64,000 bases of DNA from assembly GCF_008831285.2 (NCBI RefSeq), contig NC_045138.2:8060001-8124000 (forward strand). The letters are read 5' to 3'. Under the pieces are notes generated by a model, which ran no database searches, was not told where the DNA came from, and worked only from the letters and a program-made list of their open reading frames with translations. Position numbers and translations under genes: made by a program. Source of the DNA: Nymphaea colorata (lineage: Eukaryota). This document shows positions 1 to 64,000 of this stretch, in pieces. Positions within the stretch are counted from its first letter, which is position 1. Each line of letters opens with the position of its first letter.

Positions 1-263
1 AAATTAACAAATTATTCTTCATTATTTTCAAATGTTAAATATCTAACCAACTTGTTTCTTTTCTTTATTTTTCCTTTGGCTTGAAAGGTCTCTTGTATTC
101 CTCACCTTCAAAAGCGGATACCTTCAATCACGTCCCACTTTAAAAAAATTCATCAAAGTTTCTGTGCTTTCACTAAAGCCCATGATTTCTTTGTCATCGT
201 CAGATGCAAAAGAAGCTTCTCAGGCATGTGTTTAGTTATCGATTAAACAAACAATGGAAGTAC

Positions 264-1700
264 CCATTTTAATTTCCCGTGGGAAAGGCTAAGCCTCTTG
301 AAAGCTGAAACCATGTCTGGTCTGTTCTGTGCTGTGGCTCGTTTTAAGAGGACCCTCCTAAACGAGTGAAGCACAAACTCCCAGAGGCGGTACAAGCGAG
401 AAATGCTTCTCAAAACGAGAAAAGAATCAAAGAAATGAATTACAACGAAGGATGAACGCAACAGGCTGCAATTTTCATGGATTCAACCAATTATGTAGCA
501 TATTGTGAAAGTAAACAAGTGTAATCATGAGTATGCACTCTTGGAAATGCCGCCCAGTTTGTATATGACAACTGTTTGCAATTTTCCACTTACTGCCAAT
601 CATTTTAGATCGAAAGAATGCTGAAAATGATCAAGTTCGTTCTGATTATTGATGTTGGCCAACTGGATCGTAGAAGCACATTTATGTGATTACCTAGAAG
701 AAGGCGCGCAGCAGTGTACTCCATTGTTGCCTCCAGTTATTTTTCCGGTTCTTGGTCTGATGAACAAACTGGGTACAGAGAGAACCCCACCATATACGTG
801 ATAAGAGCGTCAGATTACAAAGATGGTCCACTAAAGGAAACAAACCTGTTGGTTTATCCACTCATCAAGTCTAAAGTCTCCCAAAATCCTAACTCAAGAA
901 GTTGCTTGAGATTGAGACCTATAAAAACTTCAGGAATATTCCAAAATTTTCACATTCTTCAGTTAAGACGCACAAAGATCATGACGTTTTCAGTTGCTAT
1001 TTTCTAATGATTTATTTATTCTGTTGAATGAGATTGAAAAGAAAAAAGGTAACTGTTCTTGCCGATACAACAGGAGGTGCTCACTGAAGCATCCATTCTC
1101 ATGTTTTTCATTTCGAGCACCGATTCCGCACCATGGTGTTGAACCTTCTTAATGGCAGTACAGTTTTTATCAAATCTCGACATGTTTTAGCTGCTTCAAG
1201 TGAAGCAAGTCTCGAGTTCAAATTCCTTTGATTTTCTTTTTCCTCCTTTATAACCATAGTCCTCTCATGCGTTCCTCCACCTCTGAGGCTTACTCTACGG
1301 TGTATTGGGAGAAAGAAACCGTAGCAGAAGGAGCGTTCAATAGCTAAAGACAAGATCACGGAGCCCGATTGTGAAATATCAGGTACGAACTTTCAATTCG
1401 ACCTTCCTGACTATGCAGAAGCGTGTTGTAAAGCAGGATTCAGTGAAAAACGGGCTCTATATCTGATCCAGAGAAATTGAAAAAATAAAAAAAAAAAAGA
1501 CTGCTGCAATAATAAACTTCAAAAGACATAACAAGAACATGGGAGTGGCCTGCATCGATCAGTCACCTGGTCACTGCTTTCAATATCGGAAGCTCGGGCA
1601 GTGTGGGGAAGGGAAGAGAAAGAGAGAGCGGTTAAAGTGGGGGAAAGGAGAGAGCTTGGCAGGGTTGAAAAGCTGAAGCTGAGGCTGCTTTCTGCAATAA
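264..1700 (-). other. Probable multi-exon 5' leader of a minus-strand gene whose main CDS lies left of the window
   Basis: Minus-strand splice signals: donor CAG|GTGACT (~1568), T-rich acceptor ...TTTCTCTGGATCAG| (exon from 1462), donor TAG|GTAATC (694), acceptor TTGCAG| (465), donor TGG|GTACTT (264). A CT-rich first-exon-like segment lies at 1600-1690. No long CDS; the TSS is approximate. Confidence 0.45.
440..724 (-). CDS. Intron-spanning upstream ORF, 18 aa MEYTAARLLLACCVHPSL (join 724-694, 465-440)
   Basis: ATG in good context (ACAATGG). GT-AG intron 693-466; 31+26 nt = 19 codons ending TAA. Confidence 0.4.
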
Positions 1701-2361
1701 CTGCAACGTCGTCGTGAGATGATATTGGACGCACCTCCTCATTTAATGTTTCGATTTGACGTTTCAGATTCCGCCACAATGCTATCTCTCTCTCGCGAAT
1801 CGCGATCATCTTTTTTTTTTTTTTTTTTTGCTTTCTTAATGAAACAACAAAGAATGATTCATACTTGGGATTTAGCCTTAGGACCTTCGTTTTACCGACA
1901 TTCCGAAGACGGCTTTGGTTCAGATTTTGTGGTATGTAGCGTCGAAACCGGCACTATCAGAATCGGTCGGTCTGGGCAGACCTACCACTAATTAGAAAGC
2001 CCAAGCTTGTGTTAAACCCTTGGTCTTTTGAAAGAGGTCGTTCGGCTATTGAGGATAGATTCATATACTCCCCAACTGTTCCTCCTACCAAACAACCTCT
2101 TAAGGTACCGATCCTATTGTGGATCTAAACTTAATAATTCTGGTCAATATAATGGGAAAAAGGAAATTGACAATAAATGTGATAAAGTTTATGTTTTTCG
2201 AATTTGGAAGGAGGGTTTTTCACCTTTTTGTTTATAGACAAAGCATCATTGTCAGTTTCGTCTATACCATAAAAGTTTATGTTCTGCTTGTGGAAGCGTG
2301 GTAGTCAAACTAATTCAGCCGAGAAAACTAAACCAGCATAATCTTCAGGCTTAATCTAAAA

Positions 2362-2522
2362 GGGTGTTGGGCAATTGGTGAATTTCTCTCAAACATGATG
2401 GCAGATTCATCAAATATTAAAATGTAATATTTGATTATTTTTCCCAACTAGTGTTATAAGAATATGTCTTAATATTTGGGATAGATTTTTGAAACACTTA
2501 TTATTTTTGTTGCCAAATGCCC
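2362..2522. mobile_element. Tourist/PIF-Harbinger-like MITE
   Basis: Imperfect TIRs GGGTGTTGGGCAA ... TTGCCAAATGCCC, ~160 bp AT-rich interior, A/T-rich flanks. Confidence 0.5.
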
Positions 2523-4748
2523 TTTAAGGTATTCAAGTTGACATCCGATGGCCTTCCTCTTTTACCAACTTCTCAACCATGGAATCAAAGTTAACAGAGT
2601 GGGATGAAAGTATGCTCTTATCTGACAATATTAGTGAGTAAAAGTGAAATTTGTGTAGAAGTAATGGTGAGCAACGGTTATCTCCAGGAATTTACTTCAA
2701 ATTTGGCCTTTGACGGCTATATACATTCTTATCGCGATTAGGTTTTCTTGCTTTCGAGTTTATCTTTTCTTGCATTCATATCATTTTACTCTTTACAAAA
2801 CCTTTCAAAAATATTATTTTTAGTGTCTATAGGGATGGGAGATCAACTAAGCAGCTTGTAGTTCGGATTTGCCAAACTTGTAGTAAAAACTTCTAAAAAA
2901 GCTTGTCAAGTCTATTTTTACTTAGTCTATTTAGAGAATACATAATCTGCATAAACACACGCATAGGAAAAGTCAATGTTGTTTGTGCTGGATAGTGGCC
3001 GGATTGTTAAAATTTAAAATTTTATCATTAAATAAACTTTAAAATATACGACCTAAGGAAAATACTAGTACGGTCATCAAATTTATCCTGAATATCTACA
3101 AGATACCAACTAAAATTACTTTTTAAAATCAAATTATAATTGTCATTAACTTTTTTGAAAGATAACTTTGTACCTGACACATTGGTATCTACAAATATAT
3201 TAGTCCACATTACTCCCATGAATATTTAATTAGTTTATATATCTACTCACCATTGAGTTGAAAATAAGGCATTAGGATGTACCTAACCGAAAACATAGTT
3301 AAATAAGTAAGATACTTTCGTAAAGGACCAAAAATACCATTAAGAAAGAAGATTTAAGACATTACATATTCACTTTTCAAATTTCCAAATCGATTCTCTT
3401 GTTTTTAGATTATTGGACTTAGATTGATAAGCCAAAATGGCCGAACCATTGGCCTTTATATCTTTATAAAATTTTATATGCACAATAAAACATTATAATT
3501 TGTTGTCTCGATCATTAACAGGTTTCTTAACCGAGATCAATAATATTCTAACCAGCTTTTGTGAAAAGCACTTGGATATTACTTTTTTTCTTCGATTCCC
3601 AAAATTATCTTTATATTTTTTATTATGTTCAAAATTATCCTTAAATTAAGGGCAAAACTGTCGTCCGTTTTGGTTAAAACGCATAGTTTATACTCTCCAA
3701 CTTAGGAGGATGTGCAGGATGAATTTAAAAGGCTTGAAATATAAAGGAAAAATAAGAAATATGGCAAATAAAGAAGGTTCTATTAAGAAAAGATTCTAAA
3801 ATTAAATTCATGGTAAGGGAGTCTATTATCAACTCGTCTGAAACTTTAATTAGTAGCTACAGACACCTACGTTTGCTTGCTTTTCTGATTCTATATCCTT
3901 GTTGAATCCAAGCAAGATTCTCAATAAATTTTGTACTTTGTACTTAGCACAATTTTCACCATCCCCAATTTTTTGGCTTGTCATTTGCCAATTCGCCAAA
4001 TCTCTATTAATTTCAATAAAACCGGCCTCAATTTGGCAAAAAATGATTATTTATAAATTAAATAAATAAGAAATATAATATAAACAATAAAAACAAGAAA
4101 ACTCTAAACATATTTACAAATAATAAAAAAAACCTAATGACTTGTTGGGAAAACAAGTAGATAGTTGTCTGTCATATACTTGGGAATCATCTAGCCATCT
4201 AGGCCATTGGTCAATAAAACGAAACCATATATATTAAGTTGCAAATATAAAAATTAGACTGTTTTTTCGAAAGTCTAAAATACCGTTCAACAGAAAAGAG
4301 AAAAGAGAAAAGAGAAGAGGAAAATAAATGAATATCCTTAAACAAAACCAATTGTTGCTTTTGAGGGGTATTTCATGTTCTTAAAAAAATAACTTAACTT
4401 ATATATCTCTAACTTAATCTTCTCCTTAATCCTTAAAATTGAAGACAAGAAGCCCGGCATATAAAAGTCTGGTAATTACAAGTTTTTCAACTTGTGGCTC
4501 TTAAAAAAATTCATTTATAGTATATAAAATTTTAAAAAATTATATTTTAACTCCTGTTAAAATTTTGTCGTCCCGTAAAAAAAATTCCTCGCTCTAATCC
4601 TTTTTAGCACCCATTTCTATTTAGTTAACAGTGATCTGCACATGGCCAGGCAACCGACACGAACTCAACCTAGCTGCCTACTGAGCTGCCGGACGCCGAG
4701 CAACGGCATTGGCACGGAAACGGCACGATGGCCATTTCAAAAGCGAAG

Positions 4749-4890
4749 GAACACCATCTCCTGGAAGTCGTTCTTGCTTTTGAAGCCATATCGTTTAATA
4801 TTTAATTTTTGGCAGCATCGTGTCGTAAATGAAGAAACACCATCTCCTGGAAGTGATTCTCGTTTTTTGAAGCCGTATCGTTGAATAATA
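4749..4890. repeat. Two imperfect direct copies (~85 bp period)
   Basis: AACACCATCTCCTGGAAGT...TTTTGAAGCC(A/G)TATCGTT(T/G)AATA occurs at ~4750 and ~4835. Confidence 0.75.
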
Positions 4891-5479
4891 ATTTAATCCT
4901 TCTCAGTGTCGTGTCGTTGGCTGAGGAGCAGACTGAACCGCCCGATTTCGGCCACATTCACGTCGGCAGAAACTCCACAGGTTGCATAAAATTTCGTGTT
5001 TCGTTTTTTTGGAGTTGTGCTGCTGATGAAATAGACAGGTGATTGACAAGGCTGCAGCGGCACGTTGCCCCAATCAATCTGACGCTTTTACGACCTTTCT
5101 CTCGTATCTCTCTCTCTTTCTTTGGCCTTCTTTTTTTCCAGCTAAATACGTGAAGGACACTACAGGAGGAGAAGGTAAAAAGAGGAAGCAACACTGAAAG
5201 CGATAGACCGATCGATGGCGAGGTAACGGATGAGAGAAGCTGGCAAAGGAAAGAGAGAGAGCGGAGAAGAGGAGAATCAGAAAAGATATATGTTAAAAGA
5301 AAATGCCGTTCATGGGGCGGAGAGCCCATGCTTTTCCCCGCTTTGATTCAGAATGCAAGCTCTGGCAGATCTCATAAATTCTACAGGGACGGCGTACTCC
5401 CTTGACTCCCATGCCATTTTGAAACGGAAAGGTTTCTTCCATTAAATCGATGGCGATAGAGAGCTGGACGATTCCCCAT

Positions 5480-5759
5480 ATCAAGCCAAACCAACCAACA
5501 TTCTCAGCTTCTGCTCCAGCCATGCAGAAGCTTTGCTTTCAGGCGGGGGTCCATGGCGGTTCTTTCCAAGAGAAGCTCTCTTTTCTGCGGTTGAGAAGGT
5601 GAAAGGAGCTCCATATGAAGCTCATGGCCGACATAGATGATGATGCCGCTTCGCCGAACTTATCGTTTCTGTGAAGGCTGGCGTATGCTCGCTTTGTTCA
5701 TTCTTGGCTTTGCCCATAAGCATGGCGGCAAGGCACTGTCTGTCCTTATAAGCCTGTGA
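5480..5759 (+). pseudogene. Degraded PLS-class pentatricopeptide-repeat (PPR) gene fragment
   Basis: Across frames and stops, in the right order: IKPNQPTFS (cf. KPNxxTF), VHG, LHMKLMADIDD (cf. LxMYAKCGDIDDA) and LFILGFAHKHGGKALSVL (cf. AMISGFAQHGxGKEALxLF). Confidence 0.45.
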
Positions 5760-6105
5760 GTTTCATTTTCTTTTCTATGCTCCTACGTTGGTAGCTTGAA
5801 ATGATCATGAAGTTTTTTTATATCTTCATCCTTTCTGTTAGAGAAAAAAAAAGCCATCTAGATTGTTATCCTAACCAGTACGCTACTCTTCTTGTCTCAT
5901 ATATACCTAATTTCATCATGCTCTTCCTCTTTTTTCTTTTTCGGTTGTTTTTGAGAAAAAAAATCAAATTTTGTATAACTCGTTCATTTGTTCAAAAGTG
6001 TCCTACCATCTCTTAGATTCTATCCATAACTTGGGTATTTGACAAGTGACTCCTCCGTAACTGGTGTTGCATGAGCATGGAGCCCACATGCAGTGGCTTA
6101 TGAGA

Positions 6106-6127
6106 ATATATATATATATATATATAT
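6106..6127. repeat. (AT)n microsatellite
   Basis: Direct reading. Confidence 0.9.
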
Positions 6128-7250
6128 CTATATATAATCTTGAATATTTCATCTTGAAGACTTTCTAGATATGCATATGGGATTTCAATAATGCACAACA
6201 GACGTGGGTCCCCTTCCAATTTTGGAGACCAGGAGGCGGGCCCGCTCATGCATGAGATCTTAGCAACATGCCATGGTTCTACTGAAGTGTGTAACACATA
6301 AGCTCATGGGGTCAGGCTTGTTAGGGTAAAGGCCAAGTACATCCCTAACATGTGGTCAACAACGCCGTATTCTTTTCTTTGTCTAGCATGCCTTAAATTA
6401 CATATTTAATTGTTAGGGCATCTTCTTAATTATGCAGGGCATTATGATGCCTCAGCCATGTGAAACATTCATTTTGTCCCCTTTTGCCAAAAGGGTATAC
6501 ATTTCAACTTTCTTAAGCACTTGGGAAGGCTTAGTTATTGACTTATTTAATATCCAAGTGGCAAAAAAAAAACCCTAATGATTGCAAAACACCAAACTTA
6601 ATGGCATATATGCCAAGATGTCAAATAATTGGTGATTTGGCTTGTAGAAGCAAATCATGTACCCAGGAAATCAATAAAAGAATTATCAATAAGGAAAACC
6701 CGTTGACAGCCACATATGCCTTGGCCCCATCAAAAGCAGTTCATTTCTTCCATCTTCCAATGGATTTTTGTCTTTGTTTACCATGTTTCCTTTGCTATGC
6801 TACAGTAAACAGTGTGCCTACGTGCTTCTGTGTTCATGCTTTAAAGGGTGCTATACACCACACAATGCACAGTTCACAATGTATGGCCACAGCTTCCCAT
6901 TCAAAATGCTAAGTATCTGAACTGTTTCCGTCCTTGCTGCAATATATATGCTCATGTTTAAGTACTGTTGTCACTTGTTCTCTTCCTTTTCGAAAAAAAG
7001 AGTTGGCTCCATCTGCTCGAGCGTTACTTAAACATTCATAGTCACTTGTCATTCAACAAACGTTCTATTAAAAACTACGGAAAGCAATATTTCACGAACA
7101 CGCAATTGCTGAAGAACGAAAAGTATAAAAAAGAGATGCCGTGTTCGAAATAGAGATATATGCTTGCCATGGCCAGTATCAGTAAGCCGCACAAGACCAA
7201 AACTTATAAGAGAGTTACATGTCTACGAGAAAAATTACTTCCATGCATGT

Positions 7251-7252
<2 letters not shown>

Positions 7253-7289
<37 letters not shown>
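7253..7289. repeat. (AT)18 microsatellite downstream of the YABBY stop codon
   Basis: Direct reading. Confidence 0.95.
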
Positions 7290-7291
<2 letters not shown>

Positions 7292-7555
7292 CTAAGTTCC
7301 ACAGAGCCCATTTTGTCTCTTAAACGGGTGGCTGAACCGCTAGTGCATGAAACAAATAAATCTAAACCATATCTTGGCAAATTGACATGAAAACAACTGT
7401 ATTTATAATATTTAGGGAACCATGACCACAGTGTGATCAATCGAAAGTCAAATATAAGCATGTAGATTGGAGGACTAGTTATTGTCTCTGGAATCCTCAA
7501 ATCATAGTTCAAACATGCCAAAACGAAGTAGTTATCCATATATTTACTGGCACAA

Positions 7556-7672
7556 TTATTGAAATGTTTGACGCACCGCTGTGCCTCCACCTAGAAAGCT
7601 GGTATCGTCAAATTTCGCTTGCTTGTTGCCTTCCAGAGATAATCCAAACTGAATGTGAGGAAAATGAGCCCA
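7556..7672 (-). CDS. YAB2: YABBY exon 6 ([38 protein letters not shown])
   Basis: Acceptor ATGCAG|TGGGCT; TAA at 7558-7556. Confidence 0.93.
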   Translation of the reverse strand, partial: WAHFPHIQFGLSLEGNKQAKFDDTSFLGGGTAVRQTFQ

Positions 7673-10600
7673 CTGCATAACAAAAACTCCATAAGATAAG
7701 TGCGTAACAAGAACTCCATAAGATAGTAGGAAAGCAAACGGATTACATTATGTAATACTTATTTTGTTCATACGGTGAGAAATAAATGAGTTTGGCTAGA
7801 GGAATGTTAACAAGAAATGGAGTTTAAGTCTCCATAGCCGAAATCGTTTTCAGTAGGCAATGACATATTGGTTAGAGGGGAAACAAGCATTCCCCATTTG
7901 GGCCAGCAAACCATGAGATGTTTTCTTCTTTTTGACACTTTTTTGAGAGAAAAAAGGCCTATTATCCCCATGACCTCATGCTAGTTCAAGGGTATTGTAC
8001 ACCATGCATGCACCTTCTATGTTGTATGAGGTTACCTAAGGAAATCCACAGATTATATAATTTGTGGATGCTAAGTTAATAAATAAAGCAGATGGACTAA
8101 TAAAATAAAAAAAATATCTCTCAAATTTCTTGGGATTGCAATGCAATTTGATGGGCCCCTATTTTATTACTCAATGTTCCCACTAAGTTAGATAGAGATT
8201 GAAAAGGTTTGAGAAGGAGTGATCGACAGCCAGCTTTTGATCGACCGAAATAAAATCCCAACCTAAAAGTTAATTATCCAAGTCGCATATAGTGTTGCAA
8301 ACTCATATTCCTTCGATGCATGTGCATTTGTTTCCTTATGTCACAAACGAAATGTTACAAATTCATGGTCCCTTGTCGATAGTTAGATATTCAATAATCG
8401 ACTAAATAAATCCTACATTAGTCAATCACACATTTCTTTGATTACTAAGTAGTTTTCATTCTCTAACTTAATTGTTCGAGTTCCTAGTCCTATTTGAATA
8501 TGAGTTTTAATTTCCACTAGTTGCAGTGGAGAATGCCTCTACTTTTCACTATAACTTTATTGTAATGGTTCTTTATGTTCAACCTTTGAAGTCTAAATAT
8601 GCTTAAATGACTCTATAGTTGTCCAGTAAAAGCATTCTCCTCCTGGGTAGAAGAATGTACTTAGGAGCTTCAATTGAAGAATGAACGGACATAGTAGTTC
8701 TACAACAAGGCATGAGCTGCCTAGCGCAGGTGGCAGAAAGCTGCCCAGATGAGAATCAACGCACCTTCTTTTCCCAAGGGAAAAAGAAAAGAAAAGGAAA
8801 GGATAAATGTTCTATTTCTGGGTGGCAGAAAGCTGCCCAGATGAGAATCAACGCACCTTCTTTCCCCATGCCTGTTGGGTCCTAGTCAATGTCAGAGCCT
8901 AGGATTGGTAAAGGTGCACCTTTACCTTGGTGCCATTCCTCACCCTCTATGGCCCAAGAAAATAGCAGTCACGAGAATCAAAATAGAGATGCCAGGTTAA
9001 TCATTGCCCTCCTCCTTAGTAGCTATGCTATACATCTCATGTTCTCTTTATTAGGGTTAAAGTAGGGTTGTGAAAATCAGTACTTGAATTGAACTGTTAG
9101 TGATTGATTTGGTAAATCGGTCAATTTAGTAAACTGATTTATTGATTAAAATAACTTTTAAAAATCAATATATAAACATTAATTTAAAAATAAGAAGACT
9201 AAACATTAATTTAAAAATAAGAAGACTCTTTAAAGTTTCGAAAAATAGTTAAAAGTTAACACAGAACTTTTCCATTGGCCACTGAGTTCAATTGACTTGT
9301 CATTGATTCAATTTGAATTGGTTATTTCAAGCCTTTGAGTTAATTTTATTGACACAAAACGCAAAGAAAGGTAGGCACCTGAATGAAGGTGTGAGCATAC
9401 ATCTTGTGCGCGTACGAATTCCACTTAATTAATTTTTCTTTTCTTATTGACTTCCTAACTGTTTTTTATATCATATTCTTTTCAATAGGACAACAATTGA
9501 TGTGACTCGGACCAACTCAATAGAACTATTGTAAGAAATCATGCAGAAACTGGAAGAGGGAAAGCAAACTATCAAAATAAATGTCCTAAACCACTATACT
9601 ACTATGTAATTTGTTATTGATGTGAAATTGCCATCTTAAGTTCTCTGTATCATTATTTATTTTATTTAATATCTTATAATTATTTATAGAAATTTCCTCT
9701 TTCTTAATGATTCTTAATACAGTTGCGCCGTTACTGGTTGATAGTTTAGATTAGACACTTCTTTTTCCCATCCTCCTTGACCATGTAACTTTTAATGTCA
9801 TAGCCTTCCCTCTAGGATATATCATTTTGATCGTATGCTGTTTTTCAGACAGCAAGCTTCTTTAATTTTATTAGCTTAAGGACTCACCTGGCTATACTTT
9901 TAGTACCAAGGTTTTGTAAAGCAAGACGACCCTTTACCTTGCAGGTGCACTTGAAATTTCTCCAAAATGCAACCTTAGTCACCTTGGACTAGTAATAATA
10001 GGATCTTCTCCCCTCTTCTGTTCTGTAAGTTCAAGCAATCTGCAACTCCAATGTATGCTGCTAATAGTATTATGACAATATTTGGCATTAAAATATTAAA
10101 TTCCTAGAGTTTTTTTTTTTAAATTTCATTATTTTAATCCATGATGTTGTTATATGGAAATGGACATTTCAAGGTTTATGAGGAAATATTTACATGAGAA
10201 AGGAATGATCACATTACTGATCCATCAGGCACAAACCTAATTTCCTTTGAAGAATTTATTTAACTTATTAACATATTATTAATAGTTGTGAACCTTTTCG
10301 ATTTGCCCACTGTTATGAAACAGCCACAACTGAAGTCATAAGCAAAAGTTTCCACATATCTCCATGGTTGTTTGAACCTCAAGGTCATACCATTTCATGA
10401 AGTTAAGTGTCTTCTTAGCAAGATTTACATCTTTGTACCAACTCTTGAAAGTTATTCATCAAAACTTATTAACTAAAACTTTTATTTCTAAATCTATGTT
10501 TTCAAAGTTAAGCAAACTTTAAATGTTGTGTTCATATTCTTAAAATGGCAAGATCAGACTATTTCTATGAGAAGATGTTAATTTTCCAGCTTGTTCATTT

Positions 10601-11577
10601 TCACCAATGAACTCTAGTTGAATTATATAGGTTTAAAATAATATGCCCTTTTAGTTTCTTCATGCTAATAATTAGGGCCACCTCATCCTTAGTGTTCACC
10701 ATCTTCCCTTTGTTCTTAGAAAAACTCAGCAATTTCACAAAAAATATTGAGCTTGATCCATATGTTTGGATGAGGGGAAGCTGCGTGAAGAAGGGTTGAA
10801 GCCCTCTCCATTTTCCCTTGCACCTAGGATCTAGGATTACTTTGGGACCTGAGTGGACCCATTGTACGCCCATCAACAAGATGCCGCATTGCCACCATTT
10901 GTAGTCCTTTCAGTCTAGAGGAGTAGAGCCTTCAGGCGAGCTCACTAGCCTAACCAGCTATACTATGCTCCTTGAGGTGAGCTTGATCCATATTTACGGT
11001 TGTGCTTTATTATCTTTTAACAGATATCAAGTTGACATGGGGTACATGCATTTTTATGACCCAATGGCGGTTTGCCTAACCCTATATAGACATTACTAGA
11101 TTTTTTTTTTTTGACATACTTTAGCCATTAATGCTTCTTTTAATGAAAGTATCTGCGTACTAGAGCAGTCCAATATGACTCATCAAGCAACACCTAAGAG
11201 AAGTACTACATTTCAAAAAGAAAAAAAGTAACTCCTCACCTTCATAGTTTCATAAAATCTCCTTCATTCTTAGATGAAATTACAACCTCTCTCTCTCTCT
11301 CTCTCTCCATACGTATATGGGGACACTTATGACTTAACATTGATGCCACATTTAAGGGGACGGAGGTTGGGTTCGAAAATTCAGCTTATTGGGAATTTTG
11401 TTGTTAAACTCAATGAGCCAACTTGTGAATGGACATCGCTTGCCTTGGCCCCCTAACCGATTCAAAAGTTGGCGTGGTGATTCAGTCAGTAACCAAACTC
11501 GGCCGACTCTGTGGCTGGACGCGTCCGTCACAATCATGAATCGGCCAGGTAAACTGATGAGTTGTGTGATTACTAAA

Positions 11578-11609
<32 letters not shown>

Positions 11610-14027
11610 CTGACAGTATTACAATCTTGAAAGACCATGAACTTTCTTTTGCTGAGTTGTTTGTCTTTAAGGATTGATAAGGGAAAAAAAAAAAGAAACA
11701 AGATTATAACCAGAAAATTAATAAAGAAGATGAAGAAGAAACAAAGGAAAAATTTAGGAGCATTCGTGACTTCCGTGAGCTTGACATCTGTACTCTCGCT
11801 AGCGCAGCTATACATATAAGATATTATGCGAGATCTTACATTTGAAAATGAAGCTTCCAGATGAAACAACAATAATCAGCCCTGCTCGTTGCGCCAATAA
11901 TAACAGTTGATCATGACACTACAAAATTTGTCTTCACGTTCCTTATATATATTAAAAGGGCATTCAAATACTGCAGTTACTTTAGTCACTAATGGGATGG
12001 AGGACAACAACTATTTTGTCGACGTCAGCAGCTTACTGAATTGTACATATATCCTTCATTGTCTCAGTTTTCAGAACAATTAAGACTCAATTATTTAGCG
12101 TCCCTGAACTTCTTATTAGCAGATATTCTATCAATTTGCGCATGAGAATGAACTTTGTTCAAGCTCGACGTTCATCGAGATAGATCGAATTTGCCTTTTT
12201 CCTTTTGGCCTTCCACGTATACTCGCTTTTCTGTTTGAATATTGACCATGAACTGATATATAGGTTTCCCATTATCACGTTGTTCCTGTAGGGAGATTAT
12301 TTAATCCTAGCATGCTTACGATCATGTTTATATTCCTGTAGAACTATGGATCCCAATTCAATCTGCCTTCGCTAGAAAGAAATGTTAATATAACAGATTA
12401 AGATCAAATTTCATGATTGATCTACATTCAGCAATGTTTAAGTTTCAACATGCATGCTAAGGAATGAGGCTTCAATGACATTTAGTTTTTCGTTCCTTTT
12501 CGGGTTTAATCAACATCACATCTAATTCAATGACTACCCATTTCGTGTTAGTGCTAATGGAACATTGTGGTGACTGGCCATTTCATGTTAATAATGCAAC
12601 AAAATAATGAAGTTCTGCATTAGATGCTATCTTGCATTATTGAAGGGAATAGAATGCGTGAGAATTGAAACTCACGTTTTTTGCTGCAGTGCTGAAAGCT
12701 TCCTTGTGGCTGATGTCTGGGTTGCAGGCTTTTATCCTTTGTATTTCTTCCCTGTGAAGAGGAGATGTTCATGAGAAACTGCCTTCATGATGTTCTTCAA
12801 GGAGGATATGACAAAAATAATGTGCTTATTCATTGTTGTAGAGCGATTAGAAAAAAAAAAAAGGACCTCCCCAATTTTAATTGGCATGAACCAAAAATTC
12901 ACAAGATAAACATACGTCAGATAATCCTACAGGTTAATGGTCTGTTCTCTTATATACACTCACTTGATGAATCGGTTGTATGCTGAAGGAACTCTTTGCC
13001 TCTTCTCCGGTGCTGCGGAAATGGTAAAAAGAAAACAAAAGAACACCATGGTGTCGGTAAGATCCCAATATTGCAAATTTTTTCTCCAAAATTTTCATGA
13101 TGCTCAAGTTGGAAGGAAAAATCATTGGCATCATTCACGTATCCAAGTGTATGGTTTAGAAATGAAACATGAAACTAATTAACATGGTGCTTGACCATTG
13201 CTCTAAACCGCGCAGACAGTCAATCACTAATAGGATTCTGCTACTTCCCTTGCATTTACTCTCTGTTTGTTCATAAATCACTGCATTAATAAAGAAGAAG
13301 ACAAGAGGAAGAGAGAATTACGCCTGTTGGGGAGCACCCGTTGTTCCTCCTTCTCAGGGTTCATCATGGAAATCTTGTTGAACCTGGAAGATGACGACCC
13401 GCATTCTTTTCCGTACGGTTGGGGGCTGAAAGCAGCGTGAGCCTGCAAGATTGAGATCAAAGAAAGGTACCTTCTTGTCAATCAATCACAGTCTATAATA
13501 TTTCATGACCAGATAAATGAGCGTCTTTCAGGTGACATCCATCAAATCAAAAGAAATAAAGGCTTCGTTTGTCTCTCTTTTTATCTTTTCCTTTCGTTCG
13601 AGGCCGTCACGTCTCTCCTTTTGATTCGTTACCACTTCTTTTATGCAAATCAGTCAACCAACAGAATCATGCGCTTCAGTTTTTCCATGGCAGAAAAGGA
13701 GTAACGATCTCTGCCAAGAACACAAGAGGAAAAACAAGAACACGAACCGTCTTTCCCTTTCTCCATCCTTTCTTTCATCTGGTTATGTGCCATTCTCTGC
13801 CGTCATGTTTTTTTGTTTTCAGAAGAATCGTGACATATTACTGTTTCTTTTTAATGATTTCTTACCTGGAGGCCCTGAAATGGCATGGCTGCAGGTAGCA
13901 GAGCTCCCATGTTGACAGACTGAAGATTCGAGCAGTGGCCGCATCTGATGGTCACTATGTTGAGCAAGTTGGTGCATGGTACGCTTACCTGTTCATATCC
14001 ACAAGACCCACATCTTAGTTAGTAAGA

Positions 14028-14064
<37 letters not shown>

Positions 14065-15678
14065 AGTGTTAGAAAGAGAAGGCGGGGACGTGCGAGAGAG
14101 GGGGGCAGCCCGTTCTGTTGCGGGTCTTCCTTAATTTATTCTATTTTATTTTACCTTGGGTTTGTCCGTTATGGGTGCCCTTCCTATTCAAAGAAAAAGT
14201 AACACAAAAAAGGAAAAAAGAGAAAGACGGGAAGGACGGAGCATGAAGGACTTGTCAAACCGAAACGAAGCCAAAGTTCCATTTAACATGATGAATTTGG
14301 GTGAGAGGCTGCCGGATTTTCCCTGATTCCATTCTCCAAGAGTTGCAGCAGCCTTAAGGTTTCTCTACTTTTCCGGTCGCCATGAACGGAAAGTGCAAGG
14401 AAGACTTCCGTGATGGGGGTTTTCAGCTTTCTTCTCTGTTGCTTTGATGGTCGACCGAGTCGTCCGAGGGTTTCACTGTTGTTCGATGGCAGAACAGAAA
14501 AAGGATGCATAAGACCTCAGGCCTTGTTTCTTTGCTGCTACAGTCTCTAGGAGAAGAGTATGTGTGCTGCACTCACTTGCATCTCGTGAGTTTTGATAAT
14601 AATCGGAAGAGCGACCGGATTTAGAACCCATCATTTTAATCTCATCCTGGCAGAAGCTATGAGGTGAAAGACAGCAATTATCAAAAAGGCTTGTATGGGC
14701 ACTTGGTTCGTGATAATTTCTGCTTGAATTAGCTTCCGTAGAACTCACAAGGAAAAGAAAGGAACTTGGGGATGAAGAAGAAGACGGGAACGAGGAGGAT
14801 GGATGAGATGGGGAGGTGGAACGAACACAATAAAGGGCAGAAATAGATGGAGAAATCACAGATGGAGAGTTAATTAGTGAATCTTACAAGGGAAAAACTA
14901 CCCAAATAACTGGGAATTGGTTAAGGATATGGAATGCACCATCATCGAGAAGATATTACAAGTATCTGTAACTCGTGGACATAATCTTCACTTTCATAAG
15001 TTTTCGTACCGTAATACATCGTGGTTATCGAGAGTCTGCTTCAAAGAGAAACTCATGCAACAGAAGGCCAAATTTCAAAAAGATACACAAGCCAAAGCTT
15101 TCAATTACCTTTTGTTTTGAAATAGACACCGGAAATTCTCTCTCAGATTGTCATTTGTTGGTGGAAAATTGAAGCAAGGAAGTTGGCATCTACCACTTTC
15201 CTCTAATGCAGCTCAGTTATTTGCTAAAAAACCTACAGTCTTTGGGATGCTCAAGAAACTTTCCGAGAGAGAGAGAGAGAGAGTTAAATTTTGGAAACTC
15301 TAGAAACAACCCATTGAAGAATAAAAGAAGCAATTTTTTCTTTTCTTCTTTTTTATTTTGAAAAACGCAGAAGACCATGAAAAAAACTATATTATCGTTC
15401 CAGAGATGAGGTGCAACCGCAACCACCGCATGAAGATCAAGCCAAGAGTCTTCTTCTCTTTCTTCTTCTGCTACCGCTGCTCTCCAATTCCTCCGACGGC
15501 AATCGATATCCGCTCGGGCATCAGAATTTCAGGGCAGGTAGGTAAGCAAATACATAATTCTAGATGTTTTACTTGCAGGAAAACAAAATAGGAGGAGCAA
15601 TCTCTGTACCGCGAGGATGGTGTTGCAGAAGTTGCAAGGCAGGTAGTAGACATGCTCACTTCCCATTTCCATCGACAT
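7556..15678 (-). CDS. YAB2: YABBY transcription factor, YAB2 clade, 184 aa; join(15678-15610,13988-13866,13442-13322,13012-12964,12751-12676,7672-7556)
   Basis: C2C2 zinc finger [14 protein letters not shown]...VTIRCGHC and YABBY domain [54 protein letters not shown]. All five introns are GT-AG and in phase (69+123+121+49+76+117=555 nt). The CGSSSS linker and the LEGNKQAK tail resemble YAB2; clade assignment is from memory of the family. Confidence 0.95.
8704..8962 (+). mobile_element. Possible degenerate SINE with an internal ~45-bp duplication (YABBY intron 5)
   Basis: A-box-like TAGCGCAGGTGG at ~8722. GGTGGCAGAAAGCTGCCCAGATGAGAATCAACGCACCTTCTTT occurs at ~8729 and ~8822. No clear B box. 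Confidence 0.3.
10764..10977 (-). mobile_element. tRNA-derived SINE, 214 bp, with 16-bp target-site duplication (YABBY intron 5)
   Basis: Perfect flanking direct repeat TGAGCTTGATCCATAT at 10748-10763 and 10978-10993. Minus strand has A-box TAGTATAGCTGG and degenerate B-box GGCTCTACTCC near its 5' end. Confidence 0.8.
12676..12751 (-). CDS. YAB2: YABBY exon 5 ([25 protein letters not shown])
   Basis: 76-nt exon; TCACAG| and |GTGAGT. Confidence 0.97.
12964..13012 (-). CDS. YAB2: YABBY exon 4 ([17 protein letters not shown])
   Basis: 49-nt exon; CCGCAG| and |GTGAGT. Confidence 0.97.
13322..13442 (-). CDS. YAB2: YABBY exon 3 (variable linker)
   Basis: Acceptor TTGCAG|, donor GGC|GTAATT; 121 nt, phase matches exon 4. 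Confidence 0.9.
13866..13988 (-). CDS. YAB2: YABBY exon 2 ([41 protein letters not shown])
   Basis: Acceptor AACAG|, donor CAG|GTAAG; second half of the zinc finger. Confidence 0.95.
14029..14061. repeat. (CT)n microsatellite near the 3' end of YABBY intron 1
   Basis: Direct reading. Confidence 0.9.
15610..15678 (-). CDS. YAB2: YABBY exon 1 ([23 protein letters not shown])
   Basis: ATG at 15678; donor GCG|GTACAG. Confidence 0.92.
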
Positions 15679-15726
15679 TTTTCTGATCGTCACAGAGCCT
15701 CGGAAATAACTTCTCACAGACAGATT

Positions 15727-15988
15727 GAGAGAAAGAGAGAACGCAATAGAGAGAGAGTGGGAGAGAGAGAGAAAGAGAGGATCTTATACAACACTGGTGG
15801 AGATCATGACGGGGAAAGATAGAGTGGATGTGAAAGTTGGGACGAGTGAAAACCGGGCGTTTGTACGGCAAGGTGGTTTTCTTGAGAGGGATGGCTGTAT
15901 TCTCTCTTCTTTGGGAGATAGCGGCCAGTTTCCCTTTAATTTTATGATGGTTAAATATGGTTATTGACTCAATGAATGAACATATGAG

Positions 15989-16026
<38 letters not shown>

Positions 16027-16175
16027 GTGGGCTCTGTGTAGCGGACGAGGTGGGCGAATTATGGGGGGTAAAGTGAAGGTGAAAAACACTGAGAGACAAG
16101 AAGATAGAAGCAGACAACAAAATCCAACCCCCCTCTCCCTCTCCCTCTCTTCTCTCTCTCTCTCTCCCTCTCTCA
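15727..16175 (-). promoter_or_regulatory. GA/CT-repeat-rich YABBY 5'UTR and proximal promoter (candidate BBR/BPC GAGA elements)
   Basis: (GA)n tracts at ~15727-15779 and 15992-16025, and an oppositely oriented (CT)n tract at 16132-16174, immediately upstream of the ATG. Confidence 0.55.
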
Positions 16176-17124
16176 ATACACAATCTGCCACACTTTCTGT
16201 CCTTTAGTTTGCATCATGTATGATTCAACATGTCCTTCCATCATAATCATCTCTTCATGACCTTATTAAACGAAATTCAAACCCCAAGTCGAAGAGATTT
16301 GCATGAGAAGCCTCTGAATCGCACTACTTTAAAGCCAGTAATTTTGTCTGCAGTGCACATGAGTTATTGACTCAGGTGGTCACCGCATGTGGCTCAACAT
16401 GGGTCTTGCCTTAATGCTAATGAGATTTTTGAAGGGCTGGTGTCGGCACACTGAATCACAATCCCTCCTGAATAAGATCAAAGAAGGCTTCTATTTAAGC
16501 GCCATATCTATACTTTCAGAAGTATTGTTTATACTTAGTACCCACATCGCCTTCCTTCTTCTTCCTTGGGACCTCGTTTGCCCCCACGGGGGAGAGAAGG
16601 GCAGTCTGGTGAATTTGGTCCTACAAATTGCCTGTCAACCGACCCGTACTCCTCCGACCGGCCTTGGATGGCCGTGTCTGCGGATGAGTACAAGGGCACA
16701 TCCCCAATTGACTGTGCTGCCCTCTCCCCAACTTGGTTTGATAATCGTGCCTTGTCCTTTTGCTCATACACGTACTGGCTCGGTAGCGGGCCAGACTGCT
16801 TCATAATTGCACCAGTGATCCGATTACATGATGGCCCCCCAGTGGAGCACCACCATCTTCTCTTCTCCCTTCTATTCTACATGTGCGAGTGTGTGGAGAG
16901 GGAGAGAGAGCTGTGGCGCGGAGCAAGGCATGCTTGACTTGACCACAGGCCAAAACCAATAAAGCGTAGGGTGCCCACAGCTTGCACCCAGTATCATAGT
17001 GTCTCCTTCTTGCTCTCTTTTCATAATAAAATTCATGCTTCCAAAGGTGCATGTGTTTCATTGAGATGATTTCTTTTGCCAACAAAAGCTTTTACAAATG
17101 ACAGCCTAGCTGGATGCGTTCCCC

Positions 17125-17212
17125 AAGGGAACTTTACAGGTTGAATGAGGTCAACGGTTCGAACCCCAGTTCGTTCTTGTCTGTGAAAAAGCAAGAAAGA
17201 AAAGAAAAGGTG
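17125..17212 (+). mobile_element. 5'-truncated SINE-like insertion
   Basis: Perfect Pol III B box GGTTCGAACCC (17156-17166), A-rich tail, flanking 10-bp repeat TGC(G/A)TTCCCC (17115-17124, 17213-17222). Confidence 0.45.
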
Positions 17213-19399
17213 TGCATTCCCCTTTATAACCTGCAGTGGTTTCTAATTATACATTCCTCAGTAAAATAAAGAGGTTGAAGTGTTTTGTCTTCTTCCTTTT
17301 TCTTTGCTGTAATTGCAGATTACATATTGCTCAATTTTTATCTCTTATTTTATACATGTCATGCATCAGAGTGTCGTACTTATGATTTCAGACCTAAACC
17401 TCAGCCATCATCAAACCAAACAGTAAAAAAACAATATATTACAGTACTTCAAAGCTTTCATTTATGCATTTATTTATTTATTTTAGATCAGCAAATGAAG
17501 AGTAGGAAGATCCCAAACAGATGGGTGCAAGAATTTTGAAGCTACAAACAATCAGGTGAAGGAACCAATCTCTCATAGTCCATCCTTTCAAGCGATCTGT
17601 TCCAGAATTAGGCATCAACAAGATAAGGACCAAAACAGCACATGCAAGAGGAGTGAGAAAGATGCTCGAAAGATATTCCTGTTACTTTCCAAGGCCTTAA
17701 TTTCAGTTAAACAATCGAGCATATTGATAGGTCACATCAAGAACTTATTTCACGAACGGTAAAAAAAAAAAGGAAAAAGCAAAAGCAAAGAGGAGAAAAA
17801 CTAAATTCATCTCAAATGGATTCCTAAAACTGGCCAAAAGTTAGGCCTTTCATAAAATTTCCTCTGTTTCCTTCCTCTTTCAAACATAAAGTTAACCAGC
17901 ATGTCGATTTCCCTCTATAAAGAGCCTTCCAGCTTTGATCAAACACAGGGAAACTTTGTATGCTATCAATAGCCACACTAAAATTTCTCCTCTAGAGCAG
18001 TATGACACGACAAAGAAGATCGCATTGGACATTTGAACAAGCAAAACTAATACTGTGCCTGGTCCCCTATCATGAAGTTGATAGCAATCTGTAAGGGAGA
18101 CATCTATATCTATTATTATATTTTTCTATGACCAACTACCCACAAGTTATATGTGCATGCTCTCAGATCTAAAGTGCCATTAATCTACAAAGATTCATTG
18201 TCATTGGGGTGGTCCAACCAGGCCCTGATGTTGTGGTGCTAGATCCTTCGTACTGTAATACATGTGTCATTGCCATGGACTTCATCTCTGTATCATATAG
18301 TTTTTACTATTTCATCACCAGCCATCCGTCACCATGCTTGTGGTCCTAAAACAGAGAGGGGCCTATTTATTAAAAGGCCCTTTTTCTTCATAGAAAAGGA
18401 ATCACAAGACAAGTGCAGTCATTCCGCTAATTGAAGGTGCGAAAGCAAACAAGTCAAAGCTTTACACCTGGCCGGTTCAATTTATTTGAGACCTTTCAAG
18501 TAATTCGAGGTGCAGTAGAGTTCCAACTCTCAATAGTAAAGGTTGTTAACCTTTAACTTGTCAATCAAAGGGAAGGTTGTAGAGGAAAATGTTCAAGTAG
18601 TTGTTACCCTAGCTTTTTCAGGGTATTGTTCTCATAAAGATTTAATGACCGAAGCTCACTCATCTGAATAAAAGAAAACTATTATTGAGGGCAACATTAT
18701 GAGCTCCACCTGTCTAGATGGGTGCCAAACTTAACACTTTCATGAACTTAAGCCATTCAAATTGAAGAAAGACAAGAATTCAATGCCCAAGGTGCACTTC
18801 TTGGCACACACTGAAAAGAGACTGCTTTCATTGAGAATATGACTCACACTCAAGGAAAATCATTCGAGAAGGAAAACCAACTAAAAATACTTTACGATAC
18901 TGCAAAACGTTCAATACATAAACTTGACAATTAATAAGTGTTTTAATGATGGACATCTTTTTTCACATTCTCCTTATGCCACCTTTGGCATTCTTTTCAT
19001 AAGTGTCATCTTCAACTATGAAGTTATCTATTAACTCAAACTAATAACTCATATATTAATACTGTAACAATTATTTATACCTTACATAACCTCAACAATA
19101 AACCACAACCTAACAACAAAATATAATATTGATCCACTACATAACTCACTATGTGAATGGTGTAACATAGTTAACTACAAGAACCCTTCATCTTCACATG
19201 TGACTTTTTCTATACTATTTTTTACCATGTCTATGCTACCTATATTTATTTAGGTCATACAAGTACCACAGTAACTCTTAACGTTTCTACTTACTACACC
19301 TTTTATCAAACTATGAAAGCAAAACAACAGAAAGTCTAACTTGGAATTTGACTTCGAATGATAGACTAAAATAGGTTCACACTTCCAGGAACCCTTCTC

Positions 19400-22290
19400 A
19401 ACCCATTTTCAAGAACTCTTCATTCAAAGAAACATTTACGACAAAAGTTTTCACCTTCAATGTTCTGTAAAAATATTAACCACTTGTTCTTCCAACTTGC
19501 AGTGCACAAACTTGCTCTTTTGTCTTTGACATGTTGACAAATGAAATGAAAGCTAAAAAAATATGTTTGCATTCCTCAAGGTGTACCCAAATTTTCTTCA
19601 ATGTAGTTATTTAGAATGTATTGTCCACAATAATTATAATCGGACCGTCCTAAGGACTTCACAATTTTTTCAATAATACTCCACAACCAAATAGTATAGA
19701 CGCGTGAAAAACTGCTAAATATTTTGGGTTGCAGTAGACAAAGTAACAATCGGCTGCTTCTTCCAATAACCAAATAAATGTAATGGAATAAAAAACATTT
19801 AAATTGCAATGTTTTCTTGATGTTAGATATTACTTCTCAAATTCCTATCATAATATCCAGTAGGTTTCAATACATACAATGATCAATAAAATGGTCCATA
19901 ACTAAGTGCACCCTTCAAGTACAAGAAAATCTTTCTAGCTACCTACAAATGACTATGATTTCAATCTTGAGCAGATCTACTGATCAAATCAACATCATAA
20001 TATATCCAACCTCATGTAAGTAAGATTTGCAAGCTTCCAACTATCTTTCCAAAGAAGATAGGCCAGCAATGGTATTATCTGTACTTTGCTTTTTGCCAAA
20101 GTCATAATCAACTGTAGTTCTTCATCTTGAAATTTTTAAGTTCTTATACATTTATTTTGAGAAATGAACGTGATCTCATCAAACTATCTTACTTCAACTC
20201 CAAAGAAATGGGACTAACATTTATCATTTCAAATTCATTAATTATAAACATTTTGAAGTCTTCAATATCATGAAACTACAATTGGTAAATATTAGATTAT
20301 CAACATCTAAGCATATTGTCAATGTCTCTATCTTTATTAATCTTAAAGTATAATGCATTAAAAAAATTACTTTAGACAACCATAACAATAACAAATTGAA
20401 TCACATCTATTCAAACAATAAGTGCAAATACTCCATCATAAACAATTAGAAGTCCTTGCAGTAACCTTTACACATTCATTAGCCTTATTGTGCAACATTT
20501 CACCTCACCCTTTCTATTTCCTTTTTGTTTCATAAAAGTATGATTTTTTCAGAAGATATGTTTTTTGCATGTTATTTTTTTCAATGTCTTTAATATGATT
20601 CTAAGGTAAAAGAACTTCTAAGCTCTAACACATATTTTATTTTTCTTTGATTTGAAGACTCATTTCATGCCAACTGATTTGTTACTTTGTAGAAGTTTGT
20701 AAATTTTTTTGTTTCATTCTTCTTATTTGCTTAGATTTTAATTTTTTTTGTTTCATTCTTCTTATTTGCTTAGATTTTCATATACATCAGATTTCTTCAT
20801 AGTGTACTTTAAGTGACGTTTTAAAACCACTAATTTACTTGCAAGAAGTAAGTAAATATATTCACTGTCGTATTGTCAATTACGAACGAATGTCTTCCAT
20901 TGTTTTTATCTTTATTAATCAAAATTATACTTATATGAAACTTTGGAGCTTGAGGAAATGATAACTAAATACTATGTTTTTTACTTGTTCTTTTATTCTT
21001 CATATTCACCTACATCATATTTTATTTTTAATCACTTTTTCTATTCAATGAAAGATTTTTATCAAACTCTATATTATGCATATTACCAACTTCCTATCTA
21101 TTACGTCATAAATCTTATGACCTTTCATGGTAAATTAATAATAAAAATACATCTTACTTTTGTCATTTATTTGTTGCACTTTTGATCGTAAACTTGTGTA
21201 TGTAGCTCATCAACAAACTCTCAAGTGAGCAGCATCTGGTCTGTGACCACTCTATAATGCTTTCATGTCCTAAATTGAACTTTCACAATAAGATATTTAT
21301 TTAGAATGTAAAGTTGTGCATATAATGATCTTGACACAAATTTGGTTTGATAATTTTTTAATTCCAATGTACCTATCCATATCAAGAATATTTCAGTTTT
21401 CGGTATTCATTACTTCATTTTATAAAGATATATAAAACACTGTGAATTAGTGATGAAAAACTCTATACTTCTTCTGAAAATCATTGAAATTATTGAAGTA
21501 TTATCAACTACTTATACCTGAATTTAGCACCTTTATAAATGGTCCAATTAGCTTTTCATTATAATTTTTTTATTTTAATTTTGTTTCTGTTTTTCTCCAA
21601 CAGAACTTTTCTAAACAGTCATCAGTAAAGGTGAGAAAATTGATTCCTCCAAGAAACATGAAAGTAAGGGAACTAGATATATACATCTCTTTCAACAAAA
21701 TAACTTTTTTTTCCTTAATGCTGTCAATATGTCCTGCTATCAATATGTCATCCATTAAATTTAGCACTATCACATCTTACCAATAGCTGATTTTTCATCC
21801 TTTTTCTTAAAGAAGCATTAGTTTTCTTGCAAATCTTTGTAGGTAACCTAGAGTATAAGTTTATTTAAAATCATGCTTTTTAACCTTTTTAATTCTTCCT
21901 CTAAACTAATGGTACAACTAGATGATAGATCCATAGCTAATGGATTTTTTCCCATAGTTGTGATATTGTTTAAATGATCACAACTTTTTTCCATATATAG
22001 ATTCAGAAGCATCAAATTTTTTGAGACATAGTCAGATATTACGTTAACTGTCTTCATATGTAATTCATCAAAATCCACTCTCAAGGTTTTAGGTCATAGC
22101 TTTGTCATCTTTTCAGTTCGTTTACAACAGTTTGGAAGAATTGCTCATGTTTATCTTGAACTTGTCAATAATGAGATCATCTCAAAAGTATGCTGATCTA
22201 TACTAGGTGCAAACAGTTACCTATCTTCTAATTCACTTCGAGAGAACTTTTGTCACTTAATCCTGATTGCATACCACTTGTTGATTTTTT
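19400..22290 (-). mobile_element. Highly decayed Ty1/copia retrotransposon relic
   Basis: Minus-strand remnants in copia order: PBS-like ATACCA next to TGTTG (22271-22283), NLGHE (~21270), KSVGMK*VFK (~20670), ICLDVDNLIFT (~20300, cf. LYVDDLIFTG), IVGSLQ (~20035), HCKLEEQVVNIFT (~19490, RNase H end). Confidence 0.75.
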
Positions 22291-25275
22291 TAAAAGCCCA
22301 ACCACCTCATTTAAATGCATAAATTCTCCTGGTTAACTTCACCAACAGAAAAATTGAATTTGTTAGATGTCTTGAACATTATATAACTTTTGATGGAAAA
22401 ATTAGGGTCTCTTACCAACACAAAGAAAGTTGCTTAAAAAAAAACAAAGGCTGTATGCAATTTTATTGTAAAATATTCAACTCTTACACATGAACTTAAA
22501 ACCTTATTGATATCTAAAGTGGTGGAAACCCTTTCTATACTCTCTTGACTTTTTATGGGTTTCATCGTCGACCATAGATTTCTGCATGAACTCTAACTGA
22601 TGGCCTGCAAATACCACCGTGATTGTCTGTAACTTATATAACCTTCAACGCTAAGTCACACACCAAGCGTAATGCATCATATATATCTCATCGCATGGTC
22701 CTATGTATGAATGTTCTACTCTTACAATTAATTAGGAAGACGCTTCACGTTTACATGTAACTTACTGCCGTCAATTTTTTTCACCATGTGCAAATGCTAT
22801 AAACATGCCCTCAAAATCTTTACAACTCCACACTTTTATCAAACTACCCAATTAGCAGCATAAAATGAAAGCAAATTTATTCTTTGTGACATTGACTAGT
22901 GATCAAAATGTTTTTATTTTTCTAACATTATCTTAGCATAGTGTGCATGTTTTGTATCACATGCCAACAACACCATCTGCAAAAAGTCTAACATTGATCA
23001 GTTTTGCTACGGGTTATCTTGCTGTCAAACCTTGTACCTCTGATGAAATACTATGTGTATGTGGTTGCTCATTTGAAAACATTATGTTTCATGAAATGGT
23101 GCTATGCACAAAACTTCCGTAGAACTTTCAATATCAATGTCCCACATGACTTTAGGAAAAATAGGTATAAGGAACTATTCAGGTTGTAAGACAAGTTCAA
23201 TTCATATCTACTAAATTTGACCATATAAATGTGTTCAACATAGGTTATTGCTAAAGTCAAACCTGCAATTGCATCATTGTGAGGTAAGTAAATATTTAAT
23301 TATGGAATTTGCTATGGGATACATGCAATGGATTTTGAAAATATTTTAAAGAAACGTGCCTTCAAGTTACAAATACATGATTTCAAAATCATGTTCACCA
23401 AGTCTACATAATCAGATTTCAAATATTTGAAATACATAAAGAATCTCAATCAACAGTTTGATGCTGTTATAAGTGCGCCATGTACACCCAAAGCCACTTT
23501 TAGTATATATGCCATTTACTATTTGTCATATTATTGCACTGTAGTTAGATCTAGAAATCATAATCTCTCTCTCTCTCTCTCTACCTCTCTCTCTCTGTGG
23601 GTGTGTGTGTGTGCGCAAACACCAACTCGCATCTATTTGCAACCCTAATTTTTTCATGGTATTGAACATTTCAATTTTCACGCAATCCATGCTAATTGAT
23701 ATATATGAGGTAACACGCACAAGCTTTTCATCATCGGTTTTAAAGTAAGGTTAAAAAATACAGGTAGGATTTTAAATGCCTTTCCTAAGAACTATACCAT
23801 AAACCAATACTTGGAGTTATAAATCTTATTTTAATGTGAAAGCGAAAATACAATCAAAAGAGAGTGACTCCTGCGAAACAGTTGACTACATTAATTTATG
23901 TGGTTGGATTGATTTGAACTGGTAATGAGGCCATCATTTTCGTTTGATGTTCTAAAATATGATTTATATATGAGATGCTCAAAAAACCTTTCAAATTTTC
24001 AGTTCATGATTTTCATCCTTATAGTTCCTATTTATAGATTAAAACTACTGATCAGTGGTCACTCAACATGTTTCTTTTTTACCATAAATACGTTATAAGT
24101 TTCCCCATTGTTGGTCCCAACGAATTTTAAAAGTATGTCTTTCTTATAAAGGTCGACAAGCTAGGTGATCAAAGAACTGGTACCACAATACCAATCTTTC
24201 TTCTCTTATTCAACCCAGTTGAATCGCATTCATGCCCCGTGGCATTTCTCATGGTCACTTCTAAACTAAAGAACACCTTCATTAGTTTCATTTTTCCAAA
24301 GAAAAGCAATTATGAGGCTAGGCATGTGCCTACGTTAACAACAAGAGAACCAGAATTCAGATACAATGGCAGAAGCACATGCATGCAAGCTAGCAATTGC
24401 CACAAAGACCTACAAAAATTTACATATTTATATACTAATTAAAGCCCCATACTATTTGCTTATTTACACATGGGTATCCCTCGGCCATTAACTTTTTTGA
24501 GGAGCTCGCCCTTCTGCCAAAAATTTCTAGCTCTACCAGTTAGTGTTCATGCCAAGCAGCCGGCCTGCTGACCTAAAATTGCTTTTGTTCTTCTTCGTCA
24601 TAACATAATAATAATAAAAAAAAAGTGATATTATCTTTGCAATTACTAATATGGTAAACTCATTTCACATGTACATATTATATATGTAATTTTGCAGTAA
24701 AATGTTGGTGGATGTTAGATTGCGTATGCAAATGGAACTGCACCATTTAATGCCTCATCCACGAGCATGTTCCATGGGAGCTTAGGTAAGCCACGATGTG
24801 CTCCATTGCCGACCACACATTCGGCAGCGACAGTTGTTGCTGTACTGTGCATAATTGTCTGCGGAGTATCTTTTCTTTTTCTTCCTGTTCCTTCCAAGGC
24901 TGGTCTTTTTCATACTTTGGAAAGTGGCTGGGGCTGTCATAGATTGGCATTGGGACTGTTTGGCTACTAATGTGGAAGAACAAAGGTACTCTAAGTTATT
25001 GAGTGTTGTGCTACGTCCTCAATTCGACTCACATGAGTATTACCCTTCTGAATTGCAAACGATAACATGTGCAACACTTAAATTGATGGGTAAAATATAG
25101 CACCAATCAAGTTTTAAAGCAGCCATAAACCTTAAGGGCCAAAAGAAAAGGACTCGATTTCACCTCTCATGAACCACCACACATGCATGGAAACATATGT
25201 TTAATTATTTCAATGGCACAAGTGATCTTCCCCTTGTGAAGCCTTATACATGCGTCTGACCCAATCACGTCGTGA

Positions 25276-25612
25276 CCAGCTTTGAGATGGTTCAATCAGT
25301 ACTCATATCAGATGCCTTTCCTTCACCTGCATATCATCACTGACCTTTACTTCTCTCTTTAGGAGGAAGAAAATAACCAGCTTTGAGATGGTTCGGTCAG
25401 TAGCACTTATATCAGATGCCTTTCCATCACCCGTGTATCGTCACTGGCCTTTACTTCTCTCTTCTCTTTAGGAAGAAGAAAGAAAAAGGAAAGATCCCAA
25501 TGCAAACCCAAGTTAGTTTTTTTTTGTTTTTAATACTTTTTGTGACATAAGGAAAGATCCCAATGCAATCCAAGTTAGTTGTTTTTTTTTTTTTTAATAC
25601 TTTTGTGACATG
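25276..25612. repeat. Two adjacent tandem duplications (~100 bp x2, then ~63 bp x2)
   Basis: CCAGCTTTGAGATGGTTC...ATATCAGATGCCTTTCC...CCTTTACTTCTCTC twice; GGAAAGATCCCAATGCAA...CCAAGTTAGTT...TAATACTTTT..GTGACAT twice. Confidence 0.85.
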
Positions 25613-25764
25613 ACGGTTGTTCCCCTCTAATGTGGGAGTCTCTAGATCTTTTTTTTGGAAAGTCAATTCCTTATTGGGAGTCCACCTTTTGTTGTCATAA
25701 TCCAGAAGCAGTCCCATCATTTGTTTTTTTGGACATGAGTCTGCTTTTTAAGAGGTCATATGAT

Positions 25765-26073
25765 CGGGTGGGGATGAATATTTGGGCTTGAAATTACCAA
25801 ACAGCCCTGATCTCGGTACCGGGCCTGATAACAAATGAAAATGTTTTTTATTTTATTAAAAATATATATTTTATATTCAAAAATTTATTTTATATTTAAA
25901 AATATTTTTTTACTGTCAGGCTTGAGCTTGGGTTCCGAGCATGGGCACATTCCGAGCGAGCACAAGCCCAAGCTCAGGTTTCAAACATCGGGTCGTCTCA
26001 TTACTTGAGTTTCGTACATCAGGCAGCCCTAGACCCGCGTCTTATTGGGCCAGGCCGATGTCCACTCTACCTG
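25765..26073. mobile_element. Degenerate hAT-type MITE
   Basis: GGGCTTG/CAAGCCC/GGGCC subterminal motifs around an AT-rich core, same architecture as 28140-28520; TIRs poorly preserved. Confidence 0.4.
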
Positions 26074-26466
26074 ACAAAAAAAAAAAAAAAAACTAGTCCT
26101 TTAAATGAACATAAAATACACATTTTTTCTCAGCGATGGAAACAGTACTCCTCAGTCCTCCCTCTCAAAAGTTAAACACGACAGCTAGTGTTAGGTGCCG
26201 AACACACGGGCCACTTTACCATTTTTACTAATAGTTGTTCAATATTGAGACTCAGTGGTAAGTGAACAGAGAGATAAGAATAGTTTTTTTTTTCTATATC
26301 CCTCAGTGTAAAGGGAAGCAATGATCACCAAAAGAGTGAATTCCATCTCAGTCACAGCAAAAAGAATCCACTCACATACACCTTTTAATTACAAAAATTT
26401 GTGCCGCTTGACACCAGATCATTGGCAGAGATTGCTGGTATTGAGGACATATGCACAGTTATAATA

Positions 26467-26642
26467 AGGAGCGGAGCTAAAAGCTTTTAGATAAGGGACA
26501 CTAGTAATAACTTTGAAAATTTTAAGAGGCATCAACATATAAATAAGAAAAAATGTCATATGGTATCAATGTAAAATAAGTATTTTTTGTGGTTGAGTGT
26601 AGGCAATTGCCCACATTGTTGTCCACAGCTGCTTCCGGCCCT
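26467..26642. mobile_element. Possible Harbinger-like MITE
   Basis: Ends AGGAGCGGAGC ... GCTTCCGGCCCT form an imperfect inverted pair. Confidence 0.35.
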
Positions 26643-27004
26643 GATTATAACCATGGATAATATGGGCATATAGAATGCCATGCATCTCCCAGCTTCCTTT
26701 CTACTAAAATATTGCATTGAATTTTCACGTGGTTCAACTAAAAGGATAATTAACTGGAAAGCCCAAATTTTTATGATCATGAGCAATGAGCAAAACTTCG
26801 GCCTATATGGTCAAGAAATTTTTGAAAAATTGCGACCGCTCCTTTGTGAATTTACTCGAAATAAAAGTAAGCCCGTAAATGGCAATGGTAAATTCTCCCT
26901 TTCTTTCTATTTAATATGGAATAACTCAATTACCATTTTCTTAACCGTTGTAAACAATACATTTCGGTGCAAATTGGCTGGCAGAAGCAATAATACATTC
27001 ATAC

Positions 27005-27421
27005 TAGGGATGTAAAACGAGTTTAGCCAACTTAAGCTCGATTCAAACTCTCATGTATAAACTCGACTGGAGTTCACTTCCTTAAACAAACAAATTGAGC
27101 TCGAGTTTGAGTTAAAACTAGAGTTATAAATGAGTCGAGTTCAAGATACACAAGCTCGACTGTTTTAAACTTGACTTGGCTCATGTCTTTCTTGTCCCTT
27201 AATGTTTAAGGGCATGCTGACAATTATTTATGAATTTTAACACCTTTTTTTGCTTTTATTCGCTTAAAAAAGAAATATAAGAATCAAGTGACATGATGTT
27301 AATTAAACAAGTCCAACTCGAGATCGAAATCAGTTTACTGAATCAAGTTCGAGCTCGTCTCAAAGGTATAAGTCAAGAACGTGACTTGAGTTGAACTCGA
27401 GATCAGCCCACTCATTGTACA
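27005..27421. mobile_element. Degenerate hAT-type MITE with CTCGA/TCGAG subterminal repeats
   Basis: Starts TAGGGATGTAAAACGAG and ends CTCATTGTACAT; many AGCTCGA/ACTCGA motifs near both ends. Confidence 0.55.
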
Positions 27422-28139
27422 TTTTGGATCGGTACTGCGGGATGGCCATTAATAAATGTGGCTGATCAGCACATGCAAAGAAGCCGCAAGCGGTATGAGG
27501 AGTAGACAAATGTCAAAGGGACAAGGGAATCCCTTGGCGTCGGTACAGAATCCGCTGAGAAGTACTGCTTGACACGTAACATTAATGAACTTATATCATT
27601 TTGGCCATGTCTAATTATAAAGGTTATAAGAAACATTAATCAGGCTTCGTACACCTGGGCAGGTTCCTTTATTATTATTATTATTTAAAAAAAAAAACAC
27701 TAATTGGAAGAACGTAGAATTCTTATACCTCGGTATGTCATAAATTGGAAGACTATGGCCTGCCTAACCCCACCTACCTTTGAAAGAGATCTAGAGAGAG
27801 AACGAAAGGAATATAATGGTGTTGGTGCGACCAAATTACTTAGGTGGGTTTAATTGATTGAGCATTGACCGGATGCAGCAGATATTGAGTTGGCTCGTAG
27901 ACATTCAAACGGATTGGCGTGCAATTTAAAAGGATCAAGCAGGGTCAAGTATAAAGATGGATAGTTCTCACTGGCTCAATTCGTATTGGGATAACCAAAG
28001 GCAACCAGAAGGATAAGTTAATCAAGCCTCCCTCCGCAATTAAGGATCTAAGATAAGATATATCTTAACTAATTGAACATCAAATTAAAACTCTTCGTTT
28101 GTCTTTTCTCTCAAATTTTGGCATATTAAAATTCAACAG

Positions 28140-28520
28140 TAAGCATGAGCACCAGGCCAGGTACTCGATGGGTGTCAGGTATCCGAACCGACTCAAGCTC
28201 AGACTCGAGCTTAGAAATTGAGCATCGAGCCAGCCTAATAAGTTGTTAGGCCGGCCCGGGTGGGCTTGAATCAGTCCGATTAAACATGATAATTGATATT
28301 TAATAAATTTATTATTATTTTTATATAATTATATATATTTTATTATGATTAAATTATATCTATATGTTATTTTATATTAAAAATATATTTTAAATATTAA
28401 TCGGGCCAAGCCCAAGCTCGGGTTTAGATTGTCAGGCTGAGCTCAGGCCGCAGTTATAGACTGTGGTCCGGCCTGAGCTGGACTCCTTATAGGGTTGGGC
28501 CAGCCCAATGCCCAGGCTTA
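28140..28520. mobile_element. Non-autonomous hAT element (MITE) with 8-bp TSD
   Basis: TIRs TAAGCATGAGCA / TGCCCAGGCTTA (10/12). Flanks TTCAACAG (28132-28139) and TTCAAAAG (28521-28528). GGGCC/AGCCC subterminal motifs, AT-rich core. Confidence 0.8.
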
Positions 28521-29271
28521 TTCAAAAGGCCAACTAGCTAGACAATAGATAGTGTTGCTTGATGCATCGGAGTTCATGGCTTATAGAAGTGACACTGTAT
28601 TTCTTGGTGAAAAGAAAAGAAACTGACAAATTGCAGTTGATTAATTATGAGCTTCAACTTGACATAATGTCTTTGTTATGCTTCAACTTGCATAACAGTA
28701 TCTTCCATTTTGCAACACAAAAGATTGACCCCTTAAAAATTTGAATCAGAGTCTAGCTAGCTCATGCCTTATCCATTACCCAAACCCTGTCAGGAATGGC
28801 CACTACGAGACCACAAAGATTAAATTTAACTTTTTAGTTTATGCAATTTCATCTTTTTAGAAAAAAATATTGCTTTTTGAACTTTCCAATTGAATACTTT
28901 TATTCGAGGGGCATTTTCATCTTTTGGTCCCTAAGATTGAGTTGAACCTGCAGTACCCGTAGATTCAATCTGCATTGCCTTTTGTGCACCTTGACCAACT
29001 AGTCTTACTATCCTAGTCTACCCAGAATGGCCTCAACTACGCCACCTTCGTGCATATAATTTCATGCTCCATTTTTAACTATGACAAAAAATCTCGTTCT
29101 TAATACAAAAAAAAAAAAAAACTTTTTGTATGAATAAAAATAGAAACCACCAAAAAAAAGATTTGGGGATTTGATAAAGGAGAAATTTGTTAGTCTGTAT
29201 ATTTATATCGTTATAACTAATATACCCCTTTAAACAGTAAGAAAATGTTTTCGTTTTTTTGTCTCGCTTAG

Positions 29272-29735
29272 AGCGTTAGCTCATTATCTCACAAATATTT
29301 TATTATATTATACTTATGTTTAGTATTATCTCATACATCTATCCATTATCTCATAAATATTTTATTATCTCATAAACATTATCTCATACTTATTGTTTAA
29401 CGTTATTTCAAGCATCCGTCCATGATCTCACTATCTCATAATTTTTTTGTTATCTCATAAACAGTATCCCGTACTTATGTTGGCATTAGCTTGTACATTC
29501 GTCAATTTATTCTCATTATCTCATAAATATTTTATTATTTTATAAATATTATCTGATACTTATGTTTAGCGTTATCTCATCCATTCGTCCGTTATTTCAT
29601 TATCTCACAAAGCTTTTGTTATTTCATAAATATTATCTCATACTTATGTTTGGTGTTATCTCATACATTCATCAGTTCATTATTTTATCAATTTTTTTTA
29701 TTTTATAAACATTATCTCATACTTGTTTGTTATTG
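29272..29735. repeat. Minisatellite built on TTATCTCA(TA); ~6 degenerate higher-order units of ~60-85 bp
   Basis: About a dozen TTATCTCA cores; recurring unit ...ATTATCTCATAAATATTTT...ATTATCTCATACTTATGTTTAGCGTTATCTCAT..ATTCGTCC. Confidence 0.85.
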
Positions 29736-30606
29736 TATATATTTGTTTCACGCACATTCATATACAATGTTTGGGCATGAAGTAAATATACATATTGTTA
29801 GTAGTCTCCTAAATAGGCTCGTTGCGTACTACGTAACTCAGCAAGAAGACAAAAGCGTCCCTTAAGAGGTGTTTAGAAAAGGCCCCGTATAAAGACAACA
29901 TAGTAATTTAAAAAGTTGCCTTTTGATATGTTCCCATTTTGTGCCTTTAAGGACGTAAGTCGTGGTAGTGTGTTCGGCCCGAACAACCACGACCATCTCG
30001 TGACAGGACCCGTTAGAACTCATACGGCGGCATTAATTCGAACGAGTGTCTCATTTCAATGCGGCCTTATGTTAGAACTTGCACTAAAAGAACCAATCAG
30101 TTATCAAAATCTTTAAGTAGATAACATCTTCATCTATTTAAAATAATGTCTTCATCTCTGACCTTATTACTGATGTCCATTTGCTCATAGATCACACGGC
30201 AGAGCTTCTCAATATGTATATACGGCAAATGTAACTTGAATCTCTCTATCGTCAAGAGTCTTAGCTTTTCCTTTATTTGTTTTGTTGTGGGTCCTTTGGT
30301 CCTTTTGGTAAAAGAAGCACTTTGTAACTATTACATGAGTAGAGATTGGTTTATAAAACACTTGTTCATAAACAAACTCAAAGATATTTATCAAATAGTA
30401 ACAAACTGTTTTCATTGTTCAAGGACTTTTTATTACAGATTCTTTCAATACGTAATAGTCCTGATCTTACATTTTGACATCAAGGGTTTATGTACGATAT
30501 GTCTACTGCTTAAAGGAAGTTAATTAACTTGAAAAGTAAAACGCTGTCCCTTAACATAATTGTCCAACTGTTTGTCTAATTCAACTTGCCAATACCAATT
30601 AAAAGA

Positions 30607-30780
30607 GAAATTGAATTCAACCGGCTGCTAGATGTTGCCGAATGGAAAAGTTCTAGAAAACAATCTTCAAAAGCACATTGTAACAGTTTATGATATGGTT
30701 ATAGTTTAAGGTGTATTTGGTGTCGGTTTAAATATTTAGTCATCTAGCAACATTCGATAAATGGTAGAATTCAATTTTCC
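30607..30780. mobile_element. Possible small MITE
   Basis: Inverted pair GAAATTGAATTCAACC...GCTAGATG / CATCTAGC...GGTAGAATTCAATTTTC. Confidence 0.4.
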
Positions 30781-32004
30781 TAAACTAAAGAACAACTTCT
30801 TCTGTTGCAATGTATGGAGACTTTTTTTTATCTTCTCCATGAACTTGACGTGAGGCAAGAAGGATCGCTTAGGTCAAAATTATATGGATGTTTAAGTCTA
30901 GAGTGGAGGGTATAACCTTGCGTTGTGGGTTGCCCTTTGCCTCGTTGCCTTGTCGGATATTAAAGCAGCCTCGGACTGATCAACCATGTGCCGATGAAGG
31001 CCGGAAAGGAAACAGTGAGAAGGTAGTGATGGCCACTATTCTTCTCCTGTCATCTCTCTCTCACCGCCTCTTCTTCACATCAAGGCATATCTCTCTCTCT
31101 TTCTCTCTTCTGATAAGGACGACACAGTAATGCCAGCCTACATATCTAGATGGCCTGCAAGTTGAGTTTGAATACATGCACAATATAATATACATAATAC
31201 CATGCTTTATCGCCTATATATATATCCGTCAAAGCCATTGTCAACCATGGAAAAAGCTTGCCAATATCTCAAAATGAAACTCAAGCAATTATCAGGAGAA
31301 GGAAACTGAATCCTCAACCTATATAATTTGATAACATACATGAAACTCTTTCGAGTCGCTCTCTCCATGATGGCGATGCCAGCTTAATTTCCTTTGTTGC
31401 TTCTCACATCACACAATCAGTTCTGCGGGAAAAAGGCGAAGGTGGGAGTGGCTAATTAGCCACTTAGAGTCACTGTTCTGACCGACCGAGCCATGGCTGC
31501 CCTCTCCAGTCAATTGCCTGGTCCCGCACACCTGCCCGACCCCCTCCATTGATAAGGTTCCATCACCCCCAGCTGCCCCTCTGTAACAAAAAGACAAGGT
31601 CGTTCAACAGTACTTAGACGGCGACCTTGGGGTGAAGGAAGGAACTAGTCTGGGACCAATGAGTTGGTTCAGGCGGTCGTTCAGACCCATGCATTTATTG
31701 GCGTAAGATCGGAATCCGATCTGTTTGGGCTGGCATTTTTTAATGGGCCAAAACGACACATGAAAATTACTGTTTTAACTAAAGCATTCGTCCAAATATA
31801 TAGAGAAAGAGAGAGAGAGAGAGAGAAAGAGAAAGAGAGCCGATAAAATGGGAATATATAACAAAATTTGGGGACAAGAGGTCCCTTAAATACAAAAACA
31901 ATCCGCAAAGAACAAAATTACGCAAAAAACACAAGCAGGAGGAACAAATAAACAATACAATGCACAGAAAAATAGGAGAGAAGAGGAAAGACGAAACGAC
32001 ACAA

Positions 32005-35000
32005 TCACCCAACCGCAGTCAGGCGGCGGCGCTTTAACCGAATGGCGAACTGGATATCCCCTTGCACAAGACGAGCCACAGAATCTGGTGAAGAAAATGT
32101 GCCCCTGAAGACCCTGTTGTTGCGCTCCACCCAAATGCGCCACCAAGCTGAAATGAGCCACGGCCTCCAGACATGACCCCAGGAAGCAGTCAGGTGGGGG
32201 GGAAGGACTTACTAATAAGGGAAGGCCAAGTAGAAGCAAGGACACTAGAGCAAAAAGGGCAAGAAGTAAAAAGGTGGACCCGAGACTCAGTCGCAACAAG
32301 ACATAGGGGACACTGGTTAGCCAAACTGATGCCAAGGCGCTGTAGGTGATCAAAAGTGTTGATATGGCCAGTCAGAAGAAGCCAAACAAAAGCAATGGCT
32401 CGAGGAGAAGGGCCAGGAGACCAAAGAGACCGGGAGGAGTGACGCGACAGAGGGACCAAAGGAGGCCAGGTAGCAAGAAGAAAAAGTGAACTCACGGGTA
32501 GGTGAAAGGGGTCAGGATGGGGAAGTGAACGATGAGAGGTCAGCAAGGCGGAGAAAAAGAAGAAGGACAGAAAGCATGTCGGACCAAAAGTGAGAAGGGG
32601 AGATGTGAGATATAGAACTATGCCAGACGGTAGGGGAAGGCAGGTCGAATTTTGAACTAATGAATTGGGTGATGGGAGAATGTTCAGTAGCTAACCGCCA
32701 CCACCAAGAACACAGGGAAGACTCGCAAGCCCGACTAAGGTTGGTAACCCCAGCACCCCCAAGAAGACGCGGAAAGGCAACCACATCCCAATGCGCAAGG
32801 TGATCTGAAGGTCGATCACCATCCCAAACAAACTTACGAATAAGCTTATCAAACTTACGCAAGACAGCCACAGGAGGCCGAAAGACAGACAAAGCATGGA
32901 GAGGAACTGACGCAAGGCAGTGCTTAGCCAAAGTAATCCGACCTGGAAGAGAAAGCAGCTTTCCCTGCCAACACTGAAGGCGATCCGTAAGCTTCTGCTC
33001 CACCCCATTCCAAAAAGAAGGAGCAGGAGGCGACAACGTAATCTGAAGCCCCAGATAATCCATGGGCAGGCTAGTAGCCTTACACCCAAAGCAAGCTTCC
33101 GCGAGAAGTACCGTGGCCGGATCCGCGTGAATGAAGGAAAGGTGACACTTGGCGGAATTGATAGAAAGACCTGAGATGAGCTCAAAGACCCGAAGGATGA
33201 GCCACGTTCTCACAACCTGCTGGCGAGAAGCACTGCCGAACAGGAGAAAATCATCAGCATACTGAAGGGTGGAGAAGGACGGTAAGTGGGGGAGCGAATG
33301 GGGTGTGAGGAAGCCAACGACCGTTGCGTGATGGAAAAGCGCAGAAAAGCTCTCAGCAACAAAGTTGAAAAGCAAGGGCGATAACGGGCAACCTTGACGG
33401 AGGCCACGCTCGAGACAGAAGAAATCACCACACTTTCCATTGAAGGAAACCGCAAGCTGGGCCCCAGTGACAAGCGACATGATCCACTGCCTAAACGAAT
33501 GACCAAATGCAAGACGGGTGAGGAGGTCAGAAAGGAACTCTCAACTAACCGAGTCAAAAGCCTTAGAGATATCCAACTTCAAGATGAATGAAGGTAGCCG
33601 TAGACAGTAAAGGGAGTGAACAACCTCATTGGCTAGGACAACCGCATCCTGCAGACGCCGACCCTTGACGAAAGCAACCTGGAAGAGGTTAATGACTGAA
33701 GGCATGACAGGCGCAAGCCGCATAGAGAGCAACTTAGCAATAATCTTGTACGGCGTGCCAAGGATGGAGATCGGGCGAAAGTGGGTGACGTCCATAGGGT
33801 TAGGACGCTTAGGCACCAGGACGCAGGTAGCTTGATTGAATTCCTTGAGGAAAACAGAATTGGAGGCGAACTCATCACAAAACGCAAACACATCCGCGCT
33901 ACAAACCTCCCAAAAAGTACAAAAAAATTCGACTGGGAAACCATCAATGCCGGGCGCCTTACCCGAGCCAAGGGCCCAGACCGCGTTCTTGATCTCTTGG
34001 TGTTGGAAGGACCGCTCAAGAGCGATCGCACAAGAGACAGAGAGAGAGGAGAGGTGAAAATCCGGCAGCGTGGCACGGAAGCGAAGAGGTTTAGAGTAGA
34101 AATCCTTGAAATGAGCGCTCAGGGCCGGGAGGATGTCATCACCAAGAAAAATCCTGCCTCCGATACCCATGGACTGGAGCAACGTCTGACGGCGCCTCTG
34201 AGAGGCGGCCAAGTGGAAGAATCTAGAGTTCTGGTCCCCATGCGCGAGCCAACCCAGCCTAGAGCGTTGCTGCCAATGGATAGACTCCCTAATCCGCCAC
34301 TCCAGGGCAAGACACTGCAGACAAAGGAGACAAGAAGACTGATCCGCAGAAATATTATCAGAGGCCTGAAGGGACATGATCTCCTCATCCCAAACGACCA
34401 CATCCAAAAATTTGCTGCTCCAGAAAATGCGCTTCCAGGCGAGCGCCTCCCTCCTGATGGAGTGCAACTTCCGTGAGAGCCTGAAAGCAGCCCACCTACC
34501 ATTGACTGCACGAGCCCACCAATTAGGGACGGTAGCTACAAAGGATTCATCACGGAGCCACCAAATCTCAAAACGAAACCTGGCGTGCCCGATACCAGCC
34601 CTACCCCGAAGAAGGGAAAAGAGCAGCGGAGCATGATCGGACAAGTGCCTCGGGCCAAGAACCAAGGAGGATGAAGGAAAAGCAGAGAACAACTCAGGCG
34701 AGAGGAAGATACGGTCCAACCTACGATGGATCGGAGGGTTCCTATTATTAGACCAAGTAAACGTACCGTTAGTCGAAGGCACGTCAAAAAGACCAAACTC
34801 ATCAACGAAAGATCGAAAAGCAGACATAGACGGGCCAGAAGTGACAGGGGAGGAAGAGTCAGCAGGGCTAAGCAAACAGTTGAAGTCTCCGACCAGAAAC
34901 CAAGGGGAAGCTGCAAGCTGGCGAACCTGTTGCAGCTCAGCCCACAGTTGCCCACGCAAAGCCCCAACGCAAGGGCCATAAACCGCAGTAACCAAGACCG

Positions 35001-35298
35001 GACCATTAGGCCAAAATCCACTGAGAGAAGCAGAGATAGAGTACCTTTCGACATGCACAACAGCCCCCGTAAGGGGTGGAGACCAAGCCAGCAGGATGCC
35101 GCCCGCTGCTCCACAAGCTGGAAGGAACCCAAAGGACGGTTTGCGCAACAAAGTACGAACACAAGCATGAGAGATGACAGACATCTTGGTCTCAACCACA
35201 AAAAGCACCGAAGGCCCATGCTGACGGATCCAAGAAGAGAGATACCTACGCCGATAACGGGCACTGAAGCCCCGCACATTCCAACATGCAACCCTCAT
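32005..35298 (-). pseudogene. LINE ORF2 (endonuclease-reverse transcriptase), disrupted
   Basis: WNVRG, ETK, GDFN, RLDR and SDH (APE); KAPGIDG, FRPIS, KLDISKAFD, GLRQGCPLSP and QYADD (RT); CPLC...HLFTSC (zf-RVT); WWRIWVERNNRVF near the C-terminus. In-frame TGA at 33543-33541 (expected TGG) and two frameshifts near 32530 and 32200. No RNase H seen. Confidence 0.93.
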
Positions 35299-36760
35299 GG
35301 GGAAACCACGTGAAGCGACGAATGTCTGGCCGCCCTGGCGGCACCAGGAGGGAGGACGGAGGCTGCAGAAGCCCCAATCCTACGCAACTCCCACCGCAAC
35401 CTGGCCAGGCTGGAGCGGGAGACCGGTGCCACAGCGGCAGCAAAAGAGGAACACAACAAATCAAATTGCTCAGGCGAAAGAGAGACCTTAAGAGCGTCAA
35501 GCGCATCCGGGAGGGAGATGCCCAACTCAACATCCAACAAGGGGGCAACAGGTGGCAACCTATCGGGCAGGGAGTGACGACCCACAGGACTCGTGGTGGG
35601 GCCAGACAACTGAACAGGGGAGGACGATGGGGTAGAGGTGAACTCAGACTCAGACCGTAGGGCAGGGGAAAAAGAGCCAACATAAGGGATGCGGGAGAGG
35701 CCAGGGCTAACCGGTGGGAGAGGCAGGTAGGTGGGGTTTAGAGGCGAGCAGCGACTGAGTCTAGGGAGCAGAAAATGCAAGGAAGGCTAGTAAGAACTAA
35801 AGCTACTGTCAAAATAAACAGAAAAAACCCAAGGCAGATAGGCAAAGGAGGAGGTCCTGGGTGTAAGGGGGGGCATAGAGGGCCAGTAACCAAGGTAAAG
35901 AGCAACGTACAGGCAACGGAGGGAGAACGACTCACTGGGGGTGCCGAGACGCCAGAGGCCAAGACAACGCAGGCCGCAGTCAGACGAGAGCGAGCAACAA
36001 CAGCAGCCTCAAGGGGAAGACCCTCCGACGACGGGCGGGCAACCGAAAGAGACGGTGCGGACGACCGGACGTCGCCAAGGTCAGACTGAGCAGCAACCAG
36101 CAATGGGTCGGGGCAGCCCGAGGTGGACTCGCGTGGAGCCCCAGCTCGCAAAGCAGGAAAAGGAAAGGGCGAGCAGGGTACCTCAGAGGAGCATGGCAGA
36201 GAGCAGGCTAGACTCCTTCGCTGAGGAGAGGCTGGCGCCCGCGGTGAGGGAAGCAAGGGCGGAAGCTGAGAAGGCGGCAGCTCTACCACCGAAGAGCACT
36301 GGTGCGGCAGATCACCTGGCCTGAAAACCTGCGGAACCTGTACCGAAAAAGGAGGACCCCGCGTTCCAGGACAAGTAGGCCCAGGCCAAGGAAGTCTGAT
36401 AGAGCCAAAGAACATAGAGCTCTCGCCCAAAGAAGGTGACCGCTGAACAACTTGCGGAGGAACCTGGACCAAGAAGGAAGCAGTGACCGCTGCAAAACCA
36501 TGCCGTCGAGCAAAAAGGCGACGATCATTCTGACGAGCAGGAAAGCGACATCGAGAACACGTGACAGCCCGGCGGCCGTTCAAGGAAGCACACCTCTGAC
36601 ACCACCACTGGCCCCATCTGACGCGGATAGAAGCAACAGACCGGAGAAGGTGACGAAGCCTGGAAGCACGCCGAGAAGAGGGGACACACCACGGTGAGGG
36701 GGCTGGCCTACCAACGGAGACCACCTTGGGGAGCCTCGGCCGCAAGGAACAGTCGCCCAT
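35295..36760 (-). CDS. LINE ORF1, Pro/Ser/Arg-rich with RanBP2-type zinc finger; split into two frames (36760-35738 and 35786-35295)
   Basis: WWCQRCASLNGRRAVTCSRC fits W-x-C-x2-C-x3-N-x6-C-x2-C. The C-terminal ARLRWELRRIG resembles the RELxxL end motif of plant L1 ORF1s. The stop overlaps the ORF2 ATG (ATGA). Confidence 0.7.
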
Positions 36761-37599
36761 CTGCAGAAGGAGAAAACAACAACGCGCTGGCGAGAGGAAG
36801 GCCTGGAGGAGCCCGCGAGCATCTTTCAGCTGAAGTGTGCCGGCGAAAATGCAATTGAAGATAGTAGACTGCCAACTGAAAGACAATGCCTGCGATTAAC
36901 GAACCCCCTCAGGCGAGCAAAGAAAACCGATCGTCGCACGACAAAGCAAGCGATTAAGAGGGAAGGGGTTACCCGGCCTGATACCACAAAGACTAGGACC
37001 CCCAACCCAAACCCCCGAGGGCGGCCGCAAAGGCGGGGGAGGAGGAAGGGCTGCCATGACACCCCCCACAGTGCAAGAGTAAAGAAAAAAGGAACCTGTT
37101 TTCACACGCAATTCAACAAACAGTTACAGTGCACCTCGCTCAAGGTGTAGGGAGAGACGTCCCACGGCTTCAGCGCTCTCCAAGCGACAGAGAGGGCAGG
37201 GGGAAGAGCTGCATTGCTCGGGGAAAGGGGGGGACAATGCCGTGCGGCCCCAGACGGACGGCGAAGACGTGCGAGCCGGCGATGGGGGCAGACAGAGAGA
37301 AGGGCGGGCGGTGGGGCCGACGGGAGATAGAGAGGGCGAGTGGGGCCGGACGAGCGGGTGGTGGGGGCAGACGGAGAGACGGGTGGGCGGTGTGGTCGAC
37401 GGGAGAAAGAGAGAGCGAGTGGGGAGTAGGGGGAAGAGTTGGACGAGCAGGAGGACGGTCGGCGAGGACAGGCGGGCGAGAGAGGAGAGTGAGTGGTCGG
37501 GCGGGCGAGAGATGAGGGCGGTCGGGCGGCGAGGACGGGCGGTCGGTAGGCGAGGACGGGACGGGCGGCTTGGACGGGCGGGACGGGCGGGGCGGTCGG

Positions 37600-37639
<40 letters not shown>

Positions 37640-37698
37640 GAGAGAGAGAGAGAGAGACTTACATGCTCCGAGAGAAAGAGAAAGAGAGAGAGAGGAGA

Positions 37699-37966
37699 GA
37701 GAGAGTAAATTGAATGGTGACTCTGACTATCCCAAGCCAATTAGCTCACCTTTGAAGGTTACTTGATTTATCATCATAGACTATTGAGAAAAAAACAAGA
37801 AAACTATTGAGAAAAAAACAAGAAAAAATGATGGGTAATTTTGTTATATAGATTTCACAACTTTTCTTTTTTGTTTTTTATTTCAACCATCCATCACATT
37901 AGATCCGATGGTCTTCCTAACTGATTTGGGTGACTCTCAATAGTCATAATCATCATTCACTCTCTC
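37699..37966. mobile_element. Microsatellite-associated MITE next to the LINE 5' end
   Basis: Inverted ends GAGAGAGTAAATTGAATGGTGACTCTGACTAT / ATAGTCATAATCATCATTCACTCTCTC; internal tandem ACTATTGAGAAAAAAACAAGAAAA x2. Confidence 0.6.
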
Positions 37967-39385
37967 ACTTTATATATTTTTATATAAAATAAATGTGTGT
38001 GTAATTCAAAAATTGTGAAACATATGGGAAGACATCACATAATGAGCTTAAACTCTGTAAATGACCGTTAGAAGCTGATAGTCGAGATATGCACATAACA
38101 AAACAGATTCAATCCGTTAGAAGCTACGATAGTATTTAATAGCAAATCTCAAAAGACCAAAAGTACCCCTAAACCGCAAAAAAGAAAAATGGAACCCTTA
38201 AAAGGACAAAATTGGAAGAGTAAACAAATTACTTTTCTTAATAAGAACAAAAATACCCCTAAAAAGAAAAAAACAATCCTCGTGTATTAAAGTTGGCACG
38301 AGGGGCATCGTATCAATGGTTCATGCACTACCCATGTATGTATAAATTAACTGATGAGATAAATTAACATTACTTATATACAAGTCCTGCATAGAGTAAA
38401 CAAAGTTGATCAATGAGCTACTAACTCCTCTTCTACCAGAAAGAAGGAAGAATCTAGCTAGCAGGTCAAAACTAAAAGGAAAAGGGGGAAGCCAGGCCTA
38501 TGTATATTCCTTGATTATATTAATCGCTATCTAAAGCACAGTTCAACTTCAAAAGAAAGCATATCAGTTTCAACTCCCATTGACGGGGCAAATCAATGGT
38601 ACAAATTCGAAAGAATGCAACTCCAGCCTAGATTGGCAAAAAATCAAAAGGCTAGCAAGTCAAATTTATGTAATAAGAAACCCATGATTTTATCATCGCC
38701 GTCAAAAATGGCTAGTCAACGTTATGGAGTGACACCAATATTCTTCAGTATGATATTTCTAATAACTAGCTTTCAGTCGCTGATCTTGTGGGGAGTCAAA
38801 GCGAGCTAGCTCCTTAATGGCTATACACTAAGACAGCTCGAATGCCATGGTCAGCGACTCGGCCGTCAACTTAATTTTGAATTCGAACATTTTTTTCTGG
38901 TAATTAGTTGTGAAATTATATGATCAAGATCATAAAAGTGCTCCTTTTAAAGGGATATCACTAATATTAATGAATTGCCCATACACCAGGGATGAATTCA
39001 ATTCTGATCTCCCATGCATCCCTTGTGTGCCATAGCACTGGCGTGTTTGACGTGTTTCACCATCACTGGACACGCTCTTGACAATATTCATGGTTTAGCT
39101 TGTCTGCAATTTTGTTCCTCCCATCCCATCGAATTAAGTTTGATGGTTTTTCTTGCAAACAATAGTGGACTTGTGGCCGATGCAGACAAGCAATAGATCC
39201 AGCAAGCAACCATATATATATAGCAGATGTTAAACGCTTAGATGAAGTCAAAAACAATCTCAGCCCTAGATGTTCTCTAGGTTGGTGATTGAAAGAAAAA
39301 CTAATGCTAGGTGACAAAATTGCGTATCACATTTTTTCCTTGCTTAATTTTTTCTCAACGGATCTAGACAAGATAAAGCACTGAT

Positions 39386-41382
39386 GTCATTCCTTATCTA
39401 TCCCTCCTCACTAGATCCAAAATAGATCCATAAATCCAAATCCAAATCCCAGCTCCTTTATACAAAACAAAGCCCTAAATCCAAATCTAGAACCAAATCC
39501 CAGCTCCATGTCCAAAACAGAGCCATATCCAAATCCAGATCCAAATACCAGCCCCAGATCCGAAAAAGATACCTAGATCCAAAATGGATCCACATCCAAA
39601 TCTAAATTCTAAAATCAGATCCACAAAAGAACTTTATATGCAAACTTTGATCAAAATCTCAATTCTAAACCCATTTGGTCCCAATTTGTGCATTCAATTC
39701 AATTCAGTTCCGATCCAGACCAAAGACCCAAAATCTAGATCCATATCCTTGTTTGGTTGCAAATTCTTATTCTAGGTCCAAATTTAGATCCAATTCCTTC
39801 TTTTTACTTAATCCAAATCTAAAGCTGATGTTCATATTCAAATATGAATTTTAGATCCAAATAAGATGTTAGGATCATTTTCTAAATATCAATAATTTCT
39901 AATTCAAAATTCTCTAGATACCTTTGATTTTATCTAAATACCATTTAATGTTCTGAAAATACCCTGGCCGGCCAATCCCGACTTCAGTGCACCTAACCTG
40001 GCCAGGCTTAGCCTGACCATGCTAGGAATGTACCTGAACAAGCCCAGCTTGTGGCTGGCCAGAACAGACTAGACTAGGCCTACCAATGGGCCAGGACTAG
40101 CATGGGCAAGCCCTAGGGGGCAGCCTGCCCCTTGTGTGGTCAACCCTCCAATCAACTTATTTCTGAACAGATTTGACCTTTTTAATGTTTTTGAGCTATT
40201 TTGAATCCAATAATGATTAATTTATGGCTAATTTCATTTAAAAAAAGACCACATTGCCCTTGAGCCTCCTTCTTCTATAAAAAATTCCTCATTTCTCTTA
40301 TTTAACATCAATTCATCATCCTTTTAAGCCTTTGAGCATTCTCTCCTCTTCTACATTTCTTCTTATTCTCCTCCTCTTTCTGTTCTTATTCTTCAATGTT
40401 TCTTTCTTGACTCTCATCATCATCAACTTCAAATATTTATTTTCAACAAAAGACCTTGGAGAAGCTTGTGATGAACTTTTGAGAAGCATCTCCAACCCAT
40501 TCAAGCCAAGGAGTTCTCTTCGCGCGGAAGAGCTAAATCCCTAATGAGGTGATAATAGAATCAAGGCAAAATCTTGAAACTTACTTAAGATTCAAGAGAA
40601 ACACTCCTACAAATTTTAATATTTTCTTGTTTCAAATATGAAATATTTATTTTTTTCAACATAATACTTTGATTTTCAAATATTTGCAATATTTCAAAAT
40701 TCTTCTCTTTGGCCCTATGATGAACGAAAGCTATGGTCATCATTCTTCTATTTTAATATCATATTTTTTGGACAAAATTTGAAATGCTTGCTTTTGCAAA
40801 TGCTAAGTTGAAGCCATGTTTTGCAAAACAAGCAATTTAAAAATATGTTTTCAATCATATTTTTTTCAAACAAGTCAAAAAAAATTATTTTCAAAAGTAT
40901 CTTCAAATATCAGTTATCTTTATTTAAGTTCTAGTGACGATATTTGAATAACTCAAATGATCTTAAAGCGTCTCTTTTGAACAATTGATGTACTATACAA
41001 TTTGACTGTTCAGAACTTTCAATTTAAATTTTCTAAAGTTGCCAATTATTCAGGGTTCGTTGACCCTAAAGACCATAGTTCTAGACCTAAGGGCAGTACC
41101 TTTTAAATTAATCTCTATTTTAGACATTTCTCAATATTTTAAAATTTATGTTTAAACTTGAGCACACATGTATATGGGATTTAGGATAACATTTCAAATA
41201 TTGAAATGTGCAAAGCAAGAGGCTACTTCTTGGTTGGGCTACACCTAATAAAAGCATTGGGAACGGCCAGACCTCGTATTGACTGGCGTGTCTCATTCTC
41301 TCTCTTTTCAAAACAAAACCTTATTTTCTAAAGCACTCCAAAAAAAAAAATTGGATGCAAACAGATGGCGACCGTGATGGGA
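39386..41382 (+). mobile_element. Ty3/gypsy (Tat/Ogre-like) LTR with adjacent primer-binding site
   Basis: AATCCAAATCC/AGATCC repeats (39410-39860), TATA-like CTATAAAA (~40275), GGAACGG..GACCTCGTA end motif shared with the other long LTRs here, end ...GCAAACA (41363), then PBS-like TGGCGACCGTGATGGGA (41366-41382, tRNA-Arg-like). The 5' boundary is approximate. Confidence 0.6.
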
Positions 41383-44300
41383 CCCATCATTGTTTGGCTA
41401 TGATTACCATCGATACATTTCTAATAACTTGAACATCATCTACATTATCGATGTTAAAACATGTCCCCTCTTTGGCCTTGACCACATCGGCATTACATCA
41501 CATTGATTGATGAATATGTTTGCTTTCTTGCATATAAGAACAATCAAGGAGGAACAATCATGATCACCTATATCTAGGATCAAATACAACCCTCCTCAAT
41601 TTAAGGCTTGATTGAAAATCAAGCTCATTCTTTTACCTTATTATAACCACTATTTTAGGCAACATTGCATTAGAGACAACTGATTTTGTATGTTGGATCA
41701 TATTTTAAAAGCTTCCTATGTTTGTTTGTCATGTTCATCATGTTGGGCTTAGTCTTAAGCGGTAGCACAAGACTCAATAAAGAATTTACGCTCGTATATC
41801 TTATCTTGAACAATCATAATTGATCACACCAAATTCAATCAGGGTCCCATATCCTTTTTCATGAATATGCATGATAGATGTACGTGATTTTAGGAAGTGT
41901 TTGAATGTTTATATCATCGTGTGACGAATGCTTGCGTCTTCCTAACACTCATTAATCAATTTAATTTTCTTTTGAATAAAATTCAATTTTTCATTTTCAC
42001 AATCCAAGCCTTTATATCTACCATTACTTTTTCATTTAAATCACTATTTTATTTTTACCATCTCTATACAATGTTCAACACGGCCACGTCATAAACTTAG
42101 GCTTTAACCCTACAACCAATGTTACATTGATTAACACTCTCTTCAAGTTCAATTATTTGGCAAGTCCTTTTTTTTTTAGAATTGCTTTCAAATCTACATT
42201 TTATCTTATCAGTCCCTCATTTATATTAATCTATCTAACCTCTTATTCATGAACATTATACTCATCTACTTGTTCAGTTATCAACTTCACATAACTCGAT
42301 TCATGCATTTTTTTAATGATCCTCCTCTATACTTAGCCTGATAATTTTCTAGCTTCAAGCGTCTTTTTTCCCATTTTACTATTTCCATGATTTTGTTAGG
42401 TCATTATTTATTCCAAGTTTATTACCAATATTTGCTTTACTTCAATGTAGTCTATTTTCAATCATTGTACAGTCATTTTAACTCATTCATTCACCCAAAT
42501 TGAGTCAATGTCTTCCCGAATAAAACATCATGTATTTATTATTTACCTTCTACTACCAGCCATTCATCAAGCCACGTGTCCTCCATCTAGAGCTCCAGCC
42601 CTTGCTCGCACATTAACATCTACCCAAAATCAAGATTCTCCATGAGTGATAGATTGCTCACACTTTTCACTGTTTTCCCATATTATTTTTAAAATGCTTG
42701 ATGTCTTGCTATCTACTGGCATATTTCTAGAATAAGTTTCTTTCTTACAAGCCTTTCCAAAATTCTTTTGTACCTAAGTTCCTAAACATAATATTACCTT
42801 GCGCTCTCATTTTACTATCAGTGAAAAATATATCAATTTTCTTTTTATAATTTTGTCTACCTCTTCTTTTTACTGGAGCATTTTTCATTGGGCATCATTT
42901 TAAGTTGTGAATATTTTGAGGCATTTTTTAAACTTCTTTCTTAACATATTTTTCCACAAGAATTATTCTAACAAATCTTTTAAGTCATCCTTGTCCATCA
43001 AGAAAATGGTCATATCCCATTCAAATCAACTCCACTGCAAACCTAAGGATCTAATTAAGCACAAATTGGCTGCTAGGTTCAGGGCATTCTAAAGCAAACT
43101 CAACCATGTAATTAGACAAAAGAATCTTATGAATGAAGCACAATTTGGCCTTTGGGCCAAGGGCTTTTTAAGCAAGCTCAAGTCAACCATTAGGTTGGGG
43201 AATTTAACTAAGCAAGTTCAAAATCTAGCCTTTGGTGAAAACAAAAACTTTATGGTAAGGCAATCCAGGTGATAAGAAGTCTTCCTGTCACAACCTACAT
43301 AGAAGCAATAGGGTCTCATTCTCAGCTTCAACAAAAGTTTTTGAGGTGATGAGGGTTCTTTCTTAGCATTGCCACTTGTTTTCGAGCAACCCACCCATGA
43401 TAGGAGTTAAACACAAAATTATGGACGAAAGAGCTACCCCTACATGTAAAGGGTTAAACCTGCAATGCAAGCTAAGTCAACCCATTCATGGGGGTTAAAC
43501 CTGAACTCAATTTCAGCAAACTCGTGAAGTAAGGGGTTAAACCTACAATATAGGTTCAAACAACCCATTCAGGCAAGGGGTTGAACCCAAAATAGAATTC
43601 TAACATTTTAATTTTCTATATGCACCAATCCTCAGAGACATGTAATTGCAATCACCACCTTTTTCCCCTTTGCCATAGTGTGTAGCTCAAAGTAGCTCTA
43701 TATCGACTACACCCCACTGTAGTAGAGCTCTGCATCTAGTCTACCTACAAACTCAGGAAGGTCAATCTTGACTCCATAAGTGTTGACTCGATGGTGCTCT
43801 CTCGTGCATCTGTGGTACTTAGCTTGGTTGGTGTATATGCCAAAAATAATCATCATCAGAATCTAACAAAGTAGCCCCCTGCACACCTGGTAGTGCATGC
43901 CACTACGATACCTGTGACCCTGTAGCTGACTAACGATCTCTATGTGCTGCATGGAACAGTCAAAATCAAGCGGAATTGGGTGCTCTGGCATTTGGATCAC
44001 ATAGTTGTGCATGGTGCTAAGGAGCACTATATGGGGGTTGCTGGGTAACATAGGTCAGCCTCATATGAGGCATTTGATGAGGATGTGGTTGAGGATGATT
44101 CGCATAGGCTTGGATTAGAGTTGATAGGTAGGCTCAGGGAAGATGGGCTGGCCTGAGTGGTCAAAATACGGGTTTGGGTTTGGATCCGGTTGAAAATCAA
44201 CAAGCTGATCGTGCGGGATATAGGCTTGGTCTAGGCCTGCATGGTGGGATCCAAAATGTACTTCCTAGTCTTGGCCTTGCTCAAAACAAAAGTGGGGGTC

Positions 44301-44620
44301 TCGTCGGGTCCGATTAGGCATGGAAAGGAATTTAGCTCATCGTATAGACCCCAAAAAAAGGTTTGAATCGGCCTAGGACCCATGTTTGTGGCTTGATTCA
44401 GCCTCAAGGAAGGAGGGAAAACCGGTTCTGGTCCTCGGTTTAGGCCTCACGATGATTGGGGTCCGCATCTAGATCCAAAATCCCCATAAAATGGTATGGA
44501 TCAGTATTCAGGGCTTTGGCCAGCACAAGGCTGCCCCTTTTCTTTTGTAACCCATGGCACACCGGAGGGCCGGTGGCAAGTCCGGTTGGCACAGCCCGGC
44601 CAAGGATGAGTCAGCGGTTG

Positions 44621-46336
44621 TATAGACATCCATGTTTTAGCCAAAACAGATTCAATTCAAGTCTATGAATCATGGAATTTCATAAATCCTATAATTAAAA
44701 AGTCCAAATGAGCTTACGGACCTTATCGAAAATCTCTTCTTGATTTCAACATGAAGAATGGATCCAGAGGTTGTCCAACATCTCCTATTTCTCAAAATCA
44801 ACAAACTAATGAAAGTCCAATTAAATTGTGCATGGAAAGGAAGATAGTGAAACGTGGATGAACATATCGTTCATTTTGTGAATGCATGCATACACTCACT
44901 CCACAAAAGCACTCAAGTACCTTAGCCAAAAACTTAAATGAGTCAAGTTAGAGTCACTACCATGACCAAATCATATTGTGACAAAGACATGAGTTCCTCA
45001 TTTACTTCAAGGCAAAAACATCAAAAATTTTAAAATCATTGCAAATTTGAGATTTTCAAAAAAGAAAATTCTCATGATGTCTGGACCTCCTATGAACCAA
45101 AATTGCCACAAAGAATCAATTTTTAATCCAAATCCACAAGTCATCCAAGGCCAAAATGAAAAATTTAAAATGCTCAGCCTGAACTCAATCGAAGGCTCTT
45201 ACAACCTAGTTTGAATGAAGCAACATTTCACAATTTTGGCTGGTTCTCAAAACCAAGGTTTCAAAATCAAGATTCCGGCCATTCAAATTGAGGTTCAAGC
45301 CTCAACCAAAAAAATTCCATATTTCCCAAGATCAAACCACCAGTCCTGACTTCTTCAAAAGCACTCAAGTACCCTAGCCAAAAACTTAAATGAGTCAAGT
45401 TAGAGTCACTACCATGACCAAATCATATTGTGACAAAGACATGAGTTCCTCATTTACTTCAAGGCAAAAACAACAAAAATTTGAAAATCATTGCAAATTT
45501 GAGATTTTCAAAAAAGAAAATTATCATGATGTCTGGACCTCCTATAAACCAAAATCGCCACAAAGAATCAATTTTTAATCCAAATCCACAAGTCATCCAA
45601 GGCCAAAATGAAAAATTTAAAATGCTCAGCCTGAACTCAATCAAAGGCTCTTACAACCTAGTTTGAATGAAGCAACATTTCACAGTTTTGGCTGGTTCTC
45701 AAAACCAAGGTTTCAAAATCAAGATTCCGGCCATTCAAATTGAGGTTCAAGCCTCAACCAAAAAAATTCCATATTTCCCAAGATCAAACCACCAGTCCTG
45801 ACTTCTTCAAAACTAATTTTTAAATTTTGGCCTTAAAAGAAAATCAAAATTTTGGTTCCATATCATAAGATTACTTCAAAAACAATTGTAAATTGGCCAA
45901 ATTTCAGTCATTCGGAGCCCCGATTTTTGACCTCCAAGAATTTCTCCAATCTAGTTCCAAATCCCAAATCTAAGCTATTTTCAAAATTGTAAATTGGCCA
46001 AATTTCGGCCATTCGAAGCCCAGATTTTCGACCTCTAAGATCCAATTCTCAACTCCAAAATTATAGTATCAAAACAACTTGCTAAACTTCAACTACCAGT
46101 TGCCAATTTCAGCTAAAATCTAATCTTCAATCCCAGAAGCAATTTATATAAACCACTGGAATTGAAAGCAAATTTCCGATCTAGTCTAGGCCAAGCTCCA
46201 ATTTTCAAACGAAGTCAAAATAATTTCAAGTACTTGCACAGGCATATTGGAGAAATAACTTGTCAAGCTTGAGAAAGCCTAGACTTTGGACCAATTACCC
46301 CTATTAAAGGTGGTAGGAATAGTCAGACCTTATACA
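44621..46336 (+). mobile_element. 3' part of a gypsy LTR, homologous to 62538-63760
   Basis: Collinear similarity by eye (e.g. GAGTCACTACCATGACCAA, TTTCAAAATCAAGATTC, CAAGCTTGAGAAA.CCTAGAC); truncated on both sides. Confidence 0.75.
44904..45812. repeat. 452-bp near-perfect tandem duplication
   Basis: Units 44904-45355 and 45356-45807 with CAAAA microhomology at the junctions; single copy in the homologous region at ~62822-63270. Confidence 0.95.
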
Positions 46337-46620
46337 ATTTTTAAAAAAACAAGAAAATTCTAGTAAATGATTGTTTATTTCTTTCTTAACACAAAGAATG
46401 AATGAAGATTTCAATTTGTCTCACATCAATCCCATCAAATATCTGGTAGAGATCAACTTTCTTGTGCCTGATGGACTCTTTAGACTCAAACAATACTTTT
46501 CCATATGATTACTTTCTCTTTGGTGAATGCCAAAGCTGATCTGAGCTTCGTACCCTACAACCATTGCTACAAAGGTACTTATCATGGTACCCCACATTTT
46601 GATGTATGTTTCTGAACCAC

Positions 46621-46803
46621 TTGGAGAATTGTGGCCTTGACGAAGCCATCAGCCTGGCGGTCGAACTGGTCAATGGTAGTTTGGTCCATGGAATTGCTGA
46701 AAGATGGAAACAAGAATGAACACGTTTTGGTTTTTGTGGAGTGAAATGACCATCATCCTAGATGAATTTTTCAATATCATGGGACTCCCTAAGTTGGAAG
46801 GTG
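46621..46803 (+). pseudogene. Plant mobile domain (PMD/MAIN-like) fragment of the gypsy element
   Basis: LENCGLDEAISLAVELVNGSLVHGIAERW, then after a frameshift ETRMNTFWFLWSEMTIILDEFFNIMGLP, matching the PMD motif ERW..ETxTF..xGEMTITLxD...LGLP. Confidence 0.75.
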
Positions 46804-46919
46804 ATCCTAGAAGGCCAACTAAAGTCAATTTCTCCTTAACCAAGAAAAAGTCAAAAATTAAGAAGGGATGCGTAAACTCACTAGAAAAAGGAGTTGGCCA
46901 CTCTTGGAGCAAGAAGGGC

Positions 46920-49717
46920 ACTCAAGATGCTTTAACATGGGCCTACAAGGACATGCTGAGCCTTGACACCAAATTGGATTGACATTGATTGCCTTTGAAA
47001 CCAGAGTGCAAACCGATTAATCAAAAACTAAGAAAATTGGATCCTCAACTTGAAGGGCAAGCCAAAGAAGGACTCAAAGACCTATTGAAAGCTGAACTTA
47101 TTTGGGCAATCGACTACTCTGAATGGTTAGCAAAACATCATGGTAGTTTCCAAGAAAAATTGTAAAATTTGTCTCTGCATTGTTTTTAGATATTTGAATA
47201 AAGCCACTCTGCAAGATGACTGCTTATCAAAAAACATTAAATTGTTGGTAGACAGTACAACAAGACATGCAATATTGTCTTTCATGGACAGATATTTGGT
47301 ATAACTGAATCAGACTAGCCACTCACAACCAACCTAAAACATCTTTCACAGCCCCATGAAGAATCTTCAGCTACACAGTGATGCCTTTCGGATTAAAAAC
47401 AGTAGGGCAAGTATAAACAGGCAATAGCCGCTATATTCCATGATCAAATGCATGTTATGAATGCTTATGTTGATGATCTAATCAAATAAAAAACAAGAGA
47501 AAATCATATCAATATTTTTTCTCAAGTATTTAAAAGACTTCTGCAATATAAACTCAGAATACGCGAAAATGTGTGTTCGAAGTAGAGTCTAGAAAATTAC
47601 TAGGGTTCATGGCTTGTAACAAAGGGGACCGAAATGGACCCACCTAAAGCAAAAACAATCATAGAAATTCCTCCACCAACCAATTTAAAAGAGTTGCATA
47701 GCCTGCAAGGCTCGATTCATTCAATTAGGAGATTTATCTTTAATTTGGTTATGAGATGCAAATCATTCAATCAACTCCTAAAGAAATGAGTTAAGTTTGA
47801 ATAGGAACCCGAATGTCAAGAGTCATTTAAAAAGATCAAGAAATATCTCCTTGATCCTTCAATATTAAAACTCCAAGTTTTACGAATTATTACTGTAAAT
47901 CATAGTTAATCACTTTGCATGTGGTGGTTTTCTAACACAAACATGATGATGAATGCAAAATAGAACATGCCATACAATACGGGAAACATTGGTACCATAT
48001 GAAGAAGACCTGCTTGGCATTGGTATGAATGTGTCAAAAATTAAAACACAACCTATTATCCTATGAAGTAAAATGTTATCTAAATTCAACCCACTCAAGT
48101 ATATCTTGGAACAGCCACTCTTGAGTGGAGTAGAAAAAAGCAGCATGTTTTATTGATACACTACAATCTAGAGTATGTGTCACAAAATCAATTAAGAGAC
48201 AAGCCATTGTAGACTAGCTGATAGAATTCCTCTTATCGGAAGAAATCAAAATAAATGATGACTTCCCAAATGAAGAAATTATGATGATAGAACACTATCT
48301 CCTATGAAACTTATATTTCAATGGCCCCAAATGCAGTGTAGGATCTGAGACCAGCACACTCCTCGTCACAGTGGAAAACGAGATAATTATGTATTCTCTC
48401 AAATTAAACTTCTCCTATACACATTATATGGCCGAATACAAAGCCTTGATCCAAGGGCTCAAATTGCTTCTTAAGTTCAAAGAATAGATAGTTCATGTAT
48501 CCGGAGATTCATTCCTACTTGTCAATCAAGTCAATGGTGACTGACAAGTGAAACATCAAAAATTGATTCTTTATCAAAAATTGGCAACTTCACTTGTGGA
48601 ACAATTCGATGAATGTCAACTATCACATTTCAAATAAGAATTAAACCCAATTGTGTATGGTTTGGCTAGCTTAGACACTGCCATCACCTTTAGGCTCAAC
48701 GAGTCATTTAGATCTTTCAAGATTGGCAGTTTAGAATAACCCACGTAGTGCTCCAAATAGAAAGTGAGAAAGCATTCTGATATCAAAACACAAAAGACTA
48801 CATTCAAAACATGATAATGTTCCTAGAAATGTTGCACAAAGAGCAAAAGGCTTTGAGATACACTCTACAAGATACTTTGTCCTTGCAGGGATTCTCTACA
48901 AAAGAGAATTCAATGCATAATATGCTCAATGTCCTGGCAAACAAGAGGCATTGAAAATTATCCAAGAAGCATACGAAAGAATTTGTGCAAACCATGTAGT
49001 GCATCAGACCTTAGTTAGACAGACAGATTATCATGGCAAAGTATTATTGGCCCACCATGCAAAAGGGCTACCAACTATTTGTAAAAAATTGCATAAAATG
49101 TTAGTTGCATGTGCTATCTGTCCACACTCTCGCAACTTACCTTCATTCGGTCAGCTCACCCTAGCCTTTCTCAATGTGGGCCTTCAATGTGGTCGGCCCA
49201 ATCAACCTACCTACCTCAAATTGTTACAAGTATTTTTCTTGTGGCCACTATCTACTTCACTAAATGGATGGAACCAATCACTTAAAAAATAGTTGAAGGA
49301 TGACATATAGTGTCTTTTATCTATAAAAACCTCCTATGGAGATTCAGTATTTTCCATGACATTGTATTAAACAATGACACTCATTTCAAAAAATGAGAGA
49401 ATGCATAGTCTCTGTCAAAGATATTAAATACAACATCACTTCTATGCAACATATTACCCCCAAAGAAATGGTACAAACAAAATTCTAATACGGGGCAGAG
49501 ATAATCCTCCTATTACACATTCAAAAACATGCAATGAAGTTTGCTGACCTAATCGAGCTCCCGATGAGCAAATATAAATGAAAAAGATTGACACAACTCA
49601 ATCTCCTTGCTGAAAAAAAAATTTACAAGTAGCCGAATATACTGTGGCATATCGCAAAAGGGTAGCTCGGTACTTTGTAAAATTTGTCACTGAAGGAAAA
49701 TTTCAAGTATATGATCA
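46920..49717 (+). pseudogene. Decayed Tat/Ogre-lineage Ty3/gypsy pol (RT, RNase H, additional RNase H, integrase)
   Basis: TWAYKDM, KPINQKLRK, SEWLA, LSFMD (~47280), VMPFGLK (~47380), AYVDDL (~47465), MAEYKALIQGL (~48430), GDSFLLVNQV (~48505), YYWPTMQK (~49045), YYPQRNG (~49455). Many stops and frameshifts; gag and protease missing. Confidence 0.9.
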
Positions 49718-50940
49718 AGGCTGATCGAGATTGATCGGGTACAAATCCCCGACCCAATCAATCATTTCACCTCAAGAAATTTTACAATTGAGTATAACTA
49801 CGATTCGAAATTTTTAGAAGTATTGTCAGAAAATGAACAACAATTTCTCTGAAAATGAATTTCCTTAATGAAATTCAAACAGCCTTTTCAAAAATAATTT
49901 TTAAATTCCAAAAATGAGTTCACAATTTGACTGTGAACTAGCTAGCACCAGGGACACTGGTTTGCAATGTATTAAGAATTCCAACGAGATTGAAGGATCA
50001 TTGTTCAGGAATTGATATTGATCATGACAAGCAAATAGATCATGACAAGCAAATAGATCATGAAGGTCTAGCATAAGAAGCCATGGAAGAAAAGTGGAGC
50101 TGGAAAGACCTTGGTAAGATAAGGAAAAAGCTATCAAACAAAATAAGTTGAGCGGTGAACTTGAGGTGACTGTAGGTGTTCCTCTAGTTCAAAGCTTTGC
50201 AATCGCCGGTAGGCACACGAACTATGCTTGCACTATAAAACTAAAAAAACAATTCATTAACATTTTGCTATTGTCAGGCCTTTTAAAGCCTTCTAGATTA
50301 GAGCAAGTAAGTCCAAGTGGTGTTTTACACTTGTTACCCTAAGACCAACTGGTTTGAGAACTTTTGATCCAAAATTCTCTACAAGGGTCCAATATGAAGC
50401 CCGATAGGCATGACATTGCATAAAACAAACTACACAAAACCATCAAAGGATGTAACTCTATAGTAGCTTTTGGGGTGGTGAGGTATTTTTCTCAATAGCA
50501 AAATTATAAATTTCATGAAATATTTTGGACAAGTAGAAGAAAAAAAAAGGCAGAGTCAAGAGCCACCAAGCTTGGCCGTTCTCTTCAAACCTATCTTCCA
50601 AGAAACCAAAATAACACTAGGTCCTATTGTCCTCGAAGCAGCAAGCTGTTCTAGTCTCAATGCTGATCTCAATTTGGCAAATCCTGTAAAATTAGGCTAG
50701 ATTATGTAAATCTAAGGAAACAGTAATGAATGGTGTATTTCTCTTTGGCTTCCTGTTTGGAAATCATTAAGGCTGACTAAGGTCAGCCTAATCCAGGCTG
50801 ACCATCTCCTAGAAAACGCAGAAGAGAGCAGCCTAAAACCAGGCGTGGCCGCTTCCTTTGTTCTTTAAGTAAGCCAAAAGAAAAACAAGTTGTAAAAAGT
50901 TTGAAACTGGTTGGTTGAAGAGAAGGTGCAGCCAGCATGC

Positions 50941-53900
50941 TGTTCGCACCCCACTCCCTTTTCAAGAAGGTCGAAATGCGAGTTAGCAAAATTCTTTTAA
51001 AATTGAGGTTTTGAGAAAATTTTCAAGAGAAAGGGATCCGCTCGTCGGTACGAGGTCCAACCGTTCCTGCCGCCTTTAACAGGGGTAATTAGACCAAGGA
51101 CTAAGGATCATTTGGATCATATACGAGTTATTGATGTAAGTCTTATATGCTTATGCATTGAGGTTTTGGATTCAAGAACCGAAATTCATTTTTTTGAATA
51201 AATGAATTTGAATATTGGGGGTTTTCAAGTTGGTTTAAAAACATTTGTTTTGGTGTTATTTGAAACACATAATTCTTGAGGATTTTTGAAGATTTGGAAT
51301 TGAGTTCTTTGTTGTGAACTCTAGATGATGATGATCATCTTATGATAAAAATTGATTTTGAACTCTTCTTTTGTCAAATCATGTGATTTGTAGAATTCAT
51401 TCTTTTGAAAGAACATAGGTTCCAAATTGTTAGAAAACATGTTGTTTTTCAAATGCACTTTGGCCAAAAAATTATGAATGCATTGCTTGTGTTTTCTTTT
51501 GAAGTTAAGTGAAGTTTACAAATTCTCATTGCAATATGACTTGGTCACTTTTTGCAACTTAAATTTGAATCACTTAATTTCTTGAGAATGTGCATGTGGT
51601 GCCATTGATTTTGAGTGAAAGTGAATGCATGAAACGAGAATGGAAACTATATGGAACATTCATTCTTCTCTCTCTCATAATCCATCAAGATTCATTCATA
51701 TGAAACATACATTCTTCACTCCCTCATAATCTCTCAAAGTCCGTATTGCACGTCATACAATCTATACATGAAGATTGATTAAAATGTAGGACTTTCTCTA
51801 TATGTGCTCATTATATGATTAAGCACATGAATTAGAGATGTAGTCCATAAGCTTGAGGCTTGACATAAAATTATCAAAATGATGAAAATATATAAATGAT
51901 GTCAAGTTCAATCTTTGAAACGGATGGGAGACATGGATGACGTCCACTTTTGTCTCAAAATAGCTAAAAATCAGACCTTGTGTTGATTTAAATAGCTGAA
52001 AATTGTGGACATTGATTCCAATAAGGACTTGTTTCTTATATAGAAACAATGAGGTTTTCAAATCTATTCAAATTCCAGATTTCGTAGTAATGAAATCATC
52101 AACTCCTTTGGATGATTCTAGGATGGTTGGTATTTCAAATACGTAAATTTTGATATTCTTAAACCAATTCCTATAAAACATGGTCTGATTTCAACAACAT
52201 ACATACATCTTACGTATGGGTTTGCTGAAATTAAGTAAAAATGAAATGAAAGTAATTTATAATCTTGCACTAGAAAAATCAATAAAAATGGCCCATTTCC
52301 TTAAAGACCGGTTTGGAAACATGTTCCAACCTAATTTTAAGGGAGGAATGTAATTTTTGACAAGAAATCGGATGCATATATGTACATATATAACAATGTA
52401 TACATATACGTACCTTACTTTTCAAAATGAAATTTTATCAAGGGACCGCATGACTCATGAATCATGATGATTCATGGCTGGGTTCTTTTATGTAGGAAGA
52501 TTGAGAACTTGTTTCAAATCTTCCCTACTACCCTTGATTAATTAAATTGAAAGACATGAATCAAAATGACTGTGAATAAGAAAGAAAATAAAACAATACT
52601 CAAGCTTATTCGTCCATCATTTCGCCATGCAAGGGTGGATCACATTCATAAAAACGTATACATCCCTTATAGGCATTTTCATCATACGTGATGTAGCAAA
52701 ATCACTCTCTCACCGTGGGATTCTCTCATGGTAGGGAGTTCAAAATGGTATTAAGTTGGTTCCTTTGAAAGGAACGTGGCCTTGGGGCCCATTTCGAAAT
52801 TTGATACTTGGGTTCATATTTAAGAAAAACCGACATATGCATGCATTATGCATTAACATGTACATTGAAGCGTAGGTTTCCCTTAGCTGGACATCATTCC
52901 CAGCCGTAAGCAAATGAAAATAAACCCTGCCACGAATTGTTGGAATTAAAATAAATCAACAATAAGCTAAAGTAGAAGAGAAGTGAGTTAAGATCACCTA
53001 CCTTGCGGTCGGTCTTGATGTTTGTCCTTCGTCTTCACTTGTTTTCTAACCCAAGCAATCCTAAGCAAGAATCCAACCGTGGATTCAAGCTTAGCAAAGC
53101 TAGAATAAGAAATAGCTTGCTTGCTGGAATTTGGAGTGGTAAAGAGGGCTTCTCACCACGAAAATCCTAAGTAAGGGTTCACTTAAGCACCCTAACTTAG
53201 CAAAATCAATGGGGAGAATAGAAGAAAGTGAAGAAGAGAATGGGAGAAAAAGGGGAAGGGGGCTTGGACGAACCTCTTCTCTCTTCCTTGGCTTCTCCCT
53301 CCTAGCTCCTTGGCTGCAGCAATTTGATAGAATGCTCCAAAATTTCGTCCCCCCCCTTAGTGGCCAAGGGGAGGTTTATATAGAGGAGGAGGTGGGTTCA
53401 ACCACCTTCTTAACTCACCTTGGGAACTTACTTAAGACCTTGGGGACTTGTAAAATGAGTTAAATAGACTTTAAAGGCTCTAATTGACCATTTCTCAGCC
53501 CATTTCCACGAGCTAGGTGGGCTGGGCTAGGTTTGGTCAACTTGGGTTCAGACCTAGGTGACCATTTTGACCAAAATTTTGGACGAAAATGCCCTTGCAC
53601 AGGGTTTTGCCCTTATTTTGTACTATTTATTTATTTTTTGTTTGAAATTGAGCTTATAAGGTTAAAACCTAGTTACTAAGCTCCAAATGCCATTGAATTA
53701 TGATAATTAAATTTAAATTTTAATAAAATTTAAAAATTTTATCAAATTTGGTTCGAAAAGGGTATTTTCGTCCAAAACTTGATTGAAAATGGATTTCAAC
53801 TGAATCAAACTTTCACTTGAGAAATTCAATTTAAATTTGGTATTTGATTCATGCATTTGACAAATTCAAATGTTTATTTGCCTTTCATAAACCATTTTAG

Positions 53901-54762
53901 ACTTTTTAATCTTAAGTTGACCGTAGAAGGGCAAAATTATCCAAATTGATCAATTTCGACCAATTGACCAAAGTCAAAGCTCATTTGCAAGTAGTTTGAC
54001 TTTATTTGAGGTAATTTGATAAATTTGGGTCAAGAAAGCTCTTAATTGAGCTAAATTGTACTTTGACTGAGTTTAGTCAAAGTGGGTTTGGTTCGGTCAA
54101 AGTCTATTTTCGTCCATTAATTGGATCATGAGACAGACTTACGTTTTGACTTTGTTGAGCCCATGGTGACCGAACCTAGCTGGAATTGGCACAACATTTG
54201 AGTGCACCCGGGTCAAACCTACTTGGATTAAGTAGGTTAGGTGAGTTTGACCAGTCTAGTAATTGCTTCCTTGAAAATGATTTTTTTCTTTAAGGAAGAC
54301 CTGGTTAAAGAAGAGAGAGAGACATAAATGTCTCTCTTTTCCTAGGTTTCTCCTTTATTTCTTCTTGAAAATGACTTTTCTTCAATTAATTTGAGAGAAA
54401 ATATTTATTTATTATTTTTTTTGACATGGAGGGGGCTTAGCCCCTGGGGGGCTCTTGACCACACGAGCTAGGTGGGGCCCACACGTGGGTCCCACGTAGC
54501 ATTTTAGACTGAATTAGATCCAATTCTTGGATCTAAGTCAAAATTTGCATTTTGCAATTGGATTTGGATTTCAAATGACATTTACAATTGAATTTAGACT
54601 CGTAATCCTGCATTGGGATTCGTGTATCGGGTTAAATTCACGATTTGAATCTAATTGTTCTTTAGATTCGAAATTGGCTTTGAAATTGCAAATTTTCACA
54701 ATTCTTTTGTGAAATTTTCACATTGCTTCAATTTTGATGTGGAAAAATTTGGGGTGTTAACA
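50941..54762 (-). mobile_element. Solo LTR (3822 bp), gypsy Tat/Ogre-like
   Basis: Termini TGTTCGCACCCC ... GGGGTGTTAACA (inverted 10/12); 5-bp TSD CATGC at 50936-50940 and 54763-54767; minus-strand TATA CTATATAAA (~53380); no coding sequence. Confidence 0.92.
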
Positions 54763-56106
54763 CATGCATGGTTCCTTCCTACTCATGCATAATCAGAAGA
54801 GATTTTCTCCCTTGATCTCACTTGGTCCCAAGGAAAAGGATCAAGTCCCAGCAACAAATCATCAGGACTTAAGTCCCATATAGAGGACCATTAGCAGACC
54901 AGCAGGGAATCTCTGGTGTACTTCAGTTCATGCAGGAGGATCCTCTTGCTTCAGGCACCTTGGATTCTTCCTTCTCAGATGTCTGCAACTCTCTTCAGCC
55001 CAGGCGTCCTCTGCACAGCTATTGGCCCAGCACCCATTCCAGGCGTCCTAGCTGACTTTCAACCCCGGCATCCTCTAACGAGCTTCATTCAAGGCATCCC
55101 TTTCTCAACTCCTGCCTGACATCCTACCCCAAGCCTCATCTCAAACGCCTCCTGTCCAGCTAAGAAGTCCTATGTCCAGGCTCATTCCAGACGTCCCCTG
55201 CTCAGCTCATCTCAAGAGTCCTAGCTGAATTCTATCCATGCGTTCAGCTTCAGCTCAGGTGTCTTAGCTGAGCTTCTCTGTTCCAGACGCATCCAGCCTA
55301 GACACCATCAATCCTTAGCCCAATCACTTCGTGCTGGACTGGAGGATTGCTGCCAGACACCTCCAGTCTCCAGCTTGGGCATCTCGGCTCGATTAGATCA
55401 GGCCTCTTTAGCCCGCCAGCTTGCACCCACTTCGATCCTCCCTTCACGGAGGTCAGCTTCATCATCATAACATTTACTTCAACTTACTATTGGCTGTCCA
55501 GATTTGGCTTGAACTTATAACTATTGTTGAATCCAAATTAGGAAGCTATCCCAGACAACAGCCATTCAAAAGATTGGCTACCAATCAGATTACTCCTCCC
55601 CCAGGGCTTAACTTGTAGCCATCACGATAGTGTTAGCACTGTCTTCTATTAAACTAAAATTGGAGTCCAAACGCCCTGATTCCTAATCTATTAACACCCG
55701 AATCAATTGGGACACCTCTGCCATGACAGCCTAAAACTATTTTTGGTAGTGTGCTGGTCCTAACTAATAATGGCCTGGCCATTTTCCATTTCACTGAACC
55801 CCTTGGTATGACATTCTATACCAACTCATAAACCAGCCCAATGGTCCAGGTTTGTGGCAGTCGGCTGTCCCTCAACGAGCAGCCTAACCATCACAGCCCC
55901 CAAATTAGTGACTCATCACAGCATCTAAGCCTAATGTCTCTTGCTGTCTTTGAGCTAGCGATCCCTTCATTGGCTGCCCCTCAAGCTGCAACTATCTATG
56001 TTCACTTCTTAGCCGCATGACATCCTGCCCTAACTCCTGCAGCCTGGCTGCTCCTAAGCCAAACAAGGCGGATTCTTTGCTGGTCCTTATTGATAGTGGT
56101 TCACTT

Positions 56107-56578
56107 TGTAAAAAGATATCTAAAAGAAGAGTATTTTTCTCACTTGAATAAATTACAACGAGTTGATACAAATATATATACAGAAAAGATCCACAATTCG
56201 TGGAATGAATAAAGGAAAGAAAAACTGCCGTATCTCCCTTTAGGTGATTTCAGCAATTTCAGCATTATCAACATCTTTAATGATTTTCAGCATATTCCTA
56301 AAATCACTTCTTGCTGAGACATTCTTTTTATGTCACCATTCTTAACGTCTCCAGCAATTTCCTTATTTTCCAGCTCGTGCTTATCTTTGTTGTCATCATC
56401 CTTAATGTCTTGAGCAATCTCGTTCTTAAATTCTCATCTTTCTGGGATGTTTTTATCTTTAACGTTTCCAGCTAATTTATTCTTATCAAGAAACGTTATT
56501 GCTGAGGTGCTCTGCCCTTTAACGTTTTTCTCAACGTCTTCAACTGATTTTATGGCTCTCACAGATTTACTCTTATCA
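56107..56578 (-). repeat. Copia 3' LTR (472 bp)
   Basis: About 22 substitutions and 2 small indels versus the 5' LTR by manual count (~95% identity). Confidence 0.97.
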
Positions 56579-59500
56579 TGCCCCCTCAAACTGGGTGGTG
56601 GGTGAACAATGCCCAGTTTGCATCTGAGATATTCAGTGGCAGATCGAAATAATGCTTTTGTAAAGATATGAGCAACTTGCTGAGAGGAAGGAACATATTG
56701 AGTAATTAAGGTCCCTAACACCACCTTCTCTCGTAAGAAATGATAATCGATGGCAATATGTTTCATTCTGGAGTGAAACACTGGCTTAATGCTAACTTGT
56801 AAGGCAGACATATTGTCAAAGTATAGCTGTGGAGGATCCGTTATACGGATGCCAATATCTTTGAGGATGAAGGAAAGCCATGTTAACTCAACTGCTACAG
56901 ATGCCATCGATCTATATTCTACTTCAGTTGCAGATCGAGTGACCGTTGGTTGCTTTTTAGCTGTCCACGAAATAGCATTCGTGTCGATGAATGTGCAAAA
57001 GCCAGTTGTGGATCATCGTGTCTCTTGATGCCCAGCCCAATCTGAATCAGAGTAAGCATGGAATCGAAAAACTGACTGGGGTGAAAGTAGACAACCAAGT
57101 TCTATGGTCCCATGAATATATCGAAGAATTCTTTTGACAAGCATAAACTGACTAACGAAATTCACACTATACGTGACATCAGGACATGTGAACGTGAGAT
57201 ACTGAAGGCCACCAACTAGGCTGCGATAGAGTGTAGGGTTAACAAATGGTGGATCTTCAGGAGGTGCCCAAAAATTCTGAACTAGAGGAGTAACAGCTGG
57301 TTTACAAGTTGTTAGTGCAGCATGTTCCAAGAGACTGTATGCATCTCTTTTGATTGAGAAAGAGACCTTGAGATGTTTGGAGAGCCTCAATACCAAGGAA
57401 GTGATGTAAACTTCTTAAGTCATTCATCAAAAACTCATGGTTAAGTTCAGTAATAAATTCTTGAATGAAATGAGTATTGTTGCCGGTCAAGATTATGTCA
57501 TCAACATATAATAACAAAATGATGGTTCCCTTGCTATGATGGCAGATATATAGAGACGAATCTAAGATGCTGCTAAAAAAACCTTTGGAAAGTAGAAAGA
57601 ATCTGAATTTATCATACCATGCCCTTGGAGATTGCCAAAGTTCATAGAGAGCTTTGTGTAGTCAGCATACATGATCTGGTTTGGTGGGGTCTTCAAAACC
57701 TTGTAGCTGTTCGACATAAACAGTCTCTTGTAACTCACCATGTAGAAATGCATTTTTGACATCGAGTTGCCTAATATCCCAATTTCGAGATAAAGCGATA
57801 GTCAACACAATGCGAATGGTGGCTGGTTTGATGACTGGTGAGAAAGTTTCCATAGAAAGAATCTGAATTTATCATACCATGCCCTTGGAGATTGCCAAAG
57901 TTCATAGAGAGCTTTGTGTAGTCAGCATACATGATCTGGTTTGGTGGGGTCTTCAAAACCTTGTGGCTGTTCGACATAAACAGTCTCTTGTAACTCACCA
58001 TGTAGAAATACATTTTTGACATCGAGTTGCCTAATATCCCAATTTCGAGATAAAGCGATAGTCAACACAATGCGAATGGTGGCTGGTTTGATGACTGGTG
58101 AGAAAGTTTCCATAAAGTCAATCCCTGGAATTTGGTTGAACCCATGAGCCACTAGATGATCTTTTAGTTGATCTAACGTTCCATCGCTTTTCAGCTTGGT
58201 CTTGAACACCCATCTGGTGGAGATGACATTCATATATGCAGTTTGGGGTGTTAGAGTCCATGTTTTGCACAAATTCAATGCTTCTATTTCTTCCTCCATG
58301 GCTTTTACCCATCCTGAATGTTTGAATGCCTCTTTGACTGTTTTAGGTTCCAAAGGAACTGGGAGAGCAAGGAAGTACTTTGGATTTGGCTTGATTATGC
58401 CATCCTTTGCCCTAGTGATCATGGAATGTGAGTTGATAGGAGTTGGTAACTACACATCGGATTGAGAATGAGGCATGAAATCCATGAGAGATGGCTCGAT
58501 GACCTGTTGAGAGCTGCTAGCATCTGTAAAATGAGAAGTGTTAGTGTCTGTAGCAAATGAGGAATTGCTGCTTGAAGAGGAGTCACGGTTGTCGTTGTGG
58601 CAACGGGTTCTAATGGAGCCATTATCAATTTCATCAATACAGCCAGACTTAGAAATTTCCTCAACTGACTGGTTATCGCCAATCCACTCGTTGTAGGTGT
58701 CGCCTTATTGAGAATAAGGCATTGCTGTAAATAAATTACCAGGTTGTTGAAAAGGAAATGTATTTTCATCAAAAACTACATTTCTGGATATAAAAATCTG
58801 ACTTGTTGGTGGATATAAACATTTATATTCTTTATGCGTTGAGTTATACCCTATAAAAACATAGGTTAAAGATCTAGGCTCCAACTTATTCTTGGAATAA
58901 TCTCGAAGGTATGGAAAACATCAGCTTCCAAAAACTCTCATGCAGCCATAATCTGGGTTCTTCTTGAATACAAGCTGAAATGGACTTTTCATTTTAAGCA
59001 TAGGTGTGGGCAGCCGATTGATTAACTATACCGTTGTAGAGAATGCTTCAACCCAAAATTTCACTGGCTTGCTGGCATGAAACATCATAGCAAGTTCGAG
59101 TTCAACTATAGTTTGATGTCTGCGTTTGACCATGCCATTCTAAGGAGGAGTTTTAGGACACACTTTTAAGTGTTGGATTCCATATTCTCACAAGTATGAA
59201 GCAAGCATATTACTATTAAATTCGCCGCCTTCATCGGTTTGAAGAATTTTGACTCTCTTCCCAAATTGATTTTCCACAAACTTGTGAAAAATTTTAAAAA
59301 TATCACAAAATTTGGACTTGAAGTGCATTGGATAAAACCAAATAAAATGAGTGGATTCATCAACGAATACAGCATAATACTTATATTGTTGAGATCCGAT
59401 GATTGGGGAAAGTCCTCATAGATCACAATGCACATGACCAAGGAATTCATCACAATGAATTCATCACAATGTTCTTTAATAGAAAGATATGGAAGATAAC

Positions 59501-61037
59501 ATGACTTAGCTAATTGACAACTGGAACATAAAATTCTGCTTCGAGATGGGCCAAGAATTCTAATGGCCTTTTTATTGACCAAAAACTCTACTACCTGCTG
59601 GTTGATGTGACCAAGGCAATGATGCCAAACTTCCTTATTTGCTCCACGAAATCTAACTAAGAAAAAAGCCTTGTGATCTCCTTAATTTTTTGACGTTGCT
59701 CTTACATTCTCCAGCATATAAAGTCCATCATGTTCGGTTCCAGATGCCACAATCTGTTGATTCCTCTTGTCCTTTACAAGAAAACCATTAGCAGAAAATT
59801 TAAAAATATATGACACGTCTGCTGTTAGTTGACTCACTGAAATTAAATTCTTTTTAATTTCTGGAACCGCTAAAACATTCTTGAGCCAAATAGAATTATG
59901 CCCATAGTTAATAATGGTATTGCTCACATGCATAATGTCAAGTTTCTGACCATTGCCTACCATTATTTTTTCTGATCCATAATATTTAGTGGAGACATTG
60001 AGATTACCTGCTTCAGATGGAACGTGGGCAGATGCTCCAGTATCTGGGAACCATTGTTGGTCCTGACCATCTGCTATCTTCATTGCAGCTAGTGCTTGAG
60101 GTACTTGTTTGGGCTGGAACATTTGATTAAAACGATGCCAGTAGTTAAGTGCAGAATGGTTTCTCTTTCTACAAATTTGGCACACGACTCCCTTTTGAGA
60201 GGAATCAAATTGATTATGATTCTCTCTTTTGTCGTTGTTAAAAGGAATACCTTGGCTGGCTTGGCGAAACTCTCGTTCCTTAGAATTGAACATCTGATTT
60301 TTATGTCCCCTATACCTTGGATTTTGAACACGCTGGTTCATAAAAGCCACCTGCGTGCCTAAAACATCTCCATACATACTTCTTACCGTCTCATGACTTT
60401 TAAGCAAGGCAATAACTTCCAAGTATGGTGGAGTTGGAGGACACATATAAGTCGTTCTAAAAGACTCATATTCTGGTTTGAGACCAATCAATAACCAAAA
60501 CACTTTAGATTGATCTGCAACTAGTTTTCCAATGATAGCAAGTTCATCACATATAATTTTGAAATTTTTGGTATATTCAGCAATACTTAGATTGCCTTTC
60601 GGATTCATCTGAAGCTTTTGCATAAGGAGCATTTCTCGCTCCTGTGACTCATAAGCAAATCTTCGATTTAAAGTATCACATACATGTTTAGAGGTTTTCA
60701 GGCCAACTACTAGCCCTAATATTTCTTCTGATAGGGTTCCTATGATCCATCCACGCAGCAACCGATCTGATCTTTGTCATGCGCTAAAGTCCAGATTCAC
60801 ACTTTGTTCAACTGCAGCAATATTCCCTGCGTTCTGACTGTTGCTAGGGAGATATCTATCAGCCATGGGCCATCGATAAAACCTGACATATCCTGACTTT
60901 CGATTAATCCTAGCACCTGCGTCTGCCATAAGAGAAAATTGGACTGGGTCAATTTGATGGAAACAAAATTGGCAACGTTCAGGTTGAAAGGATATGGGTA
61001 TTTGAGTGAAGCAGTCTACGAATTTTTGTGAGGCCAT
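56434..61037 (-). pseudogene. Copia gag-pol polyprotein, disrupted
   Basis: KLTQSNFLLW (gag N-terminus), CQICRKRNHSALNY (decayed zinc knuckle), WFPDTGASAH (protease), [64 protein letters not shown]. Multiple stops and frameshifts. Confidence 0.95.
57593..58112. repeat. 260-bp tandem duplication inside the copia RT
   Basis: Units 57593-57852 and 57853-58112 differ at 2 positions by manual comparison. Confidence 0.95.
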
Positions 61038-61060
61038 GGAATCGCAGCACTCTGATACCA

Positions 61061-61535
61061 TGTAAAAAGATATCTAAAAGAGAAGAGTATTTTTCTCACT
61101 TGAATAAATTACAATGAGTTCATACAAATATATATATAGAAAAGATCCACAATTCGTGGAATGAATAAAGGAAAGAAAAACTGCCGTGTCTCCCTTTAGG
61201 TGATTTCAGCAATTTCAGCATTCTCAACATCTTTAATGATTTTCAGCACGTTCCTAAAATCACTTCTTGCTGAGACGTTCTTTTTAATGTCACCATTCTT
61301 AACGTCTCCAGAAATTTCCTTATTTTCCCGCTCGTGCTTATCTTTGTTGTCATCATCCTTAACGTCTTCAGCAATCTCGTTCCTAAATTCTCGTCATGCT
61401 GAGACGTTTTTATCTTTAACGTTTCCAGCTAATTTATTCTTATCAAGAAATGTTATTGCTGAGGTGCTCTGCTCTTTAACGTTTTTCTCAACGTCTTCAG
61501 CTTATTTTATGGCTCTCACAGATTTACTCTTATCA
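61061..61535 (-). repeat. Copia 5' LTR (475 bp)
   Basis: Adjacent to the PBS; matches 56107-56578. Confidence 0.97.
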
Positions 61536-61540
61536 CACTT

Positions 61541-63851
61541 TTCCCCAAAATGAGCGGCATTAACACTGGTTATTGTGATATCAAGCCGTCTCACTTGAAT
61601 CAAATAGCAGCCAATGTTGCTGTCCTTAACTGTTAGCATCATTGTTTCTTAATTTAACCATGTTCATCTCAAGCAATGGTTTATTTACTTTACTAACAAA
61701 GTAGGCATTCGGTTGAGTCTATTGGAATTTCCTGCATGAGATATAGGAGGGGAAGTCAAACGTGGGGTGGGATTCTTCCTTCTATTTATTTTTAAAAGCT
61801 GGGAATGATGTCCAGCTGGGAGCTGTATGAAAAAACGTACATGTTAAAAACATATATGCATGTATTCTTGCAATTTTCACAACCATTCCAAACCAAAACT
61901 CTTTTTGAAAATTAGGAAACAGTATTTGCAGAAGCAGCCTATTCCCTAAACTAAAACCTGATTTGAAAGTCATTTCTTATGAAATTGCAATGAGAGGACC
62001 ATCATATCTTGAGTGGAAAGTTGGCTCGTTCACCTATGCGTTGAATGATCTAAACATGTATGTGAAAATAAACGAGTGAGTGAAGATAAATGAATACTCT
62101 TTTCCACGAACGGTCGGCAAGTTAAACTCTATAGCGCACCAAATCCATACCGTCAAGGGTTGGATCCACTCGAATCATGAATGTAATCTACCTTATGAAT
62201 GAATAGCAATCAAATTGAGCTCATCTTAAAATCAGCCAGTTTTTTATTCAAATGTACATTTCTGAAAATTTTCAGAAATCTCTATGACTTTGAAAATCAG
62301 TTTATCAAAATTGATGAAAATTTGAAAGCCTAAACCAGTTGGATTCAAAAAAAAATCTCTCTTGATCAGAATCCAAGTGCTTTGGCATCATTGATAGTCA
62401 AAGTCGACAGCAACAAAGAGAAATCAGATTGCTACAAGACCCTTTGGAAATACACTATTCAAGTCATTTCAATCCAAGTTAAAGTTTCAAAGGGAGAAAC
62501 TTTATCCAATTTATGAAAAGGAAAATTTCTCCATTTTTATGGACATCCATGTTTCAGCCAAAATAGACTCAATTCAAGTCAATGAATCTTAGGCATTCAT
62601 AAATCCTAGATTTTAAAAATCCAGATGAGCCCATCGACCTTGCTATAAAATCTCTTCTTGATTTGAACATCAAGATTGGGTCTAGAGGTCGTCCGACATC
62701 TCCTATTTCTCAAAATCAACCAATGAATGAAGTCCAGTTAAATTGTGCATGGAGAGGAAGAGATCGAAGCATGGATAAACATGTAGTTTATTTCATGAAT
62801 GAATGCATACACTCACTCCAGAAAAGTACTCAAGCAACCTAGCCAAAAATTAATTGAGTCAAGTCGGAGTCACTACCATGACCAAGTCATATTGTGACAA
62901 AAACTTGGGTTCCTCATTTACTTCAAAGTGAAAACATCACAAATTTTACAATCATTGCAAAATAAAGATTTTCAAAAAAAATCTATGATGTTTGGACCTC
63001 CTCTAAACCAAAATCACCACAAAGAATTGATGTTCAATCCAAATCAACAATTCATCCAAGGCCAAAATATAAAATTTAAAACCCAGAGTCTGAACTCAAT
63101 CGGAGTCTCTTCAAACCTAGTCTGAATCAAGAAAAACTTCACAACTTTGGCCGTTCCTCAAAACCAAAGTTTCAAAATCAAGATTCTGGCCATTCAAATC
63201 GAGGTTCAAGCTTCAACCAAATTTATTCCAGATTTCTCAGGATCAAACCACCAATCTGACTTCTCCAAACCTAATTTTTAAATTTTGGCCTTGAAAACAA
63301 ATCAAATTTATGGTTCCAAATCCTAAGATTAATTCAAAAACAATTTGTAGACCTTCAAGAATTTTTCCAAAACAAGTTTCAAATCCCAAATCCAAGCAAT
63401 TTTAAAAATTTTAAATTGGTCCAATTTCAGCCATTCCTAGCCCAAATTTTCGACCTTCAAGATCCAATTCTCAACTCCAAAATTCTAGTCTCAGAATAAC
63501 TAACTAGACTTCAACCACCTAGTTCCCAATTTGAGCCAACATCTGATTTTGAATCCCAAAAGCAATTTCTATAAACCAACAGAATTCAAAGCAAATTTCT
63601 AATCTAGACCAGACCAAACTCAAATTTCCAAACCAAGTCCAAACAATTCCAAAATCTTGCATAGGTATATAGAAGAAATAATGTGCCAAGCTTGAGAAAA
63701 CCTAGACCTTGGACTGATTACCCCAATTAAAGGTGGCAGAAGCTGTCAGGCCTCGTACCAATGGTGGATCTCTCTCAATGAAAATCTATTTCAAACAAAA
63801 TTCCAATTGTGTTGCTTCGTGCGACTCCTTGTTTGTGGGAGGGGTGCAACA
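61541..63851 (+). mobile_element. 3' part of a long gypsy LTR, probably continuing the sequence at ~49.7-50.9 kb and 54.8-56.1 kb that the solo LTR and copia interrupted
   Basis: Ends ...GGGAGGGGTGCAACA (63851), preceded by the CCTTGG.CT.ATTACCCC..TTAAAGG.GGCAG motif also found at the 3' end of the solo LTR; homologous to 44621-46336. LTR start not identified. Confidence 0.7.
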
Positions 63852-64000
63852 ACTTGATGGAAAATGTTGGAGGAATGAAGTTTCTCGAGTAAGCTCGTTA
63901 AGTTAGTTTAATATGAAATGAAGTAAGTTGGCTTCCACTATTTGGTTGTCACATGACTTGTACATAAATGAATATTTTTGCTAATAAAATCACTTTACCA

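Follow-up and report, generated by a model that had tools for sequence, protein, structure and literature searches.

A full-length but dead L1-type LINE without an A-tail in a (GA)n.(CT)n tract of Nymphaea colorata, and a likely preference of its family for GA/CT tracts

Kibi, a member of the Tx1 group within L1, was originally described by Kojima and Fujiwara in 2004. It comprises APE-type non-LTR elements, known from zebrafish and pufferfish, that are specific for (TC)n microsatellites and whose targeting is thought to reside in sequence-specific nicking; the examples of microsatellite-targeting APE-type elements given in the accessible part of that source are all animal (PMC3812793). For flowering plants, 233 L1 families have been tabulated, of which 224 end in (A)n, none in other repeats and nine in no repeat (PMC3472496, Table 1). 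The accessible part of the same article names the maize element LINE1-1_ZM, as well as green-algal L1s with non-A 3' repeats, as L1s of the stringent type, and describes some green-algal L1s as lacking A-tails. The 3' end of LINE1-1_ZM is common to SINEs, and its stem is backed by compensatory changes. The ORF1 of plant L1s typically contains DUF4283, zf-CCHC or RRM domains, as far as the accessible parts of two surveys go (PMC3472496; PMC5203782).

The window analyzed here, a stretch of 64,000 nt from Nymphaea colorata, contains a LINE copy that is full-length but dead (Table 1); the first-pass annotation had rightly called it full-length, but stops and frameshifts in both ORFs show that it is not intact. 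Identical 19-mers on both sides of the element form an exact target-site duplication (TSD) inside an imperfect (GA)n tract, confirming the proposed insertion into a GA/CT tract with a long TSD. Since the tract extends outward past both TSD copies, it must be older than the insertion. The annotated interval 31821..37688 runs from one outer TSD edge to the other. In the window's host part, 0.8% of the sequence consists of pure GA/CT tracts of at least 20 nt. With a GC content of 52–57%, the LINE stands out from its surroundings (27–44%), and its sense strand is pyrimidine-rich, with 12.4% A. Neither blastn nor tblastn detected further copies within the 64-kb window. The 5' leader starts with 13 nt that contain GTAAGT (37662-37657), followed by a 54-nt (CT)n run (37656-37603) and by GC-rich repeats in tandem (37272-37599), among them a 79-nt unit present 1.9 times.

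Table 1. Features of the LINE copy and its target site (positions within the window)
Feature	Position	Strand	Remarks
Host (GA)n tract, 3' side of element	31802-31839	.	Last 19 nt (31821-31839) are one TSD copy
LINE proper	31840-37669	minus	5830 nt
3'-terminal module without A-tail	31840-31905	minus	High contig depth in two runs
ORF2, broken	32008-35298	minus	APE endonuclease, RT, zf-RVT
ORF2 zf-RVT	~32435-32247	minus	PF13966 1.9e-12, frame shifted
ORF2 RT	~33813-33040	minus	RVT_1 1.5e-10 and 2.2e-14 on two pieces
ORF2 endonuclease	~35283-34633	minus	Exo_endo_phos 1.2e-18
ORF1, broken	35295-37057	minus	Start codon at 36760; two related models start at 37057
Best-conserved, C-terminal part of ORF1	35358-35540	minus	LLDVELG to GASAAS; no known family matched
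GT...AG "intron-like" stretch	35787-35935	minus	149 nt; five related models read it as coding
RanBP2/NZF-type zinc finger in ORF1	36548-36607	minus	Pattern and solved-structure search
Acceptor-like pyrimidine tract with CAG	36761-36782	minus	Adjoins ATG at 36760
5' leader	37058-37669	minus	13 nt, (CT)n run, GC-rich tandem repeats
Second TSD copy, then remainder of host (GA)n tract	37670-37705	.	TSD copy at 37670-37688

By its domains and protein matches, on which the class is based, the element is an L1-type LINE with the ORF2 layout of plant L1s. Searches against solved structures matched ORF2 to human L1 ORF2p (1e-16) and to the human L1 endonuclease (5e-5). Eight proteins of Nymphaea thermarum share 72–88% identity with ORF2, and all others among the matches listed share at most 34%; the best non-Nymphaea matches have the domain layout in common, some being named LINE-1 ORF2. 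A metagenome scan with the C-terminus of ORF2 returned three loci with 37–60% identity over 25–46 residues, which are unrelated LINEs. Judged by the protein matches listed, the close relatives of the LINE are confined to N. thermarum. Placement in the Tx1 group by way of the name "Transposon TX1" on N. thermarum proteins was rejected, because such names are mere annotation labels with no tree behind them. ORF2 has been damaged by two private TGA stops (33543-33541 and 32514-32512), by the loss of single nucleotides at two points (near 32431 and 32435) and by a deletion near 32200. All five contigs of run X15 have C at 33541, restoring TGG for the TGA of the window copy, and related models have W in place of the TGA at 32514-32512. 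The extra G at 32431 and that at 32435 were each found in two contigs of X15 and two of X16, two runs whose record does not say whether they are RNA or DNA.

At its 3' end, the sense strand terminates in ...TTTTATCGG flush against the TSD. The longest A run anywhere in the LINE is four, and neither AATAAA nor ATTAAA occurs in its last 400 nt; the absence of poly(A), as previously noted, is thus corroborated by ...TTATCGG adjoining the TSD, for the one copy that the test covered (31840-37669). The last ~65 nt of the LINE are over-represented in the contigs of runs X15 and X16: summed contig depth at 31835-31888 was 658–1719 (X15) and 3704–8027 (X16), falling to 0 on the left and to near 0 at 31916-31996, next to the 3' module. 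Folded as RNA, the final 121 nt were no more stable than shuffled sequences (z = –0.15) and formed only a 5-bp hairpin, located at 31871-31885 within the module.

Fingers of the RanBP2/NZF type follow the pattern W-x-C-x(2,4)-C-x(3)-N-x(6)-C-x(2)-C, and those of the ssRNA-binding RanBP2 subclass have an aromatic residue after the Asn. Across three frames, the pattern matched once, in ORF1 (36607-36548), and a solved-structure search with this finger placed RanBP2 at the top (1.4e-5), which upholds the RanBP2-type finger proposed for ORF1. The hits below RanBP2 were mostly fingers of RNF31, Nup153, TAB2, ZNF265, RBM5/10, TRABID and NPL4, with values of 0.0085–0.03 for single fingers of RNF31, Nup153, TAB2 and ZNF265, and Pfam zf-RanBP did not match the finger at E up to 10. 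Both of the two related models that read the frame in question have retained it. Like the fingers of RanBP2, Nup153, RNF31, TAB2, ZRANB2/ZNF265, RBM5/10 and NPL4, it has the four-Cys spacing, a Trp ahead of Cys 1 and the invariant Asn; unlike them, it is located in the ORF1 of a retrotransposon. In printed alignments, it has AS after the second Cys, as opposed to LV in RanBP2 and TF in RNF31, and it carries Gly where the ssRNA-binding subclass has the aromatic residue. Single-sequence structure prediction of the finger region was unusable (all helix, pLDDT 54). In Pfam searches, no family matched the 340-aa ORF1 (E up to 0.1) or its C-terminal part (E up to 10), and the usual plant-L1 ORF1 domains DUF4283, zf-CCHC and RRM were absent; the ESM Atlas gave no usable match to the C-terminal part. 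ORF1 matched 12 proteins among 1.84 billion representatives. Literature searches that combined RanBP2 with LINE or non-LTR yielded no relevant paper, and the string "RanBP" is absent from the main text and the two searchable supplements of a broad L1 survey (PMC5203782).

ORF1, whose terminal TGA (35297-35295) overlaps the ATG of ORF2 (35298-35296) as ATGA, is interrupted by a TAA (36898-36896), a 1-nt loss between 35880 and 35879, and a TAG (35789-35787). Removal of the GT...AG stretch 35935-35787 would bring the two ORF1 frames of the window copy back together, but the presumed ORF1 intron turned out to be the product of two private changes, a 1-nt deletion and a TAG. In all five related N. 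thermarum models covering the site, W, M or L replaces the TAG and the acceptor AG (35788-35787) is gone, so that the splice site is not conserved; the G behind 35879, which the window copy has lost at the expense of its frame, is present in one contig. Five of the ten related models reaching the intron-like region read through it, while the remaining five depart from it at five different places, as judged by eye. One diverged model keeps the frame across the region and has an in-frame insertion of three residues further downstream. Compared with these models, the ORF1 break is decay. Frame scoring by ORF2 codon usage, which was given little weight as non-coding GC-rich repeats yield similar pseudo-signals, favored frame 0 at 37045-36325, no frame at 35965-35785 (none positive) and frame 2 at 35740-35425. 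The related ORF1 sequences are predicted proteins, all from one species (N. thermarum); their use as proof of coding was abandoned since 12% A leaves all frames nearly open, and open frames are weak evidence of coding on a strand so poor in A.

The first-pass annotation had combined these features into a splice-dependent strategy, in which the family targets CT tracts of host leaders, gains its expression when a host donor is spliced to the ORF1 acceptor, keeps an intron in ORF1, and uses the finger to recognize its own unspliced RNA. An acceptor-like motif does abut the ORF1 ATG, but not beyond chance expectation: the sense strand contains 14 such pyrimidine-tract plus CAG motifs, and the eight in the 5' 2400 nt compare with 6.4 ± 2.5 in shuffles. 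A motif directly before an ATG occurred in 19 of 500 shuffles in a post hoc test, and this exact position speaks for splicing, as do GTAAGT 8 nt from the 5' end, GTGAGT at the ORF1 break, the lack of a coding-like frame at 35965-35785 and the N. thermarum model P0005, in which a junction was placed immediately upstream of the equivalent ATG. However, the models P0003 and P0004 start at an upstream ATG and read through the acceptor motif in frame, which, with the chance-compatible motif count, argues against splicing onto this acceptor; the acceptor-like tract most likely forms part of an ordinary coding region or leader, and splice-like signals are to be expected because the sense strand has 12% A. 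The lost AG of the "intron" in five of five models, the frame maintained in the diverged model, and a frame break that amounts to one nucleotide and is not present in one contig are likewise contrary to an inherited intron, and the AS of the finger differs from both RanBP2 and RNF31. The idea that the element sits in a host-gene leader is not supported, as the search for host genes next to the insertion found none. The template of the window copy was unspliced, since everything between donor and acceptors is retained. From the RNA runs X22, X23 and X24, of each of which about 6% was read, 28, 78 and 58 reads were placed, all of them in 31700-33535 and none with joints; no reads fell at 33536-37800, i.e. 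in the 5' two thirds of the LINE, so the lack of joints carries no weight for splicing there. Overall, the splice-dependent strategy appears highly improbable.

The bearing of the GA/CT tract on the family was assessed from the break points of shorter copies, four of seven of which adjoin GA-rich sequence, as against a background of 0.8%. GA-rich flanks were found at 31900 (X15), at ~31883-31897 (X16), at 32157 (X24) and at 32171 (X15 and X16), the last being ambiguous as element sequence resumes afterwards; the break points at 32071 (X22), 32086 (X23) and 31876 (X16) have none. By eye, the X16 flank has 15 nt in common with the TSD of the window copy. These seven make up the count, with 31 and 34 further loose ends outside it and five loose ends per run at the microsatellite left out, and the 3' junction of the window copy is the only one in the data. 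GA-rich letters beside short copies could also stem from a copy's own (CT)n leader by internal deletion. The claim that the family lands in CT tracts is sustained as to a non-random link, though three of the seven break points do not conform, and the family is plausibly tied to GA/CT tracts, as far as the letters at its break points indicate. We judge it rather unlikely, while granting it a modest chance, that the element is a non-specific plant L1 which landed in GA by chance, with a very short or lost A-tail, and that the GA-rich flanks found with certain short copies are coincidence or assembly noise. The three break points that are not GA-rich and the single complete insertion seen agree with such a landing, and the preponderance of (A)n ends among flowering-plant L1 families, 224 of 233 in the accessible part of the survey (PMC3472496), gives a prior in favor of a tail; on the other hand, not a single A separates ...ATCGG from the TSD, A makes up 12% of the strand with no run beyond four, both runs show the 3' module breaking off sharply at one and the same end, and three or four in seven far exceeds 0.8%. 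Quite improbable, in our estimate, is a link made by the element itself, whereby the leader (CT)n became joined to 3' fragments by deletion or rearrangement and the microsatellite then grew round the insertions. The 54-nt (CT)n run within the 5' end of the window copy, the GA stretch between two element pieces at 32171 and the X16 flank, which by eye ends in ...GAGAGAC like the leader run on the plus strand, would fit this origin. Against it, the GA tract around the window copy is older than the insertion, the X15 flank at 31900 continues after GAGAGAGAG with unrelated letters and not with the 13-nt 5' end, and the leader past ~37210 is not shared by the X15 contigs.

The reading that we consider probable is that of a dead, full-length, tail-less L1-type LINE with its TSD in (GA)n.(CT)n, whose family likely prefers GA/CT tracts and for which TPRT is predicted from a conserved 3' RNA module. 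The endonuclease would nick the purine strand of the tract, in the window copy after the G at 31839, and the freed 3'-OH would serve as primer for a cDNA that begins at the terminal ...UAUCGG and needs no A-tail, implying specific recognition of the 3' end, i.e. the "stringent" type. The TSD would result from a second nick at a distance of 19 bp. The finger may act as the nucleic-acid-binding module of ORF1p, replacing the CCHC knuckle or RRM, and the 13 nt at the 5' end together with (CT)27 may have been acquired by read-in from a CT tract that lay upstream of the progenitor itself. A more far-reaching version is unlikely in its entirety and is offered tentatively: a water-lily L1 lineage specialized on (GA)n.(CT)n, perhaps interrupted by GAAAGA, with no need for poly(A) because RT starts on a conserved 65-nt 3' module, read-in transcription from an upstream CT tract with the progenitor flank as leader, and the RanBP2-type finger in place of the ORF1 RNA-binding modules. 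Such a lineage would give flowering plants their first microsatellite-specific L1 and would add a new ORF1 type. A preference for GA/CT microsatellites would by itself be new among flowering-plant L1s, and a RanBP2-type finger would extend the ORF1 classification by one domain type. If a poly(A)-independent, GA/CT-preferring plant L1 exists, the strategy arose again in a plant L1 lineage; it would also provide a natural endonuclease preferring purine tracts, and would be relevant to repeat annotation and to GA/CT marker loci in water lilies.

Among the known systems, Kibi resembles the present element in being a LINE with an APE-type endonuclease inside TC/GA microsatellites. Kibi is an animal element, whereas the LINE described here resides in a water lily and encodes a plant-type zf-RVT in ORF2; its specificity is only partly shown, and its class is assigned from domains and protein matches. 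With flowering-plant L1s, it shares the two ORFs, the APE, RT and zf-RVT domains of ORF2 and the TSD, but it differs from them by the missing tail, by the RanBP2-type finger in an ORF1 without DUF4283, zf-CCHC or RRM, by its A-poor sense strand, and by an ORF2 no more than 34% identical to non-Nymphaea proteins among the matches listed. Compared with LINE1-1_ZM, whose 3' end is documented by a SINE partner and compensatory changes, the 3' end of the water-lily element is known from the over-representation of its last ~65 nt.

The Pfam matches of ORF2 comprised Exo_endo_phos (1.2e-18), RVT_1 on two pieces (1.5e-10 and 2.2e-14) and, in a shifted frame, zf-RVT (1.9e-12), and the closest solved structures were human L1 ORF2p (1e-16) and the L1 endonuclease (5e-5); the predicted domain layout is that of plant L1 elements. 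Eight predictions from Nymphaea thermarum, among the longer database proteins, were 72–88% identical to ORF2; all proteins from other sources, among the matches listed, showed at most 34% identity, with the same three-domain layout, and some of them are named LINE-1 ORF2. These identities point to an isolated lineage of L1 type, probably specific to Nymphaea, of which the element is a decayed member. The present copy is dead, its ORF2 being damaged by stops, lost bases and a deletion. The TGA at 33543–33541 is replaced by TGG in five of five contigs of sequencing run X15, a second TGA (32514–32512) occupies a site which carries W in related proteins, two single bases missing near 32431 and 32435 are present in two contigs each of runs X15 and X16, and a stretch deleted near 32200 is retained in related proteins and contigs.

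Positions of the LINE features in the window
Feature	Position	Strand	Remarks
Element proper	31840–37669 (5830 nt)	-	between the two copies of the 19-bp duplication
Leader tandem repeats	37272–37599	-	GC-rich: 79-nt unit x1.9, 21-nt units, 13-nt units
ORF1 first frame	36760 (ATG) to 35738	-	reading frame
ORF1 second frame	35786 to TGA 35297–35295	-	TGA overlaps ORF2 ATG as ATGA
ORF2 start	35298	-	ATG

One related N. thermarum model, P0007 (named R-linalool synthase; 1508 residues), combines the terpene-synthase domains PF01397 and PF03936 with ORF1 and ORF2 of the LINE family, and is probably a chimeric gene prediction. Elsewhere in the window, a remnant of a Ty1/copia LTR retrotransposon, split over several frames, occupies 56437–61073 (-), with Pfam matches to RVT_2 (1.8e-22, 1.1e-28), gag_pre-integrs, Retrotran_gag_2 and Pol_BBD.

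Identical + strand copies of the 19-mer GAGAGAAAGAGAAAGAGAG are located at 31821–31839 and 37670–37688, and an imperfect (GA)n tract runs on past both of them (31802–31820 and 37689–37705). Since (GA)n extends outside both 19-mers, the element entered a pre-existing stretch of GA repeats spanning some 55 bp, and the repeated 19-mer represents a genuine target-site duplication, bearing out the first-pass annotation, which had described insertion into a GA/CT tract with a long duplication. The host flank contains a perfect 23-nt tandem duplication (37780–37826) about 90 nt from the insertion. The GC content of the element (0.52–0.57) exceeds that of the surroundings (0.27–0.44), and strand asymmetry is marked: the sense strand consists of 12.4% A, 31.3% C, 24.1% G and 32.1% T, and A occupies only 6% of the third codon positions of ORF2. 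As a consequence of this scarcity of A, all three frames are almost stop-free and pyrimidine tracts are numerous. The sense strand of mammalian L1 is, conversely, A-rich.

At its 5' end, the element starts with 13 nt followed by 54 nt of (CT)n, a leader which could stem from read-in transcription from a progenitor likewise located behind a CT tract. The part beyond about 37210 is not common to X15 contigs. The tandem repeats of the leader are similar to the monomer-type promoters of mouse L1.

The reported lack of a poly(A) tail was confirmed. The sense strand terminates with ...CCCATTTTATCGG, which abuts the duplication; A runs in the element reach 4 nt at most, and neither AATAAA nor ATTAAA occurs within the last 400 nt of the sense strand. 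A short CT-type tail would be indistinguishable here, because tail and GA/CT target look alike. Summed depth of X15 and X16 contigs is 0 left of 31835, amounts to 658–1719 (X15) and 3704–8027 (X16) at 31835–31888, drops almost to 0 at 31916–31996 and returns at about 32024, and a joint 31885 -> 32027 is present in both runs. This profile delimits the last ~65 nt as a sharply bounded, widely shared module beside a variable stretch, which would suit recognition of a specific 3' end; a 5-bp hairpin in the module (31871–31885) had no statistical support. Within 31835–31915, the last ~65 nt were also deeper in X15/X16 contigs than most of the neighbouring 3' part of ORF2; the excess might be due to abundant, very short copies or to a partner element, non-autonomous, with the same module. 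At 32119 and 32154, seven reads each of RNA run X24 carry identical adapter-like letters as loose ends, in opposite orientation, which suggests that 5' ends of RNA lie within the 3' portion of some copy of this family.

Break points of shorter copies were taken from the loose ends listed, i.e., points where a contig or read stops matching the element (31 and 34 more lie beyond those listed), and were sorted by eye, with exclusion of ends at the microsatellite itself. Among those listed, the continuation was GA-rich at 31900 (X15), ~31883–31897 (X16) and 32157 (X24, 7 reads), and ambiguous at 32171 (X15 and X16), where a GA-rich continuation is followed by element sequence again; it was not GA-rich at 32071 and 32086 (RNA runs X22 and X23, respectively) and 31876 (X16). 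The remaining listed loose ends resemble sequence variants or adapters. Within the host sequence of the window, GA/CT tracts account for 0.8%, so that three or four GA-rich break points out of seven, among the loose ends listed, are far above chance. The 15-mer GAAAGAGAAAGAGAG occurs both in the X16 flank and in the duplication of this copy. The proposed targeting of CT tracts is favoured by these sites and weakened by the three others; on balance, a GA/CT preference of the family appears rather probable. The X15/X16 contigs with a 15-nt GA-rich stretch after 32171 resume with the element from ~32145, an arrangement corresponding to a 27-nt duplication (32145–32171) around the GA stretch.

The two frames of ORF1 would be connected in the present copy by a 149-nt GT...AG stretch (35935–35787), presumably what had been annotated as an intron-like break. 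One X15 contig, however, has an additional base between 35880 and 35879 which brings both frames into register, and five N. thermarum models (P0001, P0006, P0008, P0009, P0012) are continuous across the region. The codon TAG of this copy corresponds to W, M, L, L and L, respectively, in these models; such codons cannot contribute the AG, hence the intron acceptor is absent there. P0008 shares only 53% ORF1 identity, yet stays in frame across the break region; an insertion of 3 residues, likewise in frame, follows farther downstream. The other five models reaching the region depart at five different places, as assessed by eye, which is expected from gene prediction on decayed copies. Open frames in related models count less, because A is so scarce that almost all frames are open, and a caveat to a coding reading is that no frame was coding-like at 35965–35785 in ORF2-trained codon scoring; this segment could be a rapidly evolving linker rich in Pro and Ser. 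From the extra contig base, the five continuous models and the preserved frame of P0008, we infer that the break is due to decay, namely a 1-nt loss relative to the X15 contig, and not to an intron.

The acceptor-like motif directly before the candidate ORF1 ATG at 36760 does exist. The sense strand of the whole element contains 14 acceptor-type motifs; the 5' 2400 nt hold 8, close to the shuffle level (6.4 +/- 2.5), and in 19 of 500 shuffles such a motif directly preceded an ATG. Moreover, in P0003 and P0004 the motif is part of a frame that opens at an ATG equivalent to 37057; in the present copy this frame is broken by a TAA at 36898–36896. In three RNA runs of one organism (~6% of each run), 28, 78 and 58 reads matched, all at 31700–33535 towards the 3' end, and no joint occurred among them. 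The traits noted in the first-pass annotation were largely correct, but the splice-dependent strategy built on them is not supported.

The RanBP2-type finger noted in ORF1 held up. The RanBP2 pattern gave a single match in the three sense frames (36607–36548, -), and the finger is kept in both related models using that frame (P0004, P0005). When all solved structures were searched by phmmer with a 41-residue query, RanBP2 ranked highest (1.4e-5), followed mostly by fingers of RNF31, Nup153, TAB2, ZNF265/ZRANB2, RBM5/10, TRABID and NPL4; the corresponding Pfam model gave no match. The two residues following the second Cys are AS, in contrast to LV in RanBP2 and TF in RNF31, so that its sequence assigns the finger to no known ligand class. 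When the 340-residue frame starting at 36760 was compared exhaustively with 1.84 billion representative proteins, 12 of them matched; the seven named ones are all N. thermarum predictions, three are unnamed, and in the weakest two the match is confined to the Pro/Ser-rich part. The C-terminal 60 residues (35540–35358), the most conserved part of ORF1, had no family match. Pfam searching of ORF1 detected no DUF4283, zf-CCHC or RRM, the ORF1 domains reported for plant L1 in the available text of PMC5203782; the term "RanBP" is absent from that text and two of its supplements.

The lineage is unusual in the absence of an A-tail, a likely GA/CT preference and the RanBP2-type finger of ORF1. Searches of open-access papers for RanBP2 with LINE or other non-LTR elements, for Nymphaea LINEs and microsatellites, and for microsatellite-specific non-LTR elements of plants brought up no such element. 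According to the available text of PMC3472496, the 3' ends of 233 L1 families of flowering plants are (A)n in 224, other repeats in 0 and none in 9, non-A repeats are often present in green-algal L1s, and one maize L1 lineage recognizes a specific 3' end. TC-microsatellite-specific LINEs of the APE type are represented in fish by Kibi, as stated in the available text of PMC3812793.

Follow-up and report, generated by a model that had tools for sequence, protein, structure and literature searches.

A LINE in the 64-kb stretch of Nymphaea colorata DNA analysed here (the whole of which we call the window) belongs to a family whose copies end in ...TTTTATCGG followed by (CT)n, not by poly(A). Our preferred reading, to which we give a probability of roughly 0.55, is that the family likely inserts into CT/GA microsatellites by means of a read-through (CU)n tail on its RNA, which would pair with the nicked GA strand of the target.

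The LINE and its junction with a CT microsatellite

The LINE is 5,830 bp long, runs on the minus strand from 37669 to 31840 and is near full-length. It is dead, and belongs to a Nymphaea-type family of plant L1s that exists in multiple copies. Its parts and flanks are listed in Table 1.

Table 1. Parts of the LINE and of its insertion site, in window coordinates
Feature	Coordinates	Strand	Remark
GA/CT microsatellite outside the 3' copy of the target-site duplication (TSD), 19 bp, downstream of the duplication and hence host sequence	31802..31820
TSD, 3' copy, 19 bp, two interruptions; first 6 letters (element strand) possibly RNA-templated	31821..31839
3' UTR, 165 nt, T-rich, ends ...TTTTATCGG, no poly(A)	31840..32004	-
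Terminal box common to the family, by summed contig depth	31840..31886	-
Predicted 5-bp hairpin GGGAC-CUCUU-GUCCC	31871..31885	-
ORF2: APE endonuclease, reverse transcriptase, zf-RVT; broken	32005..35298	-
ORF1, ~585 codons, broken; stop overlaps ORF2 start (ATGA)	35295..37056	-
C4 zinc finger in ORF1, fits RanBP2-type pattern	36548..36607	-	weak structure-bank matches only
5' UTR, GC-rich and pyrimidine-rich, begins GGACCGACC right after the inner CT tract	37057..37602	-
Second CT tract, 55 bp, inside the duplicated boundaries	37603..37657	-
12 non-repeat letters, the 5' end of the insertion; single occurrence in window	37658..37669	-
TSD, 5' copy, identical to 3' copy	37670..37688
GA/CT microsatellite outside the 5' TSD copy, 17 bp	37689..37705

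Read on the minus strand, the 3' terminus at 31840 is ...TTTTATCGG, or in longer form ...CCCATTTTATCGG, and it is directly abutted by CTCTCTTTCTCTTTCTCTC (31839-31821). No A-run is present at this junction (31840/31839), as expected from the original prediction that the LINE lacks poly(A) and is joined directly to (CT)n. The prediction also described a 19-bp TSD carrying interruptions at both ends, and this too was found: an identical 19-mer with two interruptions lies at 31821-31839 and at 37670-37688, and occurs exactly twice in the 64-kb window, while the 20-mer occurs once. Suffix/prefix matches between the 5' and 3' flanks have lengths of 1, 3, 5 and 19 only; an alternative 5' boundary at 37602 was rejected, the flank match there being just 5 letters. 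In simulations with two independent imperfect (CT)20 tracts (200,000 trials, repeated at three interruption rates), a match of at least 19 letters with at least 2 interruptions arose with a chance of ~0.003 at each rate. One qualification applies to the length of the duplication. On the element strand the 3' copy opens with 6 letters of pure CT, which may have been templated by RNA, so that the true duplication is 13-19 bp.

The CT repeat extends outside the duplication at both ends, by 19 bp past the 3' copy and by 17 bp past the 5' copy, and the target before insertion was therefore likely an imperfect microsatellite of ~55 bp. Such sequence is scarce in the surroundings: outside the element, 0.25% of the window lies in GA/CT tracts of at least 28 bp, and 0.12% of positions are the start of a CTCTCT. 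These flanks bear on a different explanation of the junction, that the (CT)n is a tail borne by the element and lengthened by slippage, like the (TTG)n of plant RTEs, while insertion is nonspecific and met a CT tract by luck or weak microhomology. Microsatellite tails do occur in other LINE clades and in algal L1s (PMC3472496, Table 1). However, a tail can supply neither the CT downstream of the duplication nor that upstream of it, and here the interruptions are themselves duplicated. We consider this explanation quite improbable, and return to it below with the contigs of other copies.

No second copy of the family was found within the 64-kb window. Two look-alikes of the family end, at 1605-1628 (a GA tract and then a motif of vague resemblance) and at 15265-15283 (a CT tract, then GG), were judged by eye and set aside, there being no element sequence adjoining either. 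A contig of 375 letters from run X5 matches the left flank of the LINE at 31662-31788 and then runs on for 251 letters; it may represent an empty allele. Elsewhere the window holds a broken copia-type LTR element (56434-60776, minus strand; gag, pol beta-barrel, pre-integrase and RVT_2 matches) that contains a 260-bp tandem duplication (57593-58114, 99% alike), a 452-bp tandem duplication (44904-45812, 98% alike) and a degenerate 85-bp tandem array (29283-29724, ~4.6 copies) rich in TTATCTCA.

Coding regions, 5' end and base composition

ORF2 matches, in order, an N-terminal APE endonuclease (PF03372, E 1.3e-18), reverse transcriptase (PF00078, E 9.5e-16 and 1.6e-10) and a C-terminal zf-RVT (PF13966, E 1.9e-12), with catalytic motifs present; the Pfam search gave no RNase H match in it. 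The reading frame is broken by a stop at 33543-33541 and by frame changes near 32510 and 32210, and that of ORF1 by a stop at 36898-36896 and a frame change near 35882. The ORF1 stop and the ORF2 start overlap as ATGA (35295-35298, minus strand), a layout that suggests termination-reinitiation.

Named plant L1 subclades have an ORF1 with DUF4283 and a CCHC knuckle, or with an RRM. No significant Pfam match, to these or to any other domain, was obtained for ORF1 in 12 window frames and 3 N. thermarum proteins, and thus we do not place the family in any named plant L1 subclade. A protein-atlas search with ORF1 returned nothing usable; its only homologues found are 4 proteins of N. thermarum, at 81-87%. 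The C4 finger of ORF1, which fits the pattern of the RanBP2 type, is retained in proteins P0187 and P0188. Against the structure bank it gave weak matches to the fingers of RBM5, RBM10, ZRANB2, RanBP2 and NZF (E 0.12-1.7), and two C1-type matches scored slightly higher (E 0.03).

The 5' end of the LINE consists of the 12 non-repeat letters, the 55-bp CT tract, GG and the GC-rich 5' UTR, in that order, and its inner layout of CT then GG mirrors the outer pattern at the 3' junction. The inner CT tract may be the donor copy's own target carried along (5' transduction) or, just as well, a constant component of the 5' UTR. The LINE as a whole is ~55% GC inside a region of ~36% GC.

A long-branched lineage of land-plant L1s

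In a protein search with the reverse transcriptase (RT) region, which scored only 7,984 candidates, 35 of the 120 listed proteins were from Nymphaea (34 N. thermarum, 1 N. colorata), at 66-100% identity to the query P0001; the best non-Nymphaea protein among the matches listed reached 40%. A quick maximum-likelihood RT tree (76 of 78 chosen rows, midpoint root) united the 8 Nymphaea-type rows as a clade with support 100 on a long branch of 1.06. This clade groups with 57 plant-type L1 rows (SH-aLRT 99) and falls outside them (support 89), and 11 further rows, one of them human-L1-like, are set apart as the outgroup. A FastTree analysis of 138 rows had the same overall shape, with lower support values (0.909 and 0.46).

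Judged by its proteins, then, the family is a long-branched land-plant L1 lineage. It has the features of that group in its APE+RT+zf-RVT ORF2, its RT grouping, its two ORFs and its TSD, although not in a poly(A) end. The plant RTE clade does not accommodate it, given its two ORFs, its zf-RVT, its grouping with L1 proteins and the lack of a (TTG)n tail. The land-plant L1s without RNase H (such as the poly(A)-ending families of PMC3472496; proteins P0009-P0034, P0100-P0186) share with it the domain composition of ORF2, 30-40% RT identity and a T-rich 3' UTR. In contrast to them, the Nymphaea family lacks poly(A), has 3' ends that run into (CT)n and sits on its long branch; its ORF1 carries a C4 finger and matches none of DUF4283, RRM or CCHC; and A makes up 14% of the ORF2 sense strand (32191-35298, minus strand), against 21-32% in all 52 related plant L1 loci described below.

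Tx1 is described as an animal clade, whereas the nearest named non-Nymphaea proteins of the window LINE are all plant L1s. The label 'Transposon TX1' carried by N. thermarum proteins is the source's own name. One N. thermarum gene model, P0003, is labelled R-linalool synthase and has terpene-synthase domains fused to the family with the CT junction, which suggests a LINE copy in or beside a terpene synthase gene.

Related plant L1s end in poly(A)

For comparison we used 80 related loci from metagenome contigs, of which 52 had a C-terminal match; 9 of these were dropped as too short after the stop, leaving 43 with at least 300 nt after the estimated stop. A7 was present within 360 nt of the stop in 28 of the 43, where shuffled sequences would give 1.6; with the limit set at 1 kb, 38 have an A-run. 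None of the 43 had a CT terminus. (CT)4 was seen internally, upstream of the A-run, in two loci, and (CT)5 after the A-run in one. Two loci (L004 and L049) carry TATATTCCATTTT, a motif much like the end of the Nymphaea LINE, and then continue into poly(A).

These counts agree with the original prediction's premise that plant L1s normally end in poly(A), as does Table 1 of Ohshima (PMC3472496), in which 224 of 233 flowering-plant L1 families have (A)n, none has another repeat and 9 have no tail. Poly(A) endings of plant L1s also appear in the consulted part of PMC3747384.

The CT junction recurs across the family

If the CT junction is a property of the family, CT should continue past the 3' end of other copies, as the original prediction would have it. 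Sequencing-run contigs from two organisms (runs X1 and X10) were mapped onto window positions 31828-31887, which include 12 letters of flank. It is important to note that contig depth is not copy count, and that the mapping tool regards rows at repeats as often false. An earlier depth mapping on 31450-32250 had skipped 31792-31843, dropping 19 loose-end rows, so its scope did not take in the junction letters.

Summed contig depth in the bin 31855-31881 was 18,518-42,077 (runs X1, X2 and X5), against 388-2,447 in the bin 31909-31935. Further towards the junction, the summed depth in run X1 was 57,675 at 31844-45, 43,121 at 31840-41, 35,005 at 31838-39, 20,155 at 31834-35 and 10,390 at 31828-29; relative to 31844-45, the last three are 61%, 35% and 18%. 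Run X10, from the other organism, gave 77% (31840-41), 62% (31838-39), 40% (31834-35) and 20% (31828-29) on the same scale. In both runs the depth declines smoothly over the LINE end with no collapse at 31840, and six letters into the CT of the 3' flanks it persists at 35-40% of terminal depth, a proportion of depth and not of copies. The X1 values at 31838-39, 31834-35 and 31828-29 are 997, 574 and 296 times the single-copy depth of the flank (35.1).

Position 31834 is the first at which a pure repeat mismatches the window copy, and among contigs with loose ends before it the consensus finishes in (GA)n (X1: 18 contigs, agreement 0.49; X10: 7 contigs, agreement 0.62). No poly(T) was seen among the 14 loose-end rows listed, beyond which there are 48 more. 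Four of the eight X1 records listed extend over 11 or 12 of the 12 letters of flank. They show 6-8 differences in 58-60 letters and run on for 633-2,366 letters at depth 24.7-31.9, which marks them as other loci. CT thus continues, as predicted, in contigs of two organisms, and we regard a family-wide CT junction as very probable. A minority of copies with poly(A) is possible, since such copies would collapse into few contigs and since the largest depth drop in X1 (10,634, with neighbours of 8,116 and 3,920) falls at the terminal GG; X10 has no such excess.

That the family truly targets pre-existing CT tracts is a stronger statement, and one that we hold to be probable. Ten X1 contigs diverge after ~4 flank letters, as would be expected from a short target and equally from a short tail carried by the element. 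Divergence of some copies after ~4-6 CT letters, together with a 5' junction known from the window copy alone, favours the idea of a slippage-lengthened tail. Long tracts break contigs, however, so the contigs with long unique flanks are likely biased towards short tracts.

It could also be argued that the association is passive or an artefact: copies may preferentially survive or be assembled in microsatellites, the 19-mer may already have been duplicated, or recombination between CT tracts may have removed the poly(A). Passive accumulation has been proposed for Drosophila Waldo-A/B (in the portion of the review PMC3812793 available to us), and the window copy's own junction is covered in no sequencing run, the repeat having been skipped. 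But the register, GG then CTCTCT, is constant over many contigs and two organisms, and neither survival bias nor recombination would fix a register. The left flank of the LINE, moreover, is matched at single-copy depth by one X1 contig over 342 letters with zero differences. We therefore give such accounts very little credence.

Many contigs join the terminal box to sites 100-250 nt upstream, with other letters between (31871-32132), and it is likely that subfamilies share the terminal box and differ in the middle of the 3' UTR. Scans of metagenome, genome and viral contigs with a terminal-box pattern gave no match.

Transcripts run into the CT tract

We sampled ~6% of two raw RNA runs, X21 and X22, for reads over the junction. 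All 12 flank letters are crossed by 9 of 18 reads in X21 and by 3 of 5 in X22. The other nine X21 reads stop at 31838-31843, the letters past that being unseen, and all five X22 reads reach 31834. Most of the junction reads are pairs with the first mate on the plus strand, which in most stranded libraries corresponds to the sense strand of the LINE. The X21 reads share several variants, and may therefore stem from one locus or subfamily and possibly from passive read-through. RNA with a (CU)n extension exists, as a few reads show; we propose a role for it as the template of transposition.

How the insertion site may be chosen

In the geometry of target-primed reverse transcription, the primer at this site would be the GA strand, nicked at G^A and ending ...GAGAG-3'OH. 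We propose the following course of events. The endonuclease would nick the GA strand, here at G^A, and the freed ...GAGAG-3'OH would pair with the CUCUC just behind the terminal GG of the RNA. The (CU)n tail would come from read-through into the donor's own flank, the simplest partner for an element without poly(A). The conserved terminal box and its hairpin might hold the ORF2 protein (ORF2p), so that copying begins near GG, and a second nick 13-19 bp away would yield the duplication. As each new copy would land in CT, its transcript would again carry a guide tail, and the preference would be self-perpetuating.

The pairing partners of other elements include rDNA read-through for R1Bm and TAA repeats for the I factor; that of the Nymphaea LINE would, in our proposal, be (CU)n/(GA)n. 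The step itself, pairing of the RNA 3' end with the nicked target, is the same one described for R1Bm, the I factor, R2Ol and human L1 (PMC6007223, PMC3649969, as far as consulted). The poly(A) of human L1 has been shown to pair with T-tracts in priming, by a 'snap-velcro' mode (PMC3649969), and the consulted text of PMC6007223 cites target pairing for the I factor, R1Bm and R2Ol as well as stating that R2Bm does not need it.

The main alternative is that CT/GA tracts are targeted but that the endonuclease alone chooses them, with ORF2p gripping the 3' stem-loop and starting at GG without any RNA-DNA pairing. Several observations suit this account. The junction is precise, no part of the 3' UTR is better shared than its terminal ~45 nt, and the hairpin has a UCU loop as in the stringent monocot L1 lineage (PMC3472496, in the part consulted). 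The majority letter at 31886 (14,337 of 15,569 depth in X1) would extend the stem to 6 bp, and X21 reads carry a stem-preserving pair of changes from G-C to A-U (10 of 11 at 31873, 9 of 9 at 31883). The sections of PMC4494074 and PMC3812793 that we consulted credit target choice to the endonuclease. Starting without pairing is proposed for Kibi and shown for R2Bm.

Against this, shuffled sequences match the RNA hairpin in stability (folding z-score -0.38), the RNA does run into CU, and the hairpin loop of the endonuclease is of ordinary plant-L1 sequence and does not differ in length from that of most relatives of the poly(A) type. Ser202 of human L1 has a role in its endonuclease. At the corresponding position Arg is found in all 11 Nymphaea proteins in which the loop could be located (16 tried), a substitution that could have changed nicking specificity and so would speak for the endonuclease. 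The position varies elsewhere, however, with 13 S, 3 E, 3 T, 1 Q and 1 R among the 21 of 35 other proteins with a readable loop.

The original prediction left the inference between CT/GA pairing and a specific endonuclease. The RNA reads that cross the junction and the ordinary length of the endonuclease loop make us lean towards pairing, and the choice between the two is not decided. If pairing could start at any point of a (CU)n tail, extra CT units might be gained, and the window copy has none beyond 0-6 letters, which counts against pairing. On balance, pairing as the main guide of site choice is somewhat favoured, and we think it rather unlikely that the endonuclease acts alone; pairing and choice by the endonuclease could also act jointly.

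Comparison with known LINEs

Kibi is a Tx1-clade element of teleost fish, of which Kojima and Fujiwara (2004) is reportedly the primary paper. Like the Nymphaea LINE, it is an APE-type non-LTR element found in a (TC)n microsatellite, and Koshi and the crocodilian Tx1 elements have (TTC)n, (TTCC)n and (TTTC)n as targets (PMC4494074, PMC3812793, in the parts consulted). The microsatellite-specific LINEs treated in those parts of the two reviews are all from animals, in keeping with the original prediction's remark that such LINEs are known there. PMC4494074 sets a threshold of >20% of flanks for microsatellite targeting, in the section consulted. The tree groups the Nymphaea family with land-plant L1s, so its likeness to Kibi, Koshi and Waldo is likely convergence, with the proviso that neither tree (76 or 138 rows) contained a labelled Tx1 protein.

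Among plant elements, the stringent monocot L1 lineage (LINE1-1_ZM) likewise has a conserved end of ~45 nt, and UCU in the loop of its hairpin (consulted part of PMC3472496). It differs from the Nymphaea LINE, in which the CGAG flanking motif is absent and hairpin stability does not exceed that of shuffles. Sampled relatives with a similar 3' hairpin retain poly(A). Plant RTE LINEs with (TTG)n or (TTGATG)n tails resemble the Nymphaea LINE in that the 3' end of a plant LINE meets microsatellite-like sequence (PMC3472496, PMC6007223, in part), yet their repeats are tails of the element, whereas the Nymphaea tract reaches past the TSD at either end and the protein clusters with L1.

Implications

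The microsatellite-targeting habit has been described for fish elements, and we did not find it described for flowering plants. In the open literature, searched at abstract level and outside subscription journals, Repbase and Dfam, we found neither a plant L1 with a CT/GA target nor a description of the Nymphaea family; the 9 tail-less families in the table of PMC3472496 could include a similar case. The mechanism of microsatellite-targeting LINEs is called not well understood in the portion of PMC3812793 consulted. If our reading is true, a plant L1 that swapped poly(A)/T priming for CT/GA priming would represent an independent origin of such specificity, and would make it possible to test cleanly which of the two, RNA tail or endonuclease, selects the site.

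A broader picture can be offered tentatively, and we think it more doubtful than the reading above. In it, a deep-branching water-lily L1 is a target-specific flowering-plant LINE whose ORF1 is of a distinct kind and contains a RanBP2-type finger. It would have dropped poly(A) entirely and would use as its guide tail the (CT)n at the place where it inserted; the inner 5' CT tract would be the donor's target, so that CT-rich host promoters drive the LINE. Plant 5' non-coding regions are rich in CT/GA repeats relative to other sequence (PMC1781443, as far as consulted), and such a LINE could therefore reshape promoters. If true, shared flanks would also be expected beside many CT microsatellite markers in water lilies.

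Follow-up and report, generated by a model that had tools for sequence, protein, structure and literature searches.

The window, that is, the whole 64-kb stretch of Nymphaea colorata DNA that was analysed, contains one copy of an L1-type LINE on the minus strand, in the order ORF1, APE, RT and zf-RVT. The GC content of the element is 52–57%, compared with 33–39% in the flanks. The element as a whole and its parts outside ORF1 were placed as follows (window coordinates; basis of the assignment in brackets where given):

31802..37705, minus strand: one dead L1-type LINE copy, including (TC)n at both ends; 5′ limit uncertain (domain order, GC content, repeats)
37603..37705, minus strand: (TC)n run on the 5′ side of the element (simple-repeat scan)
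37272..37599, minus strand: tandem repeats rich in C on the 5′ side of ORF1, a possible 5′ UTR (simple-repeat scan)
33541..35298, minus strand: first part of ORF2, with APE (approximately 34633..35283) and the start of RT, closed by an in-frame stop at 33541..33543
32512..33540, minus strand: second part of ORF2 with the remaining RT, in the same frame past the stop
32193..32690, minus strand: C-terminal zinc-binding domain of ORF2, zf-RVT at approximately 32247..32435, in a shifted frame (PF13966, E 1.9e-12)
32005..32127, minus strand: end of ORF2, with the ORF2 frame regained and a stop at 32007..32005 (residues 507–546 of P0004)
31802..31839, minus strand: terminal (TC)n run on the 3′ side of the element (simple-repeat scan)

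In addition to zf-RVT, ORF2 was matched by the Pfam families Exo_endo_phos (PF03372, E 1.2e-18) and RVT_1, and its closest solved relative in the PDB was human L1 ORF2p (E 1e-16). Judged by its sequence, the element belongs to the L1 clade, with ORF1 upstream and an ORF2 comprising APE, RT and a C-terminal Cys-rich domain. No poly(A) was seen at the 3′ terminus, and the presence of (TC)n on both sides of the window copy may reflect microsatellite targeting. Other copies part from the window upstream of approximately 36775 and 36890. The sense strand of the LINE family is A-poor and GC-rich.

ORF1 and the finger that is the subject of this analysis were mapped to the following positions:

35738..36760, minus strand: ORF1 as open in the window, 340 codons and stop (frame common to P0002, P0003, P0005 and P0006)
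36476..36760, minus strand: conserved Arg-rich N-terminal domain of ORF1p, residues 1–95 (composition, conservation)
36539..36613, minus strand: extended finger, G50-x-W52 to C71-x2-P74 (alignments to RanBP2, RNF31 and TAB2 fingers)
36548..36607, minus strand: finger core, W-x-C-x2-C-x3-N-x6-C-x2-C, W52–C71 (translation, pattern search)
35877..35882, minus strand: 1-base difference site, where an extra G (plus strand) in many copies leads into the next frame (contig tables)
35787..35789, minus strand: TAG in the ORF1 continuation frame, TGG in most copies (contig tables)
35295..35786, minus strand: ORF1 continuation as read elsewhere, including a conserved C-terminal block of approximately 65 aa (gene-model matches)
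35295..35298, minus strand: ATGA, in which the ORF2 start codon overlaps the stop of the ORF1 continuation frame (minus strand CCATGAGGG)

The stop-to-stop span of ORF1 (35738..36895) comprises 385 codons, and an open frame of this length has a chance of approximately 5e-4 given the base composition of the strand. The Met codon at 36760 is the likely start, since a TAA lies upstream at 36898..36896, contig depth drops sharply just upstream of 36765, many copies diverge there, and only 2/5 differences upstream of the putative start are synonymous. The upstream ATG at 37057, which is used by P0004 and P0005, was considered as a start and rejected on the same evidence. For the middle of ORF1 an alternative frame was considered, in which 13/26 differences are synonymous as against 8/26 in the open frame; it was dropped because it is full of stops in the window and because the gene models use the open frame.

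Residues 1–95 of ORF1p have a pI of 12, 21% Arg and a net charge of +19, and are 86% identical to the Nymphaea thermarum gene model P0005. The 340 residues as a whole have an odd composition with 18 Cys. At E ≤ 10, neither ORF1 nor its continuation frame was matched by the Pfam families RRM, DUF4283 or zf-CCHC, in agreement with the original prediction, which had seen none of these domains. The same prediction had described the rest of ORF1 as low-complexity Pro/Ser/Arg sequence. That description is incomplete: the last 46 codons of the window ORF are out of frame, and other copies read on into a conserved C-terminal block. The extra G at 35877..35882 accounts for 144/165 of the depth in X3, 667 + 288 of 1366 in X1, 13.1/19.8 in X2 and 70/209 in X7, and the Nymphaea thermarum gene model P0002 changes frame at this site. 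At the TAG, the T>C change at 35788 has a share of 1211/1569 in X1, 13.1/13.1 in X2, 46/63 in X3 and 137/322 in X7; at 35787..35789, P0002 encodes Trp and P0006 Met. The continuation, whose stop is the TGA at 35297..35295, is 79% identical to P0006, 75% to P0004 and 61% to P0012, is matched by P0002 and P0005 as well, and contains no Pfam family. The window copy is dead and has a frameshifted ORF1 tail.

RanBP2-type fingers carry the signature W-x-C-x(2,4)-C-x(3)-N-x(6)-C-x(2)-C (PROSITE style) and fold as a zinc ribbon, with two beta-hairpins around one zinc and four Cys ligands. The original prediction had placed such a finger in a LINE ORF1 at 36548..36607. These coordinates are correct: the core W52–C71, WWCQRCASLNGRRAVTCSRC, is encoded at 36607..36548 of the minus strand, within ORF 35738..36760(-), and this ORF is the ORF1 of the L1-type LINE, 5′ of the ORF2 with APE, RT and zf-RVT. 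The core fits the spacing W-x-C-x2-C-x3-N-x6-C-x2-C without deviation, and the pattern occurs once, at W52..C71, in the six frames of the 64-kb window, in which the looser C-x2-C-x10-C-x2-C is likewise unique to the ORF1 finger. None of 2000 sequences simulated for the 5.9-kb LINE region with a first-order Markov model contained the finger pattern. In alignments to the RanBP2, RNF31 and TAB2 fingers the match spans the Gly, the Trp, the four Cys, the Asn and the Pro. The two residues after C57 are A58 and S59, the latter commonly replaced by Thr in other copies (S59T); N61 precedes G62-R63-R64, and G62 is retained in most copies. AlphaFold2 without alignment gave helical low-confidence models (pLDDT 51 for a 75-aa piece and 65.7 for a 35-aa piece), and a Foldseek search of the PDB returned 0 matches.

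The LINE family was found at very high copy number in the contigs of five organisms, and the linkage of ORF1 and ORF2 recurs in the Nymphaea thermarum gene models P0002, P0004, P0005 and P0006. Full finger sequences were available from the window and from P0005, whose intact finger differs over residues 41–76 only by R72H and R76C; other evidence on conservation comes from contig tables. In four runs with 73 to 105 contigs each over the finger, no non-synonymous variant at a share of at least 8% was present in W52, W53, C54, C57, N61 or C68, within tables that omit rare variants and place only copies at least 80% alike, and with C71 outside the evaluated finger zone. Conservation among copies, on which the original prediction had made its case depend, was thus found. 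All third-position variant rows of the finger zone are synonymous (13/13), and 13/25 rows are synonymous overall, compared with an expected 26% (P = 0.005). When variant shares are summed, the synonymous total exceeds the non-synonymous one 3- to 5-fold in X1, X3 and X7; in X13 the ratio is 1.4. Non-synonymous rows fall in 0/5 signature codons and in 8/14 other codons (P = 0.04), or in 0/6 and 8/13, respectively, when W53 is counted as signature (P = 0.017). Among the 40 best-supported differences from the family majority, 7/8 in codons 1–87 are synonymous (P = 8e-4), and codons 88–340 have 8/26 synonymous, in line with the expectation without constraint. Contig depth is maximal over the WWCQRC codons.

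Protein-level searches for further family members gave little. A homologue search with ORF1 returned only P0002–P0004, none of them finger-bearing; a search with ORF1 residues 40–170 returned P0004 only, and the 140-aa N-terminus had no homologue among proteins of 77–245 aa. A scan of metagenome proteins for the finger pattern yielded 597 pattern matches with 0 confirmed, and a metagenome scan with a 27-base degenerate finger pattern yielded 0 matches.

For kinship, the finger was searched with phmmer against 1.84 billion representative proteins (E ≤ 0.001; E-values of multi-finger proteins sum several matches of the one query finger). Four of the 37 matches were family members. Of the other 33, 32 carry PF00641 above the 27-bit cut-off, and the remaining one, P0025, repeats the finger signature. 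RanBP2/NZF fingers made up 33/39 PDB matches with a 60-aa query and 29/42 with a 35-aa query, in the latter case including all of the first 13 ranks; the best single PDB finger was RNF31 (E 0.01). The nearest sequence relatives of the finger are therefore RanBP2-type fingers, as originally proposed. PF00641 itself gave no match at E ≤ 10 in three Pfam scans (queries of 340, 385, 60 and 33 aa), an outcome that formally speaks against the original prediction, which had named it as grounds for refutation. A local profile of 170 fingers, built from proteins selected for likeness to the query, gave the ORF1 finger 15.9 bits (E 5e-4; the Pfam gathering cut-off is 27 bits) and matched only ORF1 among 1186 six-frame pieces of the window, with a runner-up at 5.0 bits. 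The ORF1 finger has Gly after the Asn, where 153/170 fingers have Phe, Tyr or Trp, and its Arg pair is displaced by one position towards the N-terminus relative to most of them. Given the 15.9 bits and the Gly in place of an aromatic residue, it is best described as a divergent RanBP2-like zinc ribbon and not as a textbook member. The further suggestion that the finger was captured from a host splicing-factor gene found no support: the best non-family matches are multi-finger proteins of 27–39% identity, with no close donor among them. Three of these matches were traced to their origin, and one of the three comes from a marine-protist transcriptome set.

Set beside known systems, the ORF1 finger agrees with RanBP2-type/NZF fingers (PF00641) in how its Trp, four Cys and Asn are spaced, in a Gly at the second position ahead of the Trp and in a Pro that follows the last Cys. 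It differs in having Gln instead of Asp before the Trp, Gly after the Asn and an Arg pair shifted by one, and in being a single finger inside a retrotransposon ORF1, beneath the reach of the Pfam model. Type I ORF1 proteins of plant L1s, as described in the main text of PMC5203782, have an RRM and/or DUF4283 with a CCHC knuckle (zf-CCHC_4). They likewise lie 5′ of an APE-RT-zf-RVT ORF2 and have a small Cys-rich finger, basic character and expected RNA binding, whereas the water-lily ORF1 has a C4 finger of RanBP2 signature at the N-terminus, with CCHC, RRM and DUF4283 absent according to Pfam. In the five-type ORF1 scheme, as set out in the main texts of PMC5203782 and PMC4120745, it would fall into the "unclassified" Type V. 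BNR-type plant L1s carry an RRM in place of the zinc finger (main text of PMC5203782, citing Heitkam et al. 2014); as far as described there, a plant L1 lineage has exchanged the nucleic-acid-binding module of ORF1 before, although that module is an RRM and the one in water lily a RanBP2-like finger. According to the main text of PMC4120745, ORF1 proteins of CR1, L2 and Jockey carry a PHD finger or an esterase. These are likewise shuffled modules that include non-CCHC zinc fingers, but they belong to another LINE clade, in animals, and the finger is a PHD, a Cys4-His-Cys3 histone reader. A RanBP2-type finger in any ORF1 was not mentioned in the literature searched, which included the main text and two of the three supplement files of PMC5203782, nor did a term search of the main text of PMC4120745 reveal one.

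We consider it probable that the water-lily L1 ORF1 finger is a selected C4 zinc ribbon of RanBP2 signature and that it serves, likely as an RNA-binding module, in place of CCHC, RRM and DUF4283. ORF1 proteins of LINEs bind the RNA of their own element, and among RanBP2 fingers there is a class, that of ZRANB2 and RBM5, whose ligand is single-stranded RNA. As proposed here, the finger would be maintained by purifying selection within the Arg-rich N-terminal domain of ORF1p, would bind zinc and fold as a zinc ribbon, and would bind LINE RNA to form the RNP; from the domain content of ORF1 it is reasonable to infer that it replaces the usual RNA-binding module of plant L1s. ORF1p of intact copies would have approximately 488 aa, in which a fast-evolving, Pro/Ser-rich middle would link the N-terminal finger domain to the conserved C-terminal block, and the overlap of the ORF1 TGA with the ORF2 ATG (ATGA) may couple translation of ORF2 to that of ORF1. 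In the RNA-binding RanBP2 class the aromatic residue after the Asn contacts RNA and is followed two residues later by Arg-Arg. The ORF1 finger has no aromatic residue directly after N61 and so lacks this mark of the ZRANB2 and RBM5 kind; RNA binding in the manner of ZRANB2 is doubtful for that reason.

The missing aromatic residue would also suit a real, selected zinc ribbon acting by protein contacts, either with Ran-GDP or the nuclear pore, like the Nup153 and RanBP2 fingers, which would help the RNP into the nucleus, or with ubiquitin, like NZF fingers, and the top PDB matches point the same way, with RanBP2, then RNF31/HOIP, TAB2 and Nup153, ranking above RBM5, ZRANB2 and RBM10. We nevertheless regard protein contacts in place of RNA binding as unlikely, as the finger is located in a very basic stretch and the fingers that match it best in the large library have the N-F-x-R-R form. 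Ubiquitin-binding NZFs require Thr-Phe/Tyr directly after the second Cys, whereas C57 is followed by Ala-Ser, or by Ala-Thr in many copies, and not by Thr-Phe.

It was also considered whether the finger might be a generic C4 zinc knuckle or ribbon that was born in the LINE and converged on the RanBP2 signature without homology. The lack of a PF00641 match would fit such an origin, as would weak matches elsewhere (C1_2, E 0.054; C1 of RASSF5, E 0.0055; L40e, E 0.019, the only NCBIfam match of the finger) and the language-model look-alikes, the named ones among which are zinc ribbons of many families, all with scores <0.9 and to be taken as leads only; these include a streptophyte cluster (scores 0.79 and 0.81) in which 41% of the members carry PF00641. 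The C1 domain pattern (PF03107/PF00130 kind) needs two His and six Cys, and the ORF1 finger lacks the His as well as the last Cys ligands. Convergence is rendered improbable by the unbiased library search, in which PF00641 was present in nearly all non-family matches, and by the extent of the match, which takes in G-x-W, the Asn and the trailing Pro besides the four Cys. That the finger is a functionless chance pattern in a Cys-rich, low-complexity frame is conceivable from the Cys content and odd composition of ORF1 and from the dead state of the window copy, but it appears highly improbable in view of the simulations, the synonymous excess with untouched signature codons in four runs and the retention of the finger in P0005. 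A selected RanBP2-signature zinc ribbon, probably binding RNA, is the preferred reading.

Of all parts of LINEs, the ORF1 proteins are understood least, and their modules are known to swap (CCHC, RRM, PHD, esterase). As a more tentative proposal, for which we hold somewhat less than even confidence, the water-lily L1s would represent a sixth kind of LINE ORF1p that dropped RRM and CCHC and has a single divergent RanBP2-type ribbon in a basic N-terminal domain together with a novel conserved C-terminal block; its finger would either bind LINE RNA in a new way, with no aromatic residue after the Asn, or dock the RNP to Ran or the nuclear pore. The base composition of the sense strand, the ATGA overlap and the (TC)n runs of the window copy are further peculiarities of the family. 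For annotation, pipelines based on RRM, CCHC and DUF4283 profiles miss the water-lily ORF1, and PF00641 misses its finger. The great abundance of the family in several genomes of water lilies provides ample natural variation for a dN/dS study. If the finger binds RNA, it would represent a new mode of RNA recognition for the RanBP2 class, without the guanine-stacking aromatic residue; binding to Ran or pore proteins would instead hint at a route for the nuclear entry of plant LINE particles.

The DNA element (31802..37705, minus strand) is a dead L1-type LINE copy, because features of ORF2 are broken and, among solved structures, ORF2 is most closely related to human L1 ORF2p (E 1e-16) and to L1 endonucleases. 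ORF2 lies 3' of ORF1 on the same strand and matched the Pfam families Exo_endo_phos (E 1.2e-18) and RVT_1; the reverse transcriptase is interrupted by a stop, beyond which it resumes in unchanged frame, zf-RVT (E 1.9e-12, Pfam) is frame-shifted relative to ORF2, and the ORF2 frame is regained at the C-terminal end. The closest database proteins were six Nymphaea thermarum gene models from other copies (P0002–P0006 and P0012). The frame and the stop are located as follows:

35738..36760, minus strand: ORF1, 340 codons, with a stop-to-stop open length of 385 codons
33541..33543, minus strand: in-frame stop within ORF2

Sense-strand (TC)n is present at both LINE ends (37603–37705 and 31802–31839) and no poly(A) tail was seen on this copy; the element could have inserted into a TC microsatellite, or the LINE could have made a (TC)n tail. 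LINEs usually have an A-rich sense strand; here (32000–37600, minus strand) it is strikingly A-poor, with 14–15% A in ORF2 and only 10% in ORF1, where a 385-codon open frame would nonetheless arise by chance with a probability of about 5e-4, and the remaining two frames are interrupted every 40–98 codons. The GC content of the LINE is 52–57% vs 33–39% in its neighbourhood. Two other repeats were recorded in the window:

56110–61535, minus strand: Ty1/copia LTR retrotransposon with gag, gag_pre-integrase and RVT_2, frames broken, and a pair of LTR-like direct repeats, each about 470 bp long and 94% alike
44729–46097 and 62647–63519: dispersed repeat of about 1.3 kb in two places (83–89% alike), the first copy with an internal 452-bp tandem duplication

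The original prediction placed a RanBP2-type zinc finger in LINE ORF1 at 36548..36607, and W52 to C71 of the ORF1 translation do occupy 36607..36548 on the minus strand, with the proposed W-x-C-x2-C-x3-N-x6-C-x2-C spacing exact. The ORF1 translation around it reads ...SIRVRWGQWWCQRCASLNGRRAVTCSRCRFPARQ..., and the motif is flanked by G50, two residues ahead of the Trp, and P74, three residues past the last Cys. The full pattern occurred once in the six frames of the window and in 0/2000 Markov-simulated copies of the 5.9-kb LINE region; the bare C-x2-C-x10-C-x2-C had no second occurrence.

PF00641 (the Pfam RanBP2-type zinc finger), proposed as a check, gave no match to ORF1 even at E ≤ 10 with four query lengths. 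When a 60-aa query was run with phmmer against the PDB, 33 of the 39 matches at E ≤ 10 were of RanBP2/NZF type (including RanBP2, RNF31, Nup153, TAB2, ZNF265/ZRANB2, RBM5, RBM10 and TRABID), and the other six were two C1 domains, RNF4, two L40e and bL9m; with a 35-aa query the type made up 29/42, including ranks 1–13, and the best single finger was that of RNF31 (E 0.01, 12/25 residues identical). A search of 1.84 billion representative proteins returned 37 matches at E ≤ 0.001, four of them family members. PF00641 scored above its 27-bit cut-off in 32 of the 33 non-family matches, and a single protein had as many as 10 matched finger stretches; the specificity of these matches outweighs the size of their E-values (1e-9 to 9e-4), because each E-value adds up more than one match of the single query finger. 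The 33rd (P0025) carries this signature in repeated form yet has no Pfam match, which shows that PF00641 also misses divergent fingers other than that of ORF1. P0025 holds five near-identical full-signature RanBP2 finger copies and a sixth, divergent one, with no Pfam match at E ≤ 0.001.

A local profile was built from 170 unique fingers of the matched proteins and run against 1186 six-frame pieces of the window; only the ORF1 piece matched (15.9 bits, E 5e-4; next best 5.0 bits), a result that is somewhat circular because the source proteins were chosen by likeness to the query. The match is real but weak, hence the silence of Pfam. The ORF1 finger has Gly after the Asn, where 153/170 fingers have F, Y or W, carries Gln, not Asp, ahead of the Trp, and has its Arg pair one place early. 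Given the silence of PF00641, the RanBP2-type nearest relatives and these departures, the ORF1 finger files as a putative divergent RanBP2-like zinc ribbon, signature-positive and profile-negative.

Capture from a host splicing-factor gene, which had also been suggested, found no support: no close donor was seen among the matches, and the non-family library matches were 27–39% identical to the query (three of them came from a marine-protist transcriptome set, P0007, a Logan assembly, P0010, and NCBI, P0025). The ORF1 N-domain as such (residues 1–95) was found in no library protein outside Nymphaea thermarum, which says little on the range of the family because annotations often mask TE proteins.

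Conservation was assessed in Logan contigs from sequencing runs of five organisms (X1, X2, X3, X7 and X13). The family is very high-copy and of wide-ranging divergence (507 X1 contigs aligned over 1.2 kb, for example), and 73–105 contigs per run aligned over 36520–36640 in four runs. Contigs omit rare variants, aligned copies are those at least 80% alike, and the entries tally copies, not events; C71 falls outside the assessment because the variant listing spans about 36551–36608. In this zone 25 variant rows reached at least 8% in at least one run, of which 13 were synonymous (26% expected, P = 0.005), as were all 13 third-position rows; summed synonymous shares exceeded non-synonymous ones 3–5x in X1, X3 and X7 and 1.4x in X13. 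The assessed Trp, Cys and Asn residues of the finger, whose conservation had been proposed as a check, showed no amino-acid change at this threshold: W52, W53, C54, C57, N61 and C68 had zero non-synonymous rows (C54 and N61 had synonymous rows only), vs at least one in 8/13 other finger-zone codons (P = 0.017; P = 0.04 without W53 in the signature). The non-synonymous rows were mostly low-share C>T or G>A, and the common ones were mild (S59T, V66A, A58T). Contig depth was maximal at the WWCQRC codons. Among the 40 best-supported differences between the window copy and the family majority, 7/8 in codons 1–87 were synonymous (P = 8e-4), vs 8/26 in codons 88–340, which is the no-constraint expectation. 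The sole non-synonymous N-domain difference in this set was R76C, so the family majority is Cys76; P0005, an independent copy 86% identical over residues 1–95, differs from the window over residues 41–76 by R72H and R76C only. Residue 76 (36533–36535), five past the last finger ligand, is Arg in the window and Cys in the family majority and P0005. Copy-to-copy variation thus argues that the finger is real and selected.

Pfam searches of ORF1, its stop-to-stop extension and the two ORF1–ORF2 intervening frames returned no family at all, RRM, DUF4283 and zf-CCHC included. Residues 1–95 form a very basic stretch, with 21% Arg, a net charge of +19 and a pI of 12, and residues 96–294 are Pro-, Ser- and Leu-rich. 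In the ORF1 middle (35741–36499), differences from the family majority were synonymous 13/26 times in another frame vs 8/26 in the open frame; the better-fitting alternative frame is stop-filled. Judged by alignment to other copies, the ORF1 tail in the window is not that of the family; the relevant features are:

about 35877–35882, minus strand: 1-base difference, an extra G (as read on the plus strand) in many copies
35789..35787, minus strand: TAG just upstream of the continuation, TGG in most copies
35786 to TGA 35297..35295, minus strand: open ORF1 continuation, read by the window in the other frame
35295–35298, minus strand: ATGA, the continuation-frame TGA overlapping the ORF2 ATG at 35298

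The extra G accounted for 144/165 of depth in X3, about 955/1366 in X1, 13.1/19.8 in X2 and 70/209 in X7, and the gene model P0002 switches frame at this site. The continuation was matched by 5/6 gene models (59–79% identity) and ends, just ahead of ORF2 (about 35298–35500, minus strand), in a block of some 65 aa that is well conserved in five gene models, is 75–79% identical to P0004 and P0006, and has no Pfam family. Since other copies read on in the continuation frame, intact ORF1p would likely be a protein of about 488 aa, in which a variable middle separates the N-terminal finger domain from the conserved C-terminal block. Termination–reinitiation at the ATGA overlap, with ORF2 translated after ORF1, would then be possible.

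The finger and its Arg-rich flanks are predicted to bind LINE RNA, which is likely because of the role of ORF1p and the basic charge; the finger would then do the job of the CCHC knuckles or RRMs in other ORF1 proteins. The ZRANB2 finger reads GGU via an aromatic residue, and ubiquitin binding by NZF fingers goes with Thr-Phe; the missing aromatic counts against ZRANB2-style GGU reading by the ORF1 finger, and the missing Thr-Phe against ubiquitin binding. Binding of Ran or pore proteins is a live, putative rival to LINE RNA binding.

Full-text literature searches found no RanBP2-type finger in a LINE ORF1. 'RanBP' is absent from the main text and two of the three supplement files of a survey of ORF1 domains in 503 genomes (PMC5203782), and a term search did not find it in the main text of PMC4120745, which lists CCHC, RRM, PHD, Tnp22 and esterase. 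An ORF1 layout with a RanBP2-like finger in a water-lily L1 family is thus undescribed in the literature searched, and a real, selected, divergent RanBP2-like finger defines the ORF1 layout of this family.
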